In this document: piece after piece, positions 1 to 64,000 of the stretch
How the letters are laid out: every line of letters begins with the position of its first letter
Position numbering within the stretch: the stretch's first letter is position 1
Source of the DNA: Bacteroidales bacterium
GTDB taxonomy: Bacteria; Bacteroidota; Bacteroidia; Bacteroidales; VadinHA17
Direction: 5' to 3'
NCBI GenBank assembly: GCA_049975425.1
Contig: JBNGDI010000017.1
Location: 4,757-68,756 of the forward strand
Length of the DNA: 64,000 nucleotides
The notes under the pieces: model-generated
The model's database searches: none
What the model saw: the letters and a program-made list of their open reading frames with translations, nothing else
Told to the model about the DNA's origin: nothing
Translations under genes and position numbers: made by a program

Positions 1-91
1 GCACCAGGGGAAAAGAAAACATGCTGCAAAGGAACTGGGGATTTCGGAACGGACCCTTTACCGGAAGATCAAGGAATACGATATACATTGA
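1..91 (+). CDS. 3' end of a Fis-type HTH protein, probably a sigma-54-dependent transcriptional activator (partial)
   Basis: Frame 2 reads HQGKRKHAAKELGISERTLYRKIKEYDIH*, a typical NtrC/Fis C-terminal HTH. Truncated by the window edge. Confidence 0.8.
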   Translation, partial: HQGKRKHAAKELGISERTLYRKIKEYDIH

Positions 92-124
92 AATACGTAT
101 CTTTGTTTAAAGAGGCTTTACCCT

Positions 125-637
125 TTGAGTAAACATTTCAGCATATGGATCATGGCACTGGCCGGGATTGTTTCCGGCAACGGGTGCACTGTGAAATATT
201 CCTTTACAGGAGCCACCATTGCACCTGAGGTGAAATCCATTTCCGTGCAGTATTTTCCGAACCGGGCGGCCACCGTTCTGCCCAATCTGGCCCAGGATTT
301 TACCGATGCCCTGATGGATCGCTGCAAGGCACAGACCAGCCTTACTTTTACCAACGATATGGGCGATGTGAATTTCGAAGGCGAGATCACCGATTATAAA
401 ATTGAACCGGTGGCTATTACCGGCAATGAAATGGCTGCCATGAACAGGCTGAGCATATCGGTGAGGGTAAAATTCACCAACCTGGTGGAACCCGAATGGG
501 ATTTTGAAACCACTTTTACCCGGTATGCGGAGTATGAAAGCACCATGGATCCCACCCAGGCGCAGGACGAATATACCCCACGGATCATTGATCAGCTCAC
601 GGAAGATATATTTAACAGGGCATTTGTTAACTGGTAA
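125..637 (+). CDS. lptE: LptE-family LPS assembly lipoprotein
   Basis: Lipoprotein-type N-terminus (..SGNG-C), YSFTGA motif, C-terminal DIFNRAFVNW. A -7 box TATCTTTG lies at 98-105. Start codon uncertain. Confidence 0.8.
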   Translation: MSKHFSIWIMALAGIVSGNGCTVKYSFTGATIAPEVKSISVQYFPNRAATVLPNLAQDFTDALMDRCKAQTSLTFTNDMGDVNFEGEITDYKIEPVAITGNEMAAMNRLSISVRVKFTNLVEPEWDFETTFTRYAEYESTMDPTQAQDEYTPRIIDQLTEDIFNRAFVNW

Positions 638-644
638 TTGCTTT

Positions 645-1916
645 ATGAACAGGGACCAATTTCTGAAATACGTACGCAGGCCCGGGGACCTCAACCAGGA
701 GTCACTGAACGATATTCAGGAACTACTGTCGGAGTTTCCCTATTTTCAGACAGGTCACCTGTTGTTTCTGAAAAATCTGCACAATGTAAAAAGTATCCGT
801 TTTGAAAACCAGCTGAAAGTTTCATCGGTTTTCGCCCATGACCGGAGCGTATTGTATACTTTGCTGCATGCACCCTGGGGCAAAGTGATCCCCGTAAGAC
901 CTGTCGGGGAGGAGCCTGTGGCGGAAGAAACACCAGGGCCCCTGGTTCATCCGGCCGACATACCGGAAAAGGAAATGACGGGAGAAAAAGATGAGAAAGA
1001 TCAGGAAGGACTGCAGGAAGAAGAACAGAGGGAAGAAGCAGAAATAAAGGCGGAAGCAGATTCCGGAACACCTGTTCCTGCCGGTGCGGAGGCTACAGCT
1101 GCAGAAGGAGAACCTGTAAAAGATGAAAAGGGACCCGGAAGTGTGGCCGACCGCATCATGAAACAGGTGGAAGAAGCCAGGAAAAGAAGGGAAAATGGTA
1201 TTCATAACGGGGAAGAAGGAGAACCGGAGGAGCGATCCGGACCGCTTAGTGAAGAAGAACGGCAGGGGGAAAGGGATCTGTTTGTTCTCACCGATGAAGC
1301 GGCTGAGGCTTCTGGCTGTGAAAAACCGGAAGAAACCACCGGCCTCAGTCCGGCTACGGGGGAAATTCTGGAGATTGATGAACGTGAGGAAGAGACCCGG
1401 GCGGGTGAACCGGAAATAAAAGAAAAAGAAGAAAAAAGAACAGCTTCCTCCCTTAAGCAGGAGCCACAGGATTCAACCTCAACTGAAAAAAAAACTCAAA
1501 ACAAAAACGGGCCGGAAACAAGCGTAAAAAGTAGCAGTCATTCCTTTTCCCAATGGCTCGATATGTTGTCAGGCGAACCGGCCGATTCCTCCTCCGGGCA
1601 AGAAGAGAAGAAAGAACAAAGCGAACCCCCCGTCAGGCACCAGCATGATCTGATTGACCGGTTCCTGGAAAAAAACCCGAGGATTGTACCCAGGGATGAG
1701 AAAGCAGACGAAGCAGAGGATATTTCCAGGGACAGTGTGGAGGAAAGCGAGGGATTGTTCACCGATACCCTGGCACAGATCTATGTGCGTCAGGGATACT
1801 ATTCAAAGGCCATTTTTGCCTATGAAAAATTAAGTTTGAAATATCCGGAAAAAAGTAGTTATTTTGCCTCGCAAATTCAAAAGATTCAGGAGCTCATCAA
1901 GCAAAAAACCAAATAA
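645..1916 (+). CDS. Conserved hypothetical TPR-like protein with long acidic linker
   Basis: ATG at 645 just after the lptE stop. N-terminal FPYFQ motif, Glu-rich middle, C-terminal TDTLAQIYVRQG...YPEKSSYFA TPR-like motif. Confidence 0.75.
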   Translation: MNRDQFLKYVRRPGDLNQESLNDIQELLSEFPYFQTGHLLFLKNLHNVKSIRFENQLKVSSVFAHDRSVLYTLLHAPWGKVIPVRPVGEEPVAEETPGPLVHPADIPEKEMTGEKDEKDQEGLQEEEQREEAEIKAEADSGTPVPAGAEATAAEGEPVKDEKGPGSVADRIMKQVEEARKRRENGIHNGEEGEPEERSGPLSEEERQGERDLFVLTDEAAEASGCEKPEETTGLSPATGEILEIDEREEETRAGEPEIKEKEEKRTASSLKQEPQDSTSTEKKTQNKNGPETSVKSSSHSFSQWLDMLSGEPADSSSGQEEKKEQSEPPVRHQHDLIDRFLEKNPRIVPRDEKADEAEDISRDSVEESEGLFTDTLAQIYVRQGYYSKAIFAYEKLSLKYPEKSSYFASQIQKIQELIKQKTK

Positions 1917-1918
1917 TT

Positions 1919-2272
1919 ATGTATACACTGATTTCCGTACTGATCGTGATTGTCTGTGTTCTGCTGATCATGATCGTTCTGGTACAGAATTCCAAAGGTG
2001 GCGGTCTGGCATCGAATTTCCAGGCTTCCAACCAGGTGATGGGAGTAAGAAAAACAGCCGACTTTCTTGAGAAATCCACCTGGACGCTGGCTGTAGCCCT
2101 GCTGGTTTTCAGTCTGCTGGCCAGTATGACCATCCCCAGGAACCAGGAAGGCATGAATGAATCGCGCATTCAGCAACAGATAGAGAATACCGTGGATCCT
2201 GGAGGAATTCCGAATTTTCCCACAACGGTTCCAGAAAGTCAGCCGGCCCAGGAAGCGCCGCCCGAAGAATAA
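1919..2272 (+). CDS. secG: Preprotein translocase subunit SecG
   Basis: Two TM helices, VLVQNSKGGGL and FLEKSTW motifs. Confidence 0.95.
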   Translation: MYTLISVLIVIVCVLLIMIVLVQNSKGGGLASNFQASNQVMGVRKTADFLEKSTWTLAVALLVFSLLASMTIPRNQEGMNESRIQQQIENTVDPGGIPNFPTTVPESQPAQEAPPEE

Positions 2273-2296
2273 AACAACATTATCCACGAATTCGGT

Positions 2297-2336
2297 ACGT
2301 GTCAGTCTGTCATTTTGGCTGACACGTTTTTTTTTG
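2297..2336 (+). terminator. Intrinsic terminator after secG
   Basis: Perfect 9-bp inverted repeat ACGTGTCAG-N13-CTGACACGT followed by a T run. Confidence 0.7.
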
Positions 2337-2477
2337 TTCCACCCGCGCACAAAAATGATGTAAACAACAGAATATCAATCAATAATATAAAGATCTCCTG
2401 TTTCCTTCCGGAAAAATGGCTGGTGGTGCCGGGTCAATTCTGCCTACATTACAGCCAGCGATCCACGCTTTTCCCTT

Positions 2478-2492
2478 TGGCACAGAATATGA
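2478..2492 (+). promoter_or_regulatory. Putative sigma-54 (-24/-12) promoter of groES-groEL
   Basis: TGGCAC-AGAAT-ATGA, with GG-N10-GA spacing (consensus GG-N10-GC). Confidence 0.5.
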
Positions 2493-2544
2493 AGAAAGCA
2501 ACACGAATTTGTACCATGTTTAACCTAAAAAAACGAATTGTGAT

Positions 2545-2823
2545 ATGGCAGACCTTAAGATCAAACCATTGGCCGACCGGGTGGTAATCGAACCCCAGGA
2601 GGCTGAGACCAAAACAGCCAGTGGGATTTATATCCCTGATTCCGCCAAGGAGAAACCACAGCGCGGGAAAATTCTTGCTGTCGGACCCGGAAACAAGGAT
2701 GAAAAAATGGAAGTAAAGGCGGGGGATATGGTTCTTTACGGCAAGTATTCCGGAACCGAGATCAATATCGACGGGAAAGACCTGCTTATCATGCGTCAGT
2801 CGGATATTCTGGCCATTATCTGA
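2545..2823 (+). CDS. groES: Co-chaperonin GroES
   Basis: [23 protein letters not shown] motifs. Confidence 0.99.
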
Positions 2824-2841
2824 GCAAACAAATTATCATAA

Positions 2842-4506
<1,665 letters not shown>

Positions 4507-4527
4507 AATACCATCATACTCCATAAA

Positions 4528-4559
4528 AAAGAAAGCTGTCCGTGAGGGCAGCTTTCTTT
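4528..4559 (+). terminator. Intrinsic terminator after groEL
   Basis: GAAAGCTGTCC-GTGA-GGGCAGCTTTC hairpin with GNRA loop and short T tail. Confidence 0.8.
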
Positions 4560-4615
4560 GTATGGTGGGAAATGAATATCTTTGCTCCACAAAATAATAC
4601 GCACAAGCCGCGGGT

Positions 4616-6403
4616 ATGGAGAACATCAGGAACTTTTGCATTATTGCACATATTGATCACGGGAAGAGTACGCTGGCCGACAGGATGCTTATGATGACCC
4701 ACACCCTGACCGAGCGGGAATTCAAGGACCAGGTGCTGGATAATATGGACCTGGAACGGGAAAGGGGGATCACCATTAAAAGCCATGCCGTGCAAATGTA
4801 TTATGATTATGATGGGACCCCGTATACGCTGAACCTGATCGATACCCCGGGGCATGTGGATTTTTCCTACGAAGTATCGCGGTCTATTGCCGCCTGCGAG
4901 GGGGCCCTGCTGGTGATCGATGCCACCCAGGGGATACAGGCACAGACCATTTCCAACCTTTACCAGGCCATTGATCATAACCTGGAGATCATTCCCGTGC
5001 TCAATAAGATGGATATGGAAAATGCCATGCCCGAAGAAGTAAAGGATCAGATTGTGGATCTGCTGGGTTGTGAACGGGAGGAGATCATTGAAGTTTCGGC
5101 CAAAACCGGGTATGGTGTGGAGGAGATCATGAGGCGCATCGTGGAAAAGATTCCCCCTCCCCAGGGGGATCCTGACGCTCCCCTTCAGGCCCTGATTTTC
5201 GATTCGGTATTCAATTCATACAGGGGTATTTATGCATATTTTAAGATCATAAACGGAACCATCCGTACCGGCGACCTGGTGAAATTCGTGAATACTGGCA
5301 AAGAGTATCATGCCGACGAGATCGGGGTGCTCAGGCTGAGGCTGGATCCCCGTAAGGAACTGAGTGCAGGGAATGTGGGATACATTATCTCGGGTATCAA
5401 AACCTCCCGGGAAGTGAAAGTGGGCGATACCATTACCCATGTGGAAAGGCCCTGCACCAAAGCCATATCGGGATTCAAGGAGGTAAAACCCATGGTGTTT
5501 GCCGGGGTGTATCCTGTTGATGCCGATGAATATGAGGAGCTTAGGGCTTCGATGGAGAAGCTGCAGCTGAACGATGCTTCCCTCAGCTTTGAACCGGAAT
5601 CGTCCGTTGCACTGGGTTTCGGGTTCCGGTGCGGGTTCCTTGGACTATTGCATATGGAAATTGTGCAGGAAAGGCTCGACCGGGAGTTCGACATGAATGT
5701 GATCACAACGGTACCCAATGTTTCCTACCGGGTCTACACCACCCGCGGTGAGGTGATCGAAGTGCACAACCCCTCTGGCCTGCCGGAACCCAATTACATC
5801 GAGACCATCGAAGAGCCGTATATTTCCGCACAGATCATTTCCAAGTCGGAATACCTGGGGAACATCATGACCCTGTGCATTGAGAAAAGAGGGACACTGA
5901 AAAACCAGGTGTACCTTACCAGCGATCGGGTGGAGGTGACGTTTGAGATGCCTCTTTCAGAGATCGTGTTTGATTTTTACGACAAACTGAAGAGCATATC
6001 GCGGGGGTATGCTTCCTTCGATTATTATACCTCGGGATACAGGAAAGCCGATCTGGTGAGGCTGGATATTCTGTTGAACAGGGAAATTGTGGATGCCCTT
6101 TCCACGCTGATCCACCGTGACAATGCCTATGATTTCGGCCGCCGGATGTGTGTGAAACTGAAGGAACTGATTCCCCGGCAGCAGTTTGATATTGCTATAC
6201 AGGCGGCTATCGGAGCAAAGATCATTGCCAGGGAAACGGTAAAGGCTTTAAGGAAAGACGTGACGGCCAAATGCTACGGCGGCGACATTACCCGCAAAAG
6301 AAAATTGCTGGAAAAACAGAAAAAAGGAAAGAAAAGAATGCGCCAGGTGGGCAATGTAGAGGTTCCCCAGCAGGCATTCCTTGCCGTATTGAAAATGGAT
6401 TAA
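4616..6403 (+). CDS. lepA: Elongation factor 4
   Basis: [20 protein letters not shown] and [14 protein letters not shown] motifs. -7 box TATCTTTG upstream. Confidence 0.99.
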
Positions 6404-6915
6404 TAGATCCTTCGCTGCACACAGATGTATTTCTCATTTGCTTTTTCGTCGCCGTCCCAGTCCAGCTTTCCGTCCAATCTGGCTTCACCCGGTTTCAGTT
6501 CTATACGATAAGAAAAACTTGCCCATTCGGGGTGGGTCTGGTCCATGAACAGGGAATCTCCCGTAAGTTCCCAGTGCCCTTTTCTGGTCTTTACCACCGA
6601 ATCGTGTAGATTTTTTATCTCAATGACATAGGTGTGGTCATCTTTGAATATGAGACGAGCCGGGCGGGTCTGCATTTTCTTTTCCCAGTTTTCCCTGTCT
6701 ACCTGCATTATCCGGTTCTGGTCTTCTTTTGCTGCGTCGTCTAATTCAACCTGCAGCTCCACCTGTTCCCACTCTCCGATCAGGTTCGATTCGGAAGAAA
6801 AGGTAAGGGCATGGTGATGTGTTTCATCGGATTTACTTCCGCATGAAGGCAGAAAAAGTGAAAAAATGCAGCAAATAACAGCCATTTTATTGATTGCCAA
6901 TGTTTTCATAGCCAC
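6400..6915 (-). CDS. Hypothetical lipoprotein (lipocalin-like)
   Basis: Lipobox LPSC, LIGEW and GHWEL motifs of lipocalin-like barrels. Start uncertain. Confidence 0.6.
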
Positions 6916-7127
6916 AACATTTAATAATCCGCCATATACAACACACAGGATGACAAACGGTTCATAACCGGTGAATCCCTGTATTCTGAACGAAGTATCC
7001 GGGCGGGTTATTGTATGATCTCAAATTCGCAGGTTTTTCCCAGATACTTAATATCGTAAATCTCAATCCACCATCTGTTTTTTCGTTCTGTTCACCAGCC
7101 TGGTTTTCCTCATAACCCCTCTTTATT

Positions 7128-8288
7128 TTACAGATCATCAGAATAATAAGCCGGCGCTTTATCGCGAAGGTTGTACTGCGATGACATAACTTCCCCGTAG
7201 GCTCCGGTGGAACGGATGGCTATCAGATCACCCCGGCGGGTGTGGGGAAGGAGAACGGCTTTTCCGAAGGTATCGGATGATTCACATACAGGACCCACCA
7301 CATGGTATTTTTCCTGTGCCCCGTTTGAAGTGAGGTTTTCTATTTTATGAAACGACTGATACAGGGCGGGTCGCAGTAATTCGGTCATTCCCGCGTCGAG
7401 GATGACAAACCGGGTATTCACGCCGTTCTTCACATAGAGTACCCGGCTTATCAGGTTACCCGACTGGGCTACCAGGGCCCTGCCCAGCTCAAAATGCAGG
7501 CTTTGTTTGGGGCGGAGATGCAGGAATTCTTTGAAAAGACAAAAAAAGGCTTCAAAATCGGGAACATGCTGACGGTCGGGATTTTGGTAATCCACTCCCC
7601 ATCCTCCGCCCATATTGATCATATCAACTATGATCTTATGATCATAAAACCATTCCTGGAATTCGTTTACCCGCAGACACAACCCTTTGAATATTTCCAG
7701 GTCGGTGATCTGTGACCCGATGTGGAAATGAAGACCCTTCAGTTCGAGATTGCTGAGAATGTGCAACCGGGTTACCACCTCCTCCAGTTCCCATGCATTG
7801 ATGCCGAATTTGTTTTCTTCCAGGCCTGTAGTGATATAATGATGAGTGTGTGCATCCACATTGGGATTGATGCGGATGGCCACGGGGGCCTTTTTCCCGT
7901 AACGGCCTGCCAGGGCATTGATTACCTCCAGTTCAGGAATGGATTCGCAGTTGAAGCAGCCTATGTTATGTTCCAGGGCGGTTATGATTTCCGTATCCGA
8001 TTTGCCCACCCCGGCAAAAAAGATGTTCCGGGCAGAGAAACCGGATTCTGCCGCCTTTTTTATCTCGTTTCCGCTCACACAATCGGCTCCGTAACCCAAC
8101 CGGCTCATTGTCCGGAGTATTTTATCGTTCGAATTGGCTTTCAGCGCATAGTGAATATTATACCCCAGCCTTCCGGCCTGTTTGTTTGCCTCTTCCAGGG
8201 TGGCCTTCAGACGTTCCATATCGTAATAGAAGAATGGAGTGGGTAAACTGCTGAATTTATCCAGAGGGAATGTCATACCTTGTTTCAT
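7128..8288 (-). CDS. lysA: Diaminopimelate decarboxylase
   Basis: YALKAN PLP lysine, HFHIGSQ, GPVCESSD, GAYG. Confidence 0.95.
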   Translation of the reverse strand: MKQGMTFPLDKFSSLPTPFFYYDMERLKATLEEANKQAGRLGYNIHYALKANSNDKILRTMSRLGYGADCVSGNEIKKAAESGFSARNIFFAGVGKSDTEIITALEHNIGCFNCESIPELEVINALAGRYGKKAPVAIRINPNVDAHTHHYITTGLEENKFGINAWELEEVVTRLHILSNLELKGLHFHIGSQITDLEIFKGLCLRVNEFQEWFYDHKIIVDMINMGGGWGVDYQNPDRQHVPDFEAFFCLFKEFLHLRPKQSLHFELGRALVAQSGNLISRVLYVKNGVNTRFVILDAGMTELLRPALYQSFHKIENLTSNGAQEKYHVVGPVCESSDTFGKAVLLPHTRRGDLIAIRSTGAYGEVMSSQYNLRDKAPAYYSDDL

Positions 8289-9601
8289 TGGAATAATTGG
8301 TCATTCAGGCTTTGAAGAGCCTTCACCTTATGGGTGGAAGCGATCAGCAGTGAAATGTTGTGGTTGCTTCCACCATAGGAGATCATTCTGATGGGTATGT
8401 CCCTGAGCGCCCGGAATACCCGGAAGGCCATTCCCCGGTTGCTGGCTATCAGATCACCCACCACACAGATGATCACCTGGTTTTGATCCACTTCCACGGT
8501 TCCGTATTTTTTCAGTTCTTTGACAATCTTTTCAAGAAATTCCGTCTGGTCGATAGTCAGTGATATTCCCACCTCCGAGGTAGAGATCATATCGATGGGT
8601 GTACGGTAACTTTCAAAGATCTCGAATACCTTTCTCAGGAAACCGTATGCCAGCAGCATGCGGGTTGATTTGATGCGTATGGCGGTGATGCTGTCTTTAG
8701 CTGCGATAGCTGTAATGCGTCCGTTTCCGGCTGTTCTTTCGCTGATGAGGGTTCCCTGTGATGCGGGATTCAGTGTGTTTTTCAGGCGGACAGGGATATT
8801 GAATTTTCGTGCCGGCTGAATGCTCGTGGGGTGCAGGATTTTGGCACCGAAATAGGCCAGCTCAGCCGCTTCCTCGAAGGAAAGTTGTTCAACCGGACGT
8901 GTATTTTTTACATACCTGGGGTCGTTGTTGTGCATCCCATCCACATCAGTCCAAATTTGGATTTCCTCTGCTTTTACAGCAGCACCGATCAGGGATGCCG
9001 TATAATCGCTGCCACCTCTTTTCAGGTTGTCAATATCGCCGAATGCATTCCGGCATATATATCCCTGGGTAATGAACAGCCGGTTCCCGGGGTATTTTTC
9101 CAGTTCCCGCTGCAGGTTTTCCCGGATATAAAATTCATCCGGTTCGTGGTCTTTGTCAATCCTCATAAAGTGAAGGGCGGGCAGCAAAACGGCCGGTATG
9201 CCTTTTTCTTCCAGATACATATGGAACAGAGCTGTGGAAATAAGCTCGCCCTGTGCCAGGATTACTTTTTCTTCGAACATGGTAAACAGATCGCGGGTAA
9301 ACGACCGGATGTATTCGAAATGGGAACGGATCAGTTCCTTTCCTTTTTGCCTGTATGAGGGGGTCGAAAACAATTCACCGGCAACCTGAAGATAATTTTC
9401 TTCCAGCCGGTTTATCTTGTCTCCTGCCTGTATGTGGTCTTTGTTGTAGAGGCAGGAAGCGATCCCCACCAGCCTGTCGGTGGTACCTGCCATGGCCGAA
9501 AGCACCACGATCAGGTGTTCACCGGCGGGGATCAGTTCGGCTACCTTCTTCATACGGTCGGCAGAACCCACAGAGGTACCGCCGAATTTCAGTACTTTCA
9601 T
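8285..9601 (-). CDS. lysC: Aspartate kinase
   Basis: KFGGTSVG, RGGSDYTA, ACT domains. Overlaps the lysA start. Confidence 0.95.
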   Translation of the reverse strand: MKVLKFGGTSVGSADRMKKVAELIPAGEHLIVVLSAMAGTTDRLVGIASCLYNKDHIQAGDKINRLEENYLQVAGELFSTPSYRQKGKELIRSHFEYIRSFTRDLFTMFEEKVILAQGELISTALFHMYLEEKGIPAVLLPALHFMRIDKDHEPDEFYIRENLQRELEKYPGNRLFITQGYICRNAFGDIDNLKRGGSDYTASLIGAAVKAEEIQIWTDVDGMHNNDPRYVKNTRPVEQLSFEEAAELAYFGAKILHPTSIQPARKFNIPVRLKNTLNPASQGTLISERTAGNGRITAIAAKDSITAIRIKSTRMLLAYGFLRKVFEIFESYRTPIDMISTSEVGISLTIDQTEFLEKIVKELKKYGTVEVDQNQVIICVVGDLIASNRGMAFRVFRALRDIPIRMISYGGSNHNISLLIASTHKVKALQSLNDQLFQ

Positions 9602-9668
9602 CCGGATGCAGTTTGGAGGCGAAGTTAGTGAATCTTGCCGGAATATGTTATAAAGCAGGAAATGGATT

Positions 9669-10388
9669 TCAGGCGGAATCTTCTTCCGGCTGTTTGTCGA
9701 GGATCAGTTTGTAGCCTTTTCCGTGTATATTCAGGATTTCGATGGACGGATCTTCGCGGAGGTATTTCCTCAGTTTGGTGATATATACATCCATACTCCT
9801 GGCGTTGAAGTAGTTATCGTCTTCCCAGATGGTACGCAGGGCAAAATTTCGTTCCAGGATCTGGTTCTGGTTATTGCACAGGAGCTTCAGCAGTTCCGAT
9901 TCCTTGGTAGTGAGTTTCCTAACCTGGTCTCCGTGCTGAAGGGTTTGTTTGTTGGCGTCGAAAGTGAACCGGCCGAGCCGGAAGATGTTTTTACCACCGG
10001 CAGCCTGCCCCCCCCGGGTTCTTCTGAGTACGGCTTCTATGCGGTACAGTAATTCTTCCATGCTGAACGGCTTGGTGATGTAATCGTCACCGCCGATGGA
10101 GAAACCTTCGATCACATCTTCTTTCAGTGATTTGGCCGTAAGGAAGATAATGGGGATATTGCTGTTAATCCGGCGGATTTCGCGGGCCAGTTCGAAACCG
10201 TCTTTTACCGGCATCATCACATCGAGGATGCAGATATCGAAGTGTTCCCTGACAAAACCCCTGAAGGCTTTTTCTCCGTCAGGGTAAAGAACCGTATCAT
10301 ATCCTTTGGCCATGAGGTAATCCCTGAGAAGGGTGCCCAGGTTCATATCGTCTTCGGCCAGCAGGAGCCTGGTAGGTTCATCAGGCAT
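9669..10388 (-). CDS. rprY: OmpR-family response regulator (RprY-like)
   Basis: LLAEDD...LDVMMP receiver, winged-helix with NYFNARSMDVYITKLRK typical of Bacteroidota RprY. Confidence 0.85.
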   Translation of the reverse strand: MPDEPTRLLLAEDDMNLGTLLRDYLMAKGYDTVLYPDGEKAFRGFVREHFDICILDVMMPVKDGFELAREIRRINSNIPIIFLTAKSLKEDVIEGFSIGGDDYITKPFSMEELLYRIEAVLRRTRGGQAAGGKNIFRLGRFTFDANKQTLQHGDQVRKLTTKESELLKLLCNNQNQILERNFALRTIWEDDNYFNARSMDVYITKLRKYLREDPSIEILNIHGKGYKLILDKQPEEDSA

Positions 10389-11934
10389 GGCGTTGGTTTG
10401 ATTCAGGGATAAAGATAATAAATTTTGAACCTTTTCCCTGTTGACTTTCCACCCTTATGGACGCTCCGTGTTCTTCCACAATCTTCTTCACGTAACTCAG
10501 TCCCAGGCCAAATCCTTTCACGTTATGGATATTTCCCGTTGGGACCCGGTAGAATTTATCGAAGATCTTGCGTTGATGTTCACGGGTCATGCCTATTCCG
10601 TTATCTTCTACCGAAATTTCAAGACCCTTTCCCCGGTTCCGGGTGCGGATGGTGATAACCGGCCGGTCTTTGGAATATTTCAGGGCATTGTCCACCAGAT
10701 TGGAAAGCACGTTGATGGTATGCACCTCGTCAAGGTGAGCCTCGGGGTATTGGGCTTCATCTTTCAGAATGATATCTCCCTGCCTGTTTCTAATCTGGAG
10801 CTCGAAATTCTTGATGACCGTTTCAATGAGACGATGTACATCCACCTTTTTCTTTTTCAGTTTTACACGTCCCCTGTCAAAAATGGCTGTTTGAAGCACT
10901 TTTTCCACCTGAAGTCCGAGGCGTCGTGTTTCTTCGTGGATGATGCCCGATATCTGGCCGATGTTTTTCCCGGGGCCCTGAAATCCGGGGTCGGACAGCA
11001 TCTGGGCAGCCAGTGAGATGGTAGAAATGGGGGTTTTCAGCTCATGGGTCATATTGTTTACAAAATCGTTCCGTATTTCAGACAGTTTTTTCTGCCTGAA
11101 AATAACCAGCAGGGTAATGGCAAACAGCAGAACGGTAGTGAGTATGAGTATAATACTGGTAATGCGCATAAAACCGAGAGAGCGATAAATGAACCCTTTT
11201 TCACCCGGGAAATACAGGCTGACGAATGCCGGAATGCTCGGGATATCGTTGGGGAAAAGGGCCTGCTGGAACACCCCCGAGCGGGTTTCCTCGCTGTATG
11301 CAGGTGTATGGTACAGTACCCTGTTATCGGGTTTTTTTACGGCCATTTCGTATTCCAGGTCGATGCCTCTATCCTGCAGGCGCGAGGCAATCATCCGGTT
11401 AAGAACATCCAGGTTAATTCTTTTTTCCACGGGAGGCAGCTCACGTGTCATTCTGTCCATGATATTTCGCAGAAAGACTGACTTCCGGGTAATGCGGCTT
11501 GAGACCATTGTTTTGATTTCCCCTTCTTGCATAACAGAGCTTGTCCCGCTTTCCATATAGCTTTCCCCCACAATTACCTCCCATGAAAAGGAATCACGAA
11601 TTTCTAGTGGCGGGGATCTGAAACCCCTGTTCTGTGAGGAATAGGGGGCAGGCTGTCTTCGGGGGGGGGCAGATTGTTTTTCATACTGGAGGGCATCGAA
11701 ATGCCAGGGAACGGTATCGCTTTCCATAGGCATGGCTTCATCCATAATATGATATACGGCTTCCTGCCTTTCCACCTCCCTGGCCACTTCATTCAGGGTA
11801 TGGTATACTATCTGCCGGAACTGTTGTTCCTTTACCTGCATGGCGTTGTTGATCCAGTAAGCCTGCACCAGGATAAGTCCGGTCATTACCAGGGCCATGA
11901 CCCCGGCCAGAAACCATATCCATTGTCTTTTCAT
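10381..11934 (-). CDS. rprX: Sensor histidine kinase (RprX-like)
   Basis: Two TM segments, NNMTHELKTP H-box, N/G boxes, HNVKGFGLGL. ATG at 11934. Confidence 0.85.
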   Translation of the reverse strand: MKRQWIWFLAGVMALVMTGLILVQAYWINNAMQVKEQQFRQIVYHTLNEVAREVERQEAVYHIMDEAMPMESDTVPWHFDALQYEKQSAPPRRQPAPYSSQNRGFRSPPLEIRDSFSWEVIVGESYMESGTSSVMQEGEIKTMVSSRITRKSVFLRNIMDRMTRELPPVEKRINLDVLNRMIASRLQDRGIDLEYEMAVKKPDNRVLYHTPAYSEETRSGVFQQALFPNDIPSIPAFVSLYFPGEKGFIYRSLGFMRITSIILILTTVLLFAITLLVIFRQKKLSEIRNDFVNNMTHELKTPISTISLAAQMLSDPGFQGPGKNIGQISGIIHEETRRLGLQVEKVLQTAIFDRGRVKLKKKKVDVHRLIETVIKNFELQIRNRQGDIILKDEAQYPEAHLDEVHTINVLSNLVDNALKYSKDRPVITIRTRNRGKGLEISVEDNGIGMTREHQRKIFDKFYRVPTGNIHNVKGFGLGLSYVKKIVEEHGASIRVESQQGKGSKFIIFIPESNQRHA

Positions 11935-11941
11935 ACCTGAA

Positions 11942-11949
11942 CAAAGATA
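11942..11949 (-). promoter_or_regulatory. Bacteroidota -7 promoter element for rprXY
   Basis: TATCTTTG on the minus strand, 7 nt before the ATG. Confidence 0.7.
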
Positions 11950-11975
11950 AGTGCTGAATGGGTTCCTGATCAAGG

Positions 11976-12015
11976 CTTTAACAATCTTTAACAAACCTTA
12001 TCAAAACTTAACCAA
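11976..12015. promoter_or_regulatory. Four 10-bp-phased direct repeats (TTAAC-type boxes), putative response-regulator binding site
   Basis: ctttaacaat/ctttaacaaa/ccttatcaaa/acttaaccaa, lying between two divergent -7 elements. Confidence 0.65.
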
Positions 12016-12024
12016 AGGTTGATA

Positions 12025-12032
12025 TACATTTG
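12025..12032 (+). promoter_or_regulatory. Bacteroidota -7 promoter element for the candidate sRNA
   Basis: TACATTTG matches TAnnTTTG. No + strand CDS follows. Confidence 0.65.
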
Positions 12033-12038
12033 TGGTGC

Positions 12039-12162
12039 AGAAGGAAAGCATTCTTTTTTTTCTGAACAGGAAGAGAAAGAATGCCATCCGAATTTCGGAG
12101 TTTAGGTTAGAGTTAGGTTAGGGAAAAAGAGGCCGTGACCGCCCGGTTACGGCCTCTTTTTT
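12039..12162 (+). ncRNA. Candidate small regulatory RNA (~125 nt)
   Basis: -7 box, 16-bp hairpin (12048-12084), short hairpin (12087-12099), UUAG repeats (12102-12123) and terminator with U6 tail. The G-U pairs work on the + strand only. Confidence 0.65.
12124..12162. terminator. Bidirectional intrinsic terminator
   Basis: AAAAAGAGGCCGTGACC-GCCC-GGTTACGGCCTCTTTTTT. Confidence 0.85.
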
Positions 12163-12586
12163 AGAACAGCAACTTGTTTTTTGATCTGAGGCTGCCCGGA
12201 TTTACGGGGATAAAAGCCCTGACGGCCGGCATGGATTTTATGGCGGAAATGAGGCCGGCAGATGGCGTGTTTTTATCGTCGGAATGAATGCTCAGAAAGA
12301 AATCAACGTTTTTCAGTTCCTCCAGAAGGTATCCGTTTTCCCCACGATTCCCTATCAGGCGATAGGTAATATGGGTTTTTTCATCGACAAAGGTGTAATG
12401 GGCAAATTCCTGAGTAAGCGATTCTCCGGGGTGTTCAATTTTCAGGTTCTCCGTTCTTTTCAGGTCCCATTCCATAGTCCGGTTGATCAGCCATGCCAGC
12501 CGGTAGTCGCGTTCATCGCTTACCAGCCCGAAAAGGAGAAAATCGTACTCGGGTTTGAAATCAAGTTTATGGGTTCGTTTTTTCAC
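12161..12586 (-). CDS. IPExxxVDY-family protein
   Basis: DYRLAWLIN and YLLEELKNVDF motifs, SLRSKNKLLF end. Probable GTG start at 12586, -7 box TATCTTTG at 12607-12614. Confidence 0.7.
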   Translation of the reverse strand: MKKRTHKLDFKPEYDFLLFGLVSDERDYRLAWLINRTMEWDLKRTENLKIEHPGESLTQEFAHYTFVDEKTHITYRLIGNRGENGYLLEELKNVDFFLSIHSDDKNTPSAGLISAIKSMPAVRAFIPVNPGSLRSKNKLLF

Positions 12587-12656
12587 GATGGGTTTACCGT
12601 TTTCCCAAAGATACAAAGGACCGGAGAAAGTAAAAACAGGTCGTCACACTGGTTTT

Positions 12657-13379
12657 TCAGATACCGATATGGCTCAGGGCACGGGAGGCGGCTTGCTGTT
12701 CCGATTCCTTTTTGGAGTAACCCCTGCCGGTTCCGATAGTTTCGTTATTTAGCAGGACCCGGGTTGTGAATACGAGTTCATGGTTTTCGTCAGCGAACGA
12801 ATCTACTTCAAAATCAATAGAAGCTCTGTTTTTTTGTGCCCATTCCACCAGACGGCTTTTGAAATCCCGGTTATCTTCCTCTAAGCGGGGCAGGTCGAGG
12901 TAATTTTTCAGGATTCTGTTGAGAATGAATTTCCGGGTTTTTTTATATCCTTTATCGAGGTAAACTGCGCCTACCAGTGCTTCGAAACTATTTCCCCACA
13001 GGTGCTTTACCTTACGGTTTGCTTCGGTATGGGAAATCAGAAATTCTTCGAGACCCACCTCGCGTGCCAGCTGGTTCAGAGTTTCCCTTCTGACGATCAG
13101 TGACCTGAGTCTGGAAAGGAATCCTTCGTCACCGGCGGGATAATGACGGAAGAGGTAGTCGGAAACCACGGCATCCAGAACGGCATCGCCCAGGAACTCA
13201 AGTCTTTCGTTGTTAAAGGGTTCTCCGTGGGGGCCTGTGATGGATACGGAGCGATGGATAAAAGCGCGTTCATAGTACGATGATTTTCCGGGGGGAAACC
13301 CCAGGATTTTTTTCAAGCGGCGACGCAGCTTTTTGGTAGATGGATGAAGGGTATGAGGGGATTTACTGAGCTGGCCCAC
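12657..13379 (-). CDS. rnc: Ribonuclease III
   Basis: NERLEFLGDAVL signature and C-terminal dsRBD. Confidence 0.97.
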   Translation of the reverse strand: MGQLSKSPHTLHPSTKKLRRRLKKILGFPPGKSSYYERAFIHRSVSITGPHGEPFNNERLEFLGDAVLDAVVSDYLFRHYPAGDEGFLSRLRSLIVRRETLNQLAREVGLEEFLISHTEANRKVKHLWGNSFEALVGAVYLDKGYKKTRKFILNRILKNYLDLPRLEEDNRDFKSRLVEWAQKNRASIDFEVDSFADENHELVFTTRVLLNNETIGTGRGYSKKESEQQAASRALSHIGI

Positions 13380-13382
13380 TGT

Positions 13383-14636
13383 TTAACCGGAATATTTCTT
13401 AAAGATTACGGAAGCATTATGCCCGCCAAACCCAAAGGTGTTGCTCAATGCGGCTCTCACTTCTCTTTTCTGGGCTTTGTTGGGGGTAAAGTTTAGACGG
13501 TTGTCGATTTCCGGATCCAGTTGCCTGAGGTTAATGGTAGGAGGCACCATATCGTTTACGCAGGAAAGAATAGCGGCAATGGCCTCGACCGCCCCGGCGG
13601 CTCCCAGCAGGTGTCCTGTCATGGATTTGGTAGAACTGAGATTGAGGCGGTAGGCATATTCGCCGAAAAGTTTTACAATGGCTTTTACTTCGGCAATATC
13701 ACCCAGCGGCGTAGCAGTTCCGTGCAGGTTGATGTAGTCGATTTCTTCGGGATTCATCCCTGCATCTTCCAGGGTGCGTTTCATTACCAGATAGGCGCCG
13801 TCTCCTTCGGGATGGGGGGCAGTGAGGTGGTAGGCATCGGCAGACATGCCGGTTCCCACCAGTTCTGCATAGATATGTGCACCCCGGCTCAGGGCATGTT
13901 CCAGGTCTTCCAGAATGAGGGCTCCGGCTCCCTCTCCCATGACGAATCCGTCGCGGGATGCATCAAAGGGGCGGGAAGCGGTTTTATATTCCTCATTGTT
14001 TGTGGAGATAGCCTGCATGGCGTTGAATCCTCCCACTCCGGCCGGATTGATGGATGCTTCCGATCCTCCGGTGATGAAAACACAGGCCTTTCCCAGGCGG
14101 ATGTAATGAAAGGCATCGATGATGGCGTTGGTGGACGTGGCGCACGCACTGACCACTCCGAAGTTGGGGCCGCGGAAACCGTATTTCATGGAAATATGTC
14201 CGGCAGCAATATCGGAGATCATTTTGGGAATGAAAAAAGGGTTGAAACGGGGAGTGTACCCCCCGTTTACAAACCCGGTAATCTCCTCCAGGAACGTGTC
14301 TATTCCACCAATTCCGGAACCATAAATTACCCCCACCCTGTCTTTATCGATTTTTTCAAGGTCAAGTCCGGAATCTTTCATGGCTTCGTCAACAGCATAC
14401 AGGGCGTATTGCGAATACTGGTCGAGCTTCCGTAATTCTTTCCTTTCAAAACAGGCGTGGGGGTCGAAGTTTTTTACTTCGCAGGCAAATCTGGTTTTAA
14501 ATTTTTGGGCATCAAAACGAGTAATCAAGTCGCAGCCACTTACTCCCTGTATCAGGTTGTTCCAGTATTCCTGAACAGTATTTCCCAGTGGGGTAAGGGC
14601 TCCCAATCCGGTAACAACAACCCGTTTTAATTCCAT
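13383..14636 (-). CDS. fabF: Beta-ketoacyl-ACP synthase II
   Basis: RVVVTGLG, SACATS, HGT and GH catalytic motifs, NTFGFGGHN. ATG at 14636. Confidence 0.97.
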   Translation of the reverse strand: MELKRVVVTGLGALTPLGNTVQEYWNNLIQGVSGCDLITRFDAQKFKTRFACEVKNFDPHACFERKELRKLDQYSQYALYAVDEAMKDSGLDLEKIDKDRVGVIYGSGIGGIDTFLEEITGFVNGGYTPRFNPFFIPKMISDIAAGHISMKYGFRGPNFGVVSACATSTNAIIDAFHYIRLGKACVFITGGSEASINPAGVGGFNAMQAISTNNEEYKTASRPFDASRDGFVMGEGAGALILEDLEHALSRGAHIYAELVGTGMSADAYHLTAPHPEGDGAYLVMKRTLEDAGMNPEEIDYINLHGTATPLGDIAEVKAIVKLFGEYAYRLNLSSTKSMTGHLLGAAGAVEAIAAILSCVNDMVPPTINLRQLDPEIDNRLNFTPNKAQKREVRAALSNTFGFGGHNASVIFKKYSG

Positions 14637-14649
14637 AAAGAACCAGAAT

Positions 14650-14886
14650 TTACTTTGCGTTTTCTTCGATGTACTTGATGGCTTCACCCACTGTGCTGAT
14701 GGTTTCGGCCTGATCATCCGGAATTCCGATATTGAATTCCTTTTCAAATTCCATGATCAGTTCCACAGTGTCAAGAGAATCGGCTCCCAGGTCATTGGTG
14801 AAGCTGGCTTCCGGAGTTACTTCATTTTCATCAACACCCAATTTGTCTACGATGATCGCTTTCACTCTTGATGCAATATCAGACAT
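14650..14886 (-). CDS. acpP: Acyl carrier protein
   Basis: [12 protein letters not shown]. Confidence 0.99.
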
Positions 14887-15061
14887 AACCTTAAGATTTA
14901 GTTAATAATAAAATGATCTAAAATCACGTGCAAAGAAATGCAAAACAAAATAAATCCCCAACAAAAATAATTTTTTTTCCACATTTTGAACAGTTTTCGG
15001 TCATTTTTTCCTTTCCTTCCATTATTTTTGAAACGGCCGTATAATCTATATTTCCGACAAA

Positions 15062-15637
15062 ATGGAATACATTGCCGTGTTTGCCTCGGGAACGGGGACC
15101 AATGCAGAAAACCTGATAATGTATTTCAGGACCCATCCACATTGCCGGGTGAAACTGGTATTATGCAACAAGCCCGGAGCCGGGGTGCTTGACCGGGCCG
15201 CCCGGCTGGGTGTAAAAAGCGTGGTTATTACACGGCAAGATCTTTATGAAACCGGACGTGCACTGAATCTGCTGAAGGAACACCGGGTTGATTTTATTGT
15301 TCTGGCCGGATTTCTGTGGCTGATTCCACAGCCTGTCCTGGAGGCTTACCCGGGAAGAATAGTCAATATTCATCCGGCACTGTTACCTGCCTACGGAGGG
15401 AAAGGGATGTACGGCCGGCGGGTGCACGAAGCCGTGATAAAAAACGGGGACAAAAAGTCGGGGGTGACAGTGCATCTGGTCAATGAAGAATATGATGCCG
15501 GTAATATTTTGTTTCAGGAAGAATGTGATGTGCTGCCCGGCGATACCCCCGATACCCTGGCTGAGAGAGTTCATCAGCTTGAATATGAGCACTATCCCCG
15601 AGTTGTGGAAGAATGGATTAGCAAACAGAAAGCATGA
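15062..15637 (+). CDS. purN: Phosphoribosylglycinamide formyltransferase
   Basis: ASGTGTN, NIHPALLP, SGVTVH. Confidence 0.96.
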   Translation: MEYIAVFASGTGTNAENLIMYFRTHPHCRVKLVLCNKPGAGVLDRAARLGVKSVVITRQDLYETGRALNLLKEHRVDFIVLAGFLWLIPQPVLEAYPGRIVNIHPALLPAYGGKGMYGRRVHEAVIKNGDKKSGVTVHLVNEEYDAGNILFQEECDVLPGDTPDTLAERVHQLEYEHYPRVVEEWISKQKA

Positions 15638-15641
15638 GCGG

Positions 15642-16955
15642 TCAGGGTAGTTCGATCGTTTGTAACAGGTGTACCAGAAATTTGCGTTTTTTTCTGAATA
15701 ATTCCATGTTTTCTTCTCTGACCGGTTCCACGGGTGGAGCTTCCACTTTCAGCGGGTCTACCGGGCTCCCGTTTCTGTAAAACCTGAAATCAAGATGCGG
15801 GCCGGTGGAAAGTCCCGTACTTCCCACATAACCAATAATATCTCCCTGTCTTACCTTCACCCCTGGCCGGATTCCCGGGCCGAAACCCGACAGATGCATA
15901 TAGGCTGTGGAATACACACTATTGTGCCTTATCTTCACAATTCGGCCGGCCTGACCCTGCCAGGCGGCGGAAGTTACGACACCGTCGCCCACGGCCAGCA
16001 CCGGGGTGCCAACAGGAGCGGCGTAATCTACTCCCAGATGGGGTCGCCGGTATTTCAGAATGGGATGCATCCGGCTGTATGAAAACCGCGAACTGATCCG
16101 GGAAAACCGCAGGGGGGCCTTCAGGAATGCTTTCCGGAGGCTGTTTCCGAACTGGTCAAAGTATCCCAGGGTGCTGTCCTGAACCAGGGGAATGGCATAG
16201 ACATCCTGTCCCATATGATGAAAGAGGGCTCCCATAATTTGTGTGATTCCCATGGAAAGGGTATCCACGAAGCTTTCTTGATACACAACCCGGAAATGGT
16301 CTCCTTTCTGCAATCCGAAAAAATCTACCGTCCAGGCATAAATCTCTGAAAGTTCAAAAGCCAGGGCGGGATGAATACCCTGTTCCTGCAGAGTGTTCCA
16401 CAGGGATGTTTCGATAATTCCTGTGGCAACGCGGGTTTTGCTTATAACGGGTTTGGATGCCTTATAAACCCTGACCGGGGAGTGCAGGTCGAAAACCACC
16501 TGTTCAGAAAGATCATGTTCGTATACCAGTACGCGTAGAACAGGGAGAGTATCTCCTTCCAGAAATGCTGTGTACCTGTTTCCCGACCGGATTTTACGTA
16601 TGTCGAATATTTCTTTGCTAGCCCTGACCAGGGAATCGATAACAGGGTATTCTACCCCGAAATCTTCCAGCAGGGAGGCAAGGAACTGATTTTTTTTGAT
16701 CCGGCCGCTCAATTCGGTATAGTTACCTTCGGGGATCAGTCCGTTTCCGTTTTTCTGTGCGGCATGGTGTGTTACTGAATAACCGGTTAAGGATTCCGGT
16801 TCTGCCTCTTGTTCCTGCATACAGCCGGAAAAGTTTATGAGTGCCGTTATAAAAAAACAAAGTACAAAGACCGGAAAGCCGGTAAATCCCCTTCTATTCC
16901 CCGTTACGATCCTTCCCGCAGTATTTTGGAACATGCCGTGCTCAGAGATTTTCAT
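15642..16955 (-). CDS. M23-family peptidoglycan DD-endopeptidase (MepM-like)
   Basis: HLGVDY and STGPHLDF zinc motifs. ATG at 16955 immediately after leuS. Confidence 0.9.
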   Translation of the reverse strand: MKISEHGMFQNTAGRIVTGNRRGFTGFPVFVLCFFITALINFSGCMQEQEAEPESLTGYSVTHHAAQKNGNGLIPEGNYTELSGRIKKNQFLASLLEDFGVEYPVIDSLVRASKEIFDIRKIRSGNRYTAFLEGDTLPVLRVLVYEHDLSEQVVFDLHSPVRVYKASKPVISKTRVATGIIETSLWNTLQEQGIHPALAFELSEIYAWTVDFFGLQKGDHFRVVYQESFVDTLSMGITQIMGALFHHMGQDVYAIPLVQDSTLGYFDQFGNSLRKAFLKAPLRFSRISSRFSYSRMHPILKYRRPHLGVDYAAPVGTPVLAVGDGVVTSAAWQGQAGRIVKIRHNSVYSTAYMHLSGFGPGIRPGVKVRQGDIIGYVGSTGLSTGPHLDFRFYRNGSPVDPLKVEAPPVEPVREENMELFRKKRKFLVHLLQTIELP

Positions 16956-16956
16956 T

Positions 16957-19614
16957 TCAAACCACCACGTTAATGATACGTTTGGGCACCACAATGATTT
17001 TTCTGGGTTTTTTCCCGTTGAGCCACCTGGCCGAGCGTTCATCATTCAGTACCGCTTCCCTGATCCGGTCTTCATTCATATCGACCGGGAGCTCGAGTTT
17101 GAACCTGAGTTTTCCGTTAAATGAAACAGGATATTCGAAACGGTCTTCTTTCAGATATTCCTCGTTAAAGGATGGGAACTCCGCATCGACAACAGAAGGG
17201 GGATATCCGAGCCGTTCCCAGAGCTCTTCGGCCACATGGGGTGCGAAAGGGGAAAGGACTCTTACAAAGGCGGAGGCGGTATCCCGGCTCACTTTCCCTT
17301 TTTTTATGCAGGCGTTGGTGAAGATCATCATCTGTGAAACGGCCGTATTGAAGCGAAGTCCTTCAATATCGTTTTCCACCTTCCGGATGGTTTGATGCAG
17401 TACTTTCAGTATATTTTCGTCCTTTTCTTCCCCGTTGTAGAGATTTTCAGGAGAAGAAAAGAAGCGGTACACCCTGTTCAAAAAATGATATACCCCCTTG
17501 ATGCCGTTTTCTGACCAGGGCTTGGCAGCATCGAGTGGTCCCATGAACATTTCATACAGGCGCATGGAATCGGCCCCGTAATTCTTTATTACATCATCGG
17601 GATTAACCACGTTTTTCAGTGATTTTGACATTTTGGCCACAATCTGTTTCAGTTCCTCACCGGTTTCGGTATGGAAGAAACGCCCGTCTTTTTCTTCCAC
17701 CAGGTTGGAAGGCACCTTGGCCCCGCTGGCCGTTTCATAGGCATATGCCAGGATCATTCCCTGGTTAAAAAGTTTCCGGAAAGGTTCGTCGGTGGATACG
17801 ATGCCCAGGTCGTACAACACTTTGTGCCAGAACCTGGCATACAACAGGTGCAGCACGGAATGTTCGGCTCCTCCGATATACAGATCGACAGGCATCCAGT
17901 AGGCTTCTTTTCCGGGATCGAAGATTCTCTCGTGGTTATGTGGATCGATATACCGCAAGTAATACCAGCAGGAACCTGCCCACTGGGGCATGGTATTGGT
18001 TTCGCGCCTTCCTTTTCTGCCGTCTTTTCCGGTTACTTCAAGCCAATCCCCCGCATTGGCCAGAGGTGATTCCCCGTGTTCTCCGGGCTGGTAGTTTTCC
18101 AGTTCGGGAAGAACCAGGGGCAGCTCCGATTCGTCAATCAGGCTTATTTCTCCGTCTTCCCAGTGTATTACCGGGAAGGGTTCGCCCCAGTATCGCTGCC
18201 TGCTGAATAACCAGTCGCGGAGCTTGTAATTCACAGCCCTCCGGCCGTATTGTTTCTGTTCCAGCCAGCGAATGGTGGTTTCAATGCCCTGGTCTTTGTT
18301 CAGCCCGTTAATATCGAGTCCGGACCGGGGATCTGCTGAGTGGATATAACTGCCATCTTCTGTCCAGCATGCTTTTCCTTTCAGGAGCTGTTCTCTTGTT
18401 TCAGGATTGGCTCCTATGGGGTCCATGATACAACGGACGGGAAGGTTGAATTTTCGGGCAAATTCAAAATCGCGTGTATCATGTGCGGGGACGGCCATAA
18501 TGGCTCCTGTGCCGTAACCCATCAATACGTAGTCGGCAATCCATATCGGGATTTTTTCCCCGTTCACGGGATTTATGGCATAGCTGCCGGTAAATACGCC
18601 TGTTTTTTCTCTGGCCAGATCGGTGCGGTCGAGGTCGGATTTTTTGGAAGCTTCCTCCAGGTAAGCCCGGAAGGTTTCCTTTTGTTCGGGAACCGTCAGC
18701 GGATCTGCCAGTGGATGTTCCGGTGAAAGGACCATATAGGTGGCTCCAAAGAGGGTATCGGGGCGGGTGGTAAAAACCCTGATTTTGTGTTCGTGTTTTT
18801 CCACCGGGAAGTCCACTTCGGCACCGGTCGATTTCCCTATCCAGTTGCGTTGCATATCTTTTACTCCTTCCGGCCAGTCGAGGGAGTTCAGCCCTTCAAG
18901 CAGCCGTTCAGCGTACTGGGATATGCGCAGCATCCATTGCTTAAGTACCCTGCGTGTTACGATATGCCCGCATTTTTCATGGGTTCCGTCGTTCAGTACC
19001 TCTTCATTTGCGCATACAATGTGGCAATGGCTGCACCACCACACCTGGGCATCGGCGTAATATGCCAGCCGGCGACCATTTTGATATTCCCGGACGGCTT
19101 TTTTACCGGCAGCTGCTATTTCTGCGGGTATCGGGAGTTCGTCAATGGGCCTGCCCTTTTGCCTTTGATCGTCAAACCAGGTATTGTACAGTTTCATAAA
19201 AATCCACTGGGTCCATTTATAGTATGCCGGGTCGGTAGTATTAATTTCCCTGTTCCAGTCATATCCCAGTCCCAGGGCTTTGATCTGATTCCGGAAGGTG
19301 TCGCAGTTACGACGGGTAGTGACGTAGGGGTGGGTCCCGGTTTGAATGGCATACTGTTCGGCAGGCAGACCAAAAGCATCCCAGCCCATGGGATGCAGCA
19401 CATTATATCCTTTCATGCGTTTATATCTGGCCACGATATCGGTGGCTGTATATCCTTCGGGATGACCCACATGCAATCCAGCCCCTGAAGGATAGGGGAA
19501 CATATCCAGCACATAATACTTGGGCAGGGCAGGATCGGCTTCCACCTGCCAGGTTTTGTCTCTTTCCCAGTAATCCTGCCATTTATTTTCAATCTCTCTG
19601 AAATTATAATCCAT
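16957..19614 (-). CDS. leuS: Leucine--tRNA ligase
   Basis: [21 protein letters not shown] editing domain, KMSKS. Confidence 0.99.
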
Positions 19615-19789
19615 TCCTGCTATGATTTGATGGGTGGGGGCCCCTGTTAAAAGGACAAAAATATTAAAATATTGGAGATGTATCTAAATAAATGACCTGT
19701 GAATGATTTGTATTCATGCGTGTTTTCAGAAAAAATGGAATTTTCTTTTTAAGAACATAAATTATCCTTTGTATATTTGCGCTGTTTCA

Positions 19790-19865
19790 GGTCCCGTAGT
19801 TCAATGGATAGAACGTCAGATTCCGGTTCTGAAAGTTGGGGGTTCGAGTCCCTCCGGGATCACCA
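19790..19865 (+). tRNA. tRNA-Arg(CCG)
   Basis: Cloverleaf GGTCCCG...CGGGATC-A-CCA, anticodon arm TCAGA-TTCCGGT-TCTGA, TTCGA T-loop. -7 box TATATTTG at 19772-19779. Confidence 0.97.
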
Positions 19866-19869
19866 CCAG

Positions 19870-19900
19870 GCACCTGCAACAACGGGTGCATTTTTGTTTC
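19870..19900 (+). terminator. Probable terminator after tRNA-Arg
   Basis: GCACCTG-CAACAA-CGGGTGC followed by ATTTTTGTTT. Confidence 0.55.
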
Positions 19901-20011
19901 ATGTAACCAATCAAGCAAAAGGAACGTATAATACAGATAATTGCAGATTAAGGCAATGCTTGCCATGAAAAAGAGGAACAATTTTTGATGCTTTTATGCA
20001 AAATGTATACC

Positions 20012-20416
20012 ATGAAGAAACGATTGTTTTCTTCAGTATGTTGTATGTTATTGATATCCTGTGTATATGCGGGGGGGAAGGCAGGTTGGGGAAAATGGAT
20101 TACCACCGGAACATGGGACATAAGCCATTTTCAGGAACCGCAGGCGCCTGAGAAACCGGATAAAAAGTTCCGTGTTTATCCCAATCCGGTGCAGGATGAG
20201 ATGAAGATTGCCTACGACCTGAAGAAGGAAACCCCAGTGATGATGGAAATACGGGATATTACAGGGAAAAAGGTCATGGATGAGAACCTGGAAAGGTTGA
20301 AGGGGGAATCGGAGCTGACGGTTAATCTTTCCGGATTGAGAAAGGGGATTTATTTCATAAAATTTTATTCCACCGAGCCACTTCTTTATGAAATAGTCAA
20401 GATTCAGAAGTTATAA
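20012..20416 (+). CDS. Small T9SS type A sorting-domain protein
   Basis: Signal peptide, then VYPNPV...DITGK...LRKGIYFIK...KIQK C-terminal domain. Confidence 0.85.
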   Translation: MKKRLFSSVCCMLLISCVYAGGKAGWGKWITTGTWDISHFQEPQAPEKPDKKFRVYPNPVQDEMKIAYDLKKETPVMMEIRDITGKKVMDENLERLKGESELTVNLSGLRKGIYFIKFYSTEPLLYEIVKIQKL

Positions 20417-20437
20417 TAAATAATCCGGGGTAATAAA

Positions 20438-20469
20438 AAAAAAGGGGGATGCGCGCATCCCCCTTTTTT
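20438..20469. terminator. Bidirectional terminator (perfect palindrome)
   Basis: AAAAAAGGGGGATGCGCGCATCCCCCTTTTTT between convergent genes. Confidence 0.85.
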
Positions 20470-20482
20470 ATCCGGTAAATGT

Positions 20483-20956
20483 TTACCGGATACTTTCAGT
20501 TTTCCTTGCGGAATAGTTGATTTTCAATGCGCTGGCACGTCTCAGCGCCTGTTTTACATCGGTGACGATTCCCATCCGGGTATCTTCATCGATTTTCAGA
20601 GAAACGGTCATTTTGGTCTGATCCGCCTCACTCAACTGGTCGCGTTCCTGGGCAATAAATTCTTCAATATCCCTTACCTGCTTGAACTGGTCGTTCAGCT
20701 GGATCCTGGGCTCAGTTCCGTAAAGATCCTGGTAGGTTTTGTGTGGCACACCGATGTAGATATAACTAACCAGTGATTTATTTTCCAGCTTTTTTACCTC
20801 TGTGGCATCCGGAGGTTTAATGGACACTTTCAGTGTCACTTCCCGCATAACAGTGGTAACCATGAAAAAGAAAAGAAGCATAAAGACAATGTCGGGAAGT
20901 GAAGCGGTATTGATTGCGCCTACTTCTTTTTTCTTTTTATTTCCGAATTTTGCCAT
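20483..20956 (-). CDS. exbD: ExbD/TolR family protein
   Basis: NTASLPDIVFMLLFFFMV TM with the conserved Asp. Confidence 0.9.
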   Translation of the reverse strand: MAKFGNKKKKEVGAINTASLPDIVFMLLFFFMVTTVMREVTLKVSIKPPDATEVKKLENKSLVSYIYIGVPHKTYQDLYGTEPRIQLNDQFKQVRDIEEFIAQERDQLSEADQTKMTVSLKIDEDTRMGIVTDVKQALRRASALKINYSARKTESIR

Positions 20957-20957
20957 T

Positions 20958-21545
20958 TTACTGCCCTCCAACATTTTTTGGTTCGGCCTCTGAAATGTTC
21001 AAAGGATAGATGGTTCTGATCGCTTCCTGCTGATCTTCCGGCAGATCGTCAAATTTTTCCCCGAAATTCTGCATTGCCAGTTCATCCCGCAGCTCATTGT
21101 ATGCTGCCACCAGCTCGTTTTGGACCTGCAGGTAGGTCTTATAGGATGTCCCCCGGTCGTTCTGGACAGAAATCACTCCTTTATTACAGACCTCTACTGT
21201 ACCGAAATAAGGAACTTCCTGTACGGTTTTTTCGGGAAGAGCCGGGTCATTGTTCGGATTGGCAATGAATTCCTTGGCTCTTTCCCGAAGCTGTGTAATA
21301 TCGAAAGGTTCGAGTTCCACCAGGAGTTCATTGTCTTTATTGATCATGACGAGAAAGACGTTCCTTTCCCTGATCCGGTCCTGGTTCTGCATATCCTCTT
21401 CCCTGGGCATGGGAGGGAGCCTCCGCATGATTCCCGAATCGGTATCGAGGGTAGTGGTTACCAGGAAGAAAATCAGAAGCAGAAAGGCAATATCTGCCAT
21501 CGGTGCTGCATTGATCTCTTGTAATTTTTTCTTGCTTCCGGGCAT
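20958..21545 (-). CDS. exbD: ExbD/TolR family protein
   Basis: NAAPMADIAFLLLIFFLV TM with the conserved Asp. Confidence 0.9.
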   Translation of the reverse strand: MPGSKKKLQEINAAPMADIAFLLLIFFLVTTTLDTDSGIMRRLPPMPREEDMQNQDRIRERNVFLVMINKDNELLVELEPFDITQLRERAKEFIANPNNDPALPEKTVQEVPYFGTVEVCNKGVISVQNDRGTSYKTYLQVQNELVAAYNELRDELAMQNFGEKFDDLPEDQQEAIRTIYPLNISEAEPKNVGGQ

Positions 21546-21602
21546 AATATATACATATTGTATTGTTTCAAATGGTTCATGCCGTGCATGAACAGAGCTG
21601 TA

Positions 21603-22058
21603 CTATTTAAAGTACTTGGCAATTTCCGAATAGACTATAGATAATATAGCCAGTCCCATTAAAATGTAGAGGGTATACAATCCGGTATCGGTCCATTTCA
21701 GGGTGATGGGATCTCTGAAAACCCCGGTAGCAGTCCGTATAACCTCTTCGGTTGCCAGGTTATAGGCGAGGAAAACGACAGCTGCCGCACCCGCCAGAAC
21801 CAACAGAAACCTCTTGAGGGTTTTCCAGCTTGAGAACACATTCACCAGAGATATCAGGATGGTTACTCCTGCACAGAATACAAGCAAAAGTTCGGCATAC
21901 CTGATAAATGTGTTGGTGATAACGGGTTCTTCCATGGCAGTCCCTTCAGTTCCGGGAACAACATCTCCCAGATAAAAAATACCTGCGAGAACAACTGCTG
22001 CTGCCATCAAGAGGATGAGAAATATATTTATCAGTCTGATAATAAGCTTAGACGACAT
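21603..22058 (-). CDS. Hypothetical four-TM membrane protein
   Basis: Four hydrophobic segments, located between exbB and exbD. Confidence 0.8.
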   Translation of the reverse strand: MSSKLIIRLINIFLILLMAAAVVLAGIFYLGDVVPGTEGTAMEEPVITNTFIRYAELLLVFCAGVTILISLVNVFSSWKTLKRFLLVLAGAAAVVFLAYNLATEEVIRTATGVFRDPITLKWTDTGLYTLYILMGLAILSIVYSEIAKYFK

Positions 22059-22064
22059 GATTAT

Positions 22065-22883
22065 TTATTTTTTTAAGTTGTATTTCACCAACAGGTCAAT
22101 GAGGGAGATGGAGGAATCTTCCATGTCCACTACCATGCTGTCAATTTTTGACAGGATATAGTTGTAAAAAATCTGCAGTATTACCGCCACGATCAAGCCG
22201 GATGCAGTGGTAATCAGTGCGACTCCGATACCACCTGCTACCAGACTTGCGTTCACGTCTCCTGCAATACGGATGGCATCGAAGGCCTGGATCATTCCGA
22301 TTACCGTTCCCATAAACCCGAGCATGGGGGCGATTGCGATGAACAGGGAGATCCAGGAGAGGTTTTTCTCAAGAAGACCCATCTGCACACTACCGTATGA
22401 TACCACCGATTTTTCTGCCACTTCAATTCCTTCATTTGCTCTGTCCAGCCCCTGGTAAAATATACTGGCGATCGGGCCGCGGGTATTGCGGCATACTTCT
22501 TTGGCAGCTTCGATTCCGCCGCTTTCAAGAGCTTCTTCCACTTTCTTCAACAGTTTTTCGGTGTTGGTGGTGGCGAAGTTCAGATATAGGATCCGTTCGA
22601 TGGCCAAAGCCAGACCGAGAATCAGTGCGAGGAGAACGGATGCCATAAATCCGGCGCCTCCTTCAATAAATTTCTGCTTGATAGCTTTATGCAGGCCCTG
22701 GCCTTCCGTGGCAACTTCTTCTACCTCTTCCATTTCTGTGGCAGCAGCCTCTTCCATTTGTGATGTGTCAGCAGCCTGTTCCATCTGTGCTGTGTCAGCA
22801 GGCTGATCCTGAGCCACTGCAATTTTAGATGCCCCAATGGTCAGCATCCCGAAAACGGCAATCAATGTGAATAACTTTTTCAT
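22065..22883 (-). CDS. exbB: MotA/TolQ/ExbB proton channel protein
   Basis: APMLGFMGTVIGMI...ALITTASGL motifs. Signal peptide and acidic repeat. ATG at 22883. Confidence 0.93.
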   Translation of the reverse strand: MKKLFTLIAVFGMLTIGASKIAVAQDQPADTAQMEQAADTSQMEEAAATEMEEVEEVATEGQGLHKAIKQKFIEGGAGFMASVLLALILGLALAIERILYLNFATTNTEKLLKKVEEALESGGIEAAKEVCRNTRGPIASIFYQGLDRANEGIEVAEKSVVSYGSVQMGLLEKNLSWISLFIAIAPMLGFMGTVIGMIQAFDAIRIAGDVNASLVAGGIGVALITTASGLIVAVILQIFYNYILSKIDSMVVDMEDSSISLIDLLVKYNLKK

Positions 22884-22961
22884 GGTTTGAACAGTCTTTA
22901 AATTAAACGTTGCTGTAGTTTTCAAATGTATAACTAAATTATTGAATTTCTATGTATCCGA

Positions 22962-23054
<93 letters not shown>

Positions 23055-23121
23055 TCAAAGTGCAAAGAACCCTTCGAATTTCAGCGCCACAAAATACGAA
23101 AAAAAATAAAAAAAACACACA

Positions 23122-24156
23122 TTAGTCGGTGATTTCTCCACGGAGTGACTTATTTAAATATATTTTAATTTCTTCATTTGTAAGTTTCTGGCCGAGCAGG
23201 AACATGAGTTTGGTCAGAGCGGCTTCCGGTGTGATATCTTTGCCTCCGATAACACCTGCTTCCTTCAGTTTCCGGCCCGTTTCGTATCTGTCCATTTCCA
23301 CCGATCCGGCCGGGCACTGGGTAACGTTCAACACGATCATTCCCCTTTCGATGGCCTGTTGGAGTGGTTCAACAAACCACTTGTCCGTCGGAGCATTCCC
23401 GGTTCCATAGGTTTCCATTACCAGCGCCCGCAGGTGACTCCGGTTAAGCACGGCATGCATCCATTCGCGGCTCATACCCGGGAAAATTTTGAGGATTCCT
23501 ACCCGGGTATCCAGTTGGGTATATACACGCAAAGGCTGATACCGGACTGGATAGCGGATCAGGCCGTAGTGATACCTGATATGAACACCGGCTTCTGCCA
23601 GGGGTGGATAATTGTATGACCGGAAAGCGTTGAAATGTTCGGCATTATGTTTCCGGGTACGATTCCCCCGCAGCAGGGTGTTTTCAAAGTATATGCACAC
23701 TTCGGGTACCATTGGTTCGTTTTCATGACTGGCAGCAGCAATTTCCACGGCCGTGATCAGGTTTTCCTTTCCGTCGGTACGCAGGGTTCCGACAGGAAGC
23801 TGCGACCCGGTGAAAATGACCGGTTTATGAAGATTTTCAAGCATAAAACTGAGGGCCGAGGCCGAGTAGGCCATGGTATCCGTACCATGAAGTATCACGA
23901 AACCGTCGTATTTCTCGTAATGATTTTCAATGAGATTGGCAAGCCGGATCCAGAAAGACGGGTCGATATTGGATGAATCGATCACCGGATCGAAACTCAG
24001 CGCCGAAAGAGAACAGCCGAACTGCTGTAGTTCAGGAACCTGCCGTGCAATCTGGTTGAAATCCACAGGCGACAGGGTCCCGGTGAAGGGGTCATGAGCC
24101 ATTCCGATGGTTCCTCCGGTATAGATGATCAGTATGGATTTTTTCTTCCTGGTCAT
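23122..24156 (-). CDS. ansA: Type I L-asparaginase
   Basis: YTGGTIGM and HGTDTM motifs. Confidence 0.95.
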   Translation of the reverse strand: MTRKKKSILIIYTGGTIGMAHDPFTGTLSPVDFNQIARQVPELQQFGCSLSALSFDPVIDSSNIDPSFWIRLANLIENHYEKYDGFVILHGTDTMAYSASALSFMLENLHKPVIFTGSQLPVGTLRTDGKENLITAVEIAAASHENEPMVPEVCIYFENTLLRGNRTRKHNAEHFNAFRSYNYPPLAEAGVHIRYHYGLIRYPVRYQPLRVYTQLDTRVGILKIFPGMSREWMHAVLNRSHLRALVMETYGTGNAPTDKWFVEPLQQAIERGMIVLNVTQCPAGSVEMDRYETGRKLKEAGVIGGKDITPEAALTKLMFLLGQKLTNEEIKIYLNKSLRGEITD

Positions 24157-24929
24157 TCCTGTTTTTTGAAAAACAGCTTTCTGGCGTTGCGGGTAGTGAC
24201 CTCTGCTACTTCCTCCTGGTTTATATCCTTGATTTCAGCCACTGCCTCCCCAATGAGAGGGATATAGGAACTTTCGTTTCTTTTTCCCCGGTAGGGCACG
24301 GGAGCCAGGTAAGGAGCATCGGTTTCCAGCACCAGGTGTTCCAGGGGAACCTGTTTTACCACCTGCTGCAACCCCGGGTTCCGGAATGTGATCACCCCTC
24401 CGATGCCAAGGAAAAAGCCCATATCAATGGCCTTGCGGGCATGGTGCACATTGCCTGAAAAGCAGTGAAAAATGCCTGTCAAACCTGGCTTCCACACTCT
24501 TTCAATAACTTCAAACACCTCGGGAAATGCATTCCGGATGTGGATCACTGCCGGAAGTGACAATTCCATCGCCCATTGTAATTGCCTGGTAAAAGTCTCA
24601 ACTTGTTCTTTCCGGTAGGTTTTGTCATGGTAAAGGTCGATCCCGATTTCTCCTACGGCGCAGAAAGATCCTTCGACCAGATTGTTCCTTAATTCTTCCA
24701 GTTGTGTTTCAAACCTGTTGTCTACCGATCCGGGGTGAAGCCCCAACATGGGATGGCATATCTTTGGATACTCATTGGCCATAGACATTACAGATGGAAT
24801 TGATCCGGCATCGATATTGGGAAGAAACAGATTTCGGACTCCGGCATCCAGAGCCCGCCGGATAACGGCTTCCCGGTCGGCTTCAAATTCCGGAAGATAA
24901 AGATGCGTATGGGTGTCGGTCCATTCCAT
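24153..24929 (-). CDS. tatD: TatD-family nuclease
   Basis: DTHTH, GEIGID, HCFSG, ETDAPYL. ATG at 24929. Confidence 0.93.
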   Translation of the reverse strand: MEWTDTHTHLYLPEFEADREAVIRRALDAGVRNLFLPNIDAGSIPSVMSMANEYPKICHPMLGLHPGSVDNRFETQLEELRNNLVEGSFCAVGEIGIDLYHDKTYRKEQVETFTRQLQWAMELSLPAVIHIRNAFPEVFEVIERVWKPGLTGIFHCFSGNVHHARKAIDMGFFLGIGGVITFRNPGLQQVVKQVPLEHLVLETDAPYLAPVPYRGKRNESSYIPLIGEAVAEIKDINQEEVAEVTTRNARKLFFKKQE

Positions 24930-25018
24930 GAACAAGGGCAAACGAGCATGCAAACATATGAAAAAGACCTTAACTGGTCAAGGAAGAGCCGGTGCAAGTG
25001 GAAGAAATCAGGGCAAAA

Positions 25019-25050
25019 AAAAAGGCTGTTGGATACTCAACAGCCTTTTT
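25019..25050 (-). terminator. Intrinsic terminator after gdhA
   Basis: AAAAAGGCTGTTG-GATACT-CAACAGCCTTTTT. Confidence 0.85.
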
Positions 25051-25074
25051 GAAGGAAATATGCAGGATTGAAGG

Positions 25075-27652
<2,578 letters not shown>

Positions 27653-27845
27653 AACTACCCGTCAGCAGCGCTTTTAAGCAAAAATAAAAATATGAACCGA
27701 ATAAAAGCATTGGTTCAGAAATTTTTATTACCCTGACAGTATAAAGTAATGCTGAAGCTGATGAACCCGGTTTTTTCCGCCGTATGGTGAAAAAATGGGG
27801 CAGCCCTGTGGAGGGCAGCCCCCGTATGATTCATTGGTCAATAAA

Positions 27846-29183
27846 TTATACCAGGCCCTGGTCAAGCATGGCATTGGCTACCTTGAGGAAGCCGGCCACA
27901 TTGGCACCTTTAACGTAGTCTATATATCCTTCGGGAGTGGTTCCGTATTTTACGCAGGCTTCATGAATTTTTTTCATGATCTGGTGCAGTTTAGCATCCA
28001 CTTCTTCCGCCGTCCAGTTCAGCTTCATGGCATTCTGTGTCATTTCCAGTCCGGAAGTGGCCACACCTCCTGCATTGGCTGCTTTACCAGGGGCAAACAG
28101 TATTTTATTTTTCTGGATGATTTCAATGGCTTCCGGGGTGCAGGGCATGTTGGCCCCTTCTGTCAGGCAGAGGCAACCGTTCTTCACCAGGTTTTCAGCG
28201 TCTTCCTTATTCAGCTCGTTTTCCGTTGCACAGGGCAGAGCCACGTCGCATTTTACCTCCCAGGGATGCTTGCCCTGATGAAATTCGGCCTCCGGGAATT
28301 CGTAGGAATAGGGTTTAACAATGTCTTCGTTTGAAGCACGGAGGTCGAGCATGAAATCAATTTTTTTTCCGCTCACGCCCTGAGGATCATAGATATAACC
28401 GTCAGGGCCGGAAAGTGTTACCACTTTGCCACCCAGTTCGTTCACTTTTCTTACGGCTCCCCATGCCACGTTTCCGAAACCGGAAACAGCCACCGTTTTC
28501 CCTTTCAGGGTTTCACCTATGGTTGCCAGCATTTCCTGGGCAAAATATACCACACCGAAACCGGTTGCCTCGGGCCTGATCAAACTGCCCCCCCAGTTGA
28601 TTCCTTTACCGGTGAGAACACCGGTGTTTTCCCGCGCCAGTTTCCGGTACATTCCGTACAGGTAACCGATCTCCCTGCCGCCAACGCCGATGTCACCGGC
28701 AGGCACATCGGTTTCGGGTCCGATCAGTTTCCAGAGTTCCAGCATAAACGACTGGCAGAATCTCATGATTTCAGAAGGAGATTTTCCTTTAGGGTTGAAA
28801 TCCGATCCTCCCTTTCCTCCGCCCATCGGAAGGGTGGTGAGTGCGTTTTTAAAGATTTGCTCGAATCCCAGAAATTTCAGGATGCTCAGATTTACACTGG
28901 GGTGAAAGCGCAAACCTCCCTTGTAAGGCCCGATGGCATTGTTAAATTGGACACGGTATCCCAGGTTGACATGGATGTTTCCCTGGTCATCGGCCCAGGG
29001 AACTTTAAAGGTCAGTATCCGGTCAGGTTCAATCATTCTTTCAATAATACTGGCCGACTCAAACTGAGGGTTTTCGTTGTATACCTCTTCAATGGATTCA
29101 AGAACTTCGCGAACAGCCTGCAGATACTCCTTTTCACCGGGATGTTTCTTTTCAAGCTCATTCATCAATTTATCAACGTTCAT
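27846..29183 (-). CDS. gdhB: Glutamate dehydrogenase, NAD-type (GdhB-like)
   Basis: SGFGNVAWGA and SGPDG, as in the NAD-specific enzymes of Clostridium symbiosum and Bacteroides fragilis (recalled). Confidence 0.85.
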   Translation of the reverse strand: MNVDKLMNELEKKHPGEKEYLQAVREVLESIEEVYNENPQFESASIIERMIEPDRILTFKVPWADDQGNIHVNLGYRVQFNNAIGPYKGGLRFHPSVNLSILKFLGFEQIFKNALTTLPMGGGKGGSDFNPKGKSPSEIMRFCQSFMLELWKLIGPETDVPAGDIGVGGREIGYLYGMYRKLARENTGVLTGKGINWGGSLIRPEATGFGVVYFAQEMLATIGETLKGKTVAVSGFGNVAWGAVRKVNELGGKVVTLSGPDGYIYDPQGVSGKKIDFMLDLRASNEDIVKPYSYEFPEAEFHQGKHPWEVKCDVALPCATENELNKEDAENLVKNGCLCLTEGANMPCTPEAIEIIQKNKILFAPGKAANAGGVATSGLEMTQNAMKLNWTAEEVDAKLHQIMKKIHEACVKYGTTPEGYIDYVKGANVAGFLKVANAMLDQGLV

Positions 29184-29404
29184 TTCTGATGCTTTTAAGT
29201 GGTTAACCTATAACAAGTTGTCAGCTAGAATAAAATTTCTGAAACAAATTTCTCATTCCCTGACAATTAAACCTATGATTTTACTCATGGTTTTATTCTT
29301 CTTCACCCTTAAAGTTAACAACTTACAGAATATTAGGATAATACAAAAATACTTACAAAAGATGTTATATAACCTGTTATCCGGCGGGAGGCATTCTATT
29401 TTCC

Positions 29405-29881
29405 TTATTTAACATACCTGTCAAGGCTCTCAATCAAAGCCTTTCTTTGTTTTCCGGAAAGGGCCGCCAGGCTGACCGGAGGAAACCGTCCAGTTCCTTT
29501 TTTCATATTCAGGTACAGGATGATTTGGGGTTTCAACCAGAAGAAGGTTCTCCGGATCTCATATTTCTGAAAATCCTTTTTCGGAATTTCTATCGAGTGA
29601 TGTTTTTGAGAATAGATCTTGATGGAATAATAACGGAGGATAATTTTCGGACCTTCGTCGTTATATATAATATAATTCAGATCAAGGCCGAAATGATACA
29701 TAATGAACAACACATAAATGACAAGCAGTCCTATTCCTATTTCATTCCGGCTGAGCCCCATAAGAGGAGCGGGAATGAGTGAGCTGGCATAGAGCAGGGC
29801 AAACAGGGCAATGAAAAAAATGGTTACTATCAGTTGTCTGAGTTTGATTGAAATGACATTCCTGCTGTTGTTTATGATCAT
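29405..29881 (-). CDS. Hypothetical membrane protein
   Basis: ATG overlaps the upstream TGA (ATGA). Two TM helices and a basic C-terminal domain. Confidence 0.75.
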   Translation of the reverse strand: MIINNSRNVISIKLRQLIVTIFFIALFALLYASSLIPAPLMGLSRNEIGIGLLVIYVLFIMYHFGLDLNYIIYNDEGPKIILRYYSIKIYSQKHHSIEIPKKDFQKYEIRRTFFWLKPQIILYLNMKKGTGRFPPVSLAALSGKQRKALIESLDRYVK

Positions 29882-31053
29882 GGCATTTTGTTTTTCAGCT
29901 TTCTTCGTTGTCTTTCCCGGGCGATCAGGTCCAGTTCCCTGTTGCTCTGTCCGGCCACCGAGGTGTTTTCTTCGGCCCTTCTCAGGAGGTATGGAATGAC
30001 GTGTTTCACAGGCCCGTAAGGAACGTACTTGGCCACCAGGTATCCGCGGTGCGCCAGATTGAAACTGATATGATCGCTCATGCCCAATAACTGGGAGAAC
30101 CATACCCTTTCATCGTTAGGAGGAATGCCGTGTGTTTTCATCAGTTCTGCCAGATATGCCGAGCTGGTTTCATTATGGGTGCCGTTGAAAATAGAAATCC
30201 GGTCGATATGTTCCACAGAGAATTTGAGTGCGGCATTATAATCCCGGTCAGTACTTTCCTTATCGGGATGAATGGGAGAGGGATATCCCATTTTATGAGC
30301 TCTCTCTCGCTCTTTCTCCATATATGCCCCCCTGACAAACTTGGCTCCAAGGAAGTATGATCCTTCCCTGGCTTTTCGGTAGCTCTCCTTCAGAAAATCG
30401 AGCCGGTCGATGCGGTACATCTGAAAAGTATTGAAAACAATGGCTTTTTCCCGGTTATGTTTTTTCATCATTTCTTCCGCCACTTCATCGACCAGGTGCT
30501 GGTAATGACTTTCTTCAGCATCGATCAGGACAGGAATATCGTGAAGGAAGGCTTCCCGGCAAAGCAGGCCGATCCTCTGGCGGAAACGGTTTGCCTCCAG
30601 GGTTTCGTTCTGCGTCAGGGAATGTTTGCTTCCGGCTGCTTCCAGCAACCGGGAGGTAGTAAAAGCGGTGGGTTTGAATACGGCAAAGGGTATGTTGGGG
30701 CTGGTTGCAGCGAAACGAATGGAACGCAGGGTTTCATTCAGAGCCTGTGTAATGCCGGCTTCCGACTCACTTCCTTCCACTGAATAATCCAGGATGGATT
30801 TCACCCGGTGAGCAGCCATTTTTTCCACTACCGGTAAGGATCGTTCCAGGGTTTCTCCACCGCAGAAATGTTTGTAAACGGTGGGTTTCAGTATCCATTC
30901 CACGGGAATATGCCACCTTGCTGCCAGAGATACCAGGCGGGTACCCGTTTTTACCAGCCAGGGGTGAGAAATGGTTTTGAAAAGCCAGTATGCTCTATGC
31001 AAATCTCTGTCTGATTTGCTGATAAAAGCGATTCGGGTATCTTCAAAATGCAT
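29878..31053 (-). CDS. Monofunctional proline dehydrogenase
   Basis: IDAEES, KFVRGAY, GTHN, QLLGM, YVPYG...YLLRRAEEN. Confidence 0.93.
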   Translation of the reverse strand: MHFEDTRIAFISKSDRDLHRAYWLFKTISHPWLVKTGTRLVSLAARWHIPVEWILKPTVYKHFCGGETLERSLPVVEKMAAHRVKSILDYSVEGSESEAGITQALNETLRSIRFAATSPNIPFAVFKPTAFTTSRLLEAAGSKHSLTQNETLEANRFRQRIGLLCREAFLHDIPVLIDAEESHYQHLVDEVAEEMMKKHNREKAIVFNTFQMYRIDRLDFLKESYRKAREGSYFLGAKFVRGAYMEKERERAHKMGYPSPIHPDKESTDRDYNAALKFSVEHIDRISIFNGTHNETSSAYLAELMKTHGIPPNDERVWFSQLLGMSDHISFNLAHRGYLVAKYVPYGPVKHVIPYLLRRAEENTSVAGQSNRELDLIARERQRRKLKNKMP

Positions 31054-31165
31054 AGAGGCTGATCTTCAAAAGGAATACCGGCATAAAGATAACGGATTTT
31101 CCTTATCCCAGGGAGTCATTGGGATTAGTCAAGACAGGCATCAGGAATGAAAGGAGCCGAAAGAT

Positions 31166-31906
31166 TTATTTGCCGGAATCCGGGATTTCCTCCTGCATCA
31201 GTTGATTGTAATAAAATACAACTTCTCCCAGATCCACATCGTTCCGGATATCCAGTCCGCTGGCTTCCAGAAAAGACTCGATTTCATTTTTTTTCTCTTC
31301 CAGGACATTCAGCAGACTGCGTTTTTGTTTCCTGACCGGGATCAGGTTCTGACCGTCCTTGGTGATGTAGTAATCTTCTGTGATCCGGAAATAATTCCGG
31401 TAATTGACCTCACCGAAATTGGATACTGGCATTTTTTCTGATTTGATCTCGGCATATCTTTTGACCAGCAGCCTGGCATACCCGTCGGCCAGCACCTTGA
31501 AATAGCCTTCCACCGGCTTTCCCTTGAGGGAATATTTATTGTAAATAAACCGGTGATTACCGAAAAACACATATTCCAGATCCCGTGGATTGGCAAAGGT
31601 CAGGATTTTTCCCTCGTCTTTGAATTCAATCTGATCGGTGTGCATGTTGTACCGGAAGCCGATGTTTTCGAAGATCCTTCCGTTTTTCATCACTACGGTT
31701 CCAGGCTTGAATTCGTTTTCCAGAAAGGGAGACCCTTCAATTTCATCATAGTACACAGGATTGATTTCTGTTCCGCGGCTGAGCAGGTTGTCAAACTGAA
31801 CATTGGATGACCTGGGGGTAACAATCTGGGCCATGACCGACGGCACCTGCACCAGGAATACTAAGCAGGCCAGAATAACTGTGATACATGTTTTTTTCCT
31901 GTTCAT
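31166..31906 (-). CDS. Hypothetical exported protein
   Basis: Signal peptide ending MA-Q, GSPFL...G and RYN motifs seen in Bacteroidota hypotheticals. Confidence 0.75.
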   Translation of the reverse strand: MNRKKTCITVILACLVFLVQVPSVMAQIVTPRSSNVQFDNLLSRGTEINPVYYDEIEGSPFLENEFKPGTVVMKNGRIFENIGFRYNMHTDQIEFKDEGKILTFANPRDLEYVFFGNHRFIYNKYSLKGKPVEGYFKVLADGYARLLVKRYAEIKSEKMPVSNFGEVNYRNYFRITEDYYITKDGQNLIPVRKQKRSLLNVLEEKKNEIESFLEASGLDIRNDVDLGEVVFYYNQLMQEEIPDSGK

Positions 31907-32017
31907 AATTCCATGTTTTAATGCATGTATATCAAATATACGAAAAAAGCCGTTACCATTTTTTTGTTATAAAACAGGATTGTGGTTAACGTACCACAAA
32001 ACAGGGATGATGGAGAT

Positions 32018-32488
32018 TCACTTTCTTCTGGCATTGAAAAACTTTTTCAGTACCTGCCGTGATTCTGTTTCCAGAATTCCGGAAGAAACAAGGGTCTTCG
32101 GGTGCAATACCCGGGAAGAAAAACGGGTGTATCCTTTTTTAGGGTCAGAGGTCCCGTATACAATTCTCTGAATCTGTGCCCATCCCAGGGCTGCTGCACA
32201 CATGCTGCAGGGTTCCAGGGTGACATAAATGGAGCAATCGGTGAGATATTTCCCACCCAGGTATTCTGCTGCTGCCGTAATGGCCTGCATTTCGGCATGA
32301 GCGGTTACATCGCCCAGGGTCTCGGTCAGGTTATGTGCCCGGGCCACGATGCGGTTTTTACAGGTGATGACGGCTCCCACAGGTATTTCATCTTTTTCCA
32401 GGGCTTTCAGGGCTTCTTTCAGGGCTTCTTTCATAAAGAACTCATCGGAAAAAAAATCGGGCAGGGATTCGTTGATCGGTTCGTCCAT
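32018..32488 (-). CDS. tadA: tRNA adenosine deaminase (TadA-like)
   Basis: EIPVGAV, HAE, EPCSMC. Confidence 0.85.
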   Translation of the reverse strand: MDEPINESLPDFFSDEFFMKEALKEALKALEKDEIPVGAVITCKNRIVARAHNLTETLGDVTAHAEMQAITAAAEYLGGKYLTDCSIYVTLEPCSMCAAALGWAQIQRIVYGTSDPKKGYTRFSSRVLHPKTLVSSGILETESRQVLKKFFNARRK

Positions 32489-32538
32489 GAATAACAAAAA
32501 AAACTTAGTATTTTCGCAAGATAATAAAAACTACACGT

Positions 32539-34287
32539 ATGTACCGTACCCACACTTGTGGCGATTTGCGAAAAAGTGATGCCGGCCGGCAGGTAGTGCT
32601 CAGCGGCTGGGTGCAACGATCCAGGGATCTTGGGGGAATGACGTTTGTGGACCTGCGTGACCGATACGGCATTACACAGCTGGTATTCAATATGGAAACC
32701 GATCCGGGGTTGTGTGAAAAAGCCAGGAAACTCGGCCGGGAATTTGTCATCAGGGTCAGGGGCCGGGTGACGGAGAGAAGCAGTAAGAATCCACGTCTTC
32801 TAACCGGCGATATCGAAATATTTGTCGAGGATATGGAGGTGCTGAATGTTTCTCTGGTACCTCCCTTTACAATTGAAGAGAATACAGATGGGGGGGACGA
32901 TCTCCGTATGAAGTATCGCTACCTGGATATCAGGCGTCCTCCGGTGAAAGACCATCTGATCCTGCGGCACCGCATGGCACAGGAGGTGAGAAAATATCTC
33001 GACGGACAGGGGTTTATCGAAATTGAAACACCGGTGCTGATCAAGTCTACACCCGAAGGTGCCCGCGACTTTGTGGTTCCCTCGCGTATGAACCGGGGGG
33101 AATTCTATGCCCTGCCCCAGTCGCCGCAAACCTTCAAGCAATTGCTCATGGTGGCGGGAATGGATAAATACTTTCAGATTGTGAAATGCTTTCGTGACGA
33201 GGATTTGCGAGCTGACAGACAACCCGAATTTACTCAGATCGATTGCGAGATGTCGTTCGTTGAACGCGACGATGTGCTGAATACATTTGAAGGTCTGGCC
33301 GGACATTTATTTCAAAAGATACTGGGGATTCAGGTGCCGGCACCGTTTCCTCGCCTGTCGTACCAGGAAAGTATGGAAAAATTCGGTACAGACAAACCCG
33401 ACCTGAGGTTCGGAATGGAAATACACGATTTGTCGGCGGTGGCCCGGGGAAAAGGTTTTCAGGTAATCGACGGGGCGGAATATTCCGGAGGGATCTGTGC
33501 TTCCGGGGCAGCAGGATATTCGCGAAAACAACTGGATGAACTTACCTCATTTGTCAAACGTCCCCAGATAGGGGGCAGGGGCTTGATATGGGTGAAATTT
33601 GAAACGGACGGAAATATCCGTTCATCGGTGGATAAATTTTATACTGCTGAAGACCTCCGGAAATGGGGTGAATGCTGTGGCGCCCGTGCAGGTGATCTGT
33701 TACTGGTCATGTCCGGAGCAACACATGCTACCCGCTATGCCCTGGGTGAGCTCCGGCTGGAAATGGGGGACAGGTTGTCGATAAAAGATAAAAATCGTTT
33801 TAAGCCTCTTTGGGTGGTTGATTTTCCTTTGCTGGAATGGGATGAAGAAACCGGGCGGTTTTACGCTATGCATCATCCTTTTACTTCACCCCGGATGGAA
33901 GATATCGATTTGTTTGAATCGGATCCGGCAAAAGTCAGAGCCAATGCCTATGACCTGGTGATTAACGGGGTGGAGATCGGGGGAGGATCCATAAGGATCC
34001 ATGACGAAAGCATACAGAAAACTATGTTTAAAAACCTGGGTTTCAGTGAAGAAGAGGCACGGGAACAATTCGGGTTTCTGATGCAGGCTTTTCGGTACGG
34101 GGCTCCTCCTCACGGAGGAATTGCCTTCGGTTTCGATCGCTGGGTGGCGCTGTTCGGAGGAAGCGAATCTATTCGCGACTTCATTGCATTTCCTAAAAAC
34201 ACCGCCGGGAGAGATGTGATGATCAACACTCCTTCCCCGCTTCCCGAGGAACAGCTGAAGGAATTGGGCATCCGGATCATTAAATAA
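32539..34287 (+). CDS. aspS: Aspartate--tRNA ligase
   Basis: [30 protein letters not shown]. Confidence 0.99.
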
Positions 34288-34379
34288 TTAACATTCCTTT
34301 GTGAAAAATTTAATGCAGACTTTACTGTTTTTCAGTTTCATTCTATTACTTTCAGCCCGAAATTCATATTGAACCAGAG

Positions 34380-34712
34380 ATGCTAAAAATTGTGCGGACG
34401 GAAGAGGGATTTCATGTGGCCTTCCAGAAAATAAGGCGGTTGAATACCGTTATATCTGCCATCATTGAAAAACAACTCATACAATTGCTGGAAACTCCCG
34501 GTACCACTTTGATCCTTAGTCTCGAAGGGATCCGGTTTATTGACAGTTCCGGCTTTGATACCCTCCTGAAACTGGACCAGGCTGCAAGGGCTCATGATGG
34601 TTGTTTTGTAATGGACCGGATAGCTCCTGAGGTGGCTGAACTGCTTCACCTGGTTGGTTTACAAAATCATTTTAAGATGGCCGGACGGCCGGTGCGGGAA
34701 GAAACCCATTGA
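34380..34712 (+). CDS. STAS-domain protein (anti-sigma-factor antagonist-like)
   Basis: FIDSSG phosphorylation-site motif, 110 aa. Confidence 0.85.
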   Translation: MLKIVRTEEGFHVAFQKIRRLNTVISAIIEKQLIQLLETPGTTLILSLEGIRFIDSSGFDTLLKLDQAARAHDGCFVMDRIAPEVAELLHLVGLQNHFKMAGRPVREETH

Positions 34713-34876
34713 ATTTTCTGCAGGGAATCTGTTCCAGGTGAAAGTTATTGCACTGGCTTTTTTAGGGAAGACAAAATCATTGTTAAATTTCCCGGTTTTT
34801 TCATATTGATTATTTTTTCTAATTTTGGTTATATGCAACCCTTTTCCGAACTGTTGTATCATTCAAACCGAAAACT

Positions 34877-35524
34877 ATGAAAAAAACATTGCTTGCTTTG
34901 ATATGCGTGATTTTAATGTTGCCCTGGAACGGACAAAAAGCCTACGGCCAGGAAGAAATTAATTATAAGTTTACCCTCAAAACCAATCCGCTTGCCGCTT
35001 TTGCCGGGCCCATATGGGCGGCCTGGATAGTGCCTGTGACAGGTGAGTACAAGGTGTTGTTTGAAGCCAAAACTTTTAAGAAACAATCGCTCCAGGTCGG
35101 CGCTTCTTATCTGGGGCCAAGTATGTTTGTCAGTGCCCTGAAAAGTGAATTGGGCGATTCTGCCGATGTAGAGGTGGGGGTTAACGGGTTCCGTGGCCAG
35201 CTCTGGTATAAATTTTTTCTTACACGTGATTCCGACGGTCCTTCCGGTTTTTATGCCAGCCCACACTTTTCCTTTGCCAGTGCCCGTATCGAGAACAAGG
35301 ATGAGCCCGATGACTATGTGAATGCTGCCAAGCTGAACATACACGGTGTGCTGGGTTACCAGCTGATCACCCGGGGGGGGTTTGTGCTGGATATTTTTAC
35401 CGGTCTGGGATTTCGTGACATGACCTGGGATTATGCTCAGGAAGGTTCTACCGATCTGGATTTTGGTGAAGGGCAAGGAAGGGTTAATGTTACATTTGGA
35501 CTGAGTTTTGGATATGCGTTTTAA
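34877..35524 (+). CDS. Outer-membrane beta-barrel protein (DUF3575-like)
   Basis: Signal peptide, LKTNPL, terminal GLSFGYAF. Confidence 0.75.
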   Translation: MKKTLLALICVILMLPWNGQKAYGQEEINYKFTLKTNPLAAFAGPIWAAWIVPVTGEYKVLFEAKTFKKQSLQVGASYLGPSMFVSALKSELGDSADVEVGVNGFRGQLWYKFFLTRDSDGPSGFYASPHFSFASARIENKDEPDDYVNAAKLNIHGVLGYQLITRGGFVLDIFTGLGFRDMTWDYAQEGSTDLDFGEGQGRVNVTFGLSFGYAF

Positions 35525-35557
35525 ATGGCGTAACTGTTTATAAAAAGAAAGTAGACC

Positions 35558-35587
35558 AAAGGCTTCCTGTTTGCGGAAGCTTTTTTT
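35558..35587 (+). terminator. Intrinsic terminator
   Basis: AAAGGCTTCC-TGTTTGC-GGAAGCTTTTTTT. Confidence 0.75.
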
Positions 35588-35622
35588 ATTGATTCCCCTC
35601 CCTTGGGTATAGGTTCTGTGGG

Positions 35623-35979
35623 TTACTTTACCTCACCTTCTTTTATCAGTTCATCCCAGAACTCGATGGCTCGACGGGTGTGGGGAATCACAATGGTACC
35701 TCCCACCAGGTTGGCAACAGCAAATATTTCGAATATTTCTTCTGTGCTCACGCCTTGCCGGTAACACTGTTCGAGGTGGTATTTAACACAGTCGTCACAT
35801 CTCAGGACCATGGAACTGACTAGTCCAAGCATTTCCTTTGTTCTGGCCGGAAGGGCTCCGTCAAGGTACGTATTGGTATCGAGATTGAAAATTCTTTTGA
35901 TTACTTTGTTTTCGCCCGAGAGCAGGCGCTCGTTCATTTTCCTGCGGTATTCCCTGTAATTGTTCAGTTTTTCGCTCAT
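35623..35979 (-). CDS. Carboxymuconolactone decarboxylase / AhpD-like protein
   Basis: KEMLGL...LRCDDCVKYH motif. ATG at 35979. Confidence 0.85.
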   Translation of the reverse strand: MSEKLNNYREYRRKMNERLLSGENKVIKRIFNLDTNTYLDGALPARTKEMLGLVSSMVLRCDDCVKYHLEQCYRQGVSTEEIFEIFAVANLVGGTIVIPHTRRAIEFWDELIKEGEVK

Positions 35980-36115
35980 AAATCTGTTTTTAATAATGAA
36001 GCAATTTACAAAATAGGCACGATAATGAAACAAAAAACCCGGCTCCTGTGTTCCCGAAATACGGCAAATTCCGATGCATTTTTTTACATTTGCGGTTAGA
36101 AAAAGAGACATACCT

Positions 36116-36865
36116 ATGTCAGGTCACAACAAATGGTCAACTATCAAGAGGAAGAAAGGGGCTGCTGATGCCAGGCGCTCAAAAATCTTTTCCCGTATAG
36201 CCAAGGAAATTACCATTGCCGTAAAAGAGGGAGGAAGTGCCGATCCGGAATTTAATCCCAGGTTGAGGCTTGCCGTTCAGAATGCAAAGGGGGCCAATAT
36301 GCCCAAGGATAACATTGAGCGGGCCATTAACAAGGGACAATCCGACACCGGTGGTTTGCAGGAGGTTACTTACGAAGGGTATGCCCCCGGAGGTGTGGGA
36401 ATATTTGTTGAGTGCATGACCGATAATACCAACCGGACGGTCGGGAATATTCGCTCAATTTTCAACAAGCGGGGAGGCAACCTGGGGACCAACGGATCCC
36501 TGAGTTTCTTGTTCGAACGGAAAGGTGTTTTTGCCATTCCAAAAGAAGGTCTGGATGGAGAAGAATTTGCCCTGGAGGTGATTGATGCAGGAGCAGAGGA
36601 TTTTCAGGAAGAGGAAGATTATTTTGTGATATATACTGCCATGGAAGATTTCGGTAAAGTACAGAAGAAGCTGGAAGAAATGGGCGTAGTACCTGAAAAT
36701 GCGGAATTGCGTCGTATACCGAACACCCTGAAAAAGCTTGATCCGGAAGAAGCCATGAAGGTGCTTCGGATGATCGATGATTTCGAGGAGGACGATGATG
36801 TGCAGAATGTTTACCACAACCTGGAATTAACTGAAGAGATCCTGCAGAAGTGGGATAACAGCTGA
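36116..36865 (+). CDS. yebC: YebC/PmpR family protein
   Basis: MSGHNKWSTIK, YEGYAPGG, DDVQNVYHN. Confidence 0.95.
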   Translation: MSGHNKWSTIKRKKGAADARRSKIFSRIAKEITIAVKEGGSADPEFNPRLRLAVQNAKGANMPKDNIERAINKGQSDTGGLQEVTYEGYAPGGVGIFVECMTDNTNRTVGNIRSIFNKRGGNLGTNGSLSFLFERKGVFAIPKEGLDGEEFALEVIDAGAEDFQEEEDYFVIYTAMEDFGKVQKKLEEMGVVPENAELRRIPNTLKKLDPEEAMKVLRMIDDFEEDDDVQNVYHNLELTEEILQKWDNS

Positions 36866-36982
36866 TGTAATTCTCCGGATCATTTTCTCTGTGATGATTT
36901 TCATATTGCCGGCCGGCCTGTGACTCTTTCTGTACGGCCAATTTGCAGCGCAGATAATTTTTCTATTTTTACCGAAAAAGAC

Positions 36983-38494
36983 ATGATCATGAAAGGTAAA
37001 TATATTCTGGCCCTGGATCAGGGTACCACCAGTTCACGGGCCGTTCTTTTTGACAGGGAAGGCGGCCTGGCAGGTATGGCACAGCGGGAGTTCCCGCAAT
37101 ATTATCCCCGGCCGGGATGGGTGGAACAGGATCCACTGGATATCCTGAACAGCCAGCTGGAAGCTGTCAGAGGATTAATAACCCATACAGGAATTGACCG
37201 TACCCAGATAGAAGCCATCGGTATTACCAATCAAAGAGAAACGGCCGTTGTGTGGGAAAAAGAAACCGGACTCCCGGTATATCCCGCGCTGGTATGGCAG
37301 GATAAACGTACATCGGCCTTCATGAACCAGTTCCGTAGAAATGAAATAGAAAGGTCTTTTCAGGAAAAAACAGGTTTGGTAGCCGATACGTATTTTTCGG
37401 CCTCCAAAGTATACTGGATTCTCGATCATAATCCGCAGCTGCGTGAAAAAGCCAACACGGGAAAACTCCTGTTTGGCACGGTAGATTCCTGGCTTATCTG
37501 GAATCTTACAGGAAGAAAGGTTCATGCAACCGATCTTACGAATGCCTCGCGCACACTTTTGTTCAATATTAACACCCTGGATTGGGATGACGATATGATG
37601 GAACTTTTCGGTGTTCCCGGGGTGATGATGCCCGAAGTAAAACCTTCAGCCGGAAAATATGGAAGGGTGTCGGCTGATTTCCCCTTTTTGCAGGGAATTC
37701 CCGTAACCGGAGTGGCCGGAGATCAGCAGGCTGCCCTTCTTGGCCAGGGATGCCTGGACCCTGGCATGGTGAAGAATACTTATGGTACAGGATGTTTTCT
37801 TCTGATGAATACGGGAACCCGCCCGGTTTTTTCCCGGTCCGGACTACTGACCACCATAGCCTGGGGTATTGGCAATCAGGTATACTACGCCATGGAAGGG
37901 AGTATTTTTATTGCCGGAGCGGCCATCCAGTGGCTGAGGGATTCCCTGGGTATCATTGCAGCGGCTTCTGAATCGGATCCCATATCCAGGGAAGCCGGAG
38001 AAACGGGAGACCTTTTTGTGGTTCCCGCCTTTTCGGGCCTTGGGGCTCCTTACTGGGATATGAACGCCCGGGGCGGGATACTTGGAATATCCCACTCTAC
38101 CGACAGAAAAAAGATCGTGCGTGCTACCCTGGAATCCCTGGCCTATCAAACCCGTGATGTTATACTGGCCATGGAAAATGATTCGGATGTTCCTGTATTG
38201 CAGCTGAAAGTGGATGGGGGAGCTTCAGCCAATAATTTCCTTATGCAGTTCCAGGCCGATATCCTGGGTAAGGAAGTGCACCGGCCTGAAAACATCGAAG
38301 CCACTGCCATGGGAGCCGCCATACTGGCCGGGCTGGGGAGCGGTTTCTGGAATATGAATGAGATCAGACAATTTCATTCAGCCGTTACCGTTTTTACCCC
38401 TGAAATGCCTTCTTCCGAAAGAGAGAAAAAATATTGCAAGTGGATGAAGGCGGTAGAAAGGGTAAGGGCGTGGGCCGAGGAGGAAGAATCATGA
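36983..38494 (+). CDS. glpK: Glycerol kinase
   Basis: DQGTTSSR, ITNQRET, GDQQAAL, KNTYGTGCF. Confidence 0.95.
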   Translation: MIMKGKYILALDQGTTSSRAVLFDREGGLAGMAQREFPQYYPRPGWVEQDPLDILNSQLEAVRGLITHTGIDRTQIEAIGITNQRETAVVWEKETGLPVYPALVWQDKRTSAFMNQFRRNEIERSFQEKTGLVADTYFSASKVYWILDHNPQLREKANTGKLLFGTVDSWLIWNLTGRKVHATDLTNASRTLLFNINTLDWDDDMMELFGVPGVMMPEVKPSAGKYGRVSADFPFLQGIPVTGVAGDQQAALLGQGCLDPGMVKNTYGTGCFLLMNTGTRPVFSRSGLLTTIAWGIGNQVYYAMEGSIFIAGAAIQWLRDSLGIIAAASESDPISREAGETGDLFVVPAFSGLGAPYWDMNARGGILGISHSTDRKKIVRATLESLAYQTRDVILAMENDSDVPVLQLKVDGGASANNFLMQFQADILGKEVHRPENIEATAMGAAILAGLGSGFWNMNEIRQFHSAVTVFTPEMPSSEREKKYCKWMKAVERVRAWAEEEES

Positions 38495-38958
38495 AAGGAT
38501 TGAACAAAATAACTGGCGGGATCATGATCTGCCTGCTGGCAGGATCTCTGAGCAGTTGCAGGGTTGACGAAGTGGAAGTGTCGGGTTTCAGGGGTATCCG
38601 CCTGCATCGTTTCTCTAACCGGCAACTGGGAGTGGAAGTGCTGATGCAGGTAAAAAACCCAAACCGCCTGGCTTTCCGGATTACCGGCATTGACCTTGAT
38701 GTGACATTGAATGACCGTTATCTGGGTAAGATCACCAATGCAGAAAAAATACGTATTCCGGGAGTATCCGACCAGGAACATTCCCTGCACCTGAATATTG
38801 AAATGGATAGCTGGATATCAGGCCTTACCACCTTCATCAATATGCTGGGCAAAAGAACCGCTGTTCTGGAAATGGACGGATACATCAGGGTGAAATCGTC
38901 CATTCTGGGCAAGACTATCCGGATCAGTGAAATTACCGAGGTGGAGGTGGTTCCGTAA
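38491..38958 (+). CDS. LEA_2/WHy-domain lipoprotein
   Basis: Lipobox LSSC and VKNPN motif. ATGA overlap with glpK. Confidence 0.75.
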   Translation: MKGLNKITGGIMICLLAGSLSSCRVDEVEVSGFRGIRLHRFSNRQLGVEVLMQVKNPNRLAFRITGIDLDVTLNDRYLGKITNAEKIRIPGVSDQEHSLHLNIEMDSWISGLTTFINMLGKRTAVLEMDGYIRVKSSILGKTIRISEITEVEVVP

Positions 38959-39029
38959 GGATTCTCACAGGGAAAGGGGGAAAATGAAAAAATTGCTATA
39001 TTTGGTTGGGAATCAATAAAAAATCAGAC

Positions 39030-39866
39030 ATGAAAAGAATACTTGTCCCCGTCGATTTTTCCAGGGACTCCATGAACGCCCTGGATGCTGCCATTTCGGT
39101 TGCCAACAAAATAGAAAGCAATATCCGGTTTATCCATGTGAGAAAAAACAAAGATTATGACGAGCCGTTTGTTATTGAGGGAAAAGATCAGGATTACGGC
39201 CAGACCGTGGAAGAATTCTGCGTGCGAATTGTGAGGGAGTACGGAAAGAAGCTCAAAAAGGGCAACATGGATTTTGTAATCAGGCACGGTAAAATATACA
39301 AGGGAATCATCGACCAGGCCAGGCTCGACAAATCCGGACTGATCATGATGGGAACACATGGTGTTTCGGGGTTTGAAGAATTCTGGCTGGGAAGTAATGC
39401 CTACAGGGTGGTTTCAAAGGCTCCCTGTCCGGTTATTACCGTGCGTCACGGGTTCAAAAAGAAAAAATTCGGGAAGATACTGCTTCCCATAGATTCGAAA
39501 AGAGATACCAGGCAAAAAATACCGTTCACCACTGAACTGGCCAGACTCCTGAATGCCGAATTACATGTTGTAGATTTCCGAACTACCGACCGTACGGATA
39601 TTAAAACCCGTTTGAAGAAATATGCCGATCAGGCTTACGATTATGCTACCGGGCATGGTGTGAGGGCAATACGGAGCAGTAAAAAAGGTGGGGATATCCC
39701 GGAAACCATTATTTCCTACGCCGTACACGAGGAAATTGACCTGATATCCATTGTGACCTTCGAGAGAGGAACCCCTGCCAATATGGCACTCAGCACAAAT
39801 GCCCAGCTGATGGTAAACCATTCACCCATTCCCATTCTGTCGATTCATCCTTCAACGAGAAAGTAA
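39030..39866 (+). CDS. Tandem-domain universal stress protein
   Basis: ILVPVDFS, MGTHG..G...GS, PCPVITV. Confidence 0.92.
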   Translation: MKRILVPVDFSRDSMNALDAAISVANKIESNIRFIHVRKNKDYDEPFVIEGKDQDYGQTVEEFCVRIVREYGKKLKKGNMDFVIRHGKIYKGIIDQARLDKSGLIMMGTHGVSGFEEFWLGSNAYRVVSKAPCPVITVRHGFKKKKFGKILLPIDSKRDTRQKIPFTTELARLLNAELHVVDFRTTDRTDIKTRLKKYADQAYDYATGHGVRAIRSSKKGGDIPETIISYAVHEEIDLISIVTFERGTPANMALSTNAQLMVNHSPIPILSIHPSTRK

Positions 39867-40333
39867 TGCTGAAAAGGATCAGTTGTATCATTTTGTTATT
39901 ATTTCCCCTGGTGGCAGAAGCGCAGAACGTTGAAGCCAGGGGGCGAGATACTGCAGGGAATGACCGGAATATGAACGGAACAATTGTGCCGGGTGAGCTC
40001 AGGATCTTTCAGGACAAACGAATCGACGATCTGATCCACCGGCATGTTCAGCTCAATGCGGAACGTGGCGGACTGGACGGTTACCGCATTCAGATCTATT
40101 TTGGTTCGGGAGCCATGGGGAGGGAAGAAGCCAACGAACATCATGCCAGAGCCCTCTCGTATTTTCCCGAGCTAAAAGTCCATTTGATCTATCAGTATTC
40201 CTATTATAAAGTGCGAATCGGTGATTTCCGGACACGGGAAGAAGCGTTCAGCTGGCACCGGAAAGTGAAACGCAGGTTTCCCAGTGCCTATATCGTCCCC
40301 GATATTATTGAATTTCCCAGGATCGATCTCTGA
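39866..40333 (+). CDS. SPOR-domain protein
   Basis: Signal peptide, GYRIQI and YKVRIGDF. Confidence 0.88.
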   Translation: MLKRISCIILLLFPLVAEAQNVEARGRDTAGNDRNMNGTIVPGELRIFQDKRIDDLIHRHVQLNAERGGLDGYRIQIYFGSGAMGREEANEHHARALSYFPELKVHLIYQYSYYKVRIGDFRTREEAFSWHRKVKRRFPSAYIVPDIIEFPRIDL

Positions 40334-40439
40334 CCCGCTACCCTGTCCTGTAAAAAAATGTTCATAAGTCGTCGGCATACCTCCCCGCACATGCCGGCCA
40401 TTTGTTGTATTTTAGGCTGTCATTAATTGAGAATACATT

Positions 40440-41846
40440 ATGGGGGGTATTTTTGGCACGGTATCACATGCCGATTGTGTAACCGATCTTTTTTATGGAA
40501 CCGATTATCATTCCCACCTGGGAACCAAACGGGCGGGAATGTGTGTTTATGATCGGGGAGAATTTATTCGAAGCATCCACAGTATTGAAGATTCCTATTT
40601 CCGTACCAAGTTTGAACCGGATCTTCCTAAATTCAGGGGCAATATGGGTATTGGTGTTATCAGCGATACTGACAACCAGCCCATTCTGATTCATTCCCAC
40701 CTGGGCCGGTATGCGGTGGTAACCGTGGGAAAAATCCTGAACATGGACGAACTTGAAAAACGGATGCTGAAACAACACAGGCATTTTTCGGAAACCACCC
40801 AGGCCGGCACCAATCCTTCGGAAATGGTGGCCATGCTGATGGATGAGGAGAAAAACTTTGCAGATGGCATCGAAAATGTGAGGGAACGGATCAGAGGGTC
40901 GTGTACGTTCATGGTACTGACCCCTGAGGGAATTTATGCCGCCCGCGACAGGCTTGGGCGAACCCCGCTGGCCATTGGAAGGAAGAATGGGAGCTGGGCC
41001 GTGGCTTCAGAAACTTCCGCTTTCCCTACACTGGGGTATGAACTGGAATACCAGCTGGGTCCCAATGAACTGGTTTTTATATCCCCCGAAGAATATAAAA
41101 GGGTGATCCCCCCAGGTTCAAGAATGCAGGTATGCGCATTTCTCTGGGTTTATTACGGATATCCGGCCGCAGAATACGAAGGGGTGGGGGTTGAACCCAC
41201 CAGGTACCGTTGCGGAGCGGAACTAGCCAGAAAAGATGACACGGAAGCCGACCTGGTATCGGGAATACCCGATTCGGGAGTGGGTCATGCCATTGGGTAT
41301 GCCATGGAAAAGAGAATCCCTTATATGAGGCCTTATGTGAAATATACTCCCACATGGCCCCGTAGTTTCATGCCTTCACGCCAGGAAACACGCGAACTGG
41401 TGGCCAGGATGAAGCTGATTCCTGTGCGTGAGGTGATTGAAGGAAAAAGGATTGTATTCTGCGACGATTCCATTGTACGCGGTACGCAATTGCTCGATAC
41501 CATCAGGGTATTGAACCATTATGGTGCGAAGGAAACCCACATGCGGGTGGCCTGCCCTCCCCTGGTATATGCCTGTGATTTTCTGAACTTCTCGGCCAGC
41601 AAATCGGTTGCCGAACTGGCCAGCAGAAAAGCCATGCTAAAACTGGAAGGAAGGGCAGACGGAGACGCCAGGGAATATGCCACAGCCGGTACAGCAAAAT
41701 ATCAGGCCATGGTGGAAGAAATCAGAAAGCGGATCGGATTGACAACCCTTGTTTATCAGAATATTGACGATCTGGTAATGGCTATTGGTCTTCCAAAGGA
41801 AAAAATATGCACCCATTGTTTCGACGGCTCCAGTTTTGACCGCTGA
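40440..41846 (+). CDS. purF: Amidophosphoribosyltransferase-like protein lacking the catalytic Cys1
   Basis: DDSIVRGT PRPP loop and four Fe-S-type Cys are present, but the N-terminus is MGGIFG. Confidence 0.85.
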   Translation: MGGIFGTVSHADCVTDLFYGTDYHSHLGTKRAGMCVYDRGEFIRSIHSIEDSYFRTKFEPDLPKFRGNMGIGVISDTDNQPILIHSHLGRYAVVTVGKILNMDELEKRMLKQHRHFSETTQAGTNPSEMVAMLMDEEKNFADGIENVRERIRGSCTFMVLTPEGIYAARDRLGRTPLAIGRKNGSWAVASETSAFPTLGYELEYQLGPNELVFISPEEYKRVIPPGSRMQVCAFLWVYYGYPAAEYEGVGVEPTRYRCGAELARKDDTEADLVSGIPDSGVGHAIGYAMEKRIPYMRPYVKYTPTWPRSFMPSRQETRELVARMKLIPVREVIEGKRIVFCDDSIVRGTQLLDTIRVLNHYGAKETHMRVACPPLVYACDFLNFSASKSVAELASRKAMLKLEGRADGDAREYATAGTAKYQAMVEEIRKRIGLTTLVYQNIDDLVMAIGLPKEKICTHCFDGSSFDR

Positions 41847-41856
41847 AAAATTGCTG

Positions 41857-41889
41857 CGGTAAAGAACCGGTAAAGAACCGGTAAAGAAC
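41857..41889. repeat. Tandem repeat, 3 x CGGTAAAGAAC
   Basis: Three perfect 11-bp copies in the intergenic region. Confidence 0.95.
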
Positions 41890-41966
41890 CCGGAAGAATG
41901 TTTTCAGCCCTGCCGGCAGTGATTCATTAATTTCCGTATTTTTGCTCTGCGAAAAGAACATTCCGG

Positions 41967-43871
41967 ATGAGCGATGCAGTAAAACATGAATGCGGTATTG
42001 TTCTGTTCAGGTTGAGAAAACCCCTGGAATATTACCGGTTTAAGTACGGTTCCTGGCAATATGGACTGCGAAAGGTGTATCTGTTGATGGAAAAACAGCA
42101 TAACCGCGGCCAGGACGGAGCCGGACTGGTGAATGTGAAAATCGACCAGGAACCCGGGAAACAGTACATATTCCGTCAACGATCGAACAAATCTAATCCA
42201 ATATATCTGATATTCAAAAAGATATACGATAATATCGAGGGTCTGATCTCCCGTGCAAATCCGTCGGTTGCCGAAGATCCGGGATGGGCCAGGGAAAATC
42301 TTCCTTTTGCGGGCGAATTATTTCTGGGGCATTTGAGGTACGGAACGTTTGGCCTGAATAGCATCGATGCCGTTCATCCGGTTCTGCGCCTGAATAACTG
42401 GCGTTCCAGGAATCTTGCTTTGGCCGGGAATTTTAATCTGACAAATGTGGACGAATTGTTCAGGATACTGATCGGTACGGGACAGCATCCCAGGGAATAT
42501 TCCGATACGGTGACCATTCTTGAAAATATCGGTTATTACCTGGATGAGGAGAACCAGGATATGTACCACCGCTACCTGGATCAGGGCGTACCCCGTGAGC
42601 AGATATCTTCCCTGATTGAAGAAAATATTGATCTTTCGGCTGTGTTGAGGCAGGCCAGCAAAAGATGGGACGGCGGCTATGCCATCGGCGGAATTGTGGG
42701 ACACGGTGATGCCTTTGTTTTCCGTGATCCATGGGGGATACGGCCGGTTTATTACTATCATGACGAAGAAGTGGTGGTAGCTACCTCTGAAAGGCCGGTT
42801 ATTCAAACGGTGTTGAATGTCAGATCGGAGGATGTATATGAATTGACACCGGGTTCAGCACTTATAGTCAGGAAAACCGGCCGGGTGGAAACGGTTTCCA
42901 TTCGGGATACCGGCATCAAACGTTCCTGTTCGTTTGAAAGAATATATTTTTCGCGGGGAGGAGATGCCGATATTTACCGGGAAAGAAAAAAACTGGGCGA
43001 ACTGCTTACTTCACCGGTGCTGAAAGTAATTGATCATGACCTGCAGCATACGGTATTTTCATACATTCCCAATACCTCCGAATCTGCTTTTTACGGCCTG
43101 ATTAAAGGCCTGCAGGAATACCTGCTGCAATGGCAGCAACGGCAGATCATGATGCTGGGGGCGAACCCCGATGAAGATCAGTTGAAAAATATACTGGCTT
43201 TCCGCCCGCGAATTGAAAAGGTTGCTATCAAGGATGTGAAACTCCGCACGTTTATTGCCCAGGAAAAGGGCAGGAATGACCTGGTGGAGCACGTGTATGA
43301 TATTACCTACGGAACAGTGGAAGAAGAAAGAGATACCCTGGTGATCATGGATGATTCAATTGTGAGGGGCACGACCCTGAAAAGAAGCATCCTGAAAATA
43401 CTTGACCGGCTGAGGCCCAAAAAAATCGTGGTGGTTTCCTCTTCACCCCAGATAAGATATCCCGATTGCTACGGGATTGATATGTCAAGGCTGGATCAGT
43501 TCATTGCTTTCCAGGCAGCTATTGCCCTGCTCAGGGAAAGGGGAATGGAAGCGGTGATTAACGAGGTTTACCTGAAATGTAAGGAACAGGAAGCTTTTCC
43601 AAAGGAAAAGATCGTTAATCATGTTAAAAAAATATATGATCCTTTTACCCCCGAGGAAATATCCCGAAAAATAGCAGAACTGCTAAGAGATGAATCCATC
43701 AGGGCCGAAGTGGTGATTGTATACCAGACCATCGAAAATCTGCACGAAGCCTGTCCGGGTCATACGGGTGACTGGTATTTTACGGGGGATTATCCTACGC
43801 CCGGGGGCAATAAAGTGGTCAGCACTGCCTTTATTCATTACATGGAAGGGAAACAGCAGCGTGCCTACTGA
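41967..43871 (+). CDS. purF: Amidophosphoribosyltransferase (long Bacteroidota type, class II glutamine amidotransferase)
   Basis: Propeptide MSDAVKHE/CGI, NRGQDGAG, GHLRYGT, DDSIVRGTT, CYGIDM. Confidence 0.88.
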   Translation: MSDAVKHECGIVLFRLRKPLEYYRFKYGSWQYGLRKVYLLMEKQHNRGQDGAGLVNVKIDQEPGKQYIFRQRSNKSNPIYLIFKKIYDNIEGLISRANPSVAEDPGWARENLPFAGELFLGHLRYGTFGLNSIDAVHPVLRLNNWRSRNLALAGNFNLTNVDELFRILIGTGQHPREYSDTVTILENIGYYLDEENQDMYHRYLDQGVPREQISSLIEENIDLSAVLRQASKRWDGGYAIGGIVGHGDAFVFRDPWGIRPVYYYHDEEVVVATSERPVIQTVLNVRSEDVYELTPGSALIVRKTGRVETVSIRDTGIKRSCSFERIYFSRGGDADIYRERKKLGELLTSPVLKVIDHDLQHTVFSYIPNTSESAFYGLIKGLQEYLLQWQQRQIMMLGANPDEDQLKNILAFRPRIEKVAIKDVKLRTFIAQEKGRNDLVEHVYDITYGTVEEERDTLVIMDDSIVRGTTLKRSILKILDRLRPKKIVVVSSSPQIRYPDCYGIDMSRLDQFIAFQAAIALLRERGMEAVINEVYLKCKEQEAFPKEKIVNHVKKIYDPFTPEEISRKIAELLRDESIRAEVVIVYQTIENLHEACPGHTGDWYFTGDYPTPGGNKVVSTAFIHYMEGKQQRAY

Positions 43872-44824
43872 TCGTCTTCTCTTACTCTCTCGTCTTTGTC
43901 CAGGTCGAATGTGGAAATATGTCTTTCCACCTTGGATGGATAAATATCGGGAATGGTTACCATCATAGCGGTTTCCTCCACATTCCCGAATGATTTGTTC
44001 ACTGCTGTGCCGAATACCCTGAGCGAGTCGGAGAGATTGATGTAGGCATTGAACAGGGGCGGTATATTTTCACCCAGCGCCCTGACCTTCTGTGAAAGGA
44101 TTTTGTAATTGTCCCTGAAGGTTTCTCCGGAAAAAAATTCACTTACCTCTTTCTCATCTACCTCAATACGAACCGGTTTAATGGGGGTAATGAGTTTGTC
44201 GGGATCGGGGAAATGTTCATTCAGAAAATGCAGGATCATGTTCCGGGCCTTTCTGTTGAAGTGGGGGTACATGGTAACTTTCCCGAAAAAATATTTTACA
44301 TGGGGGTTCATGACCACCAGGGCCCCCAGGCCATCCCACAGGTTGTCAAGGGCATAGAGGCTTTTTCTTGATCTGGCGGTTGACTGATAATCGGGCTGGA
44401 CAAAGGACCGTCCCAGTTCAATGGTCAGGGGCAGGTATTCCCTGATAAACTGATCTGAAAAACGAAACATTTCCGAGGTAGCAAGCATTTCGGGTATCAT
44501 TTCCTTTCCATCCGGCCCCTGCCCGAGAATGAAACGATACCCCCCCAGGATCTCCCGGGCGTCGGGATCCCACACAATCAACTGCTGGTAAGGATACTCG
44601 GAAGTGTCAAATTCATCAATGTCTATTTCCTTTCCCGTACCTCCACCGGCAGCACGGAAAGAAATTTCACGCAACCTGCCGATCTCGCGCATGATCATAG
44701 GAGAGTTCACATAATTGACGATATACAGCTCATTTCCACCGTTGTTCGTCTTCCTGACGAACTTTTCATAGGTGAGCTCCTCCAGGATCCTCTTCCTTGA
44801 TACAGGTGCAATAATTTTCTTCAT
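43865..44824 (-). CDS. GNAT-family N-acyltransferase (OlsB/GlsB-like, amino-lipid synthesis)
   Basis: EIGRLRE.SFR, DIDEFD, GGYR, IELGRSFV, IPPL motifs. ATG at 44824. Confidence 0.85.
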   Translation of the reverse strand: MKKIIAPVSRKRILEELTYEKFVRKTNNGGNELYIVNYVNSPMIMREIGRLREISFRAAGGGTGKEIDIDEFDTSEYPYQQLIVWDPDAREILGGYRFILGQGPDGKEMIPEMLATSEMFRFSDQFIREYLPLTIELGRSFVQPDYQSTARSRKSLYALDNLWDGLGALVVMNPHVKYFFGKVTMYPHFNRKARNMILHFLNEHFPDPDKLITPIKPVRIEVDEKEVSEFFSGETFRDNYKILSQKVRALGENIPPLFNAYINLSDSLRVFGTAVNKSFGNVEETAMMVTIPDIYPSKVERHISTFDLDKDERVREDDQ

Positions 44825-44877
44825 ACGGGAGACAGAAATCAAATACTAAATTAATAAATTAATAAATCTGCAGAAAA

Positions 44878-45744
44878 TTATTTCAGGTGGGGGAAAAGCA
44901 TATTGGGACTCTGTTCCAGGTTGTAAACATGGTATTTGAGCAGCTCTGCCCATTCAGCAGGAGAATGTCGCTTGTCAAAGGTGTCAAACGGAATGGGTTG
45001 ACCTATGGTAAGCGTAATTTTCTTGTTTTTTTCCACCTGCTTGAACATTTCATCAGGCAGGTATACCATTTCAATATTTGACCGGATCCCCAATATCACC
45101 CGCAAATTGGCCAGCCTGTAGAAAAAATTGGAATTTCTTCCGCTGAAATGCATCGGAACTATATCCCGCTGATATTGCCTGGCTTTTACAATAAAATTTT
45201 TTTTCCATTCCAGGTCCCTGATAATCCCTTTTCGTTTTCTGGAACATAAACCAGCCGGGAAATAAAGTATCTGGGCATCGGAAGAATAAGCTTTCTCGAT
45301 TTTCCGCGCATATTCCAGTGACTGGCGACCGTGTTTGTTTACGGGGATGAAAACCGGTTCCAGGTTACTAATATTCATCAGCAGGTCGTTTACAATGAAC
45401 AGGACCTTCTCGTGATATTTCCCTATTTCATGGATAAAGACCAGTCCGTCAAGCCCCCCCAGGGGGTGATTTGATGCAAAGATGTAACGGCCTTCCCGGG
45501 GAATGTTATCTCTGCCAACCACCTCATATTCAATTTTCAGGTCTTCCAGTGCAGCTGCTATAAATTCCTTCCCACTGAGATGACCCCGCCGCCTGAGAAA
45601 ATCGTTGAGCTCGTCCTGATGCACAATCCGTTTCAGATACCGCGGGATAAAACGGGGCAGCAATGCATATAATCGCGGATTTCTGCTTTTCAGAACATTC
45701 TCAACATCAATAAGTTGTATTTCTTTTTCCGCAGTATGTGCCAT
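44878..45744 (-). CDS. PlsC-family acyltransferase (OlsA/GlsA-like)
   Basis: NHPLGGLDG (HX4D-like) and FPAG motifs. Paired with the GNAT gene. Confidence 0.85.
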   Translation of the reverse strand: MAHTAEKEIQLIDVENVLKSRNPRLYALLPRFIPRYLKRIVHQDELNDFLRRRGHLSGKEFIAAALEDLKIEYEVVGRDNIPREGRYIFASNHPLGGLDGLVFIHEIGKYHEKVLFIVNDLLMNISNLEPVFIPVNKHGRQSLEYARKIEKAYSSDAQILYFPAGLCSRKRKGIIRDLEWKKNFIVKARQYQRDIVPMHFSGRNSNFFYRLANLRVILGIRSNIEMVYLPDEMFKQVEKNKKITLTIGQPIPFDTFDKRHSPAEWAELLKYHVYNLEQSPNMLFPHLK

Positions 45745-45880
45745 GTTTTTCAGAGATTCTTCATTCCAGTTGTCAAAAATAAGAAAAAACAGGCTGAAAC
45801 AGCAGATCCGGTGATATCTGTGAAAAAAATTCCCCTTTGCTGAATCACTTCCGGGGTTTTTTCGTAAAACTTTTCAACAA

Positions 45881-45920
45881 AAGTGGTAAAAAATGGGAGA
45901 AAGTGGGTGAATGTGGGAAT
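45881..45920 (+). promoter_or_regulatory. MraZ-binding direct repeats (dcw box)
   Basis: aagtggtaaa/aaatgggaga/aagtgggtga/atgtgggaat: four (G)TGG cores at a 10-bp period upstream of mraZ. Confidence 0.85.
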
Positions 45921-45954
45921 TTTTCTTTAATTTAGCCCTATTAAATGATCTGTG

Positions 45955-46422
45955 ATGGCAACCTTTATTGGAGATTTTACATGTAAGGTTGATGCTAAAG
46001 GCAGGGTTATGCTGCCTTCTACTTTCAAAAGGCAACTGCCTGCTGAAGCCCAGGATACGTTTGTGGTAAAAAAAGATATTTTTGAACAATGTCTGGTGCT
46101 GTATCCCCTGCATGAATGGGAGCGGCAGAACCAGATCATCAGGGAGCGTATCAATCCCTACCGGAAGGACCACAACCGTTTCCTCCGAAATTTCTACCGG
46201 GGTGCGGCTGAACTGGTGCTGGACGGGAGTAACCGGATACTGATTCCCAGGCGCCTTTTGGCAGAGGCGGGTATTTACAAAGAGGTAGTGCTGGCCGGTC
46301 AGGATTCACGTATTGAGATATGGCCGGCTGAAAGTTATGGCGGAATAGAGGAATCTGAGGATGAATTCGCCTCCCTGGCCGAAAAGATCATGGGAGGAAG
46401 AACCAGTGAACAGGATGCATAA
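45955..46422 (+). CDS. mraZ: Transcriptional regulator MraZ
   Basis: DAKGRV.LP and D..NRILIP repeats. Confidence 0.95.
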   Translation: MATFIGDFTCKVDAKGRVMLPSTFKRQLPAEAQDTFVVKKDIFEQCLVLYPLHEWERQNQIIRERINPYRKDHNRFLRNFYRGAAELVLDGSNRILIPRRLLAEAGIYKEVVLAGQDSRIEIWPAESYGGIEESEDEFASLAEKIMGGRTSEQDA

Positions 46423-47324
46423 TGGATTATCATATACCGGTTCTTTTACAGGAGAGTATCGATGGCTTGCAGCTGAAACCTGAAGGAGTGTATGTGGATG
46501 CCACCTTCGGAGGGGGAGGGCATTCGCGGGAAATCCTGAAGAATCTGAAAACCGGTCGTTTGATTGCTTTTGACCAGGATCCGGCATCAAAAGCAGATCA
46601 TATCCATGACGAGCGGTTTTTGTTTGTAAGGCATAATTTCAGGTATCTGAAGAATTTTCTTCGCTGGTTCGGCTTTGAGCAGGTTGACGGGGTGCTGGCC
46701 GATCTGGGAGTATCCTCCCATCAGCTCGACAGCCCGGGAAGGGGATTTTCATACCGTGAAGATACGGAACTGGATATGAGGATGAATACGTATGCCCTGG
46801 AATCTGCGGCCGATGTTCTGAACAACCGACCGGAAGATGAGCTGAAAAGGATATTCCGTAATTACGGAGAGCTTCCCCGGGCTGCGGAACTGGCGACAAA
46901 AATCGTTGCTTTCCGCGCAGTGCATCCACTGGCAACTGTGGGGCATCTGCTGGAAGCCATTGAGGGATTGATGCCGGCTGAAAGGCAGGCCAAATACCTT
47001 TCCCGGTTGTTTCAGGCCATTCGCATAGAGGTAAACCAGGAACTGGAATGCCTGAAAGAAATGCTGGAACAGTGTGCAGAGGTCATTCGCCCCGGGGGAA
47101 GGCTGGTAGTTATCACTTACCATTCCCTGGAAGACCGGATGGTGAAAAATTTTATCCGGTCGGGGAATATCCGGGGGATAATAGAAAAGGACCTGTACGG
47201 TCATTATGCCTGTCCGTTCCGTGCCATTAACCGAAGGGTGATTATACCCGACCGGGACGAGATACGAAGGAATAAAAGGGCACGAAGCGCCAAACTGAGA
47301 ATTGCAGAACGTGTGGATGAATAA
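46422..47324 (+). CDS. rsmH: 16S rRNA C1402 methyltransferase
   Basis: HIPVLL, DATFGGGGHS, HSLEDR, RSAKLR. Confidence 0.97.
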   Translation: MDYHIPVLLQESIDGLQLKPEGVYVDATFGGGGHSREILKNLKTGRLIAFDQDPASKADHIHDERFLFVRHNFRYLKNFLRWFGFEQVDGVLADLGVSSHQLDSPGRGFSYREDTELDMRMNTYALESAADVLNNRPEDELKRIFRNYGELPRAAELATKIVAFRAVHPLATVGHLLEAIEGLMPAERQAKYLSRLFQAIRIEVNQELECLKEMLEQCAEVIRPGGRLVVITYHSLEDRMVKNFIRSGNIRGIIEKDLYGHYACPFRAINRRVIIPDRDEIRRNKRARSAKLRIAERVDE

Positions 47325-47330
47325 TATGCC

Positions 47331-47717
47331 ATGAGCCAGGAAAAGAAGAACATAGAATTTATTGGTGTAAAAGAACCTTCACGGGGAGGTAAACGGAGTG
47401 GGGTCAGGGAATTCCTTGATGGTACCCTGCTTACCCGCGAATCGGTGGTTAGGCAGCTGCCGTTTATTCTGTTCCTGACCTTCCTGCTTGTGGTGTATAT
47501 AGGGAATCGCTATCATGCCGAACGCCTGGTAAGGCAGATCGATCGTCTGGAAAGAGTGGTGAAGGAGCTGAGGGCCGAGGCTATTTCCGTGGCTTCTGAA
47601 TACAACCGGCTGAACAAACCTTCAGAAGTGTTCAGGCTGATAAATGAAAAGGGACTGGGGCTGAAAGAATCGATGGAACCTCCGGTTAAACTTAATAGTA
47701 CAGAAAGAAAGAAATAA
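47331..47717 (+). CDS. ftsL: FtsL-like cell division protein
   Basis: Single TM plus coiled coil, between rsmH and ftsI. Confidence 0.8.
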   Translation: MSQEKKNIEFIGVKEPSRGGKRSGVREFLDGTLLTRESVVRQLPFILFLTFLLVVYIGNRYHAERLVRQIDRLERVVKELRAEAISVASEYNRLNKPSEVFRLINEKGLGLKESMEPPVKLNSTERKK

Positions 47718-47734
47718 GAACTGCTTTGCGAAGT

Positions 47735-49858
47735 ATGTCTATCAAAAAGGATATCATCTGGCGGATCGGAATGCTTTACCTGGGGGTATTCCTTGTGGGA
47801 ATTACCATTCTGGGAAAGGCTTTTTATATCCATCTGGTGGAAGGACAGGAATACAAAACAAAAGCCGGGAGACAGAGTCTAAAAGATATTACCATTCTTC
47901 CAAACAGGGGTGATATTTACGCTGCCGACGGCCGGATACTGGCCAGTTCGGTACCTTATTATGAAATCAGAATGGACATGCGCAGTACGGCGCTCAGCAC
48001 TCAGGTTTTCCTCAGTCAGGTCGATTCACTGGCCATCAGGCTGTCGGCCCTTTTCCGTGATCGTACAGCCCGGCAGTACAAAAATGACCTGATGCAGGCC
48101 TGGGAGCGGGGTGACCGGTATTACCTTGTACGCAGGGGGGTGAGTTATGCCGAACTGAAAAAACTGAAAACTTTTCCCATATGGCGTCTTGGCAGGTATG
48201 AGGGAGGGTTTATTTATGTTCAGGATAATCTGCGCATGAAACCTCACCAGCACCTGGCTTCACGTACTATCGGATACCTTACAAAAGGGCCTACGGGAAA
48301 TGTGGTAGGCATTGAGGGAGCCTACGATCAGTATCTGAGCGGTGTGACCGGGGTCAGACTAATGCAGAGGTTGGCGGGGGATGTCTGGATGCCGGTAAAC
48401 GACGGCAATGAGGTAGAACCGCGCGATGGAATGGATGTGATCACCACCATCGATATCACCCTTCAGGATGTGGCCCATAATGCTCTGTTGCAGCAGCTCA
48501 TCCGGCACGATGCGCATCATGGCACGGCCATCCTTATGGAAGTATCTACAGGGGCTATCAAGGCCATGGTCAACCTTGAAAAAGACTCCGACGGAACGTA
48601 CCGGGAACTCTATAACTATGCCATCGGGGAAAGTACCGAGCCGGGATCGACCTTCAAACTACCCGTATTGATGGCAGCCCTGGAAGACGGGGTGATAGAT
48701 TTGAATGATTCCATCGATACCGGCGAAGGAGAATACCAGATTTATGACAAAACCATCCGTGATACCCGCAGGGAAGGCTTCGGGAAAATTTCTGTTCGTG
48801 AAGTGTTTGAAGTATCATCCAACGTGGGAATGGCAAAAATCATTTATGAGAACTACCGAGACCACCCCCATGATCTGATCGACAGGCTGATCAGCATGAA
48901 CCTTAACAAAAAGCTGGGTGTGGAGATCAAGGGAGAAGGAACCCCCATGCTCAGTTATCCCGGTGATGAATACTGGTCGGGGATTTCACTGGCCATGATC
49001 TCTCACGGATATGAGGTGATGCTAACACCCCTGCAGATGCTGACCTTTTACAATGCCGTGGCCAACAACGGCAAAATGGTAAAACCCAAATTCGTGGAAG
49101 AACTGAGGTACAGAGGGCAGAAAGTTCGTTCCTTCGGCACCGAGGTCCTTAATCAATCCATCTGTTCTTCATCAACGATCGAAAAAGCCAGAACTATGCT
49201 GGAAGGAGTGGTGGAAAACGGGACGGCTGTCAATCTGAAGAATCCGTATTACCGGATTGCCGGGAAAACGGGAACGGCCCAGATTGCCAATAAAAATGTT
49301 GGGTACCGGCAGGAATCGAAGGTCAGCTATCAGGCTTCTTTCGTGGGATATTTTCCTGCCGATCATCCGAAATATTCCTGTATGGTGGTGGTAAACAGTC
49401 CCTCTAATTCGGTGTATTATGGCAATCTGGTGGCGGGTCCCGTTTTCCGGGAAATTGCCGATAAGGTCTATGCCACCAGCCTCGATATGCTTCCCACGGT
49501 TGACCGGCTGGCTGCCAGAGGTGAAGGCGGCGTGCCCTATTCTAAAAACGGCAGCTGTTCCCATCTGGTGAAAGTGCTGGAAACCCTGGATATGGATTAC
49601 AGGCAAACAGATCCCCGGGCTCCCTGGATTATTCCGGCGGGCAAAGATTCTGTGGTGAATATTTATCCACTGGAGGTGACCGGCCACCTGGTGCCGAACG
49701 TGGTGGAAATGGGGTTGCAGGATGCCTTGTACCTGCTTGAAAAACAAGGCTTAAAGGTAAGGGTCAAAGGCAGGGGGAAAATCAGGAATCAATCCATCCC
49801 TCCTGGTACCCCGGTGAAGCCGGGACAGGAGATATTACTGGAAATGAGTTTTGTATAA
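47735..49858 (+). CDS. ftsI: Class B penicillin-binding protein with PASTA domain
   Basis: EPGSTFK, SSN, KTGTAQ motifs. Confidence 0.93.
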   Translation: MSIKKDIIWRIGMLYLGVFLVGITILGKAFYIHLVEGQEYKTKAGRQSLKDITILPNRGDIYAADGRILASSVPYYEIRMDMRSTALSTQVFLSQVDSLAIRLSALFRDRTARQYKNDLMQAWERGDRYYLVRRGVSYAELKKLKTFPIWRLGRYEGGFIYVQDNLRMKPHQHLASRTIGYLTKGPTGNVVGIEGAYDQYLSGVTGVRLMQRLAGDVWMPVNDGNEVEPRDGMDVITTIDITLQDVAHNALLQQLIRHDAHHGTAILMEVSTGAIKAMVNLEKDSDGTYRELYNYAIGESTEPGSTFKLPVLMAALEDGVIDLNDSIDTGEGEYQIYDKTIRDTRREGFGKISVREVFEVSSNVGMAKIIYENYRDHPHDLIDRLISMNLNKKLGVEIKGEGTPMLSYPGDEYWSGISLAMISHGYEVMLTPLQMLTFYNAVANNGKMVKPKFVEELRYRGQKVRSFGTEVLNQSICSSSTIEKARTMLEGVVENGTAVNLKNPYYRIAGKTGTAQIANKNVGYRQESKVSYQASFVGYFPADHPKYSCMVVVNSPSNSVYYGNLVAGPVFREIADKVYATSLDMLPTVDRLAARGEGGVPYSKNGSCSHLVKVLETLDMDYRQTDPRAPWIIPAGKDSVVNIYPLEVTGHLVPNVVEMGLQDALYLLEKQGLKVRVKGRGKIRNQSIPPGTPVKPGQEILLEMSFV

Positions 49859-49872
49859 CGTAATGGCGGTAA

Positions 49873-51327
49873 ATGAAAAACCTTGGGGATATTATACAGG
49901 CAGTGGAAGTGATCCGGCAGAAAGGGCCAGATAATCCTGTGCTGACAGGTATCTGCCAGGATTCGCGTGAAGTGGTTGAGGGATCCCTGTTTGTTGCCGT
50001 CAGGGGAACCCGTGTTGACGGTCACCAGTTCATTTCCCGGGCTGTGCAGCAGGGAGCACGCGCTGTGGTATGTGAAAAACTGCCCGGGGAAATTCATGCC
50101 GGAGTGAGTTACCTGAAAGTGAAAAACAGTGCTGTAGCCCTGGGATTGCTGGCTTCCGCCTGGCACGATCATCCTTCGTCACGGCTCCGGCTGGTGGGGG
50201 TTACCGGCACCAATGGGAAAACCACCATTGCCACCCTGTTGTATAACCTGTTTATACGCCTGGGATATCCGGCCGGACTGGTTTCCACCATTGAATACCG
50301 CGTTCTTGAGAAATCGCTTCCTGCAAGGTATACTACCCCCGATGCACTGATACTCAATGCCCTGCTGGCTGAAATGGTGGGTGCGGGAGCAGAATATGTT
50401 TTTATGGAAGTGAGTTCGCACGCCGCCGCCCAGCACAGGATCAGTGGTATTACCTTCTCAGGAGGCATATTTACCAACATTACCCGTGACCATCTGGATT
50501 ATCATGGGGATTTTGATGAATATATCCGGGCCAAGAAATCGTTCTTCGAACGGTTGCCTGCCGGGGCTTTTGCCCTGGTGAATGCCGATGAGAAGCACAG
50601 TCGGGTTATGGTGCAGAATACCGATGCCCTGGTCAGAACTTTCGGGCTGAACAGGCTGGCTGATTACCGGGGAAAGATCGTGGAAACCAGTCTCGAGGGC
50701 ATGATGCTCAGGATCGATGGATACGAATTGTGGACTCCGATGATCGGGCACTTTAATGCTTCCAACCTGCTGGCAGTTTACGGGGCTGCTCTGGAAATGC
50801 AACAGAATAGCGAGGAAGTGGTCAGAACCATGAGCGAACTCAGGCCGGTCAGGGGAAGGTTCGAAACCCTCCGTGGAAAAGACGGGAAGATGGCTGTGGT
50901 GGATTATGCCCATACTCCCGATGCTCTTGAAAATGTGCTGAAAACCCTCAGCCGCTTCAGGGATAAAACCCACCGGATCTTGACAGTAGTGGGTGCCGGC
51001 GGTGACCGCGACAGAGGGAAACGGCCCATGATGGCAAAAATCGCTGCAGATTACAGCGACCGGGTGATACTGACTTCCGATAATCCCAGGACAGAAGATC
51101 CCGAGGTAATTCTCGACGATATGGAAAAAGGACTGGATGAGACAGAAAAAAAACGGACTGTGCGCATCACCGACAGGAAAGAAGCTATCCGGGCCGCCCT
51201 GATGATGGCTGCAAAAGGTGATATCGTCATGGTGGCAGGAAAGGGGCACGAAACCTATCAGGAAATTGCAGGAATGAGATATCCCTTCAATGACAGGGAG
51301 GTGATCAGAGAATTCATGAAATCATAA
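49873..51327 (+). CDS. murE: UDP-MurNAc-tripeptide synthetase (meso-DAP)
   Basis: GTNGKTT, DYAHTPD, DNPR. Confidence 0.97.
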
Positions 51328-51332
51328 CCGGT

Positions 51333-52583
51333 ATGTTCTATTACCTGTTCGAATATCTTGAAAAACTAAATGTGCCGGGAGCCGGAGTCTACCAGTACAT
51401 TTCCTTCCGTTCGGCCATGGCCGTGATCACCTCGCTGATCATTTCCCTGCTTTTCGGGAAAAGGATCATTTGTTTCCTGCAGCGGAAACAAATCGGGGAA
51501 ACCATTCGTGACCTGGGCCTGGAGGGGCAGTATGCCAAACAGGGAACTCCCAGCATGGGCGGATTGATCATTCTGGCTTCGATCATCATACCCACCCTGT
51601 TGTTCGGTGATCTAAGCAATGTATATGTGATCCTGATGCTGGTTACCACTTTCTGGATGGGACTGGTTGGATTCGCAGATGATTATATCAAAATATTCAG
51701 ACACAATAAAAAAGGACTGGCAGCGAAGTTTAAAATCCTTGGCCAGGTGGTACTTGGATTGATCGTGGGAATTACCATGTATACCTCTGACCAGGTAGTG
51801 GTGCGTGAAAGGCTCCCGGTGAGCGAAACGCCGCCACAAACCCTGGAAGAAAGCCACCGCCGGATGGATGAGCGGGACCGGACACTGCAGACAAGGGATA
51901 TCAAGTCGACCATTACCACCATCCCGTTTGTCAAAAACAATGAGTTCGATTACGCCTGGTTGGTGGGTTTTCTGGGTAAGCATAAACAGCAATGGGCCTG
52001 GGTAGTTTTTGTAGTGATGGTGATCCTGATCGTTACCGCTGTATCGAACGGGGCCAATATGACCGACGGACTGGATGGCCTGGCGACAGGCACTTCGGCC
52101 ATAATGGGAACTACCCTGGGTGTGCTTGCCTACCTTTCGGGGAATATCATATATGCCGATTACCTCAATATCATGTACATTCCCTATACCGGGGAACTGG
52201 TGATTTTTATGAGCGCTTTCATTGGTGCCGCTATAGGGTTCCTATGGTACAATTCTTATCCGGCACAGGTATTTATGGGCGATACGGGAAGTCTGGCCCT
52301 GGGGGGTATCATTGCCGTGTTTGCCATTGTGATCAGGAAAGAATTGCTCATACCCATTCTCTGCGGAATATTCCTGATGGAAAACCTGTCGGTGGTAATC
52401 CAGGTGTGGTACTTTAAATATACCCGAAGGAAATACGGGGCAGGACGCCGGGTATTCAAAATGGCGCCCCTGCATCATCATTACCAGATGAAAGGTTATC
52501 CCGAACCCAAAATTGTGACCCGTTTCTGGATTGTGGGGATTTTGCTGGCCGTCATAACCATTGTTACACTGAAGATCAGATAA
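51333..52583 (+). CDS. mraY: Phospho-MurNAc-pentapeptide transferase
   Basis: [28 protein letters not shown]. Confidence 0.98.
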
Positions 52584-52594
52584 TAAGAAAAAAC

Positions 52595-53932
52595 ATGCCT
52601 GAAAAGATCGCCATACTGGGTGCAGGAGAAAGCGGAACGGGAACAGCCGTGTTGGCCTCCATGAAGGGGTACAGGGTATGGGTGTCCGATCAGGGGACCT
52701 TACGTGATCGATACAGAAAAATTCTGATTGAAAATGATATTCCCTTTGAAGAAGGAAAACATACATCCGGGAAAATCCTTGATGCCGACCTGGTTATGAA
52801 AAGCCCGGGGATTCCCGATTCGGCTGAATTGGTGCAAAAAATCAGGGCCGAAGGGATACCGGTGGTCTCCGAGATTGAATTTGCGGCCCGTTTTACGGAT
52901 GCTACCCTGATCGGGATTACCGGAAGCAACGGGAAAACCACCACAACCTGCCTTACCTGGCATATTCTGAACAAAGCGGGCTTGAATGTGGCCCTGGCAG
53001 GGAATGTGGGTCGTAGCTTTGCAGGGCTGGTGGCAGGGAAGGCCTTTGATTACTATGTTATTGAACTGAGCAGTTTCCAGCTGGACGATACATCTCATTT
53101 CCGACCACACCTGGCTGTGATCATGAATATTACCCCCGACCATCTCGACCGGTACGGCTATAACATGCAGCACTATGTTGATTCGAAATTCCGGATTATC
53201 AGGAACCAGACCTCTTCCGATCATCTTATATATTGCCGGGACGATGCGGTGATAAGAAGGGAGCTTGAAACCAGAAAACCGCACATGCAGATGCATCCTT
53301 TTTCCATCAGGGAAAGGCTGGAAAACGGTGCCTGGCTGGAAGAGGATATTCTCCGAATAAGTAACCTAAATCAATCATTTGATATGACCATACACGATCT
53401 TGCATTAATGGGACATCACAATGTGTATAATTCGATGGCGGCGGGTATTGCCGCCCAGATACTGAACATCAGGAAAGAAACAATCCGTGAAAGCCTTTCC
53501 GATTTTCAGGGCGTTGAACACAGGCTTGAAAAGGTGATCAGCGTGCACGGCATTGAATTCATCAACGATTCGAAAGCCACCAATGTGAATTCCACCTGGT
53601 ATGCTCTGGAAAGCATATCCACGCCTGTGGTGTGGATAGCCGGAGGGGTGGATAAGGGGAATGACTATGCACCGCTGAAAGACCTGGTGAAAGAAAAGGT
53701 CAGGGCTATAGTATGCCTGGGAAAGGATAACTCAAGTATACACCGGGCTTTTGAAGGCCTTGTTCCTACCATAGTGGATACCTCGTCGATGCAGGAAGCA
53801 GTTCAGGCGGCCTATTACCTGGCCCACAAGGAGGAAACTGTTCTGCTGTCTCCGGCCTGTGCCAGTTTTGACCTGTTTGAAAACTATGAGGACCGTGGAC
53901 GGCAGTTTAAACAGGCTGTAAGGAATCTGTAA
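52595..53932 (+). CDS. murD: UDP-MurNAc-L-Ala--D-Glu ligase
   Basis: GSNGKTTT, NDSKATN, SPACASFD. Confidence 0.98.
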   Translation: MPEKIAILGAGESGTGTAVLASMKGYRVWVSDQGTLRDRYRKILIENDIPFEEGKHTSGKILDADLVMKSPGIPDSAELVQKIRAEGIPVVSEIEFAARFTDATLIGITGSNGKTTTTCLTWHILNKAGLNVALAGNVGRSFAGLVAGKAFDYYVIELSSFQLDDTSHFRPHLAVIMNITPDHLDRYGYNMQHYVDSKFRIIRNQTSSDHLIYCRDDAVIRRELETRKPHMQMHPFSIRERLENGAWLEEDILRISNLNQSFDMTIHDLALMGHHNVYNSMAAGIAAQILNIRKETIRESLSDFQGVEHRLEKVISVHGIEFINDSKATNVNSTWYALESISTPVVWIAGGVDKGNDYAPLKDLVKEKVRAIVCLGKDNSSIHRAFEGLVPTIVDTSSMQEAVQAAYYLAHKEETVLLSPACASFDLFENYEDRGRQFKQAVRNL

Positions 53933-53945
53933 AAATAACCGGGCT

Positions 53946-55130
53946 ATGAGTGAGGGAATCAGGAAATATTTTCAGGGTGACCGGGTGATATGGGCAGTTA
54001 TTATTGTTCTGTCCATCTTCTCCTTGCTGGCCGTGTACAGTTCCACCGGAACCCTTGCCTACCGGAAAATGGGCGGCAATACCCTGTATTTCCTGATCAG
54101 GCATGGCCTGATCCTGGGAATTGGCATACTTATCATATTCGTCACACATATGATTCCCTATAAATACTATTTCAGGTTGTCTCAGTTGTTTCTTTATCTG
54201 GTGGTTCCCCTTCTGTTCCTGACCCTGCTGATCGGGACCAGCCTGAACCAGGCTGCCCGGTGGCTGACCCTTCCCGGGCTGGGGATCACCATCCAGACAT
54301 CCGATTTTGCCAAGCTGGCTCTTATTATGTATACGGCCAGAATGCTTTCCCTCAAGCAGGACAGGATAAAAAGTTACAGAGAAGCCTTTATACCGCTTAT
54401 TGTACCAGTTGTGCTGGTGTGCATGCTGATCTTGCCTGCAAACCTTTCCACCTCGCTTATCCTGTTTGCCACATGCATGGTGCTGATGTTTATCGGCAGG
54501 GTCAGGATCCGTCATCTTCTGGCATTTGCCGGTATCGGTGTGCTGGCTATTGGGTTGTTCATTACTACCACCATGCTGCTCGACAAGGAGGGCAGGGTCG
54601 GTACCTGGAGGCACCGTGTGGAACAGTTTATCCGGCCCGGTGGCGAAGAAGGGTACCAGGTGGAACAGGCAAAAATTGCCATCGCTACCGGAGGATTGTT
54701 CGGAGTGAAACCCGGCAAAAGTGTTCAGAGGAACTTCCTTCCCCATCCTTACTCCGATTTTATTTATGCCATCATTATTGAAGAATACGGCCTGATTTTC
54801 GGGGGAATCCCCATTATGCTGGCATACCTTATTTTACTATTCAGGGCAGGAGTAATTGTGAGAAAGGCTAACCGGACCTTCCCTGCTTTTCTGGCTATTG
54901 GCCTGACACTGAGCATTGTTATACAGGCTGTGGTGAATATGGGGGTGGCGGTTAATCTGTTTCCTGTTACCGGACAGAACCTGCCCATGGTCAGTATGGG
55001 TGGCTCCTCACTTTTGTTTACCGGAGTTTCCCTGGGCATTATTCTCAGTGTGAGCCGGGGAGTGGAGAAGGAATTGGAGGAAATGGAAAAAACAGAAGAT
55101 TCAACAGAATCAGATGAACAGGAAGCCTAA
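53946..55130 (+). CDS. ftsW: SEDS-family cell division protein
   Basis: Multi-TM protein with SDFI, P.TG..LP..S.GGSS motifs. Confidence 0.93.
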   Translation: MSEGIRKYFQGDRVIWAVIIVLSIFSLLAVYSSTGTLAYRKMGGNTLYFLIRHGLILGIGILIIFVTHMIPYKYYFRLSQLFLYLVVPLLFLTLLIGTSLNQAARWLTLPGLGITIQTSDFAKLALIMYTARMLSLKQDRIKSYREAFIPLIVPVVLVCMLILPANLSTSLILFATCMVLMFIGRVRIRHLLAFAGIGVLAIGLFITTTMLLDKEGRVGTWRHRVEQFIRPGGEEGYQVEQAKIAIATGGLFGVKPGKSVQRNFLPHPYSDFIYAIIIEEYGLIFGGIPIMLAYLILLFRAGVIVRKANRTFPAFLAIGLTLSIVIQAVVNMGVAVNLFPVTGQNLPMVSMGGSSLLFTGVSLGIILSVSRGVEKELEEMEKTEDSTESDEQEA

Positions 55131-56229
55131 AATATTGATTAGCGGTGGAGGAACAGGGGGCCATGTGTTCCCGGCTATATCCATTGCCCATGCCCTGAAG
55201 CAGGTGGCTCCCGGCGCGGAGATCCTGTTTGTGGGAGCTGAGGGTAGGATGGAAATGGATAAAGTGCCGGCGGCTGGTTACCGTATTGTGGGTCTTCCGG
55301 TTAGAGGCTTTCACAGAAAAGAGGTATGGAAAAATGTCAATACCCTTGTGAAGCTGGCCAGGAGCCTGAGCAGGGCCGATTACGTGCTCAGGGAGTTTGC
55401 TCCTGATGTGGTGGTGGGTGTGGGGGGATATGCAAGCGGCCCTGTTTTGAGAAGGGCGCAGGCCAGAGGGATTCCTACCCTGATCCAGGAACAGAATTCC
55501 TATGCCGGGCTGACCAATAAATGGCTGGCTTCCCGGGCACATAAAATATGTGTTGCCTGGGAGGGGATGGAAAAATATTTTCCGGCTGACAGGATTCTGA
55601 TAACCGGCAATCCTGTGCGCCAGGATATTATTGATATGGAAGGGAAAAGAGAAGAAGGCCTTTCGGTATTCGGCTTCAGGGCGAGCAGCCCGGTGGTATT
55701 GGTCCTGGGAGGAAGCCAGGGGGCCGGAACAATCAACCGGGCCTTGCTGGCAGGTTATCGTTCCCTGCTGGATGCGGGATATCAGCTGCTCTGGCAGACG
55801 GGGAGCCTGTATCTTGATACCGTACGCGAAGAAACCGGAATAGAATTGCCGGCTGGATTGGTGATTACCGATTTCATTGCCCGGATGGATCTGGCTTATG
55901 CCGTGGCCGGATTGATCGTTTCCCGGGCCGGGGCGGGAACCCTTTCGGAACTTTGCCTGGCTGGCAAACCGGTAATTCTGGTTCCTTCACCCAACGTGGC
56001 CGGTGATCATCAGACACACAACGCCATGGCCCTGGTAAGCAGAAAAGCAGCCAGAATGATCCCCGACACCGAAGCGGAAAAAACCCTGATCAAATCATGC
56101 CTGGGCCTGTTGGCCGACAGGGTGGCACGTGAGGAACTGGCTGTGAACATAAAGGAAATGGCCCGGCCTGAAGCGGCCAGGCAGATTGCCGAAGAAGTAT
56201 TGAAACTGGTCAAAACGGAGAAAGAGTGA
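55114..56229 (+). CDS. murG: Lipid II GlcNAc transferase
   Basis: GGGTGGH, GNPVR, GGSQGA, SRAGAGT. Confidence 0.98.
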   Translation: MNRKPKILISGGGTGGHVFPAISIAHALKQVAPGAEILFVGAEGRMEMDKVPAAGYRIVGLPVRGFHRKEVWKNVNTLVKLARSLSRADYVLREFAPDVVVGVGGYASGPVLRRAQARGIPTLIQEQNSYAGLTNKWLASRAHKICVAWEGMEKYFPADRILITGNPVRQDIIDMEGKREEGLSVFGFRASSPVVLVLGGSQGAGTINRALLAGYRSLLDAGYQLLWQTGSLYLDTVREETGIELPAGLVITDFIARMDLAYAVAGLIVSRAGAGTLSELCLAGKPVILVPSPNVAGDHQTHNAMALVSRKAARMIPDTEAEKTLIKSCLGLLADRVAREELAVNIKEMARPEAARQIAEEVLKLVKTEKE

Positions 56230-57614
56230 TCGACCTGAACCACATAAAACGGATATATTTCCTTGGTGCAGGAGGTATCGGGATGAGCGCCCTGGCACGT
56301 TACATGCACCACATTGGAAAAGAAGTGGCAGGTTACGACAGAACCTGTACTCCATTAACCATGGAACTTACCGGGGAAGGCATTCCGGTACATTATTCCG
56401 ATGATCCGGCCCTGATCCCGCAGTCATTCAGGGATAAGGAAAACACACTGGTGGTGTACACCCCTGCCCTGCCAGGCACACATACCGAACTGAACTATTT
56501 CAAAAAGGCCGGATTCTGCCTTATGAAAAGAGCCGAACTGCTGGGGGAAGTCAGCAAAGGAAGACCTTCCGTGGCTGTGGCCGGGACCCACGGGAAAACC
56601 TCGGTGTCAACCCTTTTGGCCCACCTGTTATCCAAAACGGAAAATGGTTGCACGGCTTTCCTGGGCGGGATATCAAAAAATTACGGCAACAACCTGATAA
56701 TGACCGGACAGAACCCCTGGTTCGTGCTTGAAGCCGATGAGTTCGACCGCTCCTTTCTGCGCCTCTACCCTGCCCATGCTGTGGTTACCTCTATGGATGC
56801 CGACCATCTTGATATCTATGGGGACTACAGGCATATGCAACAGGCTTTTAATGAATTTGTATCCCACCTTCCACCCGGGGGAATCCTGTTGATGAAAAAT
56901 GGATTGCCTGTGGATTATCCCGAAGGGATCAGAAAATATACATACAGCGTAAAAGAAGATGCCGATTTTACACCGGAAAACCGGCAGTATAAAAAAGGAA
57001 AGTGGAGTTTCGACCTGAAAACACCCGGAGGCCGGATCCCTCGTCTGATGTCCGGGAGTCCGGGGAAGGCCGGCCTGGGAAATGCCGTGGCCTCGGCGGC
57101 TATGGCCTGGCTGCTGGGTGCAGGAATGGATGAGTTGAAAAGTGGTCTGGAGTCTTTCGAGGGGGTGAAAAGAAGATTCGACTTTCATATACGTACCGCT
57201 GATGTGGTGTATATGGATGATTACGCACATCACCCCGAAGAGCTGAAAGCCTGCATCGAAGCGGTAAGGGAATCATTTCCGGGCAGAAAAATAACAGGTA
57301 TTTTCCAGCCGCACCTGTACACCCGTACACGCGACTTTGCAACGGATTTTGCCCGAAGTCTGGATTTGCTGGACACCTGCATCCTGTTAGATATATATCC
57401 GGCAAGGGAAGAGCCTTTGCCAGGCATCACAGCCGATACTATCAGGCAGTACATGCGAACCCCCGGGGCAGTAATTCGTTGCAGAAAAGAAGACATTATC
57501 CCTGCCCTGGAGCCGCTCGACCTCGAGGTGTTGCTTACACTGGGGGCCGGAGATATTGACACCCTGGTAACGGAAATAAAAAAGTGGTTGCAGAAACGGT
57601 TTGAACTGTTATGA
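56226..57614 (+). CDS. murC: UDP-MurNAc--L-Ala ligase
   Basis: GGIGMSALA, GTHGKT, DDYAHHP. Confidence 0.97.
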   Translation: MIDLNHIKRIYFLGAGGIGMSALARYMHHIGKEVAGYDRTCTPLTMELTGEGIPVHYSDDPALIPQSFRDKENTLVVYTPALPGTHTELNYFKKAGFCLMKRAELLGEVSKGRPSVAVAGTHGKTSVSTLLAHLLSKTENGCTAFLGGISKNYGNNLIMTGQNPWFVLEADEFDRSFLRLYPAHAVVTSMDADHLDIYGDYRHMQQAFNEFVSHLPPGGILLMKNGLPVDYPEGIRKYTYSVKEDADFTPENRQYKKGKWSFDLKTPGGRIPRLMSGSPGKAGLGNAVASAAMAWLLGAGMDELKSGLESFEGVKRRFDFHIRTADVVYMDDYAHHPEELKACIEAVRESFPGRKITGIFQPHLYTRTRDFATDFARSLDLLDTCILLDIYPAREEPLPGITADTIRQYMRTPGAVIRCRKEDIIPALEPLDLEVLLTLGAGDIDTLVTEIKKWLQKRFELL

Positions 57615-58402
57615 TGCAAAGGATCTGGAAAAAAATACGGTACTGGATATTCTGGCTGGGCCTCCTGGCATACTCCCTGCTGGTGATGTCTGCCGTATCG
57701 GCCTATGAAAGGAAAATCCCCTGCCAGGTATTGCGGGTTATTGTGAAAGACAGTGTTGAGCTACGCTTTGTGGAACGCAGGGAGGTCGGTAAAAAGTTGC
57801 TGAACGAACAAACCGGTCTGCTTGGTGCTTCTCTCAGCCTGATCAATACCCATGAAATTGAAAAAGGAGTGGAAATGCATCCTTTTGTCAGAAAGGCAGA
57901 AGCCTATACCACTTCCGAGGGAGTGCTCAGGGTTGAGATTACCCAGCGTAAACCGGTACTTCGTCTGATTTATCCTTCCCAGAGGAGTATGTATCTTGAC
58001 CGGGAAGGTTTCCTGGTGCCCTGCGCAGATATAAAACCTGCCCATACACTGGTCTGCAACGGTCATCTGCCCGACCCCGGTACGGTCCGTTCGGCCACTC
58101 AGATTGATTCGCTGAAGAACGCTTCCTGGTACCGCCAGTTGTATGATATGGCTTTGTTCATCGCCGAAAATGAATTCTGGAGCGCCCAGTTTGAACAGGT
58201 GTATGTCAGGCCTGACCTGGAAGTGGAACTTGTACCGCGGGTCGGGGCCCACATGATTATGCTGGGATCACTGGAAAACTACCGCGGCAAGCTGCACAAA
58301 CTGATGGTGCTTTACAGGGAAGGCCTCAGCCGTGTGGGCTGGAATCAATATGAATGGATCAATTTGAATTATAAAGATCAGGTAATCTGCACAAAAAAAT
58401 AA
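57611..58402 (+). CDS. ftsQ: Cell division protein FtsQ/DivIB
   Basis: N-terminal TM, POTRA-like region, position between murC and ftsA. Confidence 0.85.
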   Translation: MMQRIWKKIRYWIFWLGLLAYSLLVMSAVSAYERKIPCQVLRVIVKDSVELRFVERREVGKKLLNEQTGLLGASLSLINTHEIEKGVEMHPFVRKAEAYTTSEGVLRVEITQRKPVLRLIYPSQRSMYLDREGFLVPCADIKPAHTLVCNGHLPDPGTVRSATQIDSLKNASWYRQLYDMALFIAENEFWSAQFEQVYVRPDLEVELVPRVGAHMIMLGSLENYRGKLHKLMVLYREGLSRVGWNQYEWINLNYKDQVICTKK

Positions 58403-58406
58403 TATT

Positions 58407-59711
58407 ATGAGCAACAGAAAAAACGACTATGTAGCCGCCATTGACATTGGCACGACAAAAATTGTTGCCATTGTCGGGAGGAAAAACGAACAGGGGAAAC
58501 TCGATGTGCTGGGTATGGCCAAAACACCCTCGAAAGGAGTAAAAAGGGGAGTGGTCCTCAATATCGAGGAAACCGTACATGCCATCCGTACGGTGGTGGA
58601 AGAAGCCCAGGCCAAATCGGGCGTCAAATTCGGGAATGTTTTTGTGGGAATTGCCGGACAGCACATCCGCAGTGTACGCAACCGGGGATATATCAACCGT
58701 GATCCCGACCAGGAAGAGATCAGCCGCGAGGATATCATAGCCCTGATTGATGACATGCGGAAAATCCATGTGGATGTGGGTGAGGAGATTATCCATGTAC
58801 TTCCCCAGGATTTCATTGTGGATAATGAAACCGGAGTGAAAAATCCTGTGGGGATGTCGGGCCACAGGCTGGAAGGAAATTTTCATATTGTGATCGGACA
58901 AACCGCTTCCGCCAGGAATATTGAGAAGTGCGTGCGAAAGGTGGGCCTGAATATTCACCAACTGGTTCTGGAGCCTCTGGCCTCTGCCGAGGCGGTATTG
59001 ACCGATGACGAGAAAGAAGCCGGTGTGGCTCTGGTGGATATCGGAGGTGGAACGACCGATATCGCCGTGTATTATGACAATGTGATCAGGCATACGGCCG
59101 TAATCCCCTTTGGTGGAAATGTAGTGACAAACGATATCAAGGAGGGCTGTTCCATCCTGTTGCGTCAGGCAGAATCCCTGAAAATGCAGTTCGGATCGGC
59201 CCTGGGCGATATTGCCCAGGATGACAAGGTTGTCACCATCCCGGGGATTAGCGGCAGGGAACCCAAGGAGATCTCCTTTAAAAGCCTGGCATATATTATC
59301 CAGTCGAGAATGGAAGAGATCATCGATGCCGTAACCTTTGAAATTGAAAGTTCGGGTTATCTTGATAAGCTGGCTGCGGGAATGGTGCTTACCGGTGGCG
59401 GCGCCCTGCTGAGACATCTGTCTCAGCTGGTGAAGTTCCGTACCGGCCTGGATGTCAGAGTGGGGCTTCCCAACGAACAACTGGCAGGCGATGCCGACCA
59501 GGAGGTCAACCAGCCAATGTATTCAACCAGTGTGGGACTGGTGCTGAAAGGGTATGAAATCCTGGAACAGCAACAACAAAGGAGCCGGATGACAGACGAA
59601 GAAACCGAAGAGCAGGAAGCCGGAGAGGAAACTCCCGTCAGGAAAGGATTGATAGAAACCCTGAAGAGCGCCTTTACCGATATGTTCGAGGAAAAAGGCG
59701 CCAGCATGTAA
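58407..59711 (+). CDS. ftsA: Cell division protein FtsA
   Basis: DIGTTKI, DIGGGTTD, LTGGGA. Confidence 0.97.
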   Translation: MSNRKNDYVAAIDIGTTKIVAIVGRKNEQGKLDVLGMAKTPSKGVKRGVVLNIEETVHAIRTVVEEAQAKSGVKFGNVFVGIAGQHIRSVRNRGYINRDPDQEEISREDIIALIDDMRKIHVDVGEEIIHVLPQDFIVDNETGVKNPVGMSGHRLEGNFHIVIGQTASARNIEKCVRKVGLNIHQLVLEPLASAEAVLTDDEKEAGVALVDIGGGTTDIAVYYDNVIRHTAVIPFGGNVVTNDIKEGCSILLRQAESLKMQFGSALGDIAQDDKVVTIPGISGREPKEISFKSLAYIIQSRMEEIIDAVTFEIESSGYLDKLAAGMVLTGGGALLRHLSQLVKFRTGLDVRVGLPNEQLAGDADQEVNQPMYSTSVGLVLKGYEILEQQQQRSRMTDEETEEQEAGEETPVRKGLIETLKSAFTDMFEEKGASM

Positions 59712-59758
59712 CCAACCAGGAATGTATTGAAGAGAAACCCCCGAAAAAATGAATAACC

Positions 59759-61225
59759 ATGGCCGAAGAATTAATGAATTTTGATCTTCCCCACAACAAG
59801 GCTTCCATCATCAAAGTGATAGGCGTTGGAGGTGGAGGAAACAACGCGGTGAACCATATGTACCGTCAGGGGATCAAGGATGTGGATTTTGTGGTATGTA
59901 ATACCGATGCACAGGCTCTGCTGAACAGTCCGGTCCCTGTAAAAATCCAGATCGGTGAATCCCTTACCGAAGGAAGAGGGGCAGGCAACAAACCCGAAAT
60001 AGGACGCCAGGCCGCCCTGGAAAATATTGACGACGTGATGGAAGCCCTCGGATCGAATACCCGTATGGTTTTCGTTACTGCCGGTATGGGCGGAGGAACC
60101 GGTACCGGTGCAGCCCCGGTCATTGCCAAAGCTACCCGGGAAGCCGGGATCCTTACGGTGGCTATTGTGACCATCCCGTTCAGGTTTGAGGGGCATACGC
60201 GTATCCAACAGGCCATTGAAGGGATCAATGAACTGCGTCCCCACGTGGATTCTCTCCTGGTGATCAACAATGAAAAGCTGCGTGAAATTTATGGCGATCT
60301 GAAGCTTTCCCAGGCTTTTGCCCGGGCCGACGATGTGCTTGCCAGAGCAGCCCGGGGGATTGCCGAGATCATTACCGTGCATGGCTATATCAACGTCGAT
60401 TTTGCCGATGTGGAAACAGTTATGACCAACAGCGGCGTGGCTATTATGGGGTCGGGGATAGCTTCAGGCCAGGACCGCGCCATGAAATCCATTCAGGAAG
60501 CTGTCAGCTCTCCCCTGCTGAACAACAACGATATTACTGGCGCCAGGAACGTGCTTCTGAATATTACATCGGGCGAAGATGAGATCAGTATGGACGAGGT
60601 AGGTGAGATTACCGATTACGTAACCGCCAGCATTGACAAACAGGCCCAGGTGATCTGGGGAACCTGCATTGACCCGTCGCTTGGTGATGCCGTGCAGATA
60701 ACCATTATTGCCACAGGTTTCGAGGCAAACAGCATCCCCGAACTGTATGTCAGAAAGAAACCTACCGATGTTGTTATTCTGGAAGAGAAAAAGAACCTGG
60801 CCCCCGGCGATGAAACGGTTTTTACTATACGTGACAGAAAAAAAGGAGAACGTCCGGAGAATATGCAGCGGTTTACCCAGCGGAGTATCGAATTCAAATA
60901 TCCCGCCGCAGGCCGGAAAGAAAACAATGTACGTGTGGTGGATGATGAAGAAGAGATACCCGGAGAAGTCAGAAAATCAGCGGAAAGGATCAAAAAGCTA
61001 AAACAATCCCAGTCCCTGCTGAACGATAAGAACAATCCGGCCGGCATGCAGGAAAATATCGACGAGCTGGAAAATGAACCTGCGTATATCAGGAAAAAAA
61101 TACAGCTGGAAAAGCGCGAATCATCGGAGAGCGCCAAAGTATCACGATATTCTCTTTCTGAAGATGAAAAGGAAGAGATCAGGCTGAACCCCAACAATTC
61201 CTACTTGCACGACAATGTGGATTGA
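59759..61225 (+). CDS. ftsZ: Cell division protein FtsZ
   Basis: GVGGGGNNAV, GMGGGTGTG, NVDFAD, Bacteroidota tail NNSYLHDNVD. Confidence 0.99.
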   Translation: MAEELMNFDLPHNKASIIKVIGVGGGGNNAVNHMYRQGIKDVDFVVCNTDAQALLNSPVPVKIQIGESLTEGRGAGNKPEIGRQAALENIDDVMEALGSNTRMVFVTAGMGGGTGTGAAPVIAKATREAGILTVAIVTIPFRFEGHTRIQQAIEGINELRPHVDSLLVINNEKLREIYGDLKLSQAFARADDVLARAARGIAEIITVHGYINVDFADVETVMTNSGVAIMGSGIASGQDRAMKSIQEAVSSPLLNNNDITGARNVLLNITSGEDEISMDEVGEITDYVTASIDKQAQVIWGTCIDPSLGDAVQITIIATGFEANSIPELYVRKKPTDVVILEEKKNLAPGDETVFTIRDRKKGERPENMQRFTQRSIEFKYPAAGRKENNVRVVDDEEEIPGEVRKSAERIKKLKQSQSLLNDKNNPAGMQENIDELENEPAYIRKKIQLEKRESSESAKVSRYSLSEDEKEEIRLNPNNSYLHDNVD

Positions 61226-61287
61226 ATGGGGCAGGATAAAGGACAACAGGGGGGTTGTTCTTTTTTGCCGGTAATCCGGCAATGCTG

Positions 61288-61318
61288 AAAAAAAGAGGGG
61301 TGGTTGCCCCTCTTTTTT
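61288..61318. terminator. Bidirectional terminator between ftsZ and ppiD
   Basis: AAAAAAAGAGGGG-TGGTTG-CCCCTCTTTTTT. Confidence 0.85.
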
Positions 61319-61364
61319 GATGTTTTGCTCTGAGGGGGGTACCCCCCAGGATTAATCCCATGTA

Positions 61365-63488
61365 TTAAAAGTATTTGTAACGGTTGTCTTTCACGCCTGT
61401 AATCTCTTTCAGGGCTTCAAACACCTCATAGGAGGCTCTGGACCGGTAACTCTGCATCAGCTGGTTCTTGTTGGCGGCCAGATTGATGCCCGAAGCATCC
61501 ACCACATTCTTCACCTCCAGAACGTACACTCCGTTGTTCCCGGTAACCGGACCGGATATATCTCCTTCTTCCGTTTCAATGGCTGTGGCAATAACAGCCG
61601 GTTCAATGCCACCTCCGGGTATGGAAAAAGAGGCGAACGTAATTCCGGTGGCTTCCTTTACCGCTGTTCCCATCCTGCCGGCCAGATCAGTAATATTCTG
61701 TGATCCTTCCAGTGCTTTCTGCATCCTTTCTGTAATGATCAGTGCCTTTTTTTGTTTCCTTACGTTAAATTCAATTTCACTGCGTACATCTTCCAGGGGA
61801 GTGAATCCTTCCTTCCGCACTCTGGTTACAAATCCCACTACGAACTGGTCGTCCAGTTCAAACACAGCCTGATTGTTCACATCCAGAATTATTTTTCCCT
61901 CATCGGTCTGGAATGCTGCACGGATCAGAGGCCTGGCATTTTCCAGTCCGGCTATGTTTTTGTCGTTCTTCCGGATATCGCTCGCGACCCTTTTGGTAAC
62001 GTTTTCATCTTCCACCGCACGGTTGAATTTTTCATAGGTATTATGGTTCGCGGCAAACCGGCTGGCTTCGGTGTATACGTTCTGGTAGGTGGTTGAACTG
62101 GGTTCGAGGTTCCTGGCCAGAACGGCCACTTTTACCTTTTTAACCCGCGGTCCGTGTTCCTGTATTTCAATCAGGTGTATTCCGTACTGTGTTTCAACAA
62201 TGGTCAGATCTCCCGGCCTGCCGTTGAAACAGGCATCGCTGAACTCCTGTATCATGGTTCCTTCCGTGAACCAGCCCAGGTTGCCCCCCAGCATGGCTGA
62301 TCCCTGATCGGCTGAGTACTCTTCGGCCAGACTGGCAAAATCGGCCCCGTTTTCGATCAGTGTTTTCAGGCTGTCAGCCAGTTCCCTGGCTTCGGCCATG
62401 GCTGCCTCATAAGGTAAAGACCTGTCGGGTTCAATGAGAATATGCCGCGCCTTGACCGAATCAGGCAGGTAGTTGATTTCCATCAGCCTGGCCAGTTTGT
62501 AGGCTTCGTCTTCGAAATAGGGGCCATACACATCGCCCGGTTCAGCCAAGAACATGAAATCGTTAATGCTGGAAGGTAATTCTCCGTTCTTGTAATTGCG
62601 GCCGGTGTATTGCTCATCGCTGTTCAGACTGATGAACTGTTCCACTTCCTCCACTGACTCGAATTCGGGCTTTATCTCTTCAATCCATTTTTCCACTGCA
62701 CGCACATCACTGTTCGAGGGCTTGACATCGAACACCACATATTCAATATCACGGATGGCTTCCTGACGGTAATTGTGCCGGTGTTTTTCGTAATAGTTCT
62801 TTACATCGGCAGCGGTAACGTTCACCAGACTGTCAGGTACGGAAGTGAACGACTCGGTTACGTAGTCGAAATCCACCATTTTGCTGCGCCGCTGAATTTC
62901 CATTTCGGCCAGTTTACCCGGCACATAAAGACCTTTGCTGATAAGGTTGGTGTATTTTGTATATTTTCTTTCTTCCGTCAGCTCATTTTCAAGGAAAAGC
63001 CAGTATGCTTTCTGGTTAGGGTCCATATCCATGTTCCTCAGGAAACTGAACAACGCCTGCCGGTTGAACAATCCTGTCTGGGGATCGGTAAAAAGCTGCT
63101 GGATCATGGGATGTGGCTGGGCTCCCTGGATCAGCTCGAACAGTTCATCAGGGGTTACATCAATGCCCAGCTTTTCATATTCCTTTTCCAGGATCTCTTC
63201 CCGGACCAGCCGCTGCCAGGTCTGCTCCCTGATGCTTTCCAGGGTGGCTTCATCCATATTGGTATTCCCGGTGATCTGATAAATGCGCATCAGATCGTCG
63301 ATCTTCTTCTGATAATCCTGATAAGAGATGGAATGCCTGCCTATCTTCCCGATTTCCAGATCTCCCGAGCGGCCAATGCTTCCGCCGGAAGTGAAAAGGT
63401 CCTGAAGAATGAATCCGAACAGGGCCAGCCCGATGACCACCGCCAGCAGAATACCTGCCCTGTTTCTCAGTTTTTCTAATACAGCCAT
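61365..63488 (-). CDS. ppiD: PpiD/SurA-type peptidyl-prolyl isomerase
   Basis: N-terminal TM, SurA-like domain, parvulin motifs ARHIL...GG.LGWF...ETQYGIHLI. Confidence 0.88.
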   Translation of the reverse strand: MAVLEKLRNRAGILLAVVIGLALFGFILQDLFTSGGSIGRSGDLEIGKIGRHSISYQDYQKKIDDLMRIYQITGNTNMDEATLESIREQTWQRLVREEILEKEYEKLGIDVTPDELFELIQGAQPHPMIQQLFTDPQTGLFNRQALFSFLRNMDMDPNQKAYWLFLENELTEERKYTKYTNLISKGLYVPGKLAEMEIQRRSKMVDFDYVTESFTSVPDSLVNVTAADVKNYYEKHRHNYRQEAIRDIEYVVFDVKPSNSDVRAVEKWIEEIKPEFESVEEVEQFISLNSDEQYTGRNYKNGELPSSINDFMFLAEPGDVYGPYFEDEAYKLARLMEINYLPDSVKARHILIEPDRSLPYEAAMAEARELADSLKTLIENGADFASLAEEYSADQGSAMLGGNLGWFTEGTMIQEFSDACFNGRPGDLTIVETQYGIHLIEIQEHGPRVKKVKVAVLARNLEPSSTTYQNVYTEASRFAANHNTYEKFNRAVEDENVTKRVASDIRKNDKNIAGLENARPLIRAAFQTDEGKIILDVNNQAVFELDDQFVVGFVTRVRKEGFTPLEDVRSEIEFNVRKQKKALIITERMQKALEGSQNITDLAGRMGTAVKEATGITFASFSIPGGGIEPAVIATAIETEEGDISGPVTGNNGVYVLEVKNVVDASGINLAANKNQLMQSYRSRASYEVFEALKEITGVKDNRYKYF

Positions 63489-63592
63489 GGAACGTACTAC
63501 TATTTAACAGGTTCAAAATTTTCAGGGTACGAATATACACAATTTAATTTGTTCTGCATTTTCTGCCCTGAAGAAAAACAGGTTGGGGAACA

Positions 63593-64000
63593 TTATTGGT
63601 CATGAAGGATCAATTTGACCAGTTCCAGGCGGGTGCGGCTTACTTTCAGTATCTTGAATTCGTAACGGTCGATGCGGATGGTTTCGTTCAACGACGGGAT
63701 ATCTTCGTAATGATACAGTACGAAACCGGCAATGGTATCATAATCGTCTGTTTCCGGAATACCCAGGTGATACTTCTCATTCAGGTAATCAATCTCAAGC
63801 CTTCCGGAAAATATGTATTCCCGGTCGTTGATCCGTTTCTCTACCAGGCGGATGAAGTCGTGTTCATCCTCTATTTCTCCGAATATTTCTTCCAGGATAT
63901 CTTCCACGGTAACCAGTCCCGATATCCCGCCAAATTCATCCACCACCACGGCAATACTTTTCTTTTCTTTCATTAGCCCGGCCAGCAGCTTGTTGGCCGG
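63593..64000 (-). CDS. CBS/CorC-HlyC domain hemolysin-family protein (3' part)
   Basis: VVDEFGG...TVEDILEEIFGEIEDEHD. Frame stays open to the window edge. Confidence 0.9.
   Translation of the reverse strand, partial: PANKLLAGLMKEKKSIAVVVDEFGGISGLVTVEDILEEIFGEIEDEHDFIRLVEKRINDREYIFSGRLEIDYLNEKYHLGIPETDDYDTIAGFVLYHYEDIPSLNETIRIDRYEFKILKVSRTRLELVKLILHDQ

Follow-up and report, generated by a model that had tools for sequence, protein, structure and literature searches.

A predicted small RNA divergent from rprXY in a Bacteroidales genome, a likely distant relative of the Bacteroides FopS RNAs

Genes and sequence elements of the locus

The window, that is, the whole stretch of 64,000 nt analysed here, belongs to the genome of a Bacteroidales bacterium (G000), for which a sister genome (G001) and a third genome of the genus (G002) were available. 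The gap of interest is flanked by two minus-strand genes, as an earlier note on this DNA had reported: the histidine kinase gene ahead of rprY on one side and an IPExxxVDY-family gene on the other, the right-hand neighbours being this gene and rnc (Table 1). An rprX orthologue was matched in 118 of 121 genomes of the family. We take BT_2166 to be rprX. This kinase is listed with a 5' UTR of less than 10 nt in the part of PMC7366714 used here.

The earlier note had described the gap as holding a complete plus-strand transcription unit, and its elements were found again: a -7 box TACATTTG at 12025-12032, a 16-bp hairpin with three G-U pairs (12048-12084), a 5-bp hairpin (12087-12099) and a 12-bp terminator stem (12129-12156, one G-U pair) followed by T6 at 12157-12162. 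The tract at 12100-12123, described as unpaired, is nearly open but not strictly so, since a marginal helix of -0.8 kcal/mol is predicted. All four wobble pairs are G-U on the plus strand as claimed, which is weak evidence taken alone. The motif TAnnTTTG occurs 1538 times in the genome, so the box gains meaning solely through its conservation. Over 12030-12170 the predicted folding energy is -56 kcal/mol (z -6.9) for the plus strand, and the minus strand likewise has a stable fold (-40.8 kcal/mol, z -5.3). The 5-bp hairpin needs G12097, which is A in G001 and in all four sequencing runs of related strains. The terminator is preceded by A5, which would supply a minus-strand transcript with a U5 tail, and it touches the stop codon of the IPExxxVDY gene; a small RNA is thus unnecessary to explain its presence. 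As to coding capacity, where the earlier note had seen no credible ORF, the stretch is overlapped by four ORFs, 23-29 aa in length; the minus-strand ORFs opposite the seed are unconserved. A 28-aa minus-strand ORF is the only one on either strand that starts inside the unit. The 5' end of the predicted RNA was placed as in FopS of Bacteroides, where the FopS-10 primers and the FopS loci put 4 nt between the box and the first nucleotide of the RNA.

Table 1. Features of the rprX-IPExxxVDY region and the leader ORF matched by the seed tract (positions in the window unless a contig is named; a dot marks no assigned strand)
Feature	Position	Strand	Basis
rprY, OmpR-family response regulator	9669..10388	-	NCBIfam NF051850, 379.8 bits (cut-off 370)
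rprX, sensor histidine kinase	10381..11934	-	Pfam HisKA, HATPase_c; named by position ahead of rprY
rprX -7 box TATCTTTG, nearly leaderless message	11942..11949	-	sequence; 25-28 nt from repeat in 65/67 loci
Direct repeat TGTTAAA-N3-TGTTAAA, likely RprY site	11977..11993	-	at most 2 mismatches in 67/70 loci
Third and fourth degenerate half-sites, same 10-bp register	11997..12013	.	sequence; by eye in related loci
Putative sRNA promoter, -7 box	12025..12032	+	31 nt after repeat
Predicted sRNA, ~126 nt	12037..12162	+	start from 4-nt box-to-5'-end gap in FopS
16-bp 5' hairpin	12048..12084	+	seen in this genus only
5-bp hairpin overlapping degenerate anti-start-codon segment	12087..12100	+	alignment
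U/G-rich seed tract with complementarity to the translation-initiation regions of susC-type genes	12100..12123	+	
Bidirectional intrinsic terminator, common to rnc-IPExxxVDY transcript	12124..12162	.	
IPExxxVDY-family gene, convergent neighbour	12161..12616	-	NF033205, 96.5 bits (cut-off 40)
23-codon leader ORF	G000:C18:53635-53706; L230:1173-1244; L229:298-369	- (C18)	

Conservation of the unit upstream of rprX

Seventy rprX upstream regions of the same family were compared, of which 30 came directly from the orthologue search and 40 were picked from the ranked 118 matching genomes; the set includes G000 and G001, and its members are kin rather than independent. A seed-type tract on the strand divergent from rprX was present in 66 of the 70 loci, and the four loci lacking it were all cut by contig or locus ends. 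The tract tracks rprX and not the downstream gene across loci with differing right-hand neighbours. Three layouts were found. In 19 loci a promoter is followed by a gene for a secreted K/E/V/I-rich protein, and the seed and terminator lie in the 3' UTR of this gene in all 16 of these loci that extend far enough; in some of the 16 a second promoter motif lies inside the coding part. In the second layout (41 loci) both an ORF and a -7 box at the usual distance are missing; 37 of these loci have a sigma-54-type motif 33-36 nt ahead of the seed. The third (nine loci, including the window) has the -7 box at the usual distance and no ORF. Twenty-nine loci have a box 25-45 nt beyond the repeat, and in 28 of them the two are 31-32 nt apart; this shared spacing makes the window promoter the counterpart of the one that drives a coding gene elsewhere.

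Promoter, repeat and seed tract are thus conserved at the locus, but the 5' hairpins are poorly kept. The weight that the earlier note gave to these two hairpins is not supported, since they occur in this genus alone and are partly disrupted in its close relatives. A plus-strand sRNA gene linked to rprXY, as the note had proposed, is supported by the box-repeat spacing kept in relatives; transcription of the RNA and its control by RprY are inferences. In a direct DNA search of 40 relatives, the RNA part was found in G001 only and the promoter alone in three more genomes. None of the sequencing runs listed as containing the stretch was an RNA run. Four contig sets from sequencing runs of related strains were also inspected and, at a depth below 5, carry modest weight. 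No substitution was listed at 12100-12123 in any of the four, although two of them are fairly diverged (21 of 166 and 22 of 226 letters differ). The -7 box was altered at its two free positions only (run X9), and the changes in the terminator stem keep plus-strand pairing, in one case by changes on both sides; for the 5' hairpins, pair-keeping and pair-breaking changes were mixed in the related contigs and G001. RNAalifold gave no consensus structure for the family units, because their terminator sequences differ. The anti-AUG segment is degenerate in the window copy, where UUUCGGAG replaces UUUCAUAG at 12093-12100 in the alignment with relatives and FopS, and some other genera also lack it and keep the seed.

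The secreted K/E/V/I/H-rich proteins divergent from rprXY are about 175-340 aa long (24 loci); they had no Pfam family and no Atlas match of at least 0.9, and the Atlas clusters were hypothetical. To see whether the 16-bp hairpin could be a remnant of signal-peptide codons, it was aligned with these genes; scores were low, and for 6 of the 24 the best alignment lay at that junction. A tandem pair of seed-terminator units adjoins rprX in 13 loci. In 13 Muribaculaceae-type rprX upstream regions, two TTAACA words about 20 nt apart are followed by a TGTGAA word, a block that the 10-bp matrix does not score.

The 10-bp repeats at rprX and at FopS promoters

Four half-sites with a 10-bp period start at 11977, 11987, 11997 and 12007. 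The first pair, read on the rprX strand, holds its distance to the rprX -7 box across the family (Table 1), and the last two overlap the expected -33 region of the putative sRNA promoter. The repeat at 11977..11993 had the top genome-wide matrix score in G000; when the sRNA-sense strand was scanned, the window gave no good site. RprY of P. gingivalis binds its own promoter and may repress it, and its targets, in the parts of PMC3646045 and PMC5706477 drawn on here, are stress and sodium genes and not susC. The simplest reading of the repeat would be a self-regulating site of an OmpR-family regulator, and it could belong to another regulator of that family. The five top sites of G000 precede rprX, truA and genes for an HlyD-type adaptor and a DegP-type protease, together with a gene that, from its sequence, we presume to be uvrA. 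Because the best sites also precede the protease and efflux-adaptor genes, this set hints at a role in envelope stress. In a wider set, the repeat fits only 26 of 73 rprX promoters, and most gut lineages score low.

FopS RNAs are paralogous Bacteroides sRNAs of 65-70 nt that consist of an open seed and a terminator and block susC translation; according to the sections of PMC11697453 used, they bind RbpB, are bile-induced by a transcriptional regulator left unnamed there, and are confined to Bacteroidaceae. We applied the repeat matrix to 11 FopS promoters, obtained from 13 loci tried in two genomes only. In 10 of the 11 the best site lies 54-56 nt ahead of the -7 box, with mostly modest scores, that is, two helical turns further from the box than at rprX. 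This was above 106 AT-matched promoters (p 7e-8), and none of 300 shuffles reached it. In B. thetaiotaomicron the element at this distance from a fopS -7 box reads TTAA-N-TGTTA. Within one genome of Bacteroides, 14 of 17 letters are identical between the rprX site and a FopS site.

Complementarity to susC translation starts

The susC set comprised the 12 genes of G000 recognised by TIGR04056, with gene starts called by our own script. These calls recovered the A-rich signal at -11 to -15 that is described as an initiation signal in the part of PMC7366714 at hand. The seed tract is complementary to susC start regions: a Watson-Crick score of at least 7.5 was reached by 7 of 12 susC starts vs 43 of 2239 other genes (Fisher p 1e-9), this cut being one of four reported, all in the same direction. 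With low-G matched controls the enrichment gave p 7e-4, and the observed susC mean was reached by none of 500 shuffled start regions and by 3 of 500 shuffled seeds. Coding-region controls showed no seed-matching effect under Watson-Crick scoring. By plain duplex energies the start regions were not enriched over coding or shuffled sequence, as expected for a tract rich in G and U. The Watson-Crick result recurred in six other genomes, with 88 susC starts in all (z 5.9-8.2). All five seeds tested matched the susC starts of all genomes about equally, which demonstrates a common susC leader motif and not co-evolution.

The best non-self match of the tract in the genome, at -25.3 kcal/mol, falls on the start of a leader ORF of 23 codons that lies some 200 nt upstream of a susC gene. 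The ORF has 23 codons in all three genomes of the genus, and the seed match is kept in G001 and eroded in G002. This ORF precedes a susC-susD-susC cluster and lies downstream of a hybrid two-component gene, which itself ends in a seed-terminator unit (C18:53972-54027).

Paralogous units, a decoy candidate and the RRM protein

At least five further seed-plus-terminator units were found in G000 by eye (C13, C18 twice, C19, C20 and C29), with weak scores under the family model described below. The paralogue at G000:C13:8418-8494 (-) keeps UUUCAUAG intact and converges on a gene for a sigma-54 activator. Upstream it has a repeat site, at about -55, and beyond that a sigma-54-type motif. Seed-like tracts with terminators at G000:C19:40840-40910, C20:14233-14305, C18:63598-63677 and C29:30850-30925 follow immediately on the stop codons of genes whose products are mostly exported, and are possible 3'-UTR-derived members of the family.

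In the 3' UTR of a 147-aa gene, at G000:C12:44635-44705 (+), a mirror of the seed made of AACCU repeats lies right before the terminator. Its predicted pairing energy is -27.8 kcal/mol with the window tract and -41 kcal/mol with the C13 paralogue. The mirror is kept in all three genomes of the genus and is absent behind the orthologous gene in three other genera. The RNA from this 3' UTR is a candidate decoy. No decoy was seen in the lepA tail of G000. An RRM_1 (RbpB-type) gene was not found in G000, G001 or G002, which are 97, 98 and 80% complete, and was present in 15 of 16 other genomes of the family.

Comparison with FopS and other known RNAs

The FopS family is Rfam RF04319, which matched nine copies in two genomes at 70-81 bits. 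At its gathering threshold of 56 bits the window unit had no match and all ten rprX-linked loci tested fell below; the best score in G000 was 24.9 bits, for the C13 paralogue. The Rfam scan that the earlier note had called for returned no family for the unit, either at gathering thresholds or at E values up to 10, but its kind is not unknown: against the suggestion that it has no named relative, the seed, layout and targets resemble those of FopS and GibS, though below the Rfam cut-off.

A model (R1) was built from 50 rprX-linked units, with the stem set by hand and with G000, G001 and FopS excluded. In the window it matched 12099-12163 at 20.2 bits (E 0.0055 for the window, 0.28 genome-wide), a weak match, yet in the expected place on the plus strand; a plain terminator scores above this copy within the window. 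The G001 copy scored 17.5 bits and held-out family units up to 70 bits. All nine Rfam-positive FopS copies were detected at 25-38 bits. Across the order, the model had matches in 35 of 100 genomes (one per family). Among the 19 best new loci, two adjoin rprX, two are antisense to the starts of long ORFs and 17 have no long antisense ORF; the model also scores antisense matches to target starts (G000:C35 and 2 of the 19 loci), so these counts overstate the number of sRNA genes.

When the window seed was aligned with R1' of FopS, which starts with UUUUUCAU and ends with GGUUAA, the 3' part could be aligned and the 5' anti-AUG part was changed. The anti-AUG part is intact in most family orthologues. 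In relatives, this triplet and a U-run pair over the start codon, and both are missing from the window copy. The unit resembles FopS in its single-stranded seed directly before an intrinsic terminator, the TAnnTTTG promoter, the predicted complementarity of its tract to susC start regions, the occurrence of several copies in G000 and a similar upstream repeat motif. It differs in its predicted length of 126 nt, with 5' hairpins and about 55 nt before the seed, which processing might cut to about 70 nt, whereas FopS RNAs measure 65-70 nt and carry the seed at their 5' end, and in being tied to rprXY, located outside Bacteroidaceae, devoid of the anti-AUG and without an RRM partner found in the genus. 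Judged by these sequence features, the unit is a likely distant relative of the FopS RNAs and would work like them. It is not filed as a FopS member because of its Rfam scores, its length and the RRM partner; the RNA in the window is an atypical, weak member of the group.

GibS of B. thetaiotaomicron, as described in parts of PMC7366714 and PMC11697453, is likewise a longer RNA, has an R1-type seed in common with FopS and binds translation-initiation regions. In contrast to the unit it has a second seed and a PM2 promoter, a comparison made by description.

In well-known systems, OmrA and OmrB act on outer-membrane proteins, Rsm/Csr sponge RNAs carry repeated GGA words in hairpin loops, and CpxRA with cpxP and CpxQ, as well as MicL, serve here for comparison. 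The OmpR-OmrA/B analogy drawn in the earlier note, of a two-component system with a base-pairing sRNA and outer-membrane targets, agrees with the susC target test. The likeness to OmpR-OmrA/B and to the CiaR-csRNAs, both taken up in the discussion of PMC11697453, is that of an OmpR-family two-component system with paralogous base-pairing sRNAs; no Hfq exists in this phylum according to the part of PMC7366714 used. Sequence kinship with OmrA/B is not expected, and the target leader here is without a Shine-Dalgarno sequence. The 16 relatives with a coding gene resemble the CpxRA/cpxP/CpxQ and MicL systems by analogy only, having a two-component operon, a divergent secreted-protein gene and a seed in its 3' UTR; the secreted protein here has no Pfam family, and processing from the 3' UTR would be by analogy. 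Unlike the Rsm/Csr sponges, the unit has no GGA-in-loop layout and no Rfam match.

Proposed function and alternative explanations

The stretch is most likely an sRNA of about 126 nt, predicted at about 12037-12162 (+). Our preferred reading, to which we give somewhat better than even chances, is a trans-acting sRNA of the FopS/GibS seed type whose promoter is likely under the control of RprY and which would block susC-type translation upstream of start codons. RprY would bind the 10-bp repeats and could either activate or repress transcription, which would run from about 12037 to 12162 on the plus strand. The RNA would then pair just upstream of susC start codons, covering the A-rich signal at -11 to -15 and repressing translation, possibly as part of an envelope-stress response. 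The likely origin of the unit is a secreted-protein gene, divergent from rprXY, that held the seed in its 3' UTR and lost its coding part.

Alternatively, the unit could be a decaying relic. It would then consist of the promoter and 3' UTR left over from a gene that has disappeared, still transcribed or not, and its regulatory job would have passed to an intact paralogue elsewhere in the genome. The window copy has lost the anti-AUG and has the lowest model score, its 5' hairpins are poorly kept, the RRM protein was not found in the genus, and the C13 paralogue with its intact UUUCAUAG and its site at about -55 could have taken over. We nevertheless regard decay as unlikely, considering that 12100-12123 is free of listed substitutions in the four runs, that the -7 box is altered at free positions only, that the susC leader is matched at 19 of 20 positions and that other genera without the anti-AUG still keep the seed. 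The gap might also hold no functional RNA at all but the rprX promoter and the terminator of the rnc operon, with the remainder due to chance. A bidirectional terminator touching the IPExxxVDY stop codon, a common -7 motif and a minus strand that folds stably too would suit this account, which is nonetheless very improbable: the seed tracks rprX across loci with different right-hand neighbours, the plus-strand box at 31-32 nt drives a coding gene in 19 relatives, and the tract is complementary to susC starts.

The analogy with GacA-RsmY/Z in the earlier note would imply a protein sponge, in which UUAG/GGUUA words titrate some RNA-binding protein, for instance an RRM protein of the RbpB type. 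Such words are repeated in the tract, and FopS itself binds RbpB (PMC11697453, in the part used). The absence of a detected RRM_1 gene from all three genomes of the genus, against 15 of 16 other family genomes, speaks against the analogy; moreover, the seed of the family complements, in register, the start codon together with the region upstream, and the words do not stand in hairpin loops. We give titration a very small chance, though not quite as small as that of a tract conserved as the ribosome-loading site of a small minus-strand ORF, which is scarcely probable. There, a 28-aa ORF (12087-12001) does follow the tract in the window and G001, and the minus strand of relatives offers a good start context and then MKK; yet the ORF varies from 4 to 56 codons across 52 loci with no kept peptide, its start codon is altered in one related contig (X7), and the terminator would halt minus-strand transcription just before the tract. 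Both this ORF and the promoter-plus-terminator account fit the conservation poorly.

Beyond the preferred reading of an RprY-controlled, susC-directed sRNA, a broader picture can be drawn, which as a whole we hold to be doubtful. RprXY would be a Cpx-like envelope-stress system of Bacteroidales, and its RNA arm would be a superfamily of anti-start-codon sRNAs spanning the order, FopS among them; TGTTAAA would be the RprY site, and RprY would regulate the bile-induced FopS RNAs. The sRNA would have started out as the 3' UTR of the secreted-protein gene divergent from rprXY, becoming free-standing more than once, and the version in this genus, without the RRM protein, would have moved off the start codon and onto the susC leader ORF, buffered by a genus-specific decoy RNA.

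Significance

A literature search, in which subscription papers were mostly outside the scope, returned no paper joining FopS and RprY, no rprX-linked sRNA and no RprY consensus; the part of the SrcF preprint drawn on (bioRxiv 2024.04.05.588293) showed no link to the unit. The locus gives a concrete candidate regulator, RprY, for the bile-induced FopS RNAs, whose regulator is left unnamed in the part of PMC11697453 used. It also gives evidence that the seed type is spread across the order, beyond the limit of Bacteroidaceae set for FopS. The role suggested for RprXY would be to lower the synthesis of outer-membrane importers while acting on degP- and efflux-type genes. The main value of the finding is a testable link between RprY, a FopS-type RNA and susC.
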